DNA of 52,046 nucleotides from an uncultured Bacteroidia bacterium (GCA_902803535.1 CADCQP010000087.1:1-52046), one strand, 5' to 3'. Shown: positions 1-52,046, numbered from the stretch's first letter. Numbers and translations are program-made. The notes: generated by a model from the sequence alone, not told the origin.

Positions 1-282
1 TACGACGCGGTCTCTCCTGACGGAAGGTGCATCACCAAAGCCATGGATTTCCTCATCCCATATGTAGGGAAAGAGGTGAGCGCATGGCCGCATCAGCAGA
101 TAGGCCGTTGGGAAGATTCCCAGCAGTCTGTATGCGACAACCTCTACAGGATCTACATGTTCGACCGCACGAAGACCAATTACCGTGACATCGCTCTTGC
201 CAACAGCGCACGTAAGGCCGGAGACATATGGTTCCTGCTCTATCTTTCTCCTGACGATGCCAAGAATTTGACTTTGAAATAA
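1..282 (+). CDS. Alginate-lyase-family (polysaccharide lyase-like) protein, C-terminal fragment; 5' end lies outside the window
   Basis: Frame 1 is open from base 1 (YDAVSPDGRCITKAMDFLIPYVGKEVSAWPHQQI...) to TAA at 280-282. The 'KAxDFLxPY..WPxQQI' pattern resembles the C-terminus of Bacteroidota alginate_lyase-domain proteins. It ends 3 bp before the GH2 gene. Confidence 0.55.
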   Translation, partial: YDAVSPDGRCITKAMDFLIPYVGKEVSAWPHQQIGRWEDSQQSVCDNLYRIYMFDRTKTNYRDIALANSARKAGDIWFLLYLSPDDAKNLTLK

Positions 283-285
283 GTT

Positions 286-2631
286 ATGAAACTCAGAAGC
301 CTCATCCTGCTTGCAGCCCTTTCCCTGGCTGCCGTCCCCTCCGGGGCCGCAACAGTCTATTCATCCTCCAAGACACCTCTGTCAGACGGATGGAAGTTCG
401 TCCGCCAGGACCTTGGAGGCGTATGGGAGATACTCCGTGAATCCTCGAAGGGGAAGCCTACGGAATATCCTCTGTGGACGGATGTTACCCTTCCGCACTG
501 CTACAACGCCGAGGATTCGGTGGACCCTGACCTCAATTATTATCAGGGAGCCGGCTGGTACACCAGGACCCTTGAAGTGACCAATCCCTTCAAGGGAGGG
601 AGGACCCTCCTGGAATTCGAGGGTGCCGGACAGGTGACAAGCGTGTGGATTGACTCAAAGCTGGTCGGAAGCCACACGGGTGGATATGACGGCTGGTACC
701 TCGACATTACCGATGAGATCGCAGGCAAGAAGAGCGTGACCCTTTCAGTCAGGTGTGACAACACCCGTAATTTCGAAATCATCCCCTCGCAGATATCCGA
801 CTTCACTATCGCAGGAGGCATTTACAGGCCGCTGAACCTGGTATTCATGCCTTCATCATATGTGAGTGCATTCGTGATCAAGCCCGTCCTTGAAGGTAAG
901 AACGGCTATGTGGATGTGGAGTATACATCTACCGGCGCAACTGGGGGCAAGATCTCGGTCGATGTCCTTTCTCCGGACGGCAAGGTGATTGCGTCATCGG
1001 ATGCCGCTGGCAGGGTGGCTGCAATCAAGAAGCCCCTTCTTTGGTCGGACAAGACTCCTGTCCTCTACACCTGCAGGGTGAAATGGACGGATGAAGGCGG
1101 CAACGCCCAGGTATTCGAAGAGAAATTCGGTTTCCGTACAGAAGAATTCCGTGAGCACGGTCCCTTCTTCCTGAACGGCGAGAGGGTCCTCCTGAAGGGT
1201 ACCCACATCCATGAGGACTTTGCAGGCGTAGGTGCAGCCCTTCCGGATGCCGTAATCAGGAGGCAGATGCAGCAGATGAAGGATATGGGAGTGAATTTCG
1301 TCCGTCTGGGGCATTACCAGCAGAGCGAGATGGTCCTGAACCTTTGCGACAGCCTCGGGATCATGGTTTGGGAAGAGATCCCGTGGTGCAGGGGAGGACT
1401 TGGCGGCGATGCTTACAAGGAGCAGGCGAGACGGATGCTCAGGAACATGATCTCCCAGCACAGGAACCATCCTTCCGTTATCATGTGGGGAATGGGCAAT
1501 GAGACTGACTGGCCCGGTGACTTCGAGGTGTTTGACGCAGATGCCATACATGATTTCATGGGAGAACTGACGCAGCTTTCCCATTCCATCGATCCGAGCC
1601 GCCCGACGTGCACCAGGCGCAACAACAAGAACTTTGACGTGGTTGACGTCTATTCTCCCTCCATATGGGACGGATGGTATTCAGGGAAATTCTTCGATTA
1701 TCCCAAGAAGGACCTTGCCGCTATCGAACAGTATCCCAGGTTCTTCCATGCAGAATGGGGCGGGGACAGCCATCCCCACCGCCACACCGAGGGAAAGGAA
1801 TTCGGGAACCTCGAGCGCAATGATGCCAACGGCGACTGGAGCGAGACCTACATCATCCATCTTTTCGACTGGAACCTTCACAAACAGGCCCATATGGACA
1901 ACCTGACCGGAAGCGCTTTCTGGACTTTCAGGGATTTCGCGACTCCTATCCGCCATGACAACCCCATCCCATACATGAACCAGAAGGGAGTCCTTGAGCA
2001 TGACGGGACTCCGAAGGAAAGCTATTACGTGTTCCAGAGCTACTGGACCGAGAAACCCATGGCACACATTTACGGTCACACCTGGCCGGTGCGCTGGGGC
2101 TCTCCCTCCGACAGCCACGAGGTGCTCGTTTACAGCAACTGCGACCGAGTTGAACTATTCCTCAACGGAAAGTCCCTCGGCACCAGGACCCGCAATGTGG
2201 ATGATTATCCGGCAGCCGGATTCCATTGGGATGTAGTCTTCGATCCCGGACAGAACAGCCTCAAGGCAGTCGCAACCAAGGGAAAGACTGTCATAGAGGA
2301 TGAGATCAGCCAGTACTACGAGACCCGCAAGTGGGGATCCCCGGCCCAGCTCAAATTCGACGTGGAGCCTCTTGGTGGAGACAACTATCGCGTGAATATC
2401 CTTCTGGTAGATGCTTCCGGCGTCCCGTGCCTTGATGCGGCGAACTTCGTCCGCTTCGCATTCGCGGGAGACGGAAGGCTCCTGGACAACATGGGAACTT
2501 CCCATGGAAGCCGCCGCATCCAGCTTGCGAACGGACGTGCCTGCATTGACGTTGAGTGCAAGTCATCCGGGGCCGTATCTGCATATCTGGAGAAAGAGCG
2601 GATCGGAGGATTGGTTGATATAGGAAGATGA
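286..2631 (+). CDS. Glycoside hydrolase family 2 (beta-galactosidase/glucuronidase-like), secreted
   Basis: 781 aa with a signal peptide. GH2 motifs: LEFEGA, GGIYR, FFLNGE, RLGHYQQ, RNHPSVIMWGMGNE (acid/base Glu), AEWG (nucleophile) and NQKG. Ig-like domains at the C-terminus. Confidence 0.93.
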   Translation: MKLRSLILLAALSLAAVPSGAATVYSSSKTPLSDGWKFVRQDLGGVWEILRESSKGKPTEYPLWTDVTLPHCYNAEDSVDPDLNYYQGAGWYTRTLEVTNPFKGGRTLLEFEGAGQVTSVWIDSKLVGSHTGGYDGWYLDITDEIAGKKSVTLSVRCDNTRNFEIIPSQISDFTIAGGIYRPLNLVFMPSSYVSAFVIKPVLEGKNGYVDVEYTSTGATGGKISVDVLSPDGKVIASSDAAGRVAAIKKPLLWSDKTPVLYTCRVKWTDEGGNAQVFEEKFGFRTEEFREHGPFFLNGERVLLKGTHIHEDFAGVGAALPDAVIRRQMQQMKDMGVNFVRLGHYQQSEMVLNLCDSLGIMVWEEIPWCRGGLGGDAYKEQARRMLRNMISQHRNHPSVIMWGMGNETDWPGDFEVFDADAIHDFMGELTQLSHSIDPSRPTCTRRNNKNFDVVDVYSPSIWDGWYSGKFFDYPKKDLAAIEQYPRFFHAEWGGDSHPHRHTEGKEFGNLERNDANGDWSETYIIHLFDWNLHKQAHMDNLTGSAFWTFRDFATPIRHDNPIPYMNQKGVLEHDGTPKESYYVFQSYWTEKPMAHIYGHTWPVRWGSPSDSHEVLVYSNCDRVELFLNGKSLGTRTRNVDDYPAAGFHWDVVFDPGQNSLKAVATKGKTVIEDEISQYYETRKWGSPAQLKFDVEPLGGDNYRVNILLVDASGVPCLDAANFVRFAFAGDGRLLDNMGTSHGSRRIQLANGRACIDVECKSSGAVSAYLEKERIGGLVDIGR

Positions 2632-3524
2632 AGCATATGACAGGAAAGCGATTACGTTCGTGCTGCATTCTGTTTGCCGCTGTCGCCGCTACAGCGTGCG
2701 GGCAGAAGTACAAGTCCCTCAGTCCTTTCGAATTCAAATCTGCGGTTGCCATGGATTCCCTCCAGGTAGTGGACCTCAGGACTGCGAGGGAATTCAGCGA
2801 GTCCCGCATCCCCGGTGCAGTCAACCTGGACTACAGTTCAGAAGATTTCCTTGACGAGGCTTTGTCTTCGCTTAAGAAGGACAGGGGAGTCGGCCTCTAT
2901 TGCCGGAGCGAAGCGCTCAGCGCCGAGGCCGCCCGTCTGCTTGAAGGTAAAGGATTCGATGTCACTGTCCTGGATGGAGGGGTCGTCGCATGGTCTGAAG
3001 CCGGCCTGGACCTCGCGGATGAGAATGATTTCCTTGTCTCCGTGGGTAAACCCGCTCCTGATTTCACGGTTGAACTTTACAACCGCCAGGCTGCATATGC
3101 CCCTGACTATGTAGGAGGTTCAGCCGTCACCAAGAAGGTCAGCCTTTCCAGCCTGAAGGGCAAGGTGGTGATGCTCCAGTTTACCGCGAGCTGGTGCGGG
3201 GTATGCCGCGAAGAGATGCCCCACATCGAAGCAGAGATATGGAAACCTCTCATGAAGAATCCCGATTTCGCCCTCATAGCGATAGACAGGGATGAACCGG
3301 CTTCGAAAATCGAGGCCCAGATCAAGGCTACCGGCATCACATATGACATCGGGTTCGATCCCGGCGCAGAGATTTACAATCTTTACGCCCTCCCGAATTC
3401 CGGCATTACCCGCAACGTCCTTATCGACAAGAGCGGGACAGTCGTTTTCCTGACCCGCCTTTACGACGAGCAGCAGTTCATGGCCCTGAAGAACAAGATC
3501 GCCGAGCTGCTCCGGGTACATTAA
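2628..3524 (+). CDS. Lipoprotein fusing a rhodanese domain to a TlpA/redoxin thiol-disulfide oxidoreductase domain
   Basis: Lipobox ATAC. Rhodanese motifs VDLRTAREF..RIPGA, LYCRS and LDGGVVAW, followed by VGKPAPDF..FTASWCGVC (CxxC) and ITRNVLIDKSG. ATGA overlap with the GH2 gene. Confidence 0.85.
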   Translation: MKHMTGKRLRSCCILFAAVAATACGQKYKSLSPFEFKSAVAMDSLQVVDLRTAREFSESRIPGAVNLDYSSEDFLDEALSSLKKDRGVGLYCRSEALSAEAARLLEGKGFDVTVLDGGVVAWSEAGLDLADENDFLVSVGKPAPDFTVELYNRQAAYAPDYVGGSAVTKKVSLSSLKGKVVMLQFTASWCGVCREEMPHIEAEIWKPLMKNPDFALIAIDRDEPASKIEAQIKATGITYDIGFDPGAEIYNLYALPNSGITRNVLIDKSGTVVFLTRLYDEQQFMALKNKIAELLRVH

Positions 3525-4345
3525 AGGGTCATGTCAGGTACCGGGTATTCCTCCCACGGGAGTACCGTGACAGATATCCCCGGGATGCCGTATTCCACTG
3601 TCAGGGTAAGGTTGTCAAGGTCTTCCTTTCCCCAGTCGTAGCCGGCATCGGCTATGCTTTTCCCTATGTCATAGGTGTGGGTGCGTCCCGAATCATCAGT
3701 GAGCTCCAGCGATAGCGAATCGTCTGTCTGTCTTGGAACAACGGCCTGGAATACAAATGTTTCCAGTCTTTCCGGAATGCATTGGAATTCGCCTTTGACC
3801 GGGCTCAGCGTTTCGGGTTCGATACCTATGACGTTCCCTGTGATCAGGGAAGAGAACGGGCATCCGTCTCCGGCCGGCATCCCGGCCATATGCAGCCATA
3901 TGATGCAGTGTTCCTTTCGGAAGTGAAGGGTGTCCCTTGCCGTTTCCCCTTCGCAGAAGACGTTGTCGCGTCCTATGAAAAGCCTGTCCCATTGCTGCCC
4001 TTTGGCTATGGTGATCCCGTCCCGGTTTTCCACGGCGTTCACCAGTGTGGTATGGTACGTGACCAGTGCCTGACCCTTGACTATCTCTATTTTCTCCTCT
4101 TTCTGCGTGGAAGGGAAGGCCCCTGGATTGTCGTAGGCGATGTAACCTCCCATGCTGATCTTCAGGTTGACCGGATAGGGGATCCCCTGCCTGTACACGG
4201 ATTCTTCGGGCGGGATGGTGTAGTGCCAGACCGATTCCCTGTCAGAAGTGATCGTCAGGATGCACGGACAGCCTTCGCGCTCTTCCCTGATCGAGCAGGA
4301 ACATGCGGCCAGAAGTGCCGCCAGGATGATTTTTCTGTAGTCCAT
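3521..4345 (-). CDS. FimB/Mfa2-family fimbrial (type V pilus) lipoprotein
   Basis: Likely start MDYRK at 4345, with lipoprotein signal LLAACSCSIREEREGCPC. Beta-rich body, GYDWGKEDLDN, and a C-terminal 'VTVLPWEE' strand typical of Mfa2/FimB anchors. Confidence 0.7.
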   Translation of the reverse strand: MDYRKIILAALLAACSCSIREEREGCPCILTITSDRESVWHYTIPPEESVYRQGIPYPVNLKISMGGYIAYDNPGAFPSTQKEEKIEIVKGQALVTYHTTLVNAVENRDGITIAKGQQWDRLFIGRDNVFCEGETARDTLHFRKEHCIIWLHMAGMPAGDGCPFSSLITGNVIGIEPETLSPVKGEFQCIPERLETFVFQAVVPRQTDDSLSLELTDDSGRTHTYDIGKSIADAGYDWGKEDLDNLTLTVEYGIPGISVTVLPWEEYPVPDMTL

Positions 4346-4349
4346 ATTG

Positions 4350-6299
4350 TCAGTCTTCTGAATTAAGTCCATATGTTTTTATCAATGCCGAGATTTCCGG
4401 GTCGAGATTGCCCCTGTGGACATATGAGCGGTCAATCCTGCACGCATTCAGGTAATGTTGGACGGCCTGTGCGCCGTCACCCCGGCGGGAATGGAGGATC
4501 GCCAGCATGTATTCGACCGGTCCGGTGGGCTCAAGGTCTTTGAGGATGTCCATCGCCGATGCGTTGTAGTCCATTGCGAGGCATGCAACTGCCGTGTTGT
4601 AGTCCCGGTAAGGCCTGAGCAGGTTGACCGCCGTCTTGTAGTCCATGTCCCGGAGGGCCTGGACACCCCGCATGTATGCAGTGTCCAGCACGGTAGTGTG
4701 GACGGTGTCCTTGACCATTCCCTTGCGGTGCAGGTGGAAGGCGAACCGGACAGTCCTCAGCCTTGGATACAGGCTCTCCCTGAGGTACCTGTAGAATGGC
4801 TCTGCCTGAAGTTTCCTTTCCCTGGCATCGATATCGGAAATGACTGAACTGTTGTGATATGCCTCTTTCGCATGCTGGGTCAGAACCGTATCTGCCCCGA
4901 CCAGGGCATCCAGCATCCTCCAGTTCTCGGGATCATTCCGGGATATGAAGCGGATCGGAGGCGGAGTCTCCTCGCTGATGCTTCCGTCCATGTCGATGCG
5001 CAGTCCCTTTGTCCTTTCCAGTGAATCCCTCAGGTGCCTTAGATACCTCCCGAAATAGTCGGATACCGACTCGCTCCTTCTCTGGGACAGCCTCCTGTTG
5101 TAATCATATGCTCCTTCAGGGGAGCATGAAGCGGTTACTACGATTGAATCCAGGCTGAATTCAGCGTTCTCCACAAGGGATCTCAGGTTGGATTCTATCC
5201 TCCCGATTTCGGACCGGTTGCTGCCCGTCTCTTTCTCGATCGCCGAGCTTCCGGAGCGGAAATCAATGTAGCATGCAGTGTTTGCTTCCACGCTGCGTTC
5301 GGTGATTTTCGTAAGGTACCGCTGCGTCCCGTCGGCGAATGAGCTCAGGGAACTAATGTAGAATGTAAGCGGATTGGACCTCGGTACATTCCATATCCTC
5401 TTCTCCTGTTCGAAGACATCTCCGGTCAGTACTATCGCTACTTTTTTCATCTGCGGCCTTGTTAAAATCTCCTGGACGTATTCGTATATGAAATCTCCTC
5501 CGGGGGACAGTATCACCGTGTCAAGCCTCAGGCCTTCCGTGACTATGGGTACTTTAACGTACTTGTCGTACATCTTCCTGGTCCTGGATTTGCGCAATTC
5601 ATTCCGGCGCAGGAGAAGTGACCTTGTGTAATGCTCTACCGCCTGCCGCTGCGTGACTCCGAAGGCGGAGGAGAATTGCTCGTCGGAAACATATGACGTG
5701 TCGTCCCTGAACATGAAGACCTCCGGGATATTCCTCTGGAGGAAGACTTCCAGCTGCCTGCGCGAAATGAATTTCAGGGTGTCGGTAATTATCGACCGGA
5801 GGAATCTCTCATATTGCTGATAGCCCCTGAGCTGGGCCTTGCGGTAGTCTTTGCCGGTAATCACGACTGGCTCCAGCTCAGTGCTGTCACCAAGGGCAAG
5901 GAGCCGTGGCGTAAACCTCAGCTGCCATCTGCTGTCCTGCATATCCTTCGGGACTACGATCTGGAAGCGAAGGTCAACCTTCCCATGACGTTCGGCCAGG
6001 TTCCTGAATCTTGCCGTAACATATGCCGGGTTGAGTACATCCGTCGCTACCATTTCTCCGTCTTCGTCCTTAATTGCCTTCATTATCAAGACCTTCCTCC
6101 CGTCCATATCCTGCACTTCGATTGTGTCCTTCACATTCGCCCCATGCAGGGACAGGTCCGGAAGCTGGTCCTCTTTCGGCAGGACGATGTCCGCTGTAAC
6201 CTTTCCGGTCCTAAGGGCAGATACCTTTTTCTGGACCGTACATGCCCCGGTCACCAGTACTGCAGCCGCAATAGCAGCCATTATCCGCAACTTCTCCAT
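4350..6299 (-). CDS. OmpA-like/TPR lipoprotein (DUF3868-like), typical of Bacteroidales fimbrial loci
   Basis: 649 aa with lipobox VTGAC. OmpA-like motifs IDFRSGSS, TASCSPEGAYDYNRRLSQRRSESV, PENW and LYPRLR. C-terminal TPR-like helices. Confidence 0.7.
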   Translation of the reverse strand: MEKLRIMAAIAAAVLVTGACTVQKKVSALRTGKVTADIVLPKEDQLPDLSLHGANVKDTIEVQDMDGRKVLIMKAIKDEDGEMVATDVLNPAYVTARFRNLAERHGKVDLRFQIVVPKDMQDSRWQLRFTPRLLALGDSTELEPVVITGKDYRKAQLRGYQQYERFLRSIITDTLKFISRRQLEVFLQRNIPEVFMFRDDTSYVSDEQFSSAFGVTQRQAVEHYTRSLLLRRNELRKSRTRKMYDKYVKVPIVTEGLRLDTVILSPGGDFIYEYVQEILTRPQMKKVAIVLTGDVFEQEKRIWNVPRSNPLTFYISSLSSFADGTQRYLTKITERSVEANTACYIDFRSGSSAIEKETGSNRSEIGRIESNLRSLVENAEFSLDSIVVTASCSPEGAYDYNRRLSQRRSESVSDYFGRYLRHLRDSLERTKGLRIDMDGSISEETPPPIRFISRNDPENWRMLDALVGADTVLTQHAKEAYHNSSVISDIDARERKLQAEPFYRYLRESLYPRLRTVRFAFHLHRKGMVKDTVHTTVLDTAYMRGVQALRDMDYKTAVNLLRPYRDYNTAVACLAMDYNASAMDILKDLEPTGPVEYMLAILHSRRGDGAQAVQHYLNACRIDRSYVHRGNLDPEISALIKTYGLNSED

Positions 6300-6315
6300 G
6301 CTCCTTCAGGATTAT

Positions 6316-6663
6316 CTACCTCATCTGTGGCTGGCAGTAGTCATCGTTATCCACTATGCTTATCGTCTTTGCAAGTACTTCCTGCGACGTCCTGTCAACT
6401 CCGTCACTCCCCGTGAACTTGAATGAGCGTATCCTGCCCAGGACATATACCGTCATCCCTTTCTTGAACAGGGAGAAGTCAGGCATGTCCTTCCCCTCCC
6501 ATGCGGTCACCCTGTGCCATACCTCCTCGATGACAGGATTGTTGTCTCTTTTGTAGCAGTACTCTGTCTTCAGTGAGAAATTCAGGACCCTGTTCTCTCC
6601 CACGTTAGAGAGGGTGACATTCCCGATGATGCCCCTCAGTTCGATTCTGTTCAATTGTTCCAT
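6316..6663 (-). CDS. ssb: Single-stranded DNA-binding protein paralogue (short, no acidic tail)
   Basis: Start MEQLNRIELRGIIG at 6663. OB-fold SSB motifs NFSLKT, WHRVTAW and KKGMTVYVLGRIR. 115 aa, ending without DDLPF. Confidence 0.85.
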   Translation of the reverse strand: MEQLNRIELRGIIGNVTLSNVGENRVLNFSLKTEYCYKRDNNPVIEEVWHRVTAWEGKDMPDFSLFKKGMTVYVLGRIRSFKFTGSDGVDRTSQEVLAKTISIVDNDDYCQPQMR

Positions 6664-6983
6664 GTTCTGAATTGTTAAGTTGTTCAATCGGCCTGGCCAT
6701 GGTGCGCGCACACTTGAGGCCCAGCGCAAAGAAAACACAAATCATTTACCCTTGTTACAGGGAGAAGTTGCAGTGCTGCAAATGTTTACGAATCTTTGGA
6801 TGAATGTCTGTTTCCGTGGGACGGACCAAAGAAATGCACATGGCCGTTTATTTCTTTTAATTCATGCCTCCGGGGCGGCGATTCAAGAATCGTAAATAAA
6901 ACGGCATGCGGATTTTAGTATCCTTGGATTCTACGTGTAATCTTTCAATCTTGCTCCGGATTCAAGAATGGAGGACTCAGCAT

Positions 6984-7394
6984 ATGATTCGTACTCGGAA
7001 GGATGAGGACGTCCGCAGGTGCCTGAATTGCGGGAAGGTGATAGTAGGCGGCAGGCCTGACAAGCTGTTCTGCTGCGCCAGATGCAAGAATGCATGGCAC
7101 AACGCCAGGTTGCGCTTCCAGAAGAACCAAAGGGACAGGGTGATAGCCAGGCTGCTGAAAAACCATGAGATCCTTACGACCCTGCTCCAGTTGAGGATGT
7201 ACAGCGTCGATTTCCCGGATCTGATCGAGATGGGGTATAACCCCGATTATGTTACGGGCTACAGGAAGCAGGGACGCAAATCAGTCTGCAGCTGTTTCGA
7301 GATACGCTACGTCCAGACTCCTTCAAGGATCAGCGGATTGAGAAAAGGCGGCATCCTCTCAGAGGAGGAGCCGCCTTATGGAAAGAAGAAATGA
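6984..7394 (+). CDS. Zn-ribbon (DUF2116-like) protein
   Basis: CLNCGKVIVGGRPDKLFCCARCKNAWHN motif followed by LLKNHEIL..GYNPDYVT..CFE, a common Bacteroidota hypothetical family. The ATG at 6984 is preferred over 6906. Confidence 0.7.
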   Translation: MIRTRKDEDVRRCLNCGKVIVGGRPDKLFCCARCKNAWHNARLRFQKNQRDRVIARLLKNHEILTTLLQLRMYSVDFPDLIEMGYNPDYVTGYRKQGRKSVCSCFEIRYVQTPSRISGLRKGGILSEEEPPYGKKK

Positions 7395-7398
7395 TCAA

Positions 7399-8679
7399 TT
7401 AAGCTGCTGCTTTTTTCAGCTTTTCCGGATCCTTGAAGAGGATGGCGAACATTACTCCGACTACGAGTGCATATGCCGCGAAAATGTACCACGCGGTTGA
7501 CCATCCCTCAGGGCTGGTTGCCGTACATCCGCAGGCATCCACCACGGCTCCGGCAGCCAGGGTGCCTATCGAGGCCCCAAGTCCGTTGGTCATGAGCATG
7601 AACAGTCCCTGTGCGCTTGACCTGATGTCGGTTCCGGTGTTCTCATTGACATAGAGGGAGCCTGAGATGTTGAAGAAATCGAAGGCGACTCCGTAAACTA
7701 TGCAGGAGAGGATGAAGAGGATAACGCCGGGCATGTCAGGTGAGCCGAGTCCGAAGAATCCGAAACGGAAGACCCATGCGAACATGGCGATGAGCATTAC
7801 CTTCTTGATGCCGAACTTCTTCATGAAGAATGGGATGAGGAGGATGCACAGGGTCTCGGAGGCCTGCGAGATGGAAATCAGGGCGTTGGAATTCTTGACT
7901 GCGAATGAATCAGGTGACACGCTCTGGAACGAGCCGAGGAAAAGGTTCGCATAGCCGTTGGTGATCTGGAGAGCGGAGCCCAGCAGCATCGAGAATATGA
8001 AGAAAATCGCGAACTGCCTGTCCTTGAAGAGGGTGAATGCCTTGAGCCCTAGGGCTTCGGTCAGCGACTGGCCGGATTCTCCCTTCTTGACCGGTACTTC
8101 CGGCATGGTTAGGGCATATGCGCAGAGGATCAGTGACATTGCTCCGGAGGCGACCAGTTGGGTGTAGGAGTCCTGCATCGCCACTCCGTTGAACTTGACG
8201 AAGTTGGTGCAGAGCATGCTGATTATGAAGCCCACCGTGCCGAAGACCCTGATGGGCGGGAAATCCTTGACGGGATCCTTCCCTACGCCTTCGAGTGCGT
8301 TGTAGGCCACGGAGTTAACAAGTGCGATTGTCGGCATGAAGAAAGCGACGCTCAGGCTGTATAACGTGAACAGGGGAGCGAAGGAGATGTTCCCTCCGGC
8401 ATTCCTGCAGTAAAGCCCGGCCGCGACCATGAACACGCCGGCGAACAGGTGGCACATGGAGAGCACCTTCTGGGCCTGTATCTTCCTGTCGGCCAGGATG
8501 CCCATGAGAGTTGGCATGAAGATCGACACTATGCCTTGCATCGCAAAGAACCATTTGATCTTGTCAATCATCCCGATGCTGCCGAGATAGCGTCCCAGCG
8601 AGGTGAGATAGGCCCCCCAGACTGCGAACTCGAGGAAGTTCATCAAGATCAGCCTGATAGTGATAGAGTTGTTTTTCAT
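7399..8679 (-). CDS. MFS nucleoside:H+ symporter (NupG/XapB family)
   Basis: Motifs MNFLEFAVWGAY, FPPIRVFGTVGF, SQASE, GVAFDFFNISG and SAQGLFMLMTNGLG, with about 12 hydrophobic helices. The start at 8679 fits a -7 element at 8697-8704. Confidence 0.9.
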   Translation of the reverse strand: MKNNSITIRLILMNFLEFAVWGAYLTSLGRYLGSIGMIDKIKWFFAMQGIVSIFMPTLMGILADRKIQAQKVLSMCHLFAGVFMVAAGLYCRNAGGNISFAPLFTLYSLSVAFFMPTIALVNSVAYNALEGVGKDPVKDFPPIRVFGTVGFIISMLCTNFVKFNGVAMQDSYTQLVASGAMSLILCAYALTMPEVPVKKGESGQSLTEALGLKAFTLFKDRQFAIFFIFSMLLGSALQITNGYANLFLGSFQSVSPDSFAVKNSNALISISQASETLCILLIPFFMKKFGIKKVMLIAMFAWVFRFGFFGLGSPDMPGVILFILSCIVYGVAFDFFNISGSLYVNENTGTDIRSSAQGLFMLMTNGLGASIGTLAAGAVVDACGCTATSPEGWSTAWYIFAAYALVVGVMFAILFKDPEKLKKAAA

Positions 8680-8696
8680 TTGTGTGGTCATTTGTG

Positions 8697-8733
8697 CAAA
8701 TTTACAGTTTTTCACATAAAATTCATATCTTTG
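8697..8733. promoter_or_regulatory. Divergent Bacteroidota sigma-A -7 elements for the permease and tgt
   Basis: TAAATTTG on the minus strand at 8697-8704 and TATCTTTG on the plus strand at 8726-8733. Both match TAnnTTTG and sit shortly upstream of the respective ATGs. Confidence 0.6.
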
Positions 8734-8755
8734 AAAATTGTTTGGAGAGCAGATT

Positions 8756-9895
8756 ATGAAATTCGTGAAGACAGCCCAGGATCCCGCTTCTTCCGCCAGA
8801 TGCGGGGTCATTACCACAGACCATGGTGACATCCGTACTCCGGTTTTCATGCCGGTCGGTACTGTCGGTACTGTAAAGGGCGTCTATCACAGGGACTTGA
8901 AGGATGACATCCAGGCCAGGATCATCCTGGGAAACACCTATCATCTCTACCTTCGTCCCGGCCTCGACATCCTGCGGAAGGCGGGCGGCCTGCACTGTTT
9001 TGAATCATGGGACAGGCCCATACTTACGGACAGCGGCGGCTTCCAGATATTCTCCCTGTCTCCTATCCGGAAACTTACCCCGGAAGGATGCACTTTCGCT
9101 TCCCACATAGACGGCTCAAGGCACATCTTCACCCCCGAAAACAACGTTGACACGCAGCGTGTGATCGGCTCGGACATCATGATGGCCCTAGACGAATGCT
9201 GCCCCGGAGACGCTTCTTTCGAGTATGCGGAAAAGTCCCTGAAGCTCACCCAGTCCTGGCTGGAGCGTTTCTCAAAGCGGTTCGCCGAGACTGAACCCCT
9301 TTACGGATATTCCCAGACAATGTTCCCGATAATCCAGGGCTGCGTGTATCCTGAACTGCGTCGCAGGGCAGTCGAGCATGCCCTCTCCCTGGACTGTCCG
9401 GGACATGGGGGATATGCGGTCGGCGGGCTTGCGGTAGGGGAGCCGGAAGAGAAGATGTACGAGATGCTGGAGCTCCTGGACCCGTTCCTTCCCAAGGAAA
9501 AGCCGCGCTACCTTATGGGGGTGGGGACACCTGTCAACATCCTTGAAGGGATCGCCAGGGGGATAGACATGTTCGACTGCGTAATGCCAACCCGCAATGC
9601 CCGCAACGGCATGCTCTTTACCTGGGATGGCATCATGAACATGCGTAATGCCAAATGGGCCGATGATTTCTCTCCGCTGGATCCAAAAGGCAAGTCATTT
9701 GTTGACAGGACATATTCCAAGGCTTATCTCCGGCACCTGTTCATCGCCGGCGAGATGACTGCCGGAATGATAGCCAGCGAACATAACCTCGCTTTCTACC
9801 TGGACCTGGTCGATCAGGCCGGGAAGCATATCGAGGCAGGGGATTTCCTTTCCTGGAAGAACGAGGCGGTGAAGAAGCTCTCACAAAGATTGTAG
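8756..9895 (+). CDS. tgt: tRNA-guanine(34) transglycosylase
   Basis: Motifs TPVFMPVGT, LGNTYHL, TDSGGFQ, MALDEC, GGLAVGE, PRYLMGVG, DMFDCVMPTRNARNG and HNL. Confidence 0.97.
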   Translation: MKFVKTAQDPASSARCGVITTDHGDIRTPVFMPVGTVGTVKGVYHRDLKDDIQARIILGNTYHLYLRPGLDILRKAGGLHCFESWDRPILTDSGGFQIFSLSPIRKLTPEGCTFASHIDGSRHIFTPENNVDTQRVIGSDIMMALDECCPGDASFEYAEKSLKLTQSWLERFSKRFAETEPLYGYSQTMFPIIQGCVYPELRRRAVEHALSLDCPGHGGYAVGGLAVGEPEEKMYEMLELLDPFLPKEKPRYLMGVGTPVNILEGIARGIDMFDCVMPTRNARNGMLFTWDGIMNMRNAKWADDFSPLDPKGKSFVDRTYSKAYLRHLFIAGEMTAGMIASEHNLAFYLDLVDQAGKHIEAGDFLSWKNEAVKKLSQRL

Positions 9896-9899
9896 CGAA

Positions 9900-10994
9900 A
9901 TGAACCTCAGACCGAAGAAGCTGGACTACTACATATTCCGGAAGTTCATAATGACCTTCCTCATTGCGCTTGTCCTGATAATCGGGATTGTCATCATATT
10001 CGACATCAGTGAGAAGATCGATGACTTCGTCTCCAAGGAGGCTCCGCTGCGGGCGATAGTGTTCGACTACTACGTGAATTTCGTGCCGTATTTCATGAAT
10101 ATGTTCAGCCCGCTGTTCGTATTCATAACCGTCATATTCTTCACATCCAGGATGGCGGCCAATTCGGAAATCATAGCCATCCTTTCCTGCGGGGTTACCT
10201 ATCACAGGATGATGCGTCCTTATTTGTTTACGGCCCTGCTGATCGCCCTGATGTCCCTGGCCCTCGGAAATTTCGTCATACCGAAATCCAACCAGGAGCG
10301 CCTGAAGTTCGAACAGAAGTACATAAAGAACAGGAACCGCTTCAACGAGAGGAACATCCACTACATGATCGCGCCCGGGAAATATGTCTATGTGGAATCA
10401 TTCAGCGGGTGGAACAACACCGCTTACAAGTTCACCCTCGAGCAGATCGACGATTACGAACTGGTCAGCAAACTTTCAGCCGAATCGGCCAGGTGGGACA
10501 GTGTCAAGGCCTGCTGGCAGCTTAAGAATTATTTCATCCGGGATTTCCAGAAAGGCGGGATTGAAGACAAGATACGTTCCGGAGCGCAGTTGGACACTGT
10601 GATAGAGTTGAGTGTCAATGATTTCTACAGGAATGAAAAGACTGTGGAATCTCTTTCATACGGGCAGTTGAACAAGCTTATCGCTACTCAGAAAATGCGT
10701 GGTGACAAGAATGTGATGTACGCCCAGATAGAAAAGGACAACCGCTTCGCCCTGCCTTTCTCGGCTTTCATCCTCACCATCATGGGAGTCTCCCTTTCTT
10801 CACGGAAGAAGAGGGGAGGAACCGGGTGGAACCTTGGGGTAGGCATCGCGCTCAGTTTCTCCTATATCCTTTTCATGCGCTTCAGCCAGATGTTCGTCTA
10901 CACGGGGGCGCTCCCGCCCGGGATAGCCTTGTGGCTGCCGAACATCCTGTACACAATAATAGCCGGTTTCCTGTACTATCGGGCATCCCGGTAA
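9900..10994 (+). CDS. LptF/LptG-family LPS export permease
   Basis: LDYYIFRKF start, three N-terminal TM helices, [10 protein letters not shown], a periplasmic beta-jellyroll region, three C-terminal TM helices and WLPNIL. Confidence 0.9.
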
Positions 10995-11010
10995 AGAATT
11001 GAATGTCATC

Positions 11011-11445
11011 ATGAAAGTCAAGATCGTAAACAAGTCCAGGAACCCTCTGCCGCAGTATGAGACTGCACAGTCGGCCGGGATGGATGTCCGTGCGGACATC
11101 GAATCTCCAATTGTCCTCAAGCCTCTTGAAAGGGTACTTGTCCACACGGGCCTCTATGTTTCGCTTCCTGCCGGATACGAGCTTCAAGTGCGTCCCAGGA
11201 GCGGTCTTGCCATCAAGCATGGGATTACGGTGCTCAATTCCCCCGGTACTGTTGATGCGGATTACCGCGGCGAACTCATGACTATACTGGTCAACCTTTC
11301 TTCCGAACCATATGAGATCAAGCCGGGCGAGAGGATTGCCCAGTACATAGTGGCAAAGCACGAGCGGGTCGAATGGGAAGAGGTTGAGGTCCTCGACGAG
11401 ACAGAAAGGGGACAGGGCGGATTCGGTTCTACGGGCACAAAGTAG
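11011..11445 (+). CDS. dut: dUTP diphosphatase
   Basis: [26 protein letters not shown] and [10 protein letters not shown] (all five dUTPase motifs). Confidence 0.97.
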
Positions 11446-11451
11446 AAGCAT

Positions 11452-12819
11452 ATGGAAATAAGCGGTTTATACGAAATATACAAGTCCTGCGGCTATCGCG
11501 TGACTACAGACAGCCGTGCGGTAGCGGGCGGGGAGCTGTTCATCGCCCTCAAGGGCGAAAACTTCGACGGCAATGCATATGCATCAAAGGCCCTGGAACT
11601 CGGTGCGGCCCGTGCAGTGGTGAGCGCCGGCTCCGACGCAGCTGCTTCCGGCGACCCCAGGATTATAGTTGTCGAGGACACATTTGTTGCGTTGAGGGAC
11701 CTTGCAAGGTGGCACCGGGAACATTTCCTGGTGGACGGGAAGCCTCTGAAGGTGATCGGGCTTACCGGAACCAACGGAAAGACCACGACCAAGGAACTCG
11801 TGCGTGAAGTCCTTTCCCGCAGGTACGCAGTGACCGCTACCGAAGGCAACCTGAACAACGATATAGGCGTTCCCCTGTCACTGCTGAAGATAAGGCCCGG
11901 GACCCAGCTCGCCGTCATTGAGATGGGGGCCAGCCACCCCGATGACATCGGCAAACTGACAGATGTGTGCGAGCCCGATTACGGGATCATAACCAATGTC
12001 GGCAAGGCCCATCTGCTCGGATTCGGCAGCCTGGAGGGGGTGAAGAAGGCCAAGGGCATGCTTTACGACTGGCTCGCCGCCCACGGAGGAAAGGCCTTCG
12101 TCAATGTGGATGATGAGAACCTGTCCCGGATGGCAGCCCAGCGTAACGGGATGGAAACCAGGGGATATGGAATTGAATTATGGCATGGGATCGTCCTCCC
12201 CTCAGACCAGTCGCATCCGTATGTCCGCTTTGCCGTTCCAATGAATGCAGGCCTTGTGCCTGAAGAAGGACTGAGCGAAGACCTGCTCGCCTGTGAGACC
12301 CGTCTCGTCGGCTCTTACAACGTGAACAATGCCCTTGCCGCCGTCGCCGTAGGGCTGGAGTTCGGCGTACCGATAGATGAAGCTCTGGATGCGATTTCCA
12401 GGTATGAGCCCAGGAATAACCGTTCCCAGATGGTCCGCACGGGATCCAATGTACTGATCGTGGATGCCTATAATGCCAATCCGACGAGCATGTCGGCCGC
12501 CCTTGACAACTTCGAGATGTCCAGCGCCTCCTCAAAACTGGCCCTGCTCGGGATGATGGGCGAACTCGGAGAAGATTCCCTGGCTGAGCATGCGGCTCTC
12601 GTCCGCAGGCTGGTTTCGGAAGGATTCCCTTCCATCCTTGTTGGGGATGAGTTTCGGAATGCTATTGATAAGGTGGGAGGAAAGGCTTTGGAAATCAAGT
12701 GGTTCCCTGATTCGGCCTCTCTTGCCGGCTATCTGGCTGAAAACCCTGTGAAAGACACTCTGGTGCTTGTCAAGGGGTCCCGGAGCCAGGCGATGGAGAA
12801 GGTGATACCAGTTCTCTGA
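11452..12819 (+). CDS. murF: UDP-N-acetylmuramoyl-tripeptide--D-Ala-D-Ala ligase
   Basis: Motifs TDSR, GENFDG, TGTNGKTTTKE, GNLNNDIGVP, EMGA, DAYNANPTSM, MGELG and LVKGSR. Confidence 0.96.
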   Translation: MEISGLYEIYKSCGYRVTTDSRAVAGGELFIALKGENFDGNAYASKALELGAARAVVSAGSDAAASGDPRIIVVEDTFVALRDLARWHREHFLVDGKPLKVIGLTGTNGKTTTKELVREVLSRRYAVTATEGNLNNDIGVPLSLLKIRPGTQLAVIEMGASHPDDIGKLTDVCEPDYGIITNVGKAHLLGFGSLEGVKKAKGMLYDWLAAHGGKAFVNVDDENLSRMAAQRNGMETRGYGIELWHGIVLPSDQSHPYVRFAVPMNAGLVPEEGLSEDLLACETRLVGSYNVNNALAAVAVGLEFGVPIDEALDAISRYEPRNNRSQMVRTGSNVLIVDAYNANPTSMSAALDNFEMSSASSKLALLGMMGELGEDSLAEHAALVRRLVSEGFPSILVGDEFRNAIDKVGGKALEIKWFPDSASLAGYLAENPVKDTLVLVKGSRSQAMEKVIPVL

Positions 12820-13414
12820 TCCACCTGTCCCAAATGTATTTTTCCAGCGAGACCATGACATATGCTATGGCCAGTCCTGCCATGGCACCGACAAGCACGT
12901 CCCCGAGGAAGTGCTTGCCTACGAAGATGCGGCTTACGGAGACGAGGAAAGCCCATGTGTAGATGCATGGCGAAAAAATACGCAGGAACCTGAGTGCTGC
13001 GACAAACCTGAAAGAAGCGACGCTTCCGAAAGCAACCCCGAAGCAGTTCGCGGCGTGTGCGGAGAAGAATCCGAATTTTCCTCCGCGTCCTTCCAGGATC
13101 CTCAGCCCGTTTCTCAGCATATCATCATCCCAGCATGGCCGGAGCCTTTCCACCATGTGTTTGATGAGGTTTGAAAATTGGTCACAGGCTACTACGATAA
13201 GGGCTATTGAAATGATAGTCGAAACGCCTCTCCTCCATCCCCCTTTGAGGATGAGCAGTACGGCGATGGCAAGATAGAGCGGAGCCCAGACTATGCGCTC
13301 CGACATGAACTGCCATATGCTGTCAGTAAACGGAACGTGGAGGCTGTTGATAAAGAGCGTAGCCGCCCTGTCAGCGTCCACTATCGAGCTCCAGATCCCT
13401 GTCAGTTCGTTCAT
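12770..13414 (-). CDS. PAP2-family membrane phosphatase
   Basis: KHMVERLRP, FFSAHAAN and SRIFVGKHFLGDV match PAP2 motifs C1-C3. Confidence 0.9.
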   Translation of the reverse strand: MNELTGIWSSIVDADRAATLFINSLHVPFTDSIWQFMSERIVWAPLYLAIAVLLILKGGWRRGVSTIISIALIVVACDQFSNLIKHMVERLRPCWDDDMLRNGLRILEGRGGKFGFFSAHAANCFGVAFGSVASFRFVAALRFLRIFSPCIYTWAFLVSVSRIFVGKHFLGDVLVGAMAGLAIAYVMVSLEKYIWDRWIRELVSPSPSPGSGTP

Positions 13415-13426
13415 AGGTTCAAAAAG

Positions 13427-14416
13427 TTAATTGAGTTCTGTCCACAGCAGGTCCATCAGCGGTTGGAGTCCTTCTCCCGAGACAGAGGAAATCATTACGT
13501 GGGGGATGTTCTCAGGAAGCTGCTTTTCAATCCTGGCCTTGGCCTGTTCTGATACGAGATCACATTTTGTAACAGCAATTACCCTCTTCTTGTCAAGCAG
13601 TTCCGGATTGTAGAGTTCCAGCTCTTTGAGCAGAGTCTGATACCCTTTGAGGATGCTTTTTTCTTCCGTTGAGATCATGAACAGCAGGATGGAGTTCCTT
13701 TCTATGTGGCGCAGGAATCTCAGACCTATGCCTTTGCCTTCATGGGCGCCTTCGATGATCCCGGGGATGTCTGCTATGACGAATGATTTGTCGTCACGGT
13801 ATTTGACTATGCCCAGGTTGGGCTCAAGGGTCGTAAACGGATAGTTGGCTATCTTTGGACGGGCCGAAGTGACTGCCGACAACAGGGTGGACTTCCCGGC
13901 ATTCGGGAATCCTACAAGCCCGACGTCTGCCAGCACCTTGAGTTCCAGGATGAACCAGCCTTCCTGCCCATCTTCACCGGGCTGGGCATATCGGGGAGTC
14001 TGGTTGGTTGCGGATTTGAAGTTGTTGTTGCCGAGACCTCCCTTGCCGCCGCGGCACAGGATCCTTTCCTGTCCGTCGTCAACCATTTCGAAGAGGACCT
14101 CGCCGCTTTCAGCATCCTTGACCACTGTCCCGATGGGGACGTCGAGCCATATGTCTTGTCCGTTCTTCCCCTTCTTGAGGTTCTCTCCTCCGGGACCTCC
14201 GTTGTCGGCCCTGGTTATCTTGCGGTATTTCAAGTGGATGAGAGTCCAGAACTGGTGGCTTGCACGGAGGATTATGTGCCCTCCGCGTCCTCCGTCTCCT
14301 CCGTCCGGACCACCTTTCGGGATGTATTTGGCTCTGTGCAGGTGCGCTGATCCCGCGCCTCCGTGTCCGGATGCGCAGAATATCTTCACGTAGTCTATGA
14401 AATTCGATTCGGCCAT
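13427..14416 (-). CDS. obgE: GTPase ObgE/CgtA
   Basis: FIDYVKI, Gly-rich [29 protein letters not shown] and TKCD. Confidence 0.97.
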
Positions 14417-14434
14417 AGTTTTATCCTTTCACGG

Positions 14435-14442
14435 CAAATATA
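14435..14442 (-). promoter_or_regulatory. Putative -7 promoter element for obgE
   Basis: TATATTTG on the minus strand, about 20 bp upstream of the obgE ATG. Confidence 0.5.
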
Positions 14443-14507
14443 TGGATTATTTTCCTTTAATCCGTCATGCCGCTGCTTTCCAGGACAGGCATCATGACAG
14501 GGCCGGT

Positions 14508-16748
14508 CTATGACAGGAATACCAATTCAAGATGCAGTTTTTGTGTCTTGCGGCTGTCAATGGTCAATGCGAGATGTCCGTTTTCCATATTCCGTTTCAG
14601 CTTTGCCCCCGGACATCTGACTTTATTCAGCTCAAATCCCTTCGGAATCCTGAAATGCTGTGTCATCGGGAAGCCGCCAACCACGTCGATGTCCATTGAA
14701 AGTGTGTTGCCGTTCCATGAGTAATCAGATATCTCTGAAGCCATCATGGTGATATGCCTGTCGCTTCCTATCCATTGCGGGCGGTCCTGCTTCGGATGCA
14801 GCGAGAATACCCTTACTCCATGTGCAGGAACGGATGCCTGTATCATGCCATCTTCGCAACTTCCCGCAGAACCGCTCCAGAATTCATATGTTTCCCATGC
14901 CAGCGAACTGATTCCCAGTTCCTTTGCCGTTGCGGAGACAATGCCGTCTTCATCCCCCCAGTTGAAAAGGGCAACGACATTGTACGCCGGCATCATGGAA
15001 TTCTGTACGCCCAGATTCCAGACAGGCAGCATTTCGAAATACGGATACAGGCTCATGGGCCTGACCCTTGCGGCAGGAAGTGTCTGCTGGAGGATCTTCA
15101 TCTTGTCCATCTTCAAACCGCCAAGCTTGTCTCCGAAGAAAGTCAGCTGCCCGGGCAGGGCGATGACAGTGGCGGAAACCCTGGCTTCTTCTACCGGCAG
15201 GTCCTTTACAAGCAAGGTGTCCGGATCGCATATCATCGTTATATTGTGGGCGAAAGCCTGGTTCAGGAAACAGCGTGCCTGATTCATGACGTTCGGCCAG
15301 ACGACTGGCTTGTTGGGATGCACGATATCTGCTCCGAGGCGGGATGCATCTGCATATGTGGACTCTGGCCCGGTGCTGTGTCCCTGGCATGCCAGCAGGT
15401 AACTGTCTTCTCCGATGCCTTCCCGTATCGCCTTTACGCACAGCTCGAATGGATTTGGACATTCGGGATCATGGAAACATGCACGGATTTCAGGCCTTTC
15501 GTACAGGTGGGCGCAGTAACCTTGATTCCGGCCGGACATCCCGTCAACCTTGAAATATCGGTATCCCCATTCCCGGGCTGCCGTACGGTGTATTTTCGTG
15601 ATATGCTCCCTGGCCTCTGGAACAGTGGGGTCAAGGGTGTAACGTCCGTTCCAGCAGGAGATAGCCTTGCCGTCCTTGTCGTGGAGGAACCAATCCCTGT
15701 GCTCATTGTAGAATTCAGGGTTGCCGGTCCCGAACGGAGCTGTCCATATGCCCGGGATGAACCCCAGATCCCTGATGTCATCCGCCAGCTTTTTCATCCC
15801 TTCGGGGAACTGTTTCCCGTTGACTTCGAGATTCATGTTGTAGAATCCGGAAACTGGGAGTTTGTCTGAATTGCCCTGCCACGACTCGATGTGCCAGATG
15901 TCGCAACCGAAAGGTTGCAGATATTTCCTGCCTATCCGGGCCTCTGCCAGGTTGTCTTCCGCCGTGGCAGTGTCAAAATATGTGTTCCACGACATCCAGC
16001 CCGTAGGAACCTTATGTTCCGGCTTCGTGGAAATCGCCTTGTAATATGGCATATACCTTCTCTTGAACCAGTCATTGGTCCAAGTGATGGCAAATATGGA
16101 TTCAGCCGACGAATCTATGCGTCCTGACATCTTGATGCTGAATAATCCGCCATCTTCGCTTGACAGGTCTAGGTCAGATGCGGAAAATGCGACGAGAATG
16201 TCTTCTTCCGGAGCGAAAATACTGTCATTATGCTTGTTGTCAACGACTCCAGCCGAGAGGTTGAGGACACGTTCTCCATTTGCAGGGTGCGTTCTGCAGG
16301 CGAATGCCTCCTTTTTGCACCTGACCTTCCCTTCAAGTGAGAACAATCCAGGGTAGTTCTGGGCCGAGCGGTGGTAGAACAGGATTTCAAGCCTCCCGCC
16401 TGCTGTGTTCAAGACCCAGTATCCCTGTACGTTACCTTTCGGATCCACAAGTGAATACCTGTCCCGGACGCCGTCTCTCGATTCCGCCAGGGTCCAGGAT
16501 GCTTCATTCGAGATGAACGACAGATGAGCATCGATTTCGACGGAAGGAGCGCTGAGGTGCAGCATCGACTCCTTTTCATCGAAAGCATAGCTCCAATCCC
16601 CGGCAGGATTTCCTTGCCTTTCTCCTGTTATTGCGAGGGTATTGTGTCCCTTTGTCTCTGGGGATGAGAAAGCATGCATTAATCCGGATGAAGAGACGGC
16701 GACGGTTCCGAGAGTGACGCCTTTGATGAATTTTCTTCTTGTGGTCAT
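14508..16748 (-). CDS. GH36/GH27-clan (alpha-galactosidase-like) glycoside hydrolase with a Tat-type signal
   Basis: N-terminal TRRKFIK. Motifs PTGWMSWN, FPEGMKKLAD, GIWTAPF, LDPT, YFKVDG (nucleophile), SRLGAD (acid/base) and DPD. Confidence 0.82.
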   Translation of the reverse strand: MTTRRKFIKGVTLGTVAVSSSGLMHAFSSPETKGHNTLAITGERQGNPAGDWSYAFDEKESMLHLSAPSVEIDAHLSFISNEASWTLAESRDGVRDRYSLVDPKGNVQGYWVLNTAGGRLEILFYHRSAQNYPGLFSLEGKVRCKKEAFACRTHPANGERVLNLSAGVVDNKHNDSIFAPEEDILVAFSASDLDLSSEDGGLFSIKMSGRIDSSAESIFAITWTNDWFKRRYMPYYKAISTKPEHKVPTGWMSWNTYFDTATAEDNLAEARIGRKYLQPFGCDIWHIESWQGNSDKLPVSGFYNMNLEVNGKQFPEGMKKLADDIRDLGFIPGIWTAPFGTGNPEFYNEHRDWFLHDKDGKAISCWNGRYTLDPTVPEAREHITKIHRTAAREWGYRYFKVDGMSGRNQGYCAHLYERPEIRACFHDPECPNPFELCVKAIREGIGEDSYLLACQGHSTGPESTYADASRLGADIVHPNKPVVWPNVMNQARCFLNQAFAHNITMICDPDTLLVKDLPVEEARVSATVIALPGQLTFFGDKLGGLKMDKMKILQQTLPAARVRPMSLYPYFEMLPVWNLGVQNSMMPAYNVVALFNWGDEDGIVSATAKELGISSLAWETYEFWSGSAGSCEDGMIQASVPAHGVRVFSLHPKQDRPQWIGSDRHITMMASEISDYSWNGNTLSMDIDVVGGFPMTQHFRIPKGFELNKVRCPGAKLKRNMENGHLALTIDSRKTQKLHLELVFLS

Positions 16749-16786
16749 GATGGGATACTCACTGGGAATAGTTGTTGTCTGCTTTT

Positions 16787-16871
16787 CAAAGGTAGTAAAT
16801 CGAAATCAATTCACAACGCTCTGGGTTAATCATTTTGCTGCTTTCACTCTGCCCGGGATTTATTATATTTG
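16787..16871. promoter_or_regulatory. Divergent -7 elements for the GH36-like gene and the S9 peptidase
   Basis: TACCTTTG on the minus strand at 16787-16794 and TATATTTG on the plus strand at 16864-16871. Confidence 0.55.
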
Positions 16872-16894
16872 TATTTCAGAGAAAAAGAAGTCAT

Positions 16895-19789
16895 ATGAAA
16901 AAAATCATTCTGGCGATTGCAGTCTGTGCCGTCTCAACGGTTCTGCCCCATAGCGCCCTGGCCCAGAAGAAGGCCATGGACCATGATGTGTACGACTCCT
17001 GGCAGTCAGTTTCGGGAACGTTGATGACGCCTGACGGCAATGTCCTTGTCTATCAGGTGAATCCCCAGCAGGGGGACGGTAATCTTTTTGTCCGGAAATC
17101 CATTCCGGCCACGAGGAAGCAGAAGGCCCAGGTGCTCAGCCTTACTGTCCCTCGCGGCTATATGCCTTCCTTGGATCCGGAAGGGAAGTGGCTGTACGCC
17201 AGGATCAAGCCGGAATATGCCAAGACCAGGCAGGAGAAGATAGACAAGAAGAAAAAGGATGATATGACCAAGGATTCCCTTGCAGTGGTAGATCTGTCTT
17301 CAATGCAGGTGAAGAAGTTCCCCGGAGCCGAGTCTTTCTCGACGGGCTTCTCCTCCAGGCCATATGTCGCCTACAAGACTTCTTGGAAGGGAAAAGACGG
17401 CAAGAAAAAACTTTCAGGGATAGTTGTTTACGATCCCGGGACTGGGCAGGCTGACTCCCTTGCCGGAGTTGACAAGTTCGCTTTCAGCGTCGACGGGAAG
17501 ATGCTGGCCATGACAGCTAAGAAGGACAAGAAAGACAAGAAGGACAGTCTCAGCATTTCAGGGGTGATGATAGCCGACCTGCCTTTCGGAAAGATCGACA
17601 CCCTGTGCACCGGCGCGGAGTTCTATGGGACTCCGGTATTCAGCGACGGGGGCGGCGTTATGGCATTTACGGCGTCGAAAGACACTAATGCCACGGGCAG
17701 CAAGCGCTGCTCCATGTCCCTTGTCCGGATAGGCAAGACATATGCATCGGCCTCCGACCGCAAGAAGGACAGGCCAAGCGGGCACGAGTATTCCCTGAAG
17801 GAGATATTCCCCCAGGGACATGAGGTGGAAAAAACTGACAAGTGGACACTTACGGAGACCAGCAAGATATTCTTCTCCAAGGACGGGAAGAGGCTGTTCA
17901 CAGGGATAGCCCCCCTGACTCCTCCCAAGGACACCACGATAGTGGATTTCGAGACCGCGCAGCTGGACATATGGAACTGGGATGCTCCTTACACTCCGCC
18001 CCAGCAGCTTAAGTCCATCGAGAGGCTCCGCAACAAGACATATATGTCCGTAATAGACCTTGAAAGCCCCTCGAAAAAGCTCGTTCCGCTGACGACCTCA
18101 TTCTTCGACGAGATCCTCCTCCCGGACGGAGGTGAAAGCGATGTGGCTGTCTCTCTCGATGAAGGAAAATATGCCCGTTCCTATGTCTGGACATATGATT
18201 CATCAGTTGACGTCGACCTTGTCTCTCTCAAAGACGGTTCCCGCACTCCGGTCGCGAGGAAACTCAACGGCAGCGTCCGCGTGTCCCCTGCGGGCAAGTA
18301 CCTTTACTGGTACGACTATGACGACCTGGGATGGCACACATATGACATCGCCAGCGGGAAATCGGTGAACCTTACCGGATCGCTCGGGACCAATTTCCAT
18401 GACGAGGAAGACGACCATCCTTCGCCGGCGGATCCGTATGACCGGAACCCGAGGTGGCTTGAGGGTGACAAGTCCTTGCTGGTGTCAGACCGTTACGATG
18501 TGTGGAAACTCTCCCCGGACGGGAGCTCGGCGGTGAACCTTACTGACGGGTCAGGAAGACGGAACCATCTGGTATTCAGGACGGCTGATCCTGTCCCCTT
18601 CAGGCTGACCCAGAACCAGTCCTCCTTGCAGGTCAGGAAAGCCCTATCGGAAAAAGAGCCCCTTTGCCTGTCCGTGCGCAATGAGGATGACCAGAGGAGG
18701 GGAGTCGGGAAGATCAGCCTCTCCAGGCCCGGGACTCCGGAATATTTCCTCGATACCTTGACTTTCTACTCCGTGATCAAGGCCGAGTCTGCTCCCGTGG
18801 TTGCTTTCCAGAAGGGTAATTTCCGCAACTGTTATGACCTCTATCTCACCAGGGACTGGTTCGCATCTGAGGAAAAGGTGACGGCGGTCAATCCCCAGAA
18901 AGATGATTACCGCTGGGGGAGGGCCGAGCTTTTCCAGTGGAAGGCATATGACGGCACTCCTCTGAAAGGGCTCGTGTTCATACCTGACGGAGTCAAGGAT
19001 ACTGACAAACTGCCCGTGATGGTCTATTTCTACGAGAAATATTCCGAGGACCTCTACGCTTTCCGCACGCCTGCTCCTTCCCGTTCTACGGTCAACATAA
19101 CGTTCTATACGAGCAGGGGTTACATCTGCTTTATCCCCGACATCGTTTACAAGGTCGGCCATCCGGGGCAGAGCGCATATAACTGCATATGCTCCGGCGC
19201 AGAGGCCCTATGTGCGAAATATCCATTCGCAGATAAAAGCAAGATGGCCATCCAGGGACAGAGCTGGGGCGGATACCAGACTGCGTGGCTGGTTACCCAC
19301 ACGGACATGTTCGCTGCCGCAGGAGCCGGGGCTCCGGTGAGCAACATGACTTCTGCATATGGCGGAATCCGCTGGGAATCAGGTATTACCCGTGCCGGAC
19401 AGTACGAAAGGGGGCAGAGCCGTATCGGAAAGAGCCTCTGGGAAGAAGGCGGTCTCGACCTTTACATCGAGAATTCACCGGCTTTCTTCGCCGACAAGGT
19501 GAACACTCCGCTGCTGATAATGCACAATGATGCGGACGGGGCGGTCCCCTGGTACCAGGGAATAGAGTATTTCTCAGACCTCAGGCGCCTGGACAAGAGG
19601 GTCTGGATGCTCCAGTACAACAATGAAGCCCACAACCTTATAGAAAGGAAGAACTGCCTCGACCTGTCGCGCAGGCTTCAGCAGTTCTTCGATCACTATC
19701 TCAAGGGAGAGCCGATGCCGGCATGGATGAAGTACGGCGTCCCCGCTACGCGCAAGGGCGAGTACTTCGGATTCGAACCGGCGGAATAA
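16895..19789 (+). CDS. S9-family (prolyl oligopeptidase-like) serine peptidase, secreted
   Basis: Signal peptide MKKIILAIAV, beta-propeller N-terminus, and catalytic motifs GQSWGG (Ser), HNDADGAV (Asp) and EAH (His). Confidence 0.93.
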   Translation: MKKIILAIAVCAVSTVLPHSALAQKKAMDHDVYDSWQSVSGTLMTPDGNVLVYQVNPQQGDGNLFVRKSIPATRKQKAQVLSLTVPRGYMPSLDPEGKWLYARIKPEYAKTRQEKIDKKKKDDMTKDSLAVVDLSSMQVKKFPGAESFSTGFSSRPYVAYKTSWKGKDGKKKLSGIVVYDPGTGQADSLAGVDKFAFSVDGKMLAMTAKKDKKDKKDSLSISGVMIADLPFGKIDTLCTGAEFYGTPVFSDGGGVMAFTASKDTNATGSKRCSMSLVRIGKTYASASDRKKDRPSGHEYSLKEIFPQGHEVEKTDKWTLTETSKIFFSKDGKRLFTGIAPLTPPKDTTIVDFETAQLDIWNWDAPYTPPQQLKSIERLRNKTYMSVIDLESPSKKLVPLTTSFFDEILLPDGGESDVAVSLDEGKYARSYVWTYDSSVDVDLVSLKDGSRTPVARKLNGSVRVSPAGKYLYWYDYDDLGWHTYDIASGKSVNLTGSLGTNFHDEEDDHPSPADPYDRNPRWLEGDKSLLVSDRYDVWKLSPDGSSAVNLTDGSGRRNHLVFRTADPVPFRLTQNQSSLQVRKALSEKEPLCLSVRNEDDQRRGVGKISLSRPGTPEYFLDTLTFYSVIKAESAPVVAFQKGNFRNCYDLYLTRDWFASEEKVTAVNPQKDDYRWGRAELFQWKAYDGTPLKGLVFIPDGVKDTDKLPVMVYFYEKYSEDLYAFRTPAPSRSTVNITFYTSRGYICFIPDIVYKVGHPGQSAYNCICSGAEALCAKYPFADKSKMAIQGQSWGGYQTAWLVTHTDMFAAAGAGAPVSNMTSAYGGIRWESGITRAGQYERGQSRIGKSLWEEGGLDLYIENSPAFFADKVNTPLLIMHNDADGAVPWYQGIEYFSDLRRLDKRVWMLQYNNEAHNLIERKNCLDLSRRLQQFFDHYLKGEPMPAWMKYGVPATRKGEYFGFEPAE

Positions 19790-19792
19790 TAA

Positions 19793-20716
19793 TTACGCAG
19801 TCGGGAACTTGAACAAGACCTCGAGGCCGTCATATGCGGCCTTGAGGCATTTTGGCAGTTTGGCATCCAGCTCCGCCTGGGTACCGTGGAGGGTCCTGGC
19901 CATATGCGTAAGATAGACGGGCTGGTCTTTATCGACCGGAGTGTATCTCTTGGTCTTGGTCAAGACTGTAGCAGTGCGCTCGACAAGTCCTACGCTCGAG
20001 TGGGTGAATATCCTGAAATCTACATCGTGGTCCATTCCCATGGTGGCTTCCATGATCAGGCCGGTTATGGGATTGCCGGGCTTTACATGTGCGTCAATGC
20101 CGATAATCCTAGCTGCGAGTGAGGGAATGCCGCCCGTATCAGTCGCGTAAACCACCCTTGCACCATTCTTTTCAAGGAGGTACAGCTGGGCCTGTTCGAA
20201 AGTGTGTGCAGTCCCGTGGTTGGCAGGAAGGGCTGTCACTTTTATCCCGTTGACATTGATGGTAGTTCCTATGTTGACAGGAGTGACGGTTGGAGCAGGT
20301 TTGCCCAGCTCCTTTGCAGCAGTTTCAAATTCCTTTATGGCTGCATCGTACCAGGTCTGATTCAGATAGACCTGCTTGATTCCCAGCCCGATCGCTGCGC
20401 CGGCGTTAAAGTGGTCAGCATGCGAGTGCGTGTAGAAAATGGTGGTAGGGTGGACGCCGGCTGGAAGCATGTCGGCGTCGGTTGGTGTGAAGTCAATGAG
20501 GAAATCATTGTCTACCAGCACGCTGCTAAGCCTGCGAAGTTCTCCTCTGTCATCCCGTCCCTTCCAGTCCGCAGCTCCTGTACCGAGGAAGCGGATGAGT
20601 ATACCTTCTGCTTTCTTTGAGGTGGTTCCTGATGGAATGGCAGCTGCTTTGAATTTAGAGCAGGCCGTTGCCGCCACAGTAGCTGCAGTGGCTTCTAAGA
20701 ATTGCCTTCTGTTCAT
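19793..20716 (-). CDS. Metallo-beta-lactamase-fold hydrolase (PhnP-like) with Tat/lipoprotein signal
   Basis: MNRRQFLE..ATAC signal. Motifs FLGTGAAD, THSHADH, PANH, YATDT and LTHM. Confidence 0.85.
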   Translation of the reverse strand: MNRRQFLEATAATVAATACSKFKAAAIPSGTTSKKAEGILIRFLGTGAADWKGRDDRGELRRLSSVLVDNDFLIDFTPTDADMLPAGVHPTTIFYTHSHADHFNAGAAIGLGIKQVYLNQTWYDAAIKEFETAAKELGKPAPTVTPVNIGTTINVNGIKVTALPANHGTAHTFEQAQLYLLEKNGARVVYATDTGGIPSLAARIIGIDAHVKPGNPITGLIMEATMGMDHDVDFRIFTHSSVGLVERTATVLTKTKRYTPVDKDQPVYLTHMARTLHGTQAELDAKLPKCLKAAYDGLEVLFKFPTA

Positions 20717-20717
20717 C

Positions 20718-21401
20718 TTATGTGGTTTTGTTTATTTTCAGTATGCGGTCGGCAAGCGGGGTGGTGACTTTCATGCACAATCCCGTGAAGACCATCAGGA
20801 TCAATGTTCCGATGCCGATTACGGTTATCCCCTCCGGCCCTTGCGGGCGTCCGAACTGTATCATCGAAAACAGGGCTGTGAAACCGACCAGGAAAAAGTC
20901 CAGGCCGATCTTGGTGTTGCTGAATTTCCACCCGAATGTGTCGCTCAGTGCAGAGATGGTCTGGTCTCCGGGGAGCATCCAGGCTTTCCCAACCACTTCC
21001 AGGGATATCCCGGCAGCCGTAAAGATTACGGCCAGCAGGCACAGTACGATCCTCGATACGTATCCTGTCGCGACTATCGGGCTGCAGATCCAGATAGCCA
21101 TGTCAATGAAGAAACTGAAAATGAAGATTGCCGGGATCTGCATCAGGAGAGCCGGCTTGAATTTCTTCCTGAGTATCAGCAGCTGGGCCACAATGAAAGC
21201 CATGTTTTCAAGGGCGGTGAATTCTCCGACCGTCCATGACGTGTCCCACAGGTGAAGGATGTAAGGTGGGCAGGGGTAGGGCGCGGTGCCCAGGTCGGAT
21301 TTGATGGAGAAGGCGGGCCCGAATGCAGCCAATGCCATTCCCAGTGTGGCTACAAGGTAGCGTACTGCGTATTCTTTCGTACTTCTTTTCTCTGATGTCA
21401 T
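20718..21401 (-). CDS. YczE/YyaS/YitT-like (DUF6198) membrane protein
   Basis: Two internal repeats: SDLGTAP..WTVG and KIGLD..IGIGTLI. Hydrophobic throughout. Confidence 0.8.
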   Translation of the reverse strand: MTSEKRSTKEYAVRYLVATLGMALAAFGPAFSIKSDLGTAPYPCPPYILHLWDTSWTVGEFTALENMAFIVAQLLILRKKFKPALLMQIPAIFIFSFFIDMAIWICSPIVATGYVSRIVLCLLAVIFTAAGISLEVVGKAWMLPGDQTISALSDTFGWKFSNTKIGLDFFLVGFTALFSMIQFGRPQGPEGITVIGIGTLILMVFTGLCMKVTTPLADRILKINKTT

Positions 21402-21464
21402 GTTGCAAAAATGCTGATTATTTCTTAAATTAGCAACGAATATGCTTTAATCCCAGACTGTATT

Positions 21465-21989
21465 ATGAGAAAATATCTTCTTGTCGTTGCAGCGGCTTTC
21501 CTGGCTCTTGCGGCTTCCTTGATTTCCGGGCCCGTTGCGGGTGCCCAGACCAGCAGCGAGGGGGTGATCACCCTGCTGCCGATGGACAGCGTCCCCTCCG
21601 GGACCGTAATTTTTGTCGATGGCAAGAAAGTCGGTATGGACGCTCTTAAGGCTTTGTTCAACGCTCCGCTCAGAATGGTTACTGTGGGTAAGTATTCGGC
21701 CGGGGATGCCACCCTTACAGTGTACACCCAGTCCTATTCCGGAAAGGTCAAGGTCCGGAAGTCAAAGTATTCCTTCTCCGGTGACCAGCTCGGACTCAGT
21801 CAGCTGCGCGTGGGCATCGCAGGCGACAGGGTCTCATATGTGGTTGACGGTAAGTTCGTTGAAGCAGGGCAGCCCATTTCGAACCTGAAAATGATCTATG
21901 GCATCTCCTGGATGAAGGGAGCAGATGCGGCCAAGAAGTACGGTGCGTCCTATCCGGGAGGGATCGTAATCGAATACCAATCGAAATAA
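21465..21989 (+). CDS. Secreted hypothetical protein with two TonB-receptor-plug-like repeats
   Basis: Signal peptide, then VIFVDGKKV.. and YVVDGK..ISWMKGADAAKKYG..GGIVIE. The second resembles the SusC plug motif. Confidence 0.55.
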   Translation: MRKYLLVVAAAFLALAASLISGPVAGAQTSSEGVITLLPMDSVPSGTVIFVDGKKVGMDALKALFNAPLRMVTVGKYSAGDATLTVYTQSYSGKVKVRKSKYSFSGDQLGLSQLRVGIAGDRVSYVVDGKFVEAGQPISNLKMIYGISWMKGADAAKKYGASYPGGIVIEYQSK

Positions 21990-22009
21990 CATAATTAAAA
22001 CACTGAATC

Positions 22010-23359
22010 ATGGAAAGACGTGAATTCCTTAAAACCGCCGGTATGTCCACGGCCGGCATCCTTATCGGAGGCCTGGGCATGAGTGCGTCCAGCTATGCCA
22101 GGATCATCGGCTCGAATGATCGCGTTAATGTTGCTGTCGTGGGTTATTCCGACAGGTTCAGGAGCTCACTGCTCCCTGCTTTCCTCCAGAACTGCAAGGG
22201 ACAGAATTTCGACATCATAGGCGTCTCAGACCTGTGGAGCCTTCGCCGGGAGCAGGCCAAGGCCAATCTCGAAGAAAAGTTCGGACATGCAATCCGTACA
22301 TATGTCAACAATGAGAAGATGTACCGCGACAAGGATATCGACGCGGTCATCATTTCGACGGCGGACTTCCAGCATGCCCTCCATGCTGCAGAGGCAGCCG
22401 AGAACAAGAAGGATGCATATGTGGAGAAGCCATTCGCCGAGACCATGGCTGACGCCAGGGTAGCCCGCGCGGCCATCGAAAAGGCCGGGACCATCGTGCA
22501 GATCGGCTCCCAGCGCAGGAGCGCCCCCAACTACCATGCAGCCAACGATTATCTCCGTTCCGGAAAGTTCGGGGACATAGTTATGGTGGAGATGACGTGG
22601 AACGTCAACCAGCCTGCAAGGTGGCGCCGTTTCAAGACCGTTCCCCTTCTCAAGGAGGAAGATACCGACTGGAAGCGCTTCCTGATGAACCGTCCGTATC
22701 AGGCATTCGATCCGAGGAAATACTTGGAATTCCGCCTGTTCTGGCCGTTCTCATCCGGTATCCCCGGACAGTGGATGGCCCATCAGATCGACACGGTCCA
22801 CTGGTTCACCGGCTACAATTATCCGCGCAGCGTGGCTGCCAACGGAGGCATCTACCTTTGGAAGGACGGACGTACCAATTATGACACAATGACCGCAGTG
22901 CTTGACTACGGCCCGGCCGACAATCCTGAGAAGGGATTCCAGGTGATCTATTCCTCCCGTTTCACCAACAGTGCGGGCGGCACGAAGGAGATCTACTATT
23001 CCAACGGCGGCGAGCTGAATCTCGATACCAACATGGTCACCCCGAACGGCGGACTTACCGCACGCAATGCGGCTGATGCAGGAATGAAGGAGAACAGGCT
23101 TGAGTCCTTCTCCCTTTCCGAGGCCGCGAAGATTTCGACAGACGCCAACACCGGCGGCGACCCGATGACTACGGCGCATATGCTCAACTGGATGGAGTGC
23201 GTCCGCAGCCGCAAGCAGCCGAATGCCAACTATATGGCCGGTTACAACCATTCCATTGCATGCATCATGGTCACTGCGGCTCTCCGTACCCATGAGTACA
23301 CAGTCTTCGATCCTGCTACCCAGGAAGTCATGGCCGGAGGAAAGGTATTCCAATACTGA
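22010..23359 (+). CDS. Gfo/Idh/MocA-family oxidoreductase, Tat-exported
   Basis: MERREFLK Tat signal. Motifs [41 protein letters not shown] and WMAHQID. Confidence 0.92.
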
Positions 23360-24396
23360 TGCATATGAAAAGATTGATTTCAGCCCTTGCACTGTTTTCC
23401 CTCCTGTGCGGATGCGGCGCAAAAGATGTGGGGGTGTCCTTCGTCCAGGATCCCGCAGGGCGCAAGATAGATGTCATCGTAGGTGGCAGCCTGTTCACTT
23501 CTCTGATCTACCCTGAAGATGTGGCGAAGCCTGTCCTGTGGCCCGTCATGTCGGCTTCAGGAAAAGTGATAACCCGTGGCTATCCGCGTGCGCCACGTGC
23601 TTTCGAAAGCACGGACCATCCGCATCAGATAGGCATATGGTTCAATTTCGGAGACGTCAACGGACTTGATTTCTGGAACAATTCGTTCGCCATTCCGGCC
23701 GAGAAGAAGGATTCCTATGGCTCCATAGTATTTGACAAGGTCCTTTCAGCTAAAGGCAATACCCTGGTTACAAGCTCCAACTGGGTGGATAACAGTGGTA
23801 ATGTCCTTATGACGGAAGAGACTACGTTCATATTCGGAGGAACTGAGAATGAGAGGACCGTGGTGCGCAGTGCCAAACTGACCGCCGTGAAGGACGTGAA
23901 GTTCACCGAGAACAAAGAGGGCATGCTGGGCCTTAGGGTTGACCGCTCTTTCGAGAAGCCCAACAACAAGCCCCAGGCGTACACGGATGCGAACGGCATA
24001 GTGACAGAGGTCAAGACCGTCAACAATGAAGGGGTAAACGGTTCATATGTCAACAGCCTTGGCGACAAAGGAGACGATGTCTGGTCAAAAAGGGCTGAGT
24101 GGACGATGCTTAACGGCACCAAGGAAGGAGACGACATCTCCATCCTGATAATCGATTCCAAGAAGAATCCCAACTATCCTGGCTGGTCACATGCCAGGGG
24201 ATACGGGTTGTTTGCCCTCAACAGCATGGGCGGCAGGGCATTTGAGCCGGGCCTGCCTCAGGCCGTCACATATGACCTCAAAGCGGGGCAGAACGTTACG
24301 TTCAGTTACAAGATAGTTATAAAGGATGGAGGGTTCCTTACTCCCGAGGAAGCCTCCGGATATGCGCGGGAGTTCAATGGGAAAGGCGGAAAGTAA
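23359..24396 (+). CDS. DUF6807/PmoA-family lipoprotein
   Basis: Lipobox LCGC. Motifs [31 protein letters not shown] and HARGYGLFA. The start could instead be 23365. Confidence 0.8.
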
Positions 24397-25297
24397 CAAG
24401 GCACTGTTCATAGTCAACCCCATTTCGGGGAGCGGAAAGAAAAAGAAGGCGGTCGAGGCGATTGAGAAATGCTACCGCGGCCCGTATGAAATCGTCTATA
24501 CAAAATACCCAGGACATGCCGAGGAGCTATCGCGTGAGAGCGACAGTTCCCTGGTAGTCGCTGTCGGCGGTGACGGGACTGTAAGCGAGGTCGCCAGGGG
24601 AATAGTGGCAGGAGGGGATCCTTCCAAGACTCTCGGGATAATCCCATGCGGGAGCGGCGACGGCCTGGCCCTTCACCTGGGGCTGAGCCGTGATCCGGTC
24701 AAGGCGGTAGGATGTCTCAACGGTTACGGGACTGTCATGATGGATTATGCGACGATCAGGGATGACACCCCTGACCGTCCGGAAGGCGCATTCTTCTGTA
24801 CTGCAGGGGTGGGATTCGATGCCGACGTTGCCGAGGCATTTGCCGCTTCCGGGCATCGTCGCCTCTGGAATTACATCGCCTGTGCACTGCGCCTATGGTG
24901 GAAGTTCAAGCCCGGAGACTACAGGGTGGTGGTTGATGGCAAGGAGATTGCCGGGAAGGCTTCAATGATTACGGTCGGGAATGCCAGCCAGTGGGGCAAC
25001 GGGGCTATGATCGCCCCGCTCGCATCTGTGACCGATGGGGTGCTCGATGTCAGTTTTTCATTGCCTTTCAGTACCTTCCGTATCCCGGCCCTGGCTGTCA
25101 TGCTCCTTACGGGACGTCTGTACAAGGCGAAGGAGTTGAAGATCCTGAAAGGAAAGGAAGTAAGTATTTATCGAACGAAAAGGGGGGCTGCCCATTATGA
25201 TGGAGATCCCTGCGTAATGGGTGAGAGGATAGACATCAGGATCTGTCCGGCCGCACTCAGGGTAGCCGTACCTCAAAAGAAGGTTGAAAGCATATGA
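24377..25297 (+). CDS. Diacylglycerol/lipid kinase (YegS/DgkB/BmrU family)
   Basis: Motifs [39 protein letters not shown] and YDGD. Confidence 0.9.
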
Positions 25298-27351
25298 TTG
25301 GCAGAAAGAAGATTGAGGATTGGTTTTCGTATTTTGGTCCGAGGCTCGTCGTGGCAGCGGCAGTGGCGGGTTTCATCACCAGGATCGTGCTGATATGCAA
25401 TCCTGTGACCGTCGTGGATTTTTCCTTGTGGGAATGGTGCAGGATTTTCCTCCTGGGACTCCTTAATGACATCGCATTCGCAGGAATCGCTCTCGTTCCG
25501 GCTTTCGTCGTTTACACCACGTTGAACAAGTGGAAATACGGCTCTCCCGCCGGGTGGATCATATGGGGCATCCTGCTTGCCGCGATGCTTTATTTCCTGC
25601 TGTTCAATGACATAAGTGACGAATACGGTGGAGTGGTTCCCGGTATCGTCAATGGAATCATGATTGCCTTTTTCGTCCTGTTCAGCATACGCTGGTTCGT
25701 CCCGTCCGTGCGGGACGGAAGCCGCAGGGCGACGGTGTACATCACCGGCTTCATATATGCCTTCCTCATCGTTGCCAATATATTCTCCGAGAAGACTTTC
25801 TGGGATGAATTCGGAGTCCGTTACAACTTCATCGCCGTCGATTACCTCGTCTACACCAATGAGGTTGTTGGCAACATCTTCGAATCCTACAATATGCCCC
25901 TGCTTATCGGCGGGGCCCTGCTGGCAGGTGCGGGTGCCTATTACCTGATGACCATCGACGGGGACGTCAGGGATTCCGGTGTGGGGACCCTGAAGCAATG
26001 GGGCGTGAATCTGGCCATCGTGGCCATCTTTGCCGTCGGTGGTGCGCTCTGGCTCCATTACGGCTACAGGAACTTCGTGGATGACAAGGCGTTCGTTACG
26101 GAACTCCAGGGAAACGGCTGCTGGAACTTCCTCGAAGCTTACAACAGCAATGAGCTCTCTTACGATGACTTTTATGCCAAGATTCCCGATGACGTTGCGC
26201 GTTCTACCCAGAGGCAGCTTTGCGGCCAGGACGCGAACGGGGTGAGGAATGTGGTCAGCGACAAGGCTCCCCAGCTGAAAAACATAGTGCTCATCACTAT
26301 GGAAAGCCTGAGCGCAGAATTCATGGAGAGGTACGGCAGTACTTCCAATATTACCCCGAACCTTGATACCCTGGCGCGCCATTCACTCGTATTCGACAAT
26401 CTTTATGCTGCCGGCAACCGTACGGTCCGCGGGCTTGAAGCGGTTACCCTGTGCATCCCTCCGGGAGCAGGGGAGAGCATCGTGAAGAGGCCTGAGTGCG
26501 GAGGACGGTTCAGCACCGCGGAGGTCCTCCAGTCATATGGCTACAAGACGCGGTACCTCTATGGCGGGGACAGCTATTTCGACAACATGGAGAATTTCTT
26601 CAGCGCCTACGGCTACGAGGTGACCGACAGGAAGAGCTATGCTCCGGGGGAGATCACGTTCGCTAACATCTGGGGTACATGTGATGAAGACAGCTACAAG
26701 GTGGCGCTCCGTCTTTGCGATTCCGATGCCAGCTCAGGAAAGCCGTTCTTTACCCACATCATGACCATAAGCAACCATAGGCCATATACTTATCCTGAAG
26801 GCAAGATTACATATGAGGGGAACCCCATGTCGCGCAGGGCTGCGGTGAAATACACTGATTTCGCCCTTGGACAGTTCATCGCGGAGGCTTCTTCCAGGCC
26901 ATGGTTCAAGGAGACCGTTTTCGTCATCCTGGCCGATCACTGCGCCTCCAGTGCAGGCAAGACCAACATTCCGGTGGACAGGTACCACATCCCGGCAATG
27001 ATCTATTCGCCAGGCTTCATAGAGCCCATGGCTGTGGAAAAGCTCTGTTCCCAGATAGACCTGATGCCGACCCTTTTCTCCCTGCTCGGGTTCAGTTACC
27101 AGTCCCGCTTCTACGGACGCGATATCCTTGCCGACGACTTCAGGGAGCGTGCATTCATGGCTACCTACCAGAATCTAGGTTATTATGCTGACGGTATCCT
27201 GACAGTGCTGTCCCCGGTCAGGAGGATCGAGCAGTTTGCAGTTGAACCAGATTCACGCTGGACTCACAGTGAGACGCTTATGGAGACTCTTGACGAACAG
27301 ACCCTCCTGGAGGCTCAAAGCTGCTATCAGTCAGCGGCTTTGAATAATTGA
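25294..27351 (+). CDS. LTA-synthase/OpgB-like membrane phosphoglycerol transferase (alkaline phosphatase/sulfatase superfamily)
   Basis: Multiple N-terminal TM helices. Motifs NIVLITMESLS, TPNLD, RTVRG (catalytic Thr), SNHRPY, LADH and SQIDLMPT. Confidence 0.88.
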   Translation: MIGRKKIEDWFSYFGPRLVVAAAVAGFITRIVLICNPVTVVDFSLWEWCRIFLLGLLNDIAFAGIALVPAFVVYTTLNKWKYGSPAGWIIWGILLAAMLYFLLFNDISDEYGGVVPGIVNGIMIAFFVLFSIRWFVPSVRDGSRRATVYITGFIYAFLIVANIFSEKTFWDEFGVRYNFIAVDYLVYTNEVVGNIFESYNMPLLIGGALLAGAGAYYLMTIDGDVRDSGVGTLKQWGVNLAIVAIFAVGGALWLHYGYRNFVDDKAFVTELQGNGCWNFLEAYNSNELSYDDFYAKIPDDVARSTQRQLCGQDANGVRNVVSDKAPQLKNIVLITMESLSAEFMERYGSTSNITPNLDTLARHSLVFDNLYAAGNRTVRGLEAVTLCIPPGAGESIVKRPECGGRFSTAEVLQSYGYKTRYLYGGDSYFDNMENFFSAYGYEVTDRKSYAPGEITFANIWGTCDEDSYKVALRLCDSDASSGKPFFTHIMTISNHRPYTYPEGKITYEGNPMSRRAAVKYTDFALGQFIAEASSRPWFKETVFVILADHCASSAGKTNIPVDRYHIPAMIYSPGFIEPMAVEKLCSQIDLMPTLFSLLGFSYQSRFYGRDILADDFRERAFMATYQNLGYYADGILTVLSPVRRIEQFAVEPDSRWTHSETLMETLDEQTLLEAQSCYQSAALNN

Positions 27352-27361
27352 AAAATAGGGC

Positions 27362-27369
27362 TATCTTTG
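27362..27369 (+). promoter_or_regulatory. Putative -7 promoter element of the Hdr-like operon
   Basis: TATCTTTG, 15 bp upstream of the ATG at 27385. Confidence 0.6.
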
Positions 27370-27384
27370 TGTGGAGATACGTGT

Positions 27385-28077
27385 ATGAACCTATACGAAG
27401 AACTTTGCAAGGATTACCGTTTCCGCGAGGGATTGCACACATGCATTAACTGCGGGACCTGTACTGCCATATGCCCTGCGGCGGAATTCTACCGCTATGA
27501 TCCGCGCCGGATCGTGGATATCGTCCAGAGAAAGAACGAAGATGAGATAGAGGCCCTGCTCAAGAGCGATACCATATGGTACTGCGGCGAGTGCATGAGC
27601 TGTTCCACCCGTTGCCCGCGGACCAACACTCCGGGGCTGGTGATCATGGCCCTCAGGGCGATGTCCATACGCCATGGCTTCTTTACTGCCAGCGAGAAGG
27701 GCAGGCAGGTTTATCCGCTTACCAAGCTGTTGACGGGCAATATCCTGAATTATGGTTACTGTGTCTATCCCGAGACATTCAAATGGGAAGACCATCAGGA
27801 GAGCGGTCCTGTCTTCAAGTGGCATCTGGAGCATCTCAAGGATGACTTTGAAAGGATCGGGGCCAATTACCAGGGAACGGGACCGGGTGTCCTCCGCCGG
27901 ATCCCCCAGGAGGACCGTGATGAGCTCAAGGCGATCTTCGACGAGACCGGAGCCACTGACCAGATCAACCTGGTCGAAAGGTGTTCCAAGGCAAAGGCCG
28001 AGGAGATGGGAATGACGCTGGAGGAATACGGGAAGTACACGTTCGAGTACAATTCCGGAAACGATTTCGACAAATGA
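27385..28077 (+). CDS. hdrC: Heterodisulfide reductase subunit C-like 2x[4Fe-4S] protein
   Basis: CINCGTCTAICP and IWYCGECMSCSTRCP, plus the YDPRRIV motif and a long C-terminal extension. Confidence 0.85.
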   Translation: MNLYEELCKDYRFREGLHTCINCGTCTAICPAAEFYRYDPRRIVDIVQRKNEDEIEALLKSDTIWYCGECMSCSTRCPRTNTPGLVIMALRAMSIRHGFFTASEKGRQVYPLTKLLTGNILNYGYCVYPETFKWEDHQESGPVFKWHLEHLKDDFERIGANYQGTGPGVLRRIPQEDRDELKAIFDETGATDQINLVERCSKAKAEEMGMTLEEYGKYTFEYNSGNDFDK

Positions 28078-29144
28078 TTTACCAGGGCAAACAGAAGATA
28101 TGGGCGGATTATCAGAAGGAAATACCTGATGATCACTGGTATTATGTCCGCAGCTGCATCAGGCAGAACTTTTTCCCGGGCTCGGAGAAGATGTTCACCA
28201 AGATAACCAGGGACGACCTGGGACTGGACATGCACGAGAATGCCCATCACACCACTTGCGGGGGCATAGCCTATCACTGTGACACGATTCCGCAGGAAAC
28301 TGTCATGACCATTGTGGCACGCCAGTTCGCGTTGATGACTGAGGCGGGATATGAGAATTACTGCTGCTCATGCATCACCTCTTTCGGCAATTACATAGAG
28401 ACCCTTGAATCCTGGCACGAGTTCCCCGAACTTGAGGCCCGTATCCGTGAGCATCTGTGGAAGAGCTGCAAGCGGGAATTCAACAAACCGAAGTACATCG
28501 CCCACACTTCCGACGTAATCTACAAGCACCGCAACGAGATAGCCGAGAAGGCGAAATTCCGCCTCGTGGACAAGAACACCGGAGAACCTCTCAGGGGAGT
28601 TGAACACATAGGTTGCCACTACAACAAGATGTTCCCCAGCAAGGGGGTAGGCGGGGCGGAGTATCCATATGTCCTGTGCGGCATGATCGAGAGCTGGGGC
28701 GGCCAGGTAATCGATTATCCCGAGAGGCGCCATTGCTGCGGCTACGGATTCAGGCAGTACCACATAAAGGCCAACAGGGGCTATTCCTTCGCCAATACCC
28801 ACAAGAAATTCGAGAGCATGGAGCCCTACCATCCCGATTTCATCCTGACCAACTGCCCCGGTTGCCCGTATTTCCTCGACAGGTGGCAGTACGTCACCGC
28901 GGAGACCGAAGGCAAGACCTATGGTCGCAACGGCTGTGGGATACCGGTATTTACATATGAGGAACTGGCCTCGCTTGTCCTCGGGTACGATCCCTGGGAC
29001 ATCGGACTCCAGATGCACCAGGTGGCTGTAGAGCCTTTCCTCGACAGGATAGGCATTGAGTACGATCCTGGCGCGAAGTATCTGGGCGTGAATAAGAAAG
29101 ACTTGGGACGCCCGTCACTTCCAGAGCATATGGTCTGCTTTTAA
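28074..29144 (+). CDS. hdrB: Heterodisulfide reductase subunit B-like CCG-domain protein
   Basis: Motifs RSC, TTCGG, CSCITS, HIGCHY, HCCGYG, NCPGC..LDRWQ and IGLQMH. ATGA overlap with hdrC. Confidence 0.85.
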   Translation: MIYQGKQKIWADYQKEIPDDHWYYVRSCIRQNFFPGSEKMFTKITRDDLGLDMHENAHHTTCGGIAYHCDTIPQETVMTIVARQFALMTEAGYENYCCSCITSFGNYIETLESWHEFPELEARIREHLWKSCKREFNKPKYIAHTSDVIYKHRNEIAEKAKFRLVDKNTGEPLRGVEHIGCHYNKMFPSKGVGGAEYPYVLCGMIESWGGQVIDYPERRHCCGYGFRQYHIKANRGYSFANTHKKFESMEPYHPDFILTNCPGCPYFLDRWQYVTAETEGKTYGRNGCGIPVFTYEELASLVLGYDPWDIGLQMHQVAVEPFLDRIGIEYDPGAKYLGVNKKDLGRPSLPEHMVCF

Positions 29145-29153
29145 ACAAGGAAT

Positions 29154-30161
29154 ATGAAAGAGACAGTTGTCATAATAGGTGGCGGAATCGCCGCGATAGA
29201 GGCTGCCAGGCAGCTTCTGTCCCTGGGCTATTCCCCGCTTATCGTCGAGCGCAGCAACAGCCTCGGCGGTCACGTCGCACAGTGGCACCGGCTTTTCCCG
29301 GACATGACTCCTGCCCAGGATCTGGTCAGGCAGATGATTTCCTCCATATCCCAGGCTGAGATATGCCTCGGAACAGAGGTGGCATCGCTCAACCGCCTGA
29401 AAGACGGTTATAGCGTTGTGCTCTCAAACGGACGCAACGTGGTGTGCCGTGCGGTCCTCATCGCTACCGGTTTCGACCTCTTCGATGCGAGGAAGAAAGA
29501 AGAATATGGCTATGGCATATACAACCAGGTAATGACCAACCGTGACCTGGAGCAGTGGTTCAATACCGGCAATGACCCCAGGGTGCGTAATCCGAAGAGC
29601 ATCGGTTTTGTGCACTGCGTGGGAAGCCGTGACCTGAAGGCCGGGAATTCCCAGTGCAGCAAAGTCTGCTGCGTCACTGCGATCAAGCAGGCCATAGAGA
29701 TGAAGGAGAGATTCCCGGCGGCACAGATCTATTGTTTCTACATGGACCTGCGCCTGTTCGGAAAGAAATACGAAGATTTCTACATCAATGCCCAGAAGGA
29801 TTTCGACATCCATTTCATCAGGGGCAGGGTCTCCCAGGTGGACGAGACCATCGACGGGGGAGTAGTAGTAAAGGCTGAGGACACTCTCAGCGGGAAACCC
29901 TTGAAAGTGAGCCTCGACCTCCTTGTCCTCATGTCCGGGATGGTGTGCAATGCGGGGTCTGCCTCGATTGCCGGGATGATCCGGGCGGATGTTGATACCG
30001 ACGGATTCCTCCGCAGCAAGGACAACGTTTACAATATCGTTGAAAGCAACAGGCCGGGGATATTTTTCGCAGGGGCCTGCACAGGCACCAAGACCGTCCC
30101 GGAGACCATATCCGAGGCCCGTTCCGCAGCGCTCTCCATCCATAATTACCTGAAGGGATGA
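29154..30161 (+). CDS. hdrA: Short HdrA-like FAD/[4Fe-4S] protein (335 aa, no ferredoxin inserts)
   Basis: Motifs IGGGIAAI, LGGH, IATGF, EYGYG, HCVGSRD..CSKVCC, YMDLRLFGKKYEDFY and GIFFAGAC. Confidence 0.88.
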   Translation: MKETVVIIGGGIAAIEAARQLLSLGYSPLIVERSNSLGGHVAQWHRLFPDMTPAQDLVRQMISSISQAEICLGTEVASLNRLKDGYSVVLSNGRNVVCRAVLIATGFDLFDARKKEEYGYGIYNQVMTNRDLEQWFNTGNDPRVRNPKSIGFVHCVGSRDLKAGNSQCSKVCCVTAIKQAIEMKERFPAAQIYCFYMDLRLFGKKYEDFYINAQKDFDIHFIRGRVSQVDETIDGGVVVKAEDTLSGKPLKVSLDLLVLMSGMVCNAGSASIAGMIRADVDTDGFLRSKDNVYNIVESNRPGIFFAGACTGTKTVPETISEARSAALSIHNYLKG

Positions 30162-30478
30162 TAGATTTCGGATTCAAGAAGGCTAAGAGCTCCACGGTCA
30201 ACCTCGATGAGGTTGACATGCGGCTCTATTATGCCGTCGCCGAAATCGAGCCGGATATAAAGCGCTGCATGGAGTGCGGCAGCTGCACGGCTGCCTGTAC
30301 TTCCGGCCCGTTTAACGGGATGAGCCTGCGGCAGGTCATTCACGGACTGCAGAGGGGAACTGACGTGCGTCCTATGATAAGCGGGTGCATGCTTTGCGGG
30401 AAGTGCTCCATGGTCTGTCCGCGTGGGATCAACACCAGGCACCTGCTTTTGACTATCTCAAGGATCTATTCGAAATGA
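30158..30478 (+). CDS. Small HdrC-like 2x[4Fe-4S] dicluster protein
   Basis: CMECGSCTAACT and CMLCGKCSMVCPRG. ATGA overlaps at both ends. Confidence 0.85.
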   Translation: MIDFGFKKAKSSTVNLDEVDMRLYYAVAEIEPDIKRCMECGSCTAACTSGPFNGMSLRQVIHGLQRGTDVRPMISGCMLCGKCSMVCPRGINTRHLLLTISRIYSK

Positions 30479-32337
30479 TTGAGGACAGGATAGCTAACGG
30501 TTTTTCACCTTTCGTAATCCCATTCATGGTGGGAATGGCCTTCGTCCTGGGCTATTGCATCATCGGGATGGTAAGGCTCCTGCTTCAGCTGCCGGGCGAG
30601 GACAGGAAGAAGTTCCTGGTCTCCCTGATCACTCCCTCTACAATGTTGAAGAATGTCCGGGACCTTTTCCTGGACTGCCTGTTCCATGTGAAACTGTGGA
30701 AAAGGAAGCCCCTCCTGGGGTATATGCATTCGAGCATCGCTTTCGGCTGGTTCATGATCATCCTCCTCGGGCACATCGAAGTCGCGCTGTTCCTTCCGCA
30801 CAGGCTGAAGACCTTCTATTATCCGATCTTTTTCAATTATTTCGTCGCCGAAGAGGGCCGGACCCTGAAGGGCTCTGTGTTCTTCTTCCTGATGGATTTC
30901 TTCCTCCTGGTCATCCTCAGCGGCATTATCCTCGCCATAATCAAGAGGATCCGTTCACGCTGGTTCGGGATGCGGCGCACTACAAAGCTTACGGCTGTTG
31001 ACAGGATCGGCCTTTATTCATTGTGGCTGATTTTCCCGTTGAGGCTTCTTGCAGAAGGGTTTACGGCTCACATCAGCGGCGGCAGCTTCCTGACCATGCC
31101 TGTGAACTGGGTGGTCCAGCATGTGTTCTCTTCCCCCGGGTTCTTTGACAATAACCTGCATATGCTGCCTACCTGGTGGGCGTACTCGATAGACCTCGCC
31201 GTCTTCATGTTCGTACTGCCTTTCTCCCGTTACATGCACATCCCGGCCGAGATGCTTCTGATCCCGATGCGCAATGCGGGCCTTAAGATACGCAATGCCA
31301 GGAAGGGATTCGCCAAGGCTGTAGTCTACAGTTGCCCGTCCTGCGGAGTCTGTATCGATGCCTGCCCGATGACGGTGAAGAAAGCTAACGTGAAATACTC
31401 TACGGTGTATCTCAACCGCCAGATACGCAGGGGCAACGAGGATAAGATTGAGGAAATTTCCGACAAATGCCTCATGTGCGGGAAATGTTCGGCAGTATGC
31501 CAGGTCGGAGTACAGGGGCCGGAACTCAGAGTTGCCCAGAGGGCTGTCCGCAAATATGCCGTCCCAGGCGATTTCTCGTCCATCAATACGGTCCCGCTGA
31601 CCATCGCCGCAGGACAGGGTACAGGCAACGTGGCCTATTTCGCAGGGTGCATGACGGCCCTGACTCCAGGCATATCGCGAAGCGTCGAGTCCCTCCTGAA
31701 GAAGTCCGGAGTGGATTACAAGTTCCTGGACAGGGACGGCGGCTTGTGTTGCGGAAGGCCTATGCTGATGGCAGGAAGGATTAAGGAGGCGCATCAGATA
31801 ATGGCCAAGAACAGGGAGATCATCCTGTCCAGCGGGTGTGACACCCTTCTGGTGAGCTGCCCGATATGCTACAAGGTTTTCAAGGAAAACTACGATCTTG
31901 AGGCTGCCGGAGTCAAGGTGCTGCATCACAGCGTCTATTTCGAATCCCTCGCGGCTTCCGGTAAGCTCAAGATAGAACATGACCTGCTGAACCTCGTTTT
32001 CCATGACCCGTGTGAACTCGGAAGGGGAAGCGGAATCTATGAGCAGCCCAGGAACCTGCTTGCCCTTGCCGGAAACCTGGTCGGGGCTGAGCAGGACAGG
32101 AAGATGAGCATATGCTGCGGTGGTTCACTCGGTTCTCTCACCCTGGACTTCCAGCAGCGTGAAGACATGACCCGCAATGCGCTCAAGAACCTGTGCGCTG
32201 ATGTCCCGGACATCATAGTTACGGCGTGCCCGCTCTGCCGCAGCACCCTTCGCCGCTACGCCGACAGGCCAGTTCTGGACATCTCGGAAGTGGTTGACAG
32301 ATTTGCGGTTGCCCGTGGACTGGAGCGCTCCGCATGA
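30475..32337 (+). CDS. Membrane-anchored Fe-S oxidoreductase: NarI/HdrE-like TM domain, 2x[4Fe-4S] and two CCG domains (HdrD/HdrF/GlpC-like)
   Basis: About 5 TM helices with His in GYMH, LGH and SRYMH. Cluster motifs CPSCGVCIDACP and CLMCGKCSAVC. CCG domains YFAGC..LCCG..SCPIC and FHDPC..ICCG..ACPLC. Confidence 0.85.
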   Translation: MIEDRIANGFSPFVIPFMVGMAFVLGYCIIGMVRLLLQLPGEDRKKFLVSLITPSTMLKNVRDLFLDCLFHVKLWKRKPLLGYMHSSIAFGWFMIILLGHIEVALFLPHRLKTFYYPIFFNYFVAEEGRTLKGSVFFFLMDFFLLVILSGIILAIIKRIRSRWFGMRRTTKLTAVDRIGLYSLWLIFPLRLLAEGFTAHISGGSFLTMPVNWVVQHVFSSPGFFDNNLHMLPTWWAYSIDLAVFMFVLPFSRYMHIPAEMLLIPMRNAGLKIRNARKGFAKAVVYSCPSCGVCIDACPMTVKKANVKYSTVYLNRQIRRGNEDKIEEISDKCLMCGKCSAVCQVGVQGPELRVAQRAVRKYAVPGDFSSINTVPLTIAAGQGTGNVAYFAGCMTALTPGISRSVESLLKKSGVDYKFLDRDGGLCCGRPMLMAGRIKEAHQIMAKNREIILSSGCDTLLVSCPICYKVFKENYDLEAAGVKVLHHSVYFESLAASGKLKIEHDLLNLVFHDPCELGRGSGIYEQPRNLLALAGNLVGAEQDRKMSICCGGSLGSLTLDFQQREDMTRNALKNLCADVPDIIVTACPLCRSTLRRYADRPVLDISEVVDRFAVARGLERSA

Positions 32338-33779
32338 GTGTCTATGCCGCCATCGACCTCAAGTCATTCTACGCATCAGTAGAATGCGTGGAGAGGGGGC
32401 TGGACCCTCTCGATACCAATCTTGTAGTCGCTGATGTCAGCAGGTCGGACAAGACCATATGCCTCGCTGTCTCTCCCTCCCTCAAGGCTTACGGCATTCC
32501 CGGGCGGGCAAGGCTGTTCGAGGTCATACGCAAGCTTGAATCAGTTAATTACGACAGACGTCGCCAGGCTCCCGGACGCAGGTTCTACGGATCTTCCCAT
32601 TTCGCATCCGAACTTGCAGCCCATCCGGAGCTGAGTGTCGGCTACATCGCGGCGACTCCAAGGATGTCGCATTATATAGACTTCAGTACCAGGATATACG
32701 GAATCTACCTCAGGCACGTCGCTCCCGAGGACATCCATGTCTATTCGATAGACGAGGTCTTCATTGACCTGACGTCATATCTGGAGAACAGCGGCAAGAC
32801 TGCCCACGAGATGACCATGGACATGATCCATGAGGTCCTCGCTGAAACTGGGATCACCGCAACTGCGGGGATAGGAAGCAATATGTACCTGGCGAAGGTC
32901 GCAATGGATATAGTGGCAAAGCATATGCCTGCCGACAGCGACGGAGTGCGTATCGCCGAACTGGATGAGATGTCGTACCGTTCCCTGCTTTGGAATCACG
33001 AGCCTATTACCGATTTCTGGAGGGTGGGGCATGGTACGGCGGAGCGGCTGGCCTCTTACGGGGTCAAGACCATGGGACAGGTCGCCAGGCTTTCTCTGGT
33101 TAATGAGGAGGCCCTGTACAAGCTCTTCGGGATCAATGCCGAGCTTCTCATCGACCATGCCTGGGGCTGGGAGCCGTGTACGATGCCGCTGATCAAATCT
33201 TTCCGCCCTGAGTCCAATTCCATCGGAAGCGGACAGGTCCTCATGGAGGGATATGACCTGAAGAGGGCAAGGGTCGTGGTCAAGGAAATGGCTGACTCGC
33301 TGGCACTTGAACTTGTTGACAAGAAACTTGTAACCGACCAGGTCGTCCTGACTGCCGGCTTTGAGGCCGGGAATCCGGGGGAGCCCCCTCCCAAGCATGC
33401 CCACGGTTCCTCCAATCTCGGGAGGCTGACTTCATCCTCCCGGCTGATATCAAAGGCGGCGATGGAGATCTTCGACAGGATAATGAATCCTGCATTAAAG
33501 GTGCGCCGGCTCGGGATAACCGCAACCCATGTGGTCCCGCGCGATGTGGCTGGTTTTCATTCAGAGGCGGTTCAGCTTGACCTTTTCGAGGATTCCGCGG
33601 AGCTTGAGCGCAGGCAGAAGGAAATGGAAGAGTCATTGAAGAAGGAACGCGCCCTTCAGGAGACCGTGCTGAACCTGAAGAAGCGTTTCGGCAAAAATAC
33701 TGTCCTCAGGGGATTCAATTTCGAAGAAGGAGCTACCGGACGGGACAGGAACATGCAGATAGGAGGACACAAGGCATGA
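32334..33779 (+). CDS. Y-family (UmuC/UvrX/YobH-like) error-prone DNA polymerase
   Basis: Motifs IDLKSFYASVEC, YSIDEVFID, TAGIGSNMYLAK and DFWRVG, with C-terminal QLDLF and QIGGHKA. Confidence 0.92.
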   Translation: MSVYAAIDLKSFYASVECVERGLDPLDTNLVVADVSRSDKTICLAVSPSLKAYGIPGRARLFEVIRKLESVNYDRRRQAPGRRFYGSSHFASELAAHPELSVGYIAATPRMSHYIDFSTRIYGIYLRHVAPEDIHVYSIDEVFIDLTSYLENSGKTAHEMTMDMIHEVLAETGITATAGIGSNMYLAKVAMDIVAKHMPADSDGVRIAELDEMSYRSLLWNHEPITDFWRVGHGTAERLASYGVKTMGQVARLSLVNEEALYKLFGINAELLIDHAWGWEPCTMPLIKSFRPESNSIGSGQVLMEGYDLKRARVVVKEMADSLALELVDKKLVTDQVVLTAGFEAGNPGEPPPKHAHGSSNLGRLTSSSRLISKAAMEIFDRIMNPALKVRRLGITATHVVPRDVAGFHSEAVQLDLFEDSAELERRQKEMEESLKKERALQETVLNLKKRFGKNTVLRGFNFEEGATGRDRNMQIGGHKA

Positions 33780-34195
33780 CGGGTGAAGACTATTCTGACA
33801 TAATTTCTCTTCCGCATCATGAGTCTTCGGTGCATCCCAGGATGCCTCTTGCACAGAGGGCAGCCCAGTTTGCCCCTTTTGCAGCCCTTTCAGGATATGA
33901 TGAGGCCATAGCGGAGCGGGCAAGACTTACTGACAATGTGGTGGAAGATGAAAGCAAGACAGGTGCGCTGAACCTGAAAGCCCAGATCCTGCGGAGTCGT
34001 CTTTCGCAGCATCCCGCATTGAAAGTGAGGTATTTCCGCCCGGATGAAAGGAAAGCGGGAGGAAAATATGTGTCAGTGTCCGGCAGGTTGAAAGACATTG
34101 ACGACGTCAGGCGGCAGTTTGTCATTGAGGAAGTGACTGCGGATGATGTTGTCAGGGTAGACGTAGAAAGCATCGCCGAAATAGAGATCCTTTGA
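33776..34195 (+). CDS. YolD-like protein (accessory partner of UmuC-type polymerases)
   Basis: YSDIISLPHH..HPRM..RAAQFAPFAALSGY and GGKYVSVSG. ATGA overlap with the polymerase gene. Confidence 0.85.
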   Translation: MTGEDYSDIISLPHHESSVHPRMPLAQRAAQFAPFAALSGYDEAIAERARLTDNVVEDESKTGALNLKAQILRSRLSQHPALKVRYFRPDERKAGGKYVSVSGRLKDIDDVRRQFVIEEVTADDVVRVDVESIAEIEIL

Positions 34196-34242
34196 CGCTT
34201 TTGTGTCAAAATCAGTATATTTGCAGGGTTAATCAATTACGT

Positions 34243-35226
34243 ATGAAAAGAATATTGTTATTTGCGGCTTTAATCATCGCCGCAAGTTGCGGAGTAAGGC
34301 CTTCGGCCGCTTCGGTCAGCGCTCCTCAGGCCGGGAATGCTCCGGCCAAAGTCTATTTTATACCTGACGTTTCGTCTGAAGCCCTCATCCAATCCTACAA
34401 GGCTCTCGGACGTGCTGCCACCGGTAAAGTCGCCGTGAAGATTTCCACCGGAGAAGCCGGGAATGACAATTACCTGCATCCGGAACTGATTGCCGGGCTG
34501 CTCAAGGAAGTGAAGGGCAAGATAGTGGAGTGTAATACGGCATATGGCGGAAGCCGCCAGGATCCGGCCTTGCATGACAAGACCATTGAAGAGCATGGTT
34601 TCAACAAGGTCGGCGGGGTCGACCTTATGGACCGCGAGGGCGAGGTTTCCATTCCTGTCCCGAAGGGATCAGTCGTCCTTAAGGATGACATAGTGGGCAA
34701 GAACATGCTCAACTATGATTTCATGGTGGTTTTGAGCCATTTCAAGGGACATGCGATGGGCGGTTTCGGCGGAGCGCTGAAGAACCTGTCGATAGGATGC
34801 GCTTCCACCAACGGGAAGGCATATATCCACACCGGAGGGAAAGACCGCACGCTTCAGGCTGACACCTGGTCAGACAAGAAGCTTGCCGGCCTGGACGAGT
34901 TCAAGGATGCGATGGCGGAGGCCGCTGGTGCAGTGGTCAATCATTTCGGGGAGAAGATACTCTATATCAATGTAATATACCGGCTGAGCGTCGATTGCGA
35001 CTGTGACAGCCATCCTGCTGCTCCCCAGATGAAGGACATCGGTATCGCCGCCAGCCTGGATCCGGTAGCGCTTGATCAGGCCTGCGTTGACATGATATTC
35101 AACAGCGACGATCCCGGCAACAGGCATATGGTCGAGAGGATAGTTTCCCGCCACGGGACCCGCATCCTCTACTGGGCACAGCATCTGGGCTATGGATCCC
35201 GCGATTACGAGCTTGTGAAGCTGTAG
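34243..35226 (+). CDS. DUF362-domain protein (putative Fe-S binding) with a lipoprotein-like signal
   Basis: Motifs VAVKISTGE, ECNTAYGGSR, SHFKGH..GFGGALKN, VDCDC and DPVALDQAC. It has its own -7 element, TATATTTG at 34216-34223. Confidence 0.85.
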   Translation: MKRILLFAALIIAASCGVRPSAASVSAPQAGNAPAKVYFIPDVSSEALIQSYKALGRAATGKVAVKISTGEAGNDNYLHPELIAGLLKEVKGKIVECNTAYGGSRQDPALHDKTIEEHGFNKVGGVDLMDREGEVSIPVPKGSVVLKDDIVGKNMLNYDFMVVLSHFKGHAMGGFGGALKNLSIGCASTNGKAYIHTGGKDRTLQADTWSDKKLAGLDEFKDAMAEAAGAVVNHFGEKILYINVIYRLSVDCDCDSHPAAPQMKDIGIAASLDPVALDQACVDMIFNSDDPGNRHMVERIVSRHGTRILYWAQHLGYGSRDYELVKL

Positions 35227-35880
35227 TTAGGAAACGATACTTATAAGTCTTACGTCAGGGCTGCTCTGAAGCATGTCTGTAATTGCTTCCAGGTAGTTTC
35301 CCTGACGTATTTTTATGTCAAGGTTGACGGTCAGGGTGTTATCCTTTTCCTGCGTAATGGAATAGGACCATACCCTGACTTTCTTTTCTTTCAGGGCATC
35401 CGCAATTCGCAGGAATGCTTCACGAGAATCGGCTGAAAAAGTCAGTGCGACGGATTTTTCTCCAAACACCGGGAGATTGTGGGTGATTTCCAGTACAAGC
35501 AGGACCAGTAACGTTGCGAAACCGCTGATGATATACATCCCTCCGCCGCAGGCCATGCCTATCGCAGAGGTAACCCACAGTCCGGCTGCAGTGGTCAGCC
35601 CTCGCACGGAATTCTTCTGGAAGATGATGATTCCGGCTCCGATGAAACCTATGCCTGACACCACCTGGGCGGCGACCCTTGATGCATCAAAGCGCCCTCC
35701 ATCCATCAGTGTGGCGAACCCGTATTGTGAGATGAGCATGAAAAGGGCTGAACCCAGTGCGACAAGGAAATGGGTCCTGAAACCGGCTTCTTTTGAGCGG
35801 AATTCCCTCTCAAGCCCGATGAGGCCGCCGAGAATCCCGGCGATGCAAAGGCGGATGATGAATTGTGTTGTCATTGTCAT
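35227..35880 (-). CDS. mgtC: MgtC/SapB-family membrane protein
   Basis: Motifs IGLERE, AGFRTHFLVALGSALF, RVAAQVVSGIGFIGAG and GLTTAA, with a C-terminal ACT-like domain. ATGA overlap with the porin gene. Confidence 0.88.
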   Translation of the reverse strand: MTMTTQFIIRLCIAGILGGLIGLEREFRSKEAGFRTHFLVALGSALFMLISQYGFATLMDGGRFDASRVAAQVVSGIGFIGAGIIIFQKNSVRGLTTAAGLWVTSAIGMACGGGMYIISGFATLLVLLVLEITHNLPVFGEKSVALTFSADSREAFLRIADALKEKKVRVWSYSITQEKDNTLTVNLDIKIRQGNYLEAITDMLQSSPDVRLISIVS

Positions 35881-36884
35881 TTTGATGATAATTCTATTGT
35901 AATACGCAAGAAGGCGACGGTCTGCCACTCACCGTAGCGCCAGAACAGGCTCAGGACCGGCTGGAGCATGACCGGCCCGAAAATATGGGCGTAATTGAAT
36001 TCAAGATGGAAGGAATCATCATGATCCTGGCTGAAGTCGGCCAGGCTGGCGCATCCTCCAAGTAGGTTGTGCTCATTGAAAGTGTATATGGCTCCCGTTC
36101 CCAGGTAGTTCCGGCAGGGCTCTCCCTTTCTCCCGAAGTAGTGGCTGGCTTCAAAGAAAATGTCTGTCTTTTCCCGGATTTTCTGGGTATGCGTGGCGTA
36201 CATGGCCATCCCGTGCCCTCCGTAGAAGTCCGGACCGACTGTCATTCCGATGGTACTCTTCCTCTTGTCTGTTTCAAGTGAAAGGGATGTCAGGTTCCTG
36301 ACTCCTCCCTTGAAACGGAACTGCTCGGAAGGTTTTTCAACGCTTTCCCCTTTGTAGAATGCCGTCTTCAGCATGAACATATCGCTGATCTGCCACTGTG
36401 CCATTGCCATGAGGGTAGATGTCGAGTAGTTCGCGAAGTCATAATTGGCCGAAAGGGTAGGAGGCAGGCCATGGGCCGATCCCAGGAAGAAGCCGAGCGC
36501 TTCGTCATCGAAGAAATCGGGATCTGTGTTCCTGATCCCTGCGAAGAGCCAGACAGGACCTATCTGCTGGCCAAGTCCGAGTATGGACAGGCGGAACGGA
36601 CTCGGCTCGGCATCAAGCTGGGAAAAAGTTGATATGTCGTCGCTTATGTAGTTCAGCTTGTGCTGCTTGGCGAATGTCATGCCGTCGAACCTTAAGTCGG
36701 CCCCTTTCCACAGTTGTACATCGATGCTGTAGCTCAGCAGGGAAAACATGTTGAATCTCCCGTTGTCGGGACGGAACTGGCCTTCCGCAACTCCAAGCAC
36801 GTTCCAGTCAAAACGCTCTTGTGCGCGGCATATGCATAGGCCGCAGCACAGTGTTATCATTATTATGAACAGGTGTCGCTTCAT
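35877..36884 (-). CDS. Outer-membrane beta-barrel, OprB/carbohydrate-porin-like
   Basis: Signal peptide and alternating amphipathic strands. Motifs STFSQLDAE, GIRNTDPDFF, TLSANY and LEFNY..LQP. Confidence 0.6.
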   Translation of the reverse strand: MKRHLFIIMITLCCGLCICRAQERFDWNVLGVAEGQFRPDNGRFNMFSLLSYSIDVQLWKGADLRFDGMTFAKQHKLNYISDDISTFSQLDAEPSPFRLSILGLGQQIGPVWLFAGIRNTDPDFFDDEALGFFLGSAHGLPPTLSANYDFANYSTSTLMAMAQWQISDMFMLKTAFYKGESVEKPSEQFRFKGGVRNLTSLSLETDKRKSTIGMTVGPDFYGGHGMAMYATHTQKIREKTDIFFEASHYFGRKGEPCRNYLGTGAIYTFNEHNLLGGCASLADFSQDHDDSFHLEFNYAHIFGPVMLQPVLSLFWRYGEWQTVAFLRITIELSSK

Positions 36885-36980
36885 GTCGGAATACTATATG
36901 CAAGTTAGCAAAAACTTTTCGATAGTCCTGCTTTTTTCCTAAATTAGCAGGATTGTAACACATTTTATCTGATCGGTCCG

Positions 36981-37481
36981 ATGAAAGAAATCTATTTTGC
37001 AGGAGGGTGTTTCTGGGGTACTGAGCATTATATGAAGCAGATAAGGGGAGTACTTTCTACCAGGACGGGCTATGCGAACGGAATCACGGAGAACCCTACT
37101 TACAAAGATGTATGTACTGATACTACCCGGTTCGCTGAGACAGTGCATGTGACATATGATCCTGAAGTACTTCCGACCGAGCTTCTCGTCAGGCTGTATT
37201 TCAAGGCCGTGGATCCGACCAGTGTCAACCGGCAGGGGGAAGACACCGGGACACAGTACCGGACCGGGATCTATTATGTGGATGAATCCGACCTGCCGGT
37301 AATAAAGAAAGTCTTTGACGAGGTCCAGTCGGAGTATTCCCTCCCTTTGGCCGTCGAGGTCATGCCGCTGGAGAATTTCTACCTGGCGGAGGATTACCAT
37401 CAAGACTACCTGGACAAGAATCCTGCAGGCTACTGCCACCTTCCTGTGGCCCTGTTCGAGTATGCCAGGAAAGCGAACTGA
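36981..37481 (+). CDS. msrA: Peptide methionine-S-sulfoxide reductase
   Basis: Motifs GGCFWG, GYANG, DPTSVNRQG, QYRTGIY, AEDYHQDY and GYCH. Confidence 0.96.
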   Translation: MKEIYFAGGCFWGTEHYMKQIRGVLSTRTGYANGITENPTYKDVCTDTTRFAETVHVTYDPEVLPTELLVRLYFKAVDPTSVNRQGEDTGTQYRTGIYYVDESDLPVIKKVFDEVQSEYSLPLAVEVMPLENFYLAEDYHQDYLDKNPAGYCHLPVALFEYARKAN

Positions 37482-37508
37482 ATGCAGATATCATAACATC
37501 TTGACCAT

Positions 37509-38207
37509 ATGGCTAAATTGGATTCTAAAAGCGAAAGGTTCCTGTCTCCGTCAATGAAGATGGCGGACCTGATCAATTCAGAACCTGGACTGTTGAATGT
37601 CGTCAACCATTGCGGAATGACCCTCGGTTTCGGAGAGGATACGGTCGAGGAATGCTGTCTGCGCCGGGGCAGGGATCCTTATACTTTCCTGACTTTGTGC
37701 AGGTTGGTCCTGTTCAATGGCTATGTGCTTTCCGAGGCTGAATTCGGACGGGTCAAGATCGATGAAGTAACTGACTACCTTAGAAGTTGCCATGATACTT
37801 ACAAGGACAGCTGGCTCCCCGTACTGGAGGAGGGAATCGGAAAAGTCCTATCATGCCGCCCTGAAGCCCAGAGGAAAGTCATTTCCGAGTTTTTCGGGAA
37901 GTTCAGGGATGAACTCAAGCATCATTTCGAGGTAGAAGAGCAGAAGATATTCCCATCCTTATATGAAATAGGCAGGCGCGGCCGCGGCACCCTGAAACTC
38001 TTCTCGGAGGAACACGGGAATATCGGTGAAAATATCCAGGACCTTATCAACTTGCTGCTTAAGTACATCCCGTATGGGACGAGTGATCCGGATGTCATTG
38101 TACTGCTGTCCCATCTGTATTCTTTGAAGCGGGACTTGGCAGTCCATTCCAGGATCGAGGATTTCCTGATCCTGCCGCTGGTGAAGGGAGGCAAAAACCA
38201 TGAATGA
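37509..38207 (+). CDS. Hemerythrin (HHE)-domain protein, Ric/ScdA-like
   Basis: N-terminal LGFGEDTVEECC domain and HHE motifs CHDTY, HFEVEE, EEH and HSRIED. Confidence 0.82.
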   Translation: MAKLDSKSERFLSPSMKMADLINSEPGLLNVVNHCGMTLGFGEDTVEECCLRRGRDPYTFLTLCRLVLFNGYVLSEAEFGRVKIDEVTDYLRSCHDTYKDSWLPVLEEGIGKVLSCRPEAQRKVISEFFGKFRDELKHHFEVEEQKIFPSLYEIGRRGRGTLKLFSEEHGNIGENIQDLINLLLKYIPYGTSDPDVIVLLSHLYSLKRDLAVHSRIEDFLILPLVKGGKNHE

Positions 38208-38754
38208 GAGGACCAGAGTACTTATAATCAGCCCTTCGGAAATCATTTCAAGCGGGCTGAAGGCCATCCTGGCCCATACCGAGTTTGTCGTTGAAGACTG
38301 TCTCGTCGATGTCCCGGATTCTGCCGATTCAGACATGATCCTGATAGATCCTGTCATAACATCCTACAATTCAGTCTTTTCCTTCGATGTCCCGGTGGTA
38401 GCCATCATCCATGCCGCATATGATGAGAGATCTCTCAGCCAGTTCTCCGAAGTGATCAGCATCTATGACCGGCCACAGGCTATGATAAGGAAACTGCGCA
38501 AGGTGGTCTCCGGAGCCTCTGAAGACGATTCCCTCCAGGACGGCCGGGAATTGTCCCCGCGGGAGAAGGAAATCCTTGTCTGCGTGGCGAAAGGAATGCT
38601 CAACAAAGAGATAGCCTACAAGTACAACCTCTCCATTTTCACCGTCATGACCCATCGCAAGAATATCGCAGCCAAGACCGGGATAAAGTCCATAGCCGGC
38701 CTTACTGCATATGCTATCCTGCAGGGGCTGATAGACATAGAGTCGATCAAGTGA
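38200..38754 (+). CDS. LuxR-family HTH transcriptional regulator
   Basis: LSPREKEILVCVAKGMLNKEIA..TVMTHRKNIAAKTGIKSIAGLTAYA, preceded by a degenerate receiver-like N-terminus. Confidence 0.9.
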   Translation: MNERTRVLIISPSEIISSGLKAILAHTEFVVEDCLVDVPDSADSDMILIDPVITSYNSVFSFDVPVVAIIHAAYDERSLSQFSEVISIYDRPQAMIRKLRKVVSGASEDDSLQDGRELSPREKEILVCVAKGMLNKEIAYKYNLSIFTVMTHRKNIAAKTGIKSIAGLTAYAILQGLIDIESIK

Positions 38755-39574
38755 TACTGTGCTTTTCGCGGTATTCGGAAGGCGGTAACCCAAGCACGCG
38801 CTTGACATATGTCGTGAAGAAGGATTTGCTGGAGAAATTGAGGTTGTCGCATATGTCGTCAATGCTCAGGTCAGAGTTCTCCAGCTGTTCCATTATCAAG
38901 GTTGCGGAGTAATGGTCGATCCACTGCATGGCTCCTGATCCGCCGGCTTTTTCACAGATCCGGCTCAGTTGCCTGGGGGTGACATTGAGTTTGTCGGCGT
39001 ACCATGCAACACGTCTGTGAAGATGGCAGTTTTCCTTGACAAGCTGCTGGTACTTCATGAATATTCCCGCAACGTCGTTGCCCAGCCTGTGCTCTTCTTC
39101 AGCCGGAGCGGAATCATAGACGTCCCAGATGTCATACATGAGGATCTGCAGGCTCTGGACAAGAGCTTGGACAGAGTACCTCCCGCTTTGTGACGACCTT
39201 TTCTCCAGTGAAAGCAAGTCGTTGATGATAAGGTCTTTCGAGATCCCGGAGAGGTGGACTGACGGGTGCATCCTGGCATGGATGAAACCTCGTGACTCCC
39301 ACACCATCCCGTTTCCCATGCTGCGCATGAAACCCCTCGGAACGGAAAGGATCAGGCATTCGAAATCATCTGAAAACTCAAAGCCGGAGAAATCCACGTC
39401 CCCCTGAAGGATTACCAGGTCATCCTGCCTGAAGGTTATCCATTCCTTTTCGCGGAAGAAACCGCCATTGCCCTCCAGGCATACGAAGTGGACATGGTAG
39501 TCCCCGTGGAGTACATTGGGCAGCACCTTGTCACCGGGGTACCTGAGAATCCTTATGCCGCTCTCGGAAATCAT
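38747..39574 (-). CDS. AraC-family transcriptional regulator
   Basis: Cupin-like N-terminus. HTH motifs VAWYADKLNVTPRQLSRIC and LNFSSKSFFTTYVKRVLGLPPSEYR. Confidence 0.92.
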   Translation of the reverse strand: MISESGIRILRYPGDKVLPNVLHGDYHVHFVCLEGNGGFFREKEWITFRQDDLVILQGDVDFSGFEFSDDFECLILSVPRGFMRSMGNGMVWESRGFIHARMHPSVHLSGISKDLIINDLLSLEKRSSQSGRYSVQALVQSLQILMYDIWDVYDSAPAEEEHRLGNDVAGIFMKYQQLVKENCHLHRRVAWYADKLNVTPRQLSRICEKAGGSGAMQWIDHYSATLIMEQLENSDLSIDDICDNLNFSSKSFFTTYVKRVLGLPPSEYREKHSIT

Positions 39575-39622
39575 TGAAACAAAATGGAAAAAAAGTGTAA
39601 CGCCTTTACGGAGGCCATATGC

Positions 39623-39640
39623 TAATTTTGTACAAAGATA
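39623..39640. promoter_or_regulatory. Face-to-face overlapping -7 elements for the TonB receptor and AraC genes
   Basis: TAATTTTG on the plus strand (39623-39630) and TATCTTTG on the minus strand (39633-39640). Confidence 0.5.
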
Positions 39641-39651
39641 ATTATAAAATT

Positions 39652-41523
39652 ATGAACGTTAAGGCATTCGCAGCATATGTAATCATCGGTATCTCCCTCT
39701 GTTTCCAGGCATATGCCGATGTGAATCCCGCTGACACGGTCAATGTGATTGATGAGTCCGTGGTTACCGGAACGCGTGCGCGGACCCTGTCCGGTTTCCT
39801 GCCGCAGACAGTAAGCGTGGTGAACCATGGGCAGCTTGCTCAGACACAGCGTATCAGCATTCTTCCAACCCTTGATGAGTTTGTCCCCGGCATGTTCGTC
39901 ACATCAAGGGCAATGCTCGGATACGGGGTCAGCGGCGGTGCTGCCGGCGGAATCAGCATCAGGGGACTTGCCGGAGGAAGCGGGCAGATGATGGTCCTTA
40001 TAGACGGCCATCCGCAGTACCAGGGAATCTTCGGCCATCCCATCTCCGACTCTTATCAGACCATGATGACCGAACGCGTCGAGGTACTCAGGGGACCGGC
40101 TTCGGTCCTATATGGAAGCAATGCCATGGGCGGAGTCATCAACATCATTACCAGGCAGTCCCTTGAGGATGGCGCCCACACCGACATCAACCTTGGGGCC
40201 GGCAGCTGGGGTACCGTGCAAGGTTCGGTTTCGAACCGCTTCCGCAGCGGAAAATTCTCGAGCGTGGTGTCCGGACAGTATTCCAGGACCGACAATCACA
40301 GGCCGAGGATGGGTTTCGAACAATACGGCGGTTTCCTGAAACTCGCATATGACTTCTCAGACCATTGGGATGCCTATTTCGACGCTGATGTGACCCACTT
40401 CAATGCTTCTTATCCAGGTCCGGTCTCAGGTCCATTGTTCGATGCGGACCAGTGGATTACCCGCTCTGTCCTGACACTGGCCGTGAACAACCGCTACGAA
40501 AAGACGGAAGGTTCGGTGAGCCTGTACCATAACTTCGGATTCCACAAGATCAATGACGGACATCCGGCGGATGCGGCACCCCAGAAGAACCTGTTCCGCT
40601 CGTCAGATGCCCTCTCCGGTGTGTCCGCATGGCAAAGCGTACGGTTCTTCAAAGGCAATACCACCACGTTCGGCTTTGATTTCCAGAACATTTACGGAAA
40701 AGCCTGGAATCAGGTGATTGAAACCGGTGAAGACCTGGATCCCATGACAGACAAGACTGAAACCGAGTTTGCCGGTTACGTGGACTTCCGCCAGGACCTT
40801 ACAGAATGGCTGACAGTCGACGCTGGCGTCCGTGTGGATCACCACAGTGTCTCCCATACGGAGGTGGTGCCGCAGGGCGGACTCGCTTTCAGGATCCTTG
40901 GAGGAGAGCTCAAGGCAATGATCAGCAAAGGATTCCGCCGTCCGACAATAAAGGATATGTACCTTTTCAGGCCTGCAAATCCTGAGCTTGAGCCAGAGAG
41001 GCTCTGGAATTATGAACTGGCATGGAAACAGTCTGCAGGCAATGTCAGCTACGGGGTGAACCTATTCTACCTCAAGGGAGACAACATCATCCTGACCCAG
41101 ATGGGCGAATCCGGTCCGAAGAACGTAAACAGCGGCGCCATTGAGAATTACGGCGCAGAGGTGGATCTCAGGTGGAGGATTTCCGGCAACTGGAACCTTA
41201 TGTCGAATCTCAGTGCGCTGCACATGGAGAACAAAGTTGTCGGGGCTCCGGAATTCAAGGCTTACCTTGGACTGAACTATCACACCGGCCCGTTCAACAT
41301 CACAGCCGGGGCTACACAGGTCTCCAACCTGTACACCTTGACCGGTGCGGAACCGGTGAAGGAGAATTTCTTCCTTCTCAGCCTGAATGCCAGCTACAGG
41401 GTCCTGGACTGGCTGAGCCTGTGGGCGCGCGGGGACAACCTCCTTGCACAGGAATATGAGATCAATGCCGGTTACCCCATGCCCCGCGCGACATTCATGT
41501 CCGGGATATCCATTTCATTCTAG
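39652..41523 (+). CDS. TonB-dependent outer-membrane receptor
   Basis: Signal peptide, TonB box ESVVTG, plug motifs VLIDG and ERVEVLRGPASVLYGSNAMGGVINIIT, NPELEPE, and a terminal Phe. Confidence 0.93.
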   Translation: MNVKAFAAYVIIGISLCFQAYADVNPADTVNVIDESVVTGTRARTLSGFLPQTVSVVNHGQLAQTQRISILPTLDEFVPGMFVTSRAMLGYGVSGGAAGGISIRGLAGGSGQMMVLIDGHPQYQGIFGHPISDSYQTMMTERVEVLRGPASVLYGSNAMGGVINIITRQSLEDGAHTDINLGAGSWGTVQGSVSNRFRSGKFSSVVSGQYSRTDNHRPRMGFEQYGGFLKLAYDFSDHWDAYFDADVTHFNASYPGPVSGPLFDADQWITRSVLTLAVNNRYEKTEGSVSLYHNFGFHKINDGHPADAAPQKNLFRSSDALSGVSAWQSVRFFKGNTTTFGFDFQNIYGKAWNQVIETGEDLDPMTDKTETEFAGYVDFRQDLTEWLTVDAGVRVDHHSVSHTEVVPQGGLAFRILGGELKAMISKGFRRPTIKDMYLFRPANPELEPERLWNYELAWKQSAGNVSYGVNLFYLKGDNIILTQMGESGPKNVNSGAIENYGAEVDLRWRISGNWNLMSNLSALHMENKVVGAPEFKAYLGLNYHTGPFNITAGATQVSNLYTLTGAEPVKENFFLLSLNASYRVLDWLSLWARGDNLLAQEYEINAGYPMPRATFMSGISISF

Positions 41524-41547
41524 CTCCTTCCAGGGATGAGCTTGTCA

Positions 41548-41582
41548 TGTTTCCCCGAAAATGATTAACTTTCGGGGAAACA
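41548..41582. repeat. Perfect 13-bp inverted repeat with a 9-nt loop
   Basis: TGTTTCCCCGAAA-atgattaac-TTTCGGGGAAACA, between the receptor stop and the SDR start. No U-tract follows on either strand. Confidence 0.75.
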
Positions 41583-41590
41583 ATCGTAAA

Positions 41591-42448
41591 ATGAAGGTAA
41601 TAATCATAACCGGGGCAAGCAGCGGCATAGGATATATCTCAGCCCGTGAACTTGCCCTTGCCGGCAACAAGGTGTATGGAGCGGCCAGAAGGGTGGAGAA
41701 GATGGATTCCCTGAAGGAGTATGGGGTAGTGCCGCTGAAACTGGACGTAACTGATGAGGACTCAATCCGCCAGGCAGTGGAAACGGTGATTTCCGAGCAG
41801 GGGAGGATTGACGCTCTGGTGAACAATGCTGGTTTCGGCATGATGGGACCGGTGGAGACCGTCTCCATGGAGGATGCCCGCAGGCAGATGGAAGTCAACC
41901 TGTTCGGCATGGCGGCGATGACCCGCGCCGTACTTGCCCAGATGCGCAGCCAGGGAGAGGGAAGGATCATCAACACATCTTCCATGGCCGGCAGCGTCCC
42001 CATCCCATATGGAGCATGGTACAATATTTCGAAGTATTCCGTTGAGGCTTTCAGCGCTGACCTCCGCATGGAAGTCAGGCCTTTCGGGATAAAGGTGTCC
42101 GTCATAGCTCCGGGACCTATTCACACCCAGTGGGGCACGATTGCGGCAGATCATCTCCAGAGGACTACGGAAGGAACTGTTTATGAGGAAAATGCGGCTC
42201 GTGAAGCTGAGGCTTTCAGGTTCGCATACACTTCGTCACTGCTCCCGGGACCGGAGAAGGTTGCCTCTTGCATATGCAAGGCAGTCCTGTCGCCCCACCC
42301 CAGGTTCCATTACCGTCCGGGACCGTCTGCTTCGGCCTCCGTCATCGCGCACAGGCTCATGCCTTCGTCATGGTGGGATGCCATGGTCTGCATGGTCTGG
42401 AAGTGGAGAGGGGACAGGTGGCCTTTCAGGAAAGTTCCTTCGGAATGA
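41591..42448 (+). CDS. Short-chain dehydrogenase/reductase
   Basis: Motifs ITGASSGIG, LDVT, LVNNAG, TSS and YNISK (YxxxK). Confidence 0.93.
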   Translation: MKVIIITGASSGIGYISARELALAGNKVYGAARRVEKMDSLKEYGVVPLKLDVTDEDSIRQAVETVISEQGRIDALVNNAGFGMMGPVETVSMEDARRQMEVNLFGMAAMTRAVLAQMRSQGEGRIINTSSMAGSVPIPYGAWYNISKYSVEAFSADLRMEVRPFGIKVSVIAPGPIHTQWGTIAADHLQRTTEGTVYEENAAREAEAFRFAYTSSLLPGPEKVASCICKAVLSPHPRFHYRPGPSASASVIAHRLMPSSWWDAMVCMVWKWRGDRWPFRKVPSE

Positions 42449-43742
42449 TGGATGCCTGCTCCGGGAGGCGGGTCTTGGACGTTATCCTGGATTTGGAGCG
42501 CTTAGGCTTAAGGCCCATTTCCTCAAGCCTGCTGATCTTGCTTATTACGCTTTGGTCCGAATCGCTCAGGCGCTTGCGGGCGGTGTCATATGCATTCGTG
42601 GCGTTTTCCAGCGATTTGCCTATCTCTACGAAACTGTCCATCCAGTTCCTGAGCTGGCTCATCAGACCCTCGGCAGCACTGTAAACCCTAGCGATATCTT
42701 TCTCCTGATTGTGCTGCTTCCAGCTCATGGTTATCATGTTCAGGACGATTACCAGGGTCATCTGGCTGACTATGAGAACATTGTTCTCCCTGGCTACCTG
42801 CCACAGCGTGGGATCTTCGTCCAGCATCAGGCGGAATGCGCCCTCCATGGGGATGAACATGATGTTGAAGTCCACTTTCTGCTTGCCTGCGGGGATGTAC
42901 GAGGCGTAGTCTTTGTCTTTCAGCTCGTTCACATGGTCCCGTATGCTCTTGACATGTGCTTTCGCATATGCCTTCCTCTCTTGGGCACCGGTAGCTGACA
43001 TGTATGAATTGAAGTCCGTAAGGCTTACCTTTGAATCTATGACCACCGTGGTGTCGTCTGGGTAGAACACCAGAACGTCGGGAATCATGGTGCGTCCGGT
43101 GACGCTTTTGATCTCCCTGCCTTGTGCATCGGTGATGACTCCCTGTGTCTTGTAGTGTATCCCTTCTACTAGCCCGGCATTTTTAAGTACGTCAGTCAGA
43201 AGCATTTCTCCGAAATCTCCCTGGACTTTCGAATAGCCGGTGAGGGCATTGGCCAGGTTCCTGGCCTCATCGCTTACGCTTCTGGACTGCCTGTCCAGGT
43301 CCTCTATCCTCTGCTCCAGCCTGGAATGCCGGTCTGCGGCATCCTTGGTGGATTCTTTCACAGTCTCGCTGAATTCCCTGAACCTTTCCTGGAGCGGCTT
43401 AAGCAGCTCTGTCAGCGCCTCCGTGCTGCGGACCTTGAATGATTCGCTGTTTCGGTTGCCGAGATTCTCAAAGGTCTCCTTCATCTGTGCGAGGTCCTTC
43501 AGATGCTGCTCTTTCTCCCTTTCTTCGAATTCCACCCTCGCAGCAAGGCGCTCCGCCAGGGCCGCTTTATCGGCGCTCAGTTCCGCTATCTTGTCCTGGA
43601 GGGTGTCTTTCTCCTTCTCATAGTTCCGGACAAGCCTGGCGCGTTCTTTCCCGGCCCTGTGCTGCAGCATGAAAAGCGCAGTGACGGCCGCCAGGGCCAT
43701 GATGGCAATGGAGATGAGGAGTATCGTGTCAGGCGGGGGCAT
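42426..43742 (-). CDS. rmuC: DNA recombination protein RmuC
   Basis: N-terminal TM helix and coiled coil. Motifs LKPLQE, NLANAL, QGDFGE, PDV, VIDSKVSL and MFIPME. Confidence 0.92.
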   Translation of the reverse strand: MPPPDTILLISIAIMALAAVTALFMLQHRAGKERARLVRNYEKEKDTLQDKIAELSADKAALAERLAARVEFEEREKEQHLKDLAQMKETFENLGNRNSESFKVRSTEALTELLKPLQERFREFSETVKESTKDAADRHSRLEQRIEDLDRQSRSVSDEARNLANALTGYSKVQGDFGEMLLTDVLKNAGLVEGIHYKTQGVITDAQGREIKSVTGRTMIPDVLVFYPDDTTVVIDSKVSLTDFNSYMSATGAQERKAYAKAHVKSIRDHVNELKDKDYASYIPAGKQKVDFNIMFIPMEGAFRLMLDEDPTLWQVARENNVLIVSQMTLVIVLNMITMSWKQHNQEKDIARVYSAAEGLMSQLRNWMDSFVEIGKSLENATNAYDTARKRLSDSDQSVISKISRLEEMGLKPKRSKSRITSKTRLPEQASIIPKELS

Positions 43743-43751
43743 ATGGGCGGA

Positions 43752-44969
43752 TCATTTGTGGCGCCGCGGGAAGAACTTGAAGGCTTCTTCTACGACTATG
43801 ATTCCAAGTGCGATGGCGGCGCAGACCTTGACCGCCATGAAACCGCTTGAGAGAGCGGCGTGGGTCTGGCCGGCGATCAGGTAGTAGGATGTCCAGAACA
43901 GGCCTCCTCCCGGCACCAGGGGAAAGATCCCGCAGACCAGGAATACTGTGACGGGGCAACGGCGCCATACGGCCATGAAGCTGGAGCAGAGCAGGACTGC
44001 CATGGCTCCGACGAATGTCGCTTCTGTCGGCGTGAAACCTACGGCACGTGTGAGGACTATGTAGGTCATCCAGCCTGCAGCCCCTGTGATCCCGCAGTCC
44101 AGGTAGTGCCTTCGGGGCACTCCGTACAGGATGGCGAATGCTGCGGTGCCGAAGAATGAAGCAGCCAGCTGCCAGAGGGGGTGGGCTGTGACCGGATCGG
44201 TATTCATGGCCTGCAGCTGTATGATTCCTCCGAAAACCGCTCCGTCCAGGATGAAGGCAAGTGCGACACCGGCGGCGATGCCGAGGAACATCATGCCGGC
44301 ATCCAGCAGCCTTGTCGTGCCTGCGAGGTAGTCTTCTTCGGCAATGTCCCGGATCCCGTTGGTGAAGGGAACTCCGGGGACAAGAGGGATTATGGCTCCT
44401 ATTATCATGTTGCCAAGGTGGTCTCCGAAGCCGAGGTGATAGGCTGCGATGCAGACAGTCGCGGCTATGAGCCCCCCGGATATGTTTCCCAGGAGACGGC
44501 TCAGGAATGGGGCGGATACGAAATACACGAAGATGTGGAGGACCAGTCCTGCTATGAAGGCGACAACGCTGTCTGCAAGGCTCCCGCCGAAGATCATGGC
44601 GAAGAAGCCGGCGCCGAGTGCGCTGCCCAGGATCTGCTCCCAGACGGCTTTCGGAGGCATCTTGGTAATGCTCTCGAGCCTTCTGTCCAGTTCGTCGAGA
44701 TCCAGGTTCATGCTTAAAACGTCCCTGGATGCCTGGTTCACTGCGGCGACTTTGTCCAGCCGGGCCCCCTTAAGGGGAATGAATTCCGCTTTGGCGTAGC
44801 TGTCTCCGGTGGCTATGATTCCGTTGCTCAGGACAAAGAAATCGCCGTCGTCCGCTCCATAATGGCCGGCTATGCGTTGCATTGTGCTCTCCACGCGTGA
44901 GATTTCCGCTCCATTTTCCAGGAGGATATGTCCCGCCCTGTTGGCCAGGCTGAGTGCAGTCTTGCTCAT
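43752..44969 (-). CDS. Threonine/serine exporter ThrE family (two-domain fusion)
   Basis: Motifs LLENGAEISRVE, PLVPGVPFTNGIRD and GIFPLVPG, with about 10 TM helices. A -7 element TAAATTTG lies at 45000-45007 on the minus strand. Confidence 0.88.
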   Translation of the reverse strand: MSKTALSLANRAGHILLENGAEISRVESTMQRIAGHYGADDGDFFVLSNGIIATGDSYAKAEFIPLKGARLDKVAAVNQASRDVLSMNLDLDELDRRLESITKMPPKAVWEQILGSALGAGFFAMIFGGSLADSVVAFIAGLVLHIFVYFVSAPFLSRLLGNISGGLIAATVCIAAYHLGFGDHLGNMIIGAIIPLVPGVPFTNGIRDIAEEDYLAGTTRLLDAGMMFLGIAAGVALAFILDGAVFGGIIQLQAMNTDPVTAHPLWQLAASFFGTAAFAILYGVPRRHYLDCGITGAAGWMTYIVLTRAVGFTPTEATFVGAMAVLLCSSFMAVWRRCPVTVFLVCGIFPLVPGGGLFWTSYYLIAGQTHAALSSGFMAVKVCAAIALGIIVVEEAFKFFPRRHK

Positions 44970-45036
44970 TTACGAATCAGATCAGTTGTCCTTTCCCTCC
45001 AAATTTAGGGTATTTGCATCAAAAAATGTAAAAATA

Positions 45037-45071
45037 ATTGAGCTTGTACTGTAGTTTGGTACAAGCTCAAT
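45037..45071. promoter_or_regulatory. Perfect 13-bp palindromic operator-like site next to a -7 element
   Basis: ATTGAGCTTGTAC-tgtagtttg-GTACAAGCTCAAT, followed after 1 bp by TATCTTTG (45073-45080). Confidence 0.65.
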
Positions 45072-45104
45072 CTATCTTTGCATCAGAAACAAAACAGACG
45101 CATC

Positions 45105-45233
45105 ATGAAAAACACGGATTACAATCTCAAGCAGTTCGAAAATGCAATCTCATCTGAAGGCCGCCTCGATGCTTTCCTTGGTCTTGTAAACGATCTGGAC
45201 CTGCAGCTGGTGGAAGTGAGCGTGAGCGCCTAG
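45105..45233 (+). CDS. Small 42-aa acidic protein, below the ORF-track cutoff
   Basis: MKNTDYNLKQFENAISSEGRLDAFLGLVNDLDLQLVEVSVSA*. It has its own -7 element and an A-rich leader, fills an otherwise empty gap, and its stop overlaps the GAF gene stop (CTAG). Confidence 0.6.
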   Translation: MKNTDYNLKQFENAISSEGRLDAFLGLVNDLDLQLVEVSVSA

Positions 45234-45661
45234 AACAACAGGGCGATCTTCTCCAGGCAGGTCTTGTCCACTTCGTCGAAATTATCCAGGTTCTCGCTGT
45301 CAATGTCCAGGACTCCCGTGACGTTTCCCCCGGAGTCCCTCAGTGGAATCACGATCTCGGAGCGGGAGAGGCTGCTGCAGGCGATATGGCCCGGAAACTC
45401 TTCTACATCAGGGACTACTATGGTCCGGTTCTCGGCCCATGATGTTCCGCAGACCCCTTTGCCTTTACGTATCATCTCGCATGCGGGAGGCCCGGAGAAC
45501 GGTCCGAGCACAAGCCTGTCATCATCAACGAAGTAGAATCCTGTCCACAGGAATCCCATCGTCCCGTTGATTTCCCTGCAGGCGTCCTCCATGAAGGAAC
45601 TGTCCCTGGGTGCCAGGGATAGCCTCTTGTACAGGGCCTCGTATTTTCCTTCTTTGGACAT
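45230..45661 (-). CDS. msrC: GAF-domain protein, free methionine-R-sulfoxide reductase-like
   Basis: WTGFY, LGPFSGPPAC, GKGVCG, VPDVEEFPGHIAC, SEIVIP and VLDIDS match the YebR/fRMsr pattern. Confidence 0.85.
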   Translation of the reverse strand: MSKEGKYEALYKRLSLAPRDSSFMEDACREINGTMGFLWTGFYFVDDDRLVLGPFSGPPACEMIRKGKGVCGTSWAENRTIVVPDVEEFPGHIACSSLSRSEIVIPLRDSGGNVTGVLDIDSENLDNFDEVDKTCLEKIALLF

Positions 45662-45687
45662 ATGCCTTGTTTCAGCGTGGCAATGTG

Positions 45688-46140
45688 TCAGTCATCTATC
45701 CTTGTTCCGATGTATCTGGTCGGATAGTCCGCAATCTGGACTGTGAATGAGATGCCTCCTTTGCTGGTGATCAGTCCGGCAAGTGATTTTGATGTGTATT
45801 TTTCAACAGGCTTGGGACCCATGGTAGGGACTACGGTGTCGATGAAGAAGGTGATGTTGTCTTTGGATTTGGTATAGGGGACATTCGGGAATGTCACGTC
45901 AATGGTGACGGGCATTTTGGGAACGAACTTGATGCTGTGTATAGTGATGTCAAGCAAGCCTTCTGAGGCTTCTTCAACTTCGACAATTATGTCATTGTTG
46001 TCGAAAGTCGCCCCCTCGTAGTCAACGCTTACGGTTCCTTTGAAAGTTTGATCGTCGAAGTCCTGGTCTGCGTCGGGTTCGCAGGAACACATGATCATGG
46101 CAAGGCCCATGCACAGAATAGTGTAGATTTTCTTCATCAT
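45688..46140 (-). CDS. Calycin/lipocalin-like lipoprotein
   Basis: Lipobox IMCSC and a beta-rich body with IKFVPKMPVTIDVT. It lies directly downstream of a TonB receptor. Confidence 0.65.
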   Translation of the reverse strand: MMKKIYTILCMGLAMIMCSCEPDADQDFDDQTFKGTVSVDYEGATFDNNDIIVEVEEASEGLLDITIHSIKFVPKMPVTIDVTFPNVPYTKSKDNITFFIDTVVPTMGPKPVEKYTSKSLAGLITSKGGISFTVQIADYPTRYIGTRIDD

Positions 46141-46143
46141 TAT

Positions 46144-46168
46144 TAAGGTTATAAGGTTATAAGGTTAT
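46144..46168. repeat. 8-bp tandem repeat x3 (TAAGGTTA)
   Basis: taaggtta taaggtta taaggtta t, spanning the receptor stop codon and the spacer before the lipoprotein gene. Confidence 0.85.
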
Positions 46169-48367
46169 TCTCAATCCTAAGTGCCACCGGAACGGCTTCT
46201 CGATCTGGAAAAAACTGTTCCCCACTGATTTAAAGTAAAAAACAGGATTCCGGGTGCAGGTCAGGTTATCAAATCTTCCAAAGATAGTAATTTTATTGAA
46301 TTTCAGAGCGAAATCTGCACCAAGTGATCCATGCAGACTGCCGTAGAGGCTGTTGTCTTCGTTCCACCAGATCTTCCCCCGCGCATTCCAGTCCGAGCCG
46401 ATTATGATATCCTGCAGCTTTCCTTGCAATGCGAAGGCATATGATGCCCTGACATAGACAGTATGCTGGGGCGCCAGCGGTATGTGCTTGCCTGAATAGT
46501 CCGTGTTCCCGTCATCGTATTCGTCGAAAACGGCATTTGCAAAACCATATGAAGCATTGATGTCCAATCCTTTCCATGCTAAGGACATCATGGCTTCAAG
46601 TCCGCATGAATGAGACCTCCCGGCATTTCTCATCATCCTTCCGGTCGTCTTTCCCGGGGGGAAGACGGTTATCTGCTGGTCGTGGCAGTCAATGTAGAAA
46701 ACCGAAGATGATGCGTCCAGCCTGAAGTCGCGGTCTTCCCGTGAATATTTCACTCCGGCTTCTGCATTATGGCTGGATTCCGGCTTGTAAACCGTGTTCC
46801 CGGCTGTTACATCCTGGTCTGTAATGTGGACACCGTACTGCTCTGTCATGATCCGGTTCTGCAGTATGTCAGAAAAGATCTGTGTATTGAATCCACCCGC
46901 CTTGTAACCTTTCGCCCCGTATATGAACACCTTCAGGTCATGTCCATCCTTCAGGGGGAAATCATATACGGCCGAAACCTTGGGCAGGAATTCGAGATAG
47001 TTGTTACCTATACCGCCTTTGTAGGAAGTGCGTGTCTGACGGTAATCCTCACCGGTAAAGTCGCGCTCGAGGGGAATCGTGGCAATATTTATGGTCGCGT
47101 TTGAATCATATGACATGTAGTTCCCCTCGTAATCCAGGCGTACGCCGGCTGTAAGGAGCCACCTGCCGAAGGTGAAGCGCGATTCGTGGTACAGGGCCAG
47201 GTTGTAGGTAGAGATCAGGAAGTCACTGTATATAGGGAATTCATCCTCCAGGAAATCAGTTTTGTAGCCTATCATTCCGAGCCCGTTGTTCGCGTTGGAA
47301 AGGATCAGCGCATCGATTCCGTCGCTGCGGAAAGTCACGGGGGCTTCCATGTGATTGTGCTTGTAGAAACCGAAAAGTCCGCTCTGGCTGTCCCACCATT
47401 CGGGATGTTTTTCCGGCCTGAGGATGATTTCCTGGGTCAGTGTCCATTGTTTCTGGCTCTGCCTCAAGGTGAACATGTCGGCGGTCGTGAAGTCCTGGTC
47501 CATGTCCATCCTGTCATGAAGGAGCTGCAGGCTGCTTATGCTTCCGATTGACAGCCCCGGGAGGTATATGTCGAATTTAGCCCCCTCCACAAGGGACTGC
47601 CTGGAGTAGTGAGACCTGCGGTTATAGTTTACAGGAAGCAGCTTCCCGTCAATATATTGCCTATATGGATACCCTCCTTCTCCAAGTAAGTTTGCGCTCA
47701 GGATGTTTTCAAACCTGACCCGGGGGGAGATGTCCTTGCTGAAACGGATCCTGGCTGACATGGAATTCCCGTTGTCTTTGCTGCCATCGAATTCGTTTGT
47801 GTAGAATCCGTCACTATGGTTGTAGGCCAGTGCGGCGCACCAGTTGTCAGAATAGTGGGAGGCTTTTGCCAGGAAGCCGTTGGCAGCTCCGTACCTGAGT
47901 TCAGCGAATGTGCCTTCAAGGTCCCCTGGCGCCAGGGTGGTCAGGGAAAGGAGTCCCGTCATGGAGTTCCTTCCGAACAGGGTCCCCTGTGGCCCGCTCA
48001 GGAAATCGGCCCTCCTGATATCCAGAAACTGGACGTCATATGCATTCTTGTCCATTACCGGAATGTCATCTATGTACAGGCCTATGACAGGATTGTCGAT
48101 CCTGGAACCGAACCCCCTCATGTAAATAGATGAGGTCATGCTGGAACCGTAGTCGGGCATGTTCAGGTTGGGAACTATCCCGCTGAGCGTTTTCGGGGCT
48201 GTCAATCCTCTCTGGTTGATGTCGTCCATGAAGATGGATGCGGTAAGCGAGGCGGTCTGGGCCAGCGGAACAGCCAGTTTAGACGAGGCCGTGACCCTCG
48301 ATTCGCTGAGGGTGTCGGTAATGGGCGTTGTCATCAACGCGAGGCCTGTCAGGATGGTTGCAAGCAT
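46157..48367 (-). CDS. TonB-dependent outer-membrane receptor
   Basis: Plug motifs VPNLNMPDYGS, YMRGFG, LYIDD and LSGPQGTLFGRNSMTG. Barrel motifs KGYKAGGFN, YKPE and NAG. Confidence 0.92.
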   Translation of the reverse strand: MLATILTGLALMTTPITDTLSESRVTASSKLAVPLAQTASLTASIFMDDINQRGLTAPKTLSGIVPNLNMPDYGSSMTSSIYMRGFGSRIDNPVIGLYIDDIPVMDKNAYDVQFLDIRRADFLSGPQGTLFGRNSMTGLLSLTTLAPGDLEGTFAELRYGAANGFLAKASHYSDNWCAALAYNHSDGFYTNEFDGSKDNGNSMSARIRFSKDISPRVRFENILSANLLGEGGYPYRQYIDGKLLPVNYNRRSHYSRQSLVEGAKFDIYLPGLSIGSISSLQLLHDRMDMDQDFTTADMFTLRQSQKQWTLTQEIILRPEKHPEWWDSQSGLFGFYKHNHMEAPVTFRSDGIDALILSNANNGLGMIGYKTDFLEDEFPIYSDFLISTYNLALYHESRFTFGRWLLTAGVRLDYEGNYMSYDSNATINIATIPLERDFTGEDYRQTRTSYKGGIGNNYLEFLPKVSAVYDFPLKDGHDLKVFIYGAKGYKAGGFNTQIFSDILQNRIMTEQYGVHITDQDVTAGNTVYKPESSHNAEAGVKYSREDRDFRLDASSSVFYIDCHDQQITVFPPGKTTGRMMRNAGRSHSCGLEAMMSLAWKGLDINASYGFANAVFDEYDDGNTDYSGKHIPLAPQHTVYVRASYAFALQGKLQDIIIGSDWNARGKIWWNEDNSLYGSLHGSLGADFALKFNKITIFGRFDNLTCTRNPVFYFKSVGNSFFQIEKPFRWHLGLRITL

Positions 48368-48514
48368 TGTCTTTTATTGGGGCCCGAAGATACGCATAAC
48401 TGACGGTTCATACAATATTTAAGCGTTTTTGCGTGGCGCACGGCTCTTGTTTATAACGAATTATCATTATAATTTTGTATTACGGGAATAACCTTTAACT
48501 GCGCAGATCAAACC

Positions 48515-49417
48515 ATGTGGTCCAAACCTTGGAAAATGAAGGAAGGCAGCGTCATATGCCTGTGCCTGTTTGTGATCGGAATCATCCTCCAGCTATGTGC
48601 CGGACCTCTGGACTGGGAAGTGTTCTCGTGGCCGGTCAACCTGCTGGTCCTGGCCTGTTTCCTGGGTTTGTCGGTCCTTGCGTTCCTGTTCCGGAAGAAA
48701 GTGTATTTCTTCGAGTTCATGGGAAGCCTTAAGGCTGCGGTCCCCTCGATGATGTTCGTGTGCGGGATTACGGTCATAATGGGCCTGACCCGGCAGAATG
48801 AGTCTGCCGATGCCCCTGCCGGGCTCCTCGGTTTCTCCAGGATGCTTTCCAGCTGGCCGTTCGTCCTCCTTTACCTGTGGATGGCCCTGATAGTCTGCCA
48901 GGCTGTGCTGAAGGAGGGAACCAATTGGAAATGGAGACGCTTACCGGCATTCGCCTTCCATCTCGGTCTCCTGCTGGTCCTTCTGTGCGGGTCCCTCGGC
49001 AGCGCTGAAATGTCGATGCTGTCAATGACAGTCAATGACAGGACTCCCGAAAAGAAGGCGGTCGATGAATCCGGAAAAGAGCACGAACTTCCAATTTCTA
49101 TCCAGCTCAGGGACTTTGACATCAGGGAAGATTCCCCAGGGCGTATACAGTATCTCGCCGATATAAGCATATGGACCCGCAGCGGCAGGGGAGAGTCTGC
49201 TGTCCTTTCGGTGAACAATCCTTTCAAGATTGACGGCCGGAAGATTTATCTGAGTGATTTTGATGAATCCAAGGGGGCTGAAAGCGACACGTGCACGCTT
49301 GAGGTAGTCAGCGATCCGTGGTTGCCGGGGGTGTATGCCGGAATCTATTTGATGCTCCTGGGCGCTGCGTGCATGATTTTTATGAGAAAATCAAGCGAAA
49401 AGCAGGGAACTGAGTAA
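48515..49417 (+). CDS. Cytochrome c biogenesis protein, ResB/Ccs1-like
   Basis: Bacteroidales-type N-terminus MWSKPWKMKEG, MLSSWPFVLLY, a conserved TM His (FHLG), SVNNPF, and C-terminal DPWLPGVYAGIYLMLLGA. A -7 element lies at 48470-48477. Confidence 0.75.
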   Translation: MWSKPWKMKEGSVICLCLFVIGIILQLCAGPLDWEVFSWPVNLLVLACFLGLSVLAFLFRKKVYFFEFMGSLKAAVPSMMFVCGITVIMGLTRQNESADAPAGLLGFSRMLSSWPFVLLYLWMALIVCQAVLKEGTNWKWRRLPAFAFHLGLLLVLLCGSLGSAEMSMLSMTVNDRTPEKKAVDESGKEHELPISIQLRDFDIREDSPGRIQYLADISIWTRSGRGESAVLSVNNPFKIDGRKIYLSDFDESKGAESDTCTLEVVSDPWLPGVYAGIYLMLLGAACMIFMRKSSEKQGTE

Positions 49418-49455
49418 AAACGGAATCAAATTTGCATTGAGTTCGGAAATTTTTT

Positions 49456-49995
49456 ATGACCATGAAAAAATATGCAGTTATCGTAGTTGACATGCTCAAC
49501 GACTTTGTGACAGGCCCCATCGCCTCACCCCGTGTACACCATATCATCGAACCCATCAAGGAATTGTGCGACCATGCCCGTTCCAAGGGGATGCCGGTTG
49601 TCTATGCCAATGACTGCCACACTCCGGAAGTTGACAAGGAATTCCGTGTGTGGGGACCACACGCCGTCGAAGGCACACATGGCGCAGAGGTGATTGAGGA
49701 ACTCAAGCCGCAGGCAGGAGATGTCATCATCCCCAAGAAGACCTACAGTGCTTTCTTCCAGACTCCTCTCGACCTGATCCTCAGGGAACTGGGAGTTGAC
49801 ACGGTCGTAGTCACCGGCTGGCAGGCAGACTGCTGCTGCCGTCACACTTCGGCAGACGCTTTCTTCCGTGGCTTTGACATCATATTCCCCAGGGAGACTA
49901 CTGACACCGACACCGAGGAAGGCTATGTCGGAGCCCTCAAGTACGTCGAGAAGATCTACGGAGCCAAAGTCTGCAGTGTTAAAGACCTGTATTGA
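49456..49995 (+). CDS. Isochorismatase/nicotinamidase-family cysteine hydrolase
   Basis: VDMLNDF (Asp), NDCH..WGPH (metal ligands), KKTYSAF (Lys) and GWQADCCCRHT (Cys). Confidence 0.9.
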   Translation: MTMKKYAVIVVDMLNDFVTGPIASPRVHHIIEPIKELCDHARSKGMPVVYANDCHTPEVDKEFRVWGPHAVEGTHGAEVIEELKPQAGDVIIPKKTYSAFFQTPLDLILRELGVDTVVVTGWQADCCCRHTSADAFFRGFDIIFPRETTDTDTEEGYVGALKYVEKIYGAKVCSVKDLY

Positions 49996-51158
49996 TCCGC
50001 ACGATATTCCACATTGACGTCAATTCCGCCTTCCTCTCATGGACGGCGGTCAAGATGATTTCGCAGGGACAGCCGGATGTACGGCTTGTCCCTGCCGTCG
50101 TTTCCGGCGACCCTGACGACCGGCGCAGCATAGTAACCGCGAAGTCCATCCCTGCGAAGAAATTCGGGATCAACACCGCCGAGCCTTTGAGCATGGCGCT
50201 CAGGAAATGTCCCGGACTGATAGTGGTCCATTCCGACTTCGGATGGTACAAGGAATGCTCCCGGGGCTTCATAGCCATATGCAGGAATTATTCTCCCGTC
50301 CTGCAGCAGTTCTCCATCGATGAATGTTTCCTCGACATGACTTTCCGGCTTTTCGGCCGGGACCCGGTAGAAGTCGCCGGTGAACTCAAGGATGAGATTT
50401 ACAAGACACTTGGTTTTACTGTCAATGTCGGGGTAGCGCACAATAAGCTGCTGGCCAAGATGGCCTCCGATTTCGAGAAGCCGGACAAGGTGCACACCCT
50501 GTGGGAGGATGAAATTCCGTCGAAGATGTGGCCGCTTCCCGTGAGGGACCTGCTGTGGGTAGGCAAGCAGACAGAGGCAAAGCTGACTTCATATGGCATA
50601 AATACCATAGGCGAACTAGCCAAGACTCCGGAGACCTACCTGGCGAGGATGTTGGGAGATAAGTTCGGGCATCAGATACATCTGAGTGCCAATGGGATAG
50701 ATGACTCTCCGGTGGTAACCGAAGCTGATGAGCCCAAGAGCTACAGCAATGAGCATACGCTCCCCAAAGACCTTACCGACCCGGAGCAGGTGGATCGCAT
50801 CCTTTTCAACCTGGCCTGCCATGTGGGCTACCGCATCAGGAGGGATAATTTTTATGCCAGGGGAGTGTCTGTCTTCGTAAAGGACAAGGATTTCCACACT
50901 GTCTCACGCCAGGGACAGATGCCCCAGCCTACGAATGTCACCGCGCTTATCCTGTTCGCCGCCCGTGGCCTTCTTTCGCAGATATGGTCGGGAGGGACCC
51001 CGATCCGGCAGGTCGGACTAGGGGTGTTCAACCTGTCACATGAGTCTTTCTACCAGCTGTCCCTCTTCGAGGATGAGAAAATGGACTATTACCGGAAGTG
51101 GGATGAAGAATATGACAGTAAACAGCCAAAAGGCGGCGGAAGGCACTTCTCTGGCTAG
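49992..51158 (+). CDS. dinB: DNA polymerase IV (Y family)
   Basis: TTG start overlapping the upstream stop. Motifs FHIDVNSAF, SIDECFLD, NKLLAKMASDFEKPD and LLWVG, with a QLSLF clamp-binding motif. Confidence 0.92.
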   Translation: MIRTIFHIDVNSAFLSWTAVKMISQGQPDVRLVPAVVSGDPDDRRSIVTAKSIPAKKFGINTAEPLSMALRKCPGLIVVHSDFGWYKECSRGFIAICRNYSPVLQQFSIDECFLDMTFRLFGRDPVEVAGELKDEIYKTLGFTVNVGVAHNKLLAKMASDFEKPDKVHTLWEDEIPSKMWPLPVRDLLWVGKQTEAKLTSYGINTIGELAKTPETYLARMLGDKFGHQIHLSANGIDDSPVVTEADEPKSYSNEHTLPKDLTDPEQVDRILFNLACHVGYRIRRDNFYARGVSVFVKDKDFHTVSRQGQMPQPTNVTALILFAARGLLSQIWSGGTPIRQVGLGVFNLSHESFYQLSLFEDEKMDYYRKWDEEYDSKQPKGGGRHFSG

Positions 51159-51586
51159 AACTCGTAAAGGTTGAGGCCGGTTTCTTCGTCGTACTTCCTT
51201 CCCGCCTTGACTTCCAGGTCCTCGATGAACAGTTCACAGGCTCCGCTTATGGTGGCATCAAGCAGATGGCCTCCGATGCAGCTGCAGTCATTCCTTCCGA
51301 AAACCGCGTGGATGTGGAGGTAGACCTCCCCGTCCTTCATGGAAACGTTCCCGGTCAGGGAAGCGATCTCCATCTGCTCGGCGAATACATGGTCCTCATA
51401 TTTCTTGGTCACTGGGCTGTAGTAGCGGATTACGGCCTTGCTGACAGCTCCCAGTCCGCGGATCTCTCCGCTTATGATTCCGGTCCTTTTGCAGAATGCC
51501 GTGATGGCAGGTACGATGTCCTGGTGGTTGTCGACACTCAATACATATGTGGAGGAGTTGCCGGGGCTTACTGTGTATTTGTACAT
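51155..51586 (-). CDS. PPC/DUF296-domain protein
   Basis: Motifs GLGAV, EIASLTGNVS, YLHIH and GGHL. The start at 51586 is preferred over 51637. Confidence 0.88.
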   Translation of the reverse strand: MYKYTVSPGNSSTYVLSVDNHQDIVPAITAFCKRTGIISGEIRGLGAVSKAVIRYYSPVTKKYEDHVFAEQMEIASLTGNVSMKDGEVYLHIHAVFGRNDCSCIGGHLLDATISGACELFIEDLEVKAGRKYDEETGLNLYEF

Positions 51587-51657
51587 GTTGTCGTGTTTTC
51601 TTACAAGATAGCGATATTTTTTGATAATTTTGTGCATATGATTAAAACGCCTGTGAT

Positions 51658-52046
51658 ATGAAAGAATTGGTGTGCCCCCATTGCGGAAAGACTTTTACTG
51701 TGGATGAGGCCGGATATGCCCAGCTGCTCTCCCAGGTCAGGAACAGTGCATTCAAGGAAGAACTTGAACGCAGGATCGCGGATATGCATGCTGCGGAGCA
51801 GGCCCGTCAGCAGGTCGCGTTGATGAAGTCGGAAATGACTTACAAAGAGACTGTTGCGGAACTCAACAGGCAGCTCCAGTCCCAGAAGGAAGCTTCCATG
51901 GTCAGGGAGAAGGGACTAATGGACAGGTACGAGACTGAACTGAAACAGCAGAAAGAGCTGGTGGAATATTACAAGGACTTCAAGGCCCGGATGTCCACCA
52001 AGATGGTAGGGGAGTCGCTGGAGGTGCATTGCCGCAATGAATTCGA
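51658..52046 (+). CDS. DUF2130-domain protein, partial (runs off the 3' end)
   Basis: MKELVCPHCGKTFTVDEAGYAQLLSQVR...VEYYKDFKARMSTKMVGESLEVHCRNEF, open to the end of the window. A -7 element TAATTTTG lies at 51625-51632. Confidence 0.85.
   Translation, partial: MKELVCPHCGKTFTVDEAGYAQLLSQVRNSAFKEELERRIADMHAAEQARQQVALMKSEMTYKETVAELNRQLQSQKEASMVREKGLMDRYETELKQQKELVEYYKDFKARMSTKMVGESLEVHCRNEF

Follow-up and report, generated by a model that had tools for sequence, protein, structure and literature searches.

A five-gene heterodisulfide reductase-like cluster of Bacteroidales with a predicted role in sulfite supply for sulfonolipid synthesis

What reaction does a five-gene cluster resembling heterodisulfide reductase (Hdr) serve in an anaerobic member of the Bacteroidales, and in which direction would electrons pass through it? 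The cluster lies in a 52,046-nucleotide stretch of DNA from an uncultured Bacteroidia bacterium, referred to as the window. A sequence-only reading had related it to the sHdr systems of sulfur oxidizers and interpreted it as a means of disulfide respiration or sulfane-sulfur handling. The sHdr kinship and the prediction of a heme/quinone subunit stood, but disulfide respiration did not hold as the main reading, since gene context in relatives favors an oxidative, biosynthetic role. We propose, with a probability of about 0.6, that the complex oxidizes reduced sulfur to sulfite, passes the electrons to menaquinone, and feeds sulfonolipid synthesis. Our literature searches returned no description of this hdr cluster and none joining cysteate, heterodisulfide, and sulfonolipid; one supplement file of an sHdr survey contained no instance of "Bacteroidales."

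Gene layout and promoter

All five genes, read from the sequence in agreement with domain calls, are located on the plus strand. They encode an HdrC1-like subunit (27385..28077; 230 amino acids [aa]) and an HdrB1-like CCG subunit (28074..29144; 356 aa), followed by a short HdrA (29154..30161; 335 aa) with an FAD-binding fold and one [4Fe-4S] motif, a small HdrC-like dicluster protein, c2 (30158..30478; 106 aa), and a membrane subunit, F, of the EtfD/EMO/HdrDE type (30475..32337; 620 aa). The genes are closely packed: three ATGA overlaps (at 28074, 30158, and 30475) link neighbors, and a 9-bp gap separates hdrB from hdrA. F in turn overlaps a DinB-like gene by ATGA, at 32334. Neither this gene nor the upstream LtaS-like gene was accepted as part of the cluster, because each is conserved at just 1 of the 80 related loci. 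Far beyond chance, the order C-B-A-c2-F recurs across the 80 closest loci: C and B are present in all 80, A in 79, c2 in 78, and F in 74, members being absent because loci are cut by contig ends. The five subunits likely form one membrane complex.

A promoter had been placed upstream of hdrC, and a match to what we take to be the Bacteroidetes consensus, TTTG-N19-TAnnTTTG, was indeed found at 27339..27369 on the plus strand, where it may function as such. Its -33 box is located within the 3'-terminal part of the preceding LtaS/sulfatase-family gene. Two matches to the pattern occur in the window, where 0.14 would be expected, and just 10 of 73 related loci have the full pattern 5' of hdrC. A scan for sigma-70 promoters and terminators yielded chance levels only. 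All five genes would be driven by this single promoter. Contigs from RNA libraries of one bovine-gut study contain parts of all five genes and their flanks; being contigs, they give no indication of transcription or of an operon.

Subunits and their relation to known Hdr systems

HdrC1 combines two cubane [4Fe-4S] motifs with an sHdrC1-like C-terminal extension, and eight of its cysteines are invariant in 117/117 homologues. It is 44% identical to a cyanobacterial C1 and 26 to 32% identical to sHdrC1 over about 200 aa; the HdrC tree was weakly resolved. HdrB (model pLDDT, 86.7) is the predicted catalytic subunit. Its first CCG motif reads TTCGG, as previously pointed out, and eight of the ten noncubane-cluster cysteines are present, Thr61 and Ser103 replacing the other two. 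The altered N-terminal site comprises Cys28, Thr61, Cys62, Cys100, and Ser103, whereas the C-terminal site is complete (Cys181, Cys221, Cys222, Cys261, and Cys264). In place of the bridging cysteine of the N-terminal site, the Cys81 equivalent, Ser103 is found in 122/122 homologues. The changes of Cys41 to Ser/Thr and of Cys81 to Ser are common to HdrB and sHdrB1, but sHdrB1 has Asp where HdrB keeps Cys261 (also given as Cys231). In trees with one type I sHdr reference (from an A. ferrooxidans plasmid) and four of type II, HdrB was sister to sHdrB1 (support, 100/98; 95/96 without long branches) and not inside the sHdrB1 clade, which upholds the kinship suggested earlier.

HdrA is as short as first described, with the motif CVGSR-x8-CSKVCC (Cys155, Cys168, Cys172, and Cys173) and without ferredoxin inserts. 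Its best match among solved structures was sHdrA (6TJR; E = 5e-59), aligned end to end. In the HdrA tree, 11 sHdrA rows formed a clade (99/97) that excluded the query; resolution elsewhere was poor, and no row was recognized as type I. The FAD-proximal Lys and Glu proposed as a check for bifurcation are present in 106/106 HdrA homologues (Lys178 and Glu133, presumably equivalent to Lys409 and Glu356 of bifurcating HdrA), but the test is not diagnostic because 9 of the 11 sHdrA rows have the Lys as well. The eight cysteines of c2 are invariant in 35/35 aligned sequences, and c2 is predicted to link HdrA electronically to F.

Membrane subunit F unites in a single chain a membrane domain for which heme binding is predicted, a dicluster domain, and two CCG domains. 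The model (pLDDT, 92) has an EtfD-like fold and bears out the expectation of a His-containing heme/quinone subunit, with His71, His85, His255, Trp92, and Phe244 of the membrane domain invariant in 96/96 homologues. Mycobacterium smegmatis EtfD (9OJN), which has the whole-chain fold in common with F, was the top Foldseek match (TM, 0.70; E = 8.8e-22), and its heme ligand His241 and quinone-stacking Phe230 align with His255 and Phe244. The CCG clusters of EtfD are made noncatalytic by Thr539 and His583, where F carries Cys and Ile464, respectively. Both CCG sites of F are complete, with all ten cysteines invariant. F is closest to EtfD/EMO and to HdrDE of Methanosarcina; no ETF partner is adjacent to it. 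EtfD is described as a noncatalytic electron wire in the available text of PMC13083937. Since it is the best structural match of F, the complex could likewise be a wire outside sulfur metabolism, with NADH or ferredoxin as the electron source and menaquinone as the acceptor. We regard this as highly improbable: etf genes are not adjacent in the window or among the neighbor clusters (one partial EtfA match lies elsewhere in the genome), the altered site of B1 and the cysteines of F are invariant, and sulfur genes recur as neighbors. Sulfur chemistry, rather than oxidation of lactate or glycolate, is supported.

The cluster resembles type I sHdr (shdrC1B1AHC2B2 plus LbpA, TusA, and DsrE in Hyphomicrobium denitrificans, Aquifex aeolicus, and Acidithiobacillus) in its C1-B1-A order followed by second C-like and B-like units, in its short HdrA, in the replacement of Cys41 and Cys81 of B1, and in having two complete sites in its second CCG unit. 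However, it represents a sister clade with 27 to 34% identity, its second CCG unit is fused to the membrane heme domain, sHdrH was not found, and it belongs to a lipid-biosynthetic setting in anaerobic heterotrophs. As had been observed, no sulfur-carrier genes adjoin the cluster. LbpA, TusA, and DsrE were not found in the 79% complete host genome, and the cluster is therefore not sHdr proper. LbpA did not appear among the neighbors of 122 Bacteroidales loci, and DsrE-type genes were confined to one paralogous C1B1 locus (L171). According to the portions of PMC6067878 and PMC11094781 available, LbpA and sulfur transferases are essential or constant sHdr partners. The only full GcvH of the host was rejected as an LbpA-like carrier, as it lies in a gcvT-H-PA-PB operon for ordinary glycine cleavage; the other CCG protein of the host is an ordinary GlpC.

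Type II sHdr (shdrC1B1AHB3-etfAB-emo; L144 to L147) shares the C1B1A core and likewise links it to a membrane protein that interacts with menaquinone and in which the His pair of F recurs. EtfAB and B3 are, however, absent here, with c2 in their place. F retains two CCG sites, the first of which is missing from type II EMO and B3, and is 21 to 23% identical to EMO. Methanogen HdrABC and bacterial Flx-HdrABC have homologous A, B, and C subunits and the Glu356 and Lys409 equivalents in common with the cluster, but all subunits score far below the NCBIfam cutoffs, and the ferredoxin inserts, MvhD (no match in the host genome), Flx, and the bridging Cys81 are absent.

Sulfonolipid genes around the cluster and across genomes

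In relatives, the cluster is flanked by genes of the capnine/sulfonolipid pathway, which comprises cysteate synthase, CFAT/SulA, and 3-ketocapnine reductase, with CysDNH as the sulfite source. The pathway literature, as far as accessible, names neither a sulfite source nor Hdr-like genes. Of the 63 close loci that could be evaluated, 53 (52 by a fixed search span, plus L005) have cysteate synthase directly 3' of F and in the same orientation; the enzyme scored 442.6 bits against TIGR03844 (cutoff, 324.9). Genes for VOC, acyltransferase, and/or SDR proteins precede hdrC in 12 of 71 loci. The acyltransferase matched 7U7H, which we take to be A. finegoldii SulA (E = 3e-162), and 28EH, a cysteate-C-fatty acyltransferase (E = 5e-159), compared with only E-62 for serine palmitoyltransferases. 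Directly 5' of the hdr genes, families f136 (L199 to L201) and f177 (L204) carry an acyltransferase and a different, ThrC-like PLP enzyme, a candidate second synthase, which in family f84 is located 164 bp 3' of F. In all, four Bacteroidales families have sulfonolipid genes beside the cluster, and two synthase types are involved. The ThrC-like gene follows cysH-cysD-cysN in L268 and L269; in L269, cysHDN sits between VOC and this gene, beside the acyltransferase, which is the slot of the hdr genes elsewhere. Among 42 wider loci, sulfonolipid genes were near the cluster only in L174, L190, and L192 and in two loci of the window's own family, and 16 acyltransferase neighborhoods (L252 to L267) from HdrB-positive, TIGR03844-negative genomes contained no synthase-like neighbor.

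Of 391 sampled Bacteroidales genomes of high quality, 145 have an HdrB orthologue; one full-cluster carrier (P0516) is named Alistipes inops. The acyltransferase was found in 144/146 HdrB-positive and 159/254 HdrB-negative genomes, and only 2 of 97 genomes without it had HdrB. HdrB and TIGR03844 barely co-occurred across the order (47 genomes with both; P = 0.08), and such P values overstate the significance because related genomes are not independent. When 70 of the 99 HdrB-positive, TIGR03844-negative genomes were searched, the second synthase accounted for 17, and the other 53 gave no strong match to it; CapA-type synthases lay outside this search. In a 100% complete genome of the same genus (G642), HdrB, F, synthase, and acyltransferase were jointly absent.

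The many HdrB-positive genomes without an identified cysteate synthase would fit a general oxidation of sulfide or persulfide, for detoxification or energy, with some lineages channeling by-product sulfite into cysteate. The closest non-Bacteroidota cluster, from a cyanobacterial plasmid (L111; C1-B1-A-C2-B2; 41 to 44% identity), ends with an SQR-like flavoprotein, which is consistent with this idea, as are C1B1 pairs without A-c2-F that adjoin methionine-gamma-lyase-like genes in six loci and, in some cases, DsrE2, peroxiredoxin, or QmoC-like genes. Nevertheless, the near absence of HdrB from acyltransferase-negative genomes and the operon linkage to sulfonolipid genes in four families make a general role quite unlikely.

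Among genomes with cysteate synthase, searches for CysH gave no match in 20 of the 47 with HdrB, compared with 8 of the 61 without it. Since 50 of 80 HdrB-positive genomes tested had CysH, complementarity between Hdr and CysH is partial. F was present in all 30 without CysH, including G405, G536, and G480, whose hdr clusters adjoin cysteate synthases. Nine genomes, some 98 to 100% complete, have the acyltransferase and lack CysH, HdrB, and an F orthologue. The host encodes CysD, CysN, and APS reductase (CysH), in addition to cysteate synthase (contig C55) and acyltransferase plus SDR (C199); its hdr cluster and cysteate synthase are on different contigs.

The prevalence of CysH might point to the reductive direction, that is, a menaquinol:disulfide oxidoreductase like HdrDE serving disulfide respiration or thiol supply, e.g., to CysH. 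F may be catalytic like HdrD because all ten CCG cysteines are kept and the blocking His of EtfD is absent, and cysD-cysN-cysH lies directly beside the cluster in L222. Yet the CysH-negative genomes retain F, we know of no capnine-synthesis step that requires a disulfide reductase, and menaquinol is a weak reductant toward typical disulfides. We consider this direction unlikely.

Sulfite looks like an end product in CysH-positive genomes because 74/80 lack siroheme sulfite reductase. The complex could conceivably stand in for that enzyme and reduce sulfite to persulfide or sulfide for cysteine, a reaction near equilibrium by the potentials given below. The enzyme was missing from 36 of 40 HdrB-positive, CysH-positive genomes but also from 38 of 40 HdrB-negative ones; with 4/40 against 2/40 carriers, there is no replacement pattern. 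Moreover, in CysH-negative genomes the complex would compete with cysteate synthase for sulfite of no other visible source. This assimilatory role is thus very unlikely.

Proposed route and its meaning

As the hdr genes lie inside sulfonolipid-synthesis clusters of many relatives, the complex likely makes sulfite for such lipids; these neighborhoods argue for the oxidative direction and for sulfite supply to cysteate synthase. The substrate would be a persulfide derived from sulfide or cysteine. By analogy with what is proposed for sHdrB1, the altered site of B1 may oxidize carrier-bound sulfane sulfur to sulfite; the accessible part of PMC11094781 describes this oxidation for sHdr. Electrons would pass from B1 via C1, the FAD of HdrA, c2, the clusters of F, and heme b to menaquinone, the two complete CCG sites of F acting as a relay or reoxidizing a carrier dithiol, like HdrDE reversed. 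Sulfide-to-sulfite oxidation with menaquinone is slightly downhill, given potentials of about -116 mV for HSO3-/HS- and about -74 mV for menaquinone, and sulfite removal would pull it. Cysteate synthase would combine sulfite with O-phosphoserine, as stated in the part of PMC13692747 available, and the acyltransferase and then the SDR would lead to capnine.

Menaquinol would be reoxidized by fumarate reductase. The earlier label of a fermentative Bacteroidales fits only in part, being too narrow for a genome with frdABC, glpABC, and a MenA-like gene; no MenB was found. In this host, sulfite would have two sources, CysDNH and the complex.

The first step of sulfonolipid synthesis needs sulfite, and many pathway-bearing anaerobe genomes show no sulfate-reduction route. 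If the proposal is true, the complex would be the missing sulfite enzyme and would use sHdr-type chemistry for biosynthesis, not energy. For the study of sHdrB1 catalysis, it would offer a smaller system without lipoate, and in gut and rumen it would act as a further sink for sulfide. Gut Bacteroidota sulfonolipids are reported, in the sections of PMC11525784 at hand, to affect TLR4 signaling and to occur at reduced levels in inflammatory bowel disease. We give an even chance to the wider view that the cluster marks an anabolic sHdr branch not described so far. In this view, it encodes a self-sufficient oxidase of sulfur to sulfite that is coupled to menaquinone, needs no lipoate, can be exchanged for cysDNH, and is found in more than one-third of the sampled Bacteroidales genomes. 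Strict anaerobes could then build sulfonate lipids on sulfide or cysteine with neither oxygen nor sulfate.

Organization of the hdr cluster and its flanks

The hdr cluster occupies positions 27385-32337 on the forward strand, where five genes are packed in one orientation. The arrangement given by the sequence-only reading, in which adjacent genes overlap by ATGA at three junctions and stand 9 bp apart at the fourth, was borne out. By Pfam and NCBIfam, the genes encode, in order, an HdrC-like protein (C1), an HdrB-like CCG protein (B1), an HdrA-like flavoprotein, a small dicluster protein (c2), and a membrane subunit with a dicluster and two CCG domains (F). All five score under the cutoffs of characterized Hdr families in these databases. 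A Bacteroidetes-type promoter pattern occurs at 27339-27369, one of two matches to the consensus in the window versus 0.14 expected.

A fourth ATGA overlap joins F to a gene for a DinB/UmuC-like Y-family polymerase (481 aa), chained in the same way to a 139-aa gene with no Pfam match (both within 32334-34195). The DinB-like gene is a nonconserved neighbor, present in 1 of 80 related loci; another Y-family polymerase gene lies at 49992-51158. The cluster is preceded (24326-27351) by genes for a lipid kinase of the YegS type and for a membrane sulfatase resembling LtaS. Similar genes occur near the cluster in loci L160 and L161, a possible further tie to lipid metabolism. A rhodanese-redoxin fusion (2628-3524) carries a lipoprotein-like signal and is probably exported, and is therefore unlikely to serve as a cytoplasmic sulfur carrier. 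The window's own flanks were uninformative on function.

HdrA, HdrB, and the membrane subunit

HdrA aligned over its full length with sHdrA 6TJR (E 5e-59); methanogen HdrA cores tied with 6TJR in score, but their alignment was split. Glu133 and Lys178 of HdrA are invariant among homologues and match the FAD-proximal Glu356 and Lys409. The sequence-only reading had suggested checking this pair, which is associated with bifurcating HdrA. Both residues were present, but the Lys is common to most sHdrA rows, so that Lys178 is no proof of bifurcation. The cluster is not a bifurcating HdrABC.

In HdrB, the C-terminal site kept all five cysteines. At the N-terminal site, all 122 homologues have Ser at the position of Cys81, and 121 of them have Thr or Ser at that of Cys41, an altered pattern common to sHdrB1 and the window's HdrB. 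Because Cys81 of HdrB acts as a bridging ligand to the catalytic iron (PMC13083937), the altered site would be unlikely to perform ordinary disulfide cleavage. Quinol:disulfide reduction, in which the cluster would spend quinol electrons on a disulfide, is an unlikely function.

Two trees placed the Bacteroidales, cyanobacterial, and Altiarchaeales B proteins in one clade sister to sHdrB1, with support of 100/98 in the first and 95/96 in the second, from which long branches had been dropped and which was thinned to 24 rows. The proposed kinship with sHdr thus held as a sister relationship, with HdrB falling outside the sHdrB1 clade. Whereas sHdr systems have LbpA and sulfur transferases, neither was found with the window's cluster, which also lies outside the sHdr clade; it is therefore no member of sHdr. 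It likely works in the sHdr manner.

The structure model of F (pLDDT 92) matched EtfD best (9OJN; TM 0.70). His255 and Phe244 of F align with the EtfD heme ligand His241 and quinone-stacking Phe230. His85 and Trp92 correspond by spacing to EtfD His78 and Phe85, and His85 also aligned with a His in sHdr-linked EMO membrane proteins. Its fold places F in the EtfD/EMO/HdrF family. Unlike EtfD and the sHdr-linked EMOs, it retains all ten CCG cysteines (96/96 homologues) and therefore resembles HdrE and HdrD in a single chain. A non-sulfur electron wire, weighed beside both the EtfD match and these cysteines, was judged highly improbable.

Distribution and relatives

A pattern scan yielded 445 related stretches; the 80 best, all close kin, were kept. 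Among these best 80 of 445, the nearest named loci were Bacteroidales MAGs, many labeled "Candidatus Cryptobacteroides," and the C-B-A-c2-F order was kept save at contig ends. In an even draw from Bacteroidales, HdrB matched in 145 of 391 high-quality genomes (55-81% identity among the matches listed). The full set including F was present at 30 of 42 wider loci, two of them rearranged to C-c2-F-B-A; the remainder were mostly C1B1 pairs without A-c2-F. No description of such a cluster was found in the literature searched, key subscription papers being outside its reach, and one supplement file of the sHdr survey lists no Bacteroidales.

Beyond Bacteroidota, the nearest relatives were a cyanobacterial plasmid cluster (41-44%) and Altiarchaeales proteins (46%), among them a related B1. 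The former, on a Picosynechococcus plasmid (L111:11242-16982), comprises hdrC1-B1-A-C2-B2 and a type III SQR-like flavoprotein and is nearer to the Bacteroidales cluster than to sHdr. Nine C1-B1 pairs without A-c2-F (L163, L165, L167, L169, L171, L179, L185, L189, and L195) are mostly second copies, with recurring methionine-gamma-lyase-like, NifB/NifX-like, MBL-fold hydrolase, and OsmC or peroxiredoxin genes around them; they are possibly a separate sulfur-handling module. L171 and L189 also carry HdrA- and QmoC-like genes, and L171 additionally DsrE2. On Acidithiobacillus ferrooxidans plasmids (L112:9386-13089), a solitary sHdrB1-like gene has a GcvH/LbpA-like gene, hemerythrins, and hcp in its vicinity.

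Sulfonolipid genes and the proposed function

We infer, at a probability of roughly 0.6, that the cluster produces sulfite, with direction, substrate, carrier, and complex formation likewise inferred. Its commonest neighbor in relatives is cysteate synthase (TIGR03844, over cutoff), directly 3' of F on the same strand at 53 of the 63 close loci that could be evaluated. Genes for VOC, acyltransferase, and/or SDR proteins lie upstream of hdrC at 12 of 71 loci; by its PDB matches, the acyltransferase is assigned as a cysteate acyltransferase orthologue. At most of the 42 wider loci, no sulfonolipid genes were found nearby, which weighs against the inferred role. In the window's genome, cysteate synthase lies on contig C55 with RlmD, the Na/Pi cotransporter, MscS, and QueA, which flank the hdr cluster in relatives; the cluster therefore seems to have been relocated away from the synthase.

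A different, ThrC-like PLP enzyme (L204:9412-10641; L199:7450-8670; L269:10219-11538), under the TIGR03844 cutoff, is encoded next to the acyltransferase gene, cysHDN, or hdr genes. In families f136 and f177 it forms a single run with the acyltransferase and hdr genes, and in f84 it lies 164 bp downstream of F. Its position downstream of cysH-cysD-cysN in L268 and L269 suggests a candidate second cysteate synthase family. In L269, cysHDN lies between VOC and this putative synthase, beside the acyltransferase, so that one slot is filled by two different modules, cysHDN and hdr. The two-domain VOC/glyoxalase-family protein (L071:5443-6516 and homologues) recurs in sulfonolipid clusters and perhaps performs a further pathway step.

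Across 400 genomes, the acyltransferase was present in 144 of 146 HdrB-positive genomes, and HdrB in only 2 of 97 acyltransferase-negative ones; related genomes are nonindependent, and co-occurrence P values are overstated. General sulfide disposal, set beside this co-occurrence, is rather improbable. The search for CysH covered 80 HdrB-positive genomes (of 146) and 80 HdrB-negative ones. Among TIGR03844-positive genomes, 20 of 47 with HdrB gave no CysH match, versus 8 of 61 without HdrB. CysH was also not found in G405, G725, and G536, high-quality relatives of the window's genome. F was present in all 30 HdrB-positive, CysH-negative genomes. A siroheme sulfite reductase occurred in 6 of 80 CysH-positive Bacteroidales genomes sampled; in the 74 lacking it, the sulfate pathway seems to end at sulfite. 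Assimilatory sulfite reduction is quite improbable as the cluster's function.

Several results count against sulfite supply by the cluster. CysH was also present in 50 of 80 HdrB-positive genomes, and the window's genome has a full cysD-cysN-cysH set encoding an APS reductase (L224, G000:C242:8366-11312). The HdrB/TIGR03844 overlap is barely above chance, the ThrC-like enzyme was not found in 53 of the 70 HdrB-positive, TIGR03844-negative genomes searched for it, and neither CysH nor hdr was found in nine genomes that carry the acyltransferase.

Under sulfite production, B1 would oxidize carrier-bound sulfane sulfur to sulfite by analogy with sHdr, for which this conversion has been proposed (PMC11094781 and PMC6067878). 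Electrons would pass from C1 through HdrA, c2, and F to menaquinone, and the complete CCG sites of F may restore the carrier disulfide in place of the lipoate loop. Fumarate reductase would reoxidize menaquinone. The window's genome (79% complete) contains frdC and frdA/B-like genes and a MenA-like match slightly below cutoff; MenB was not found there. Sulfite and O-phosphoserine, named as cysteate synthase substrates in PMC13692747, would then be converted by that enzyme to cysteate.
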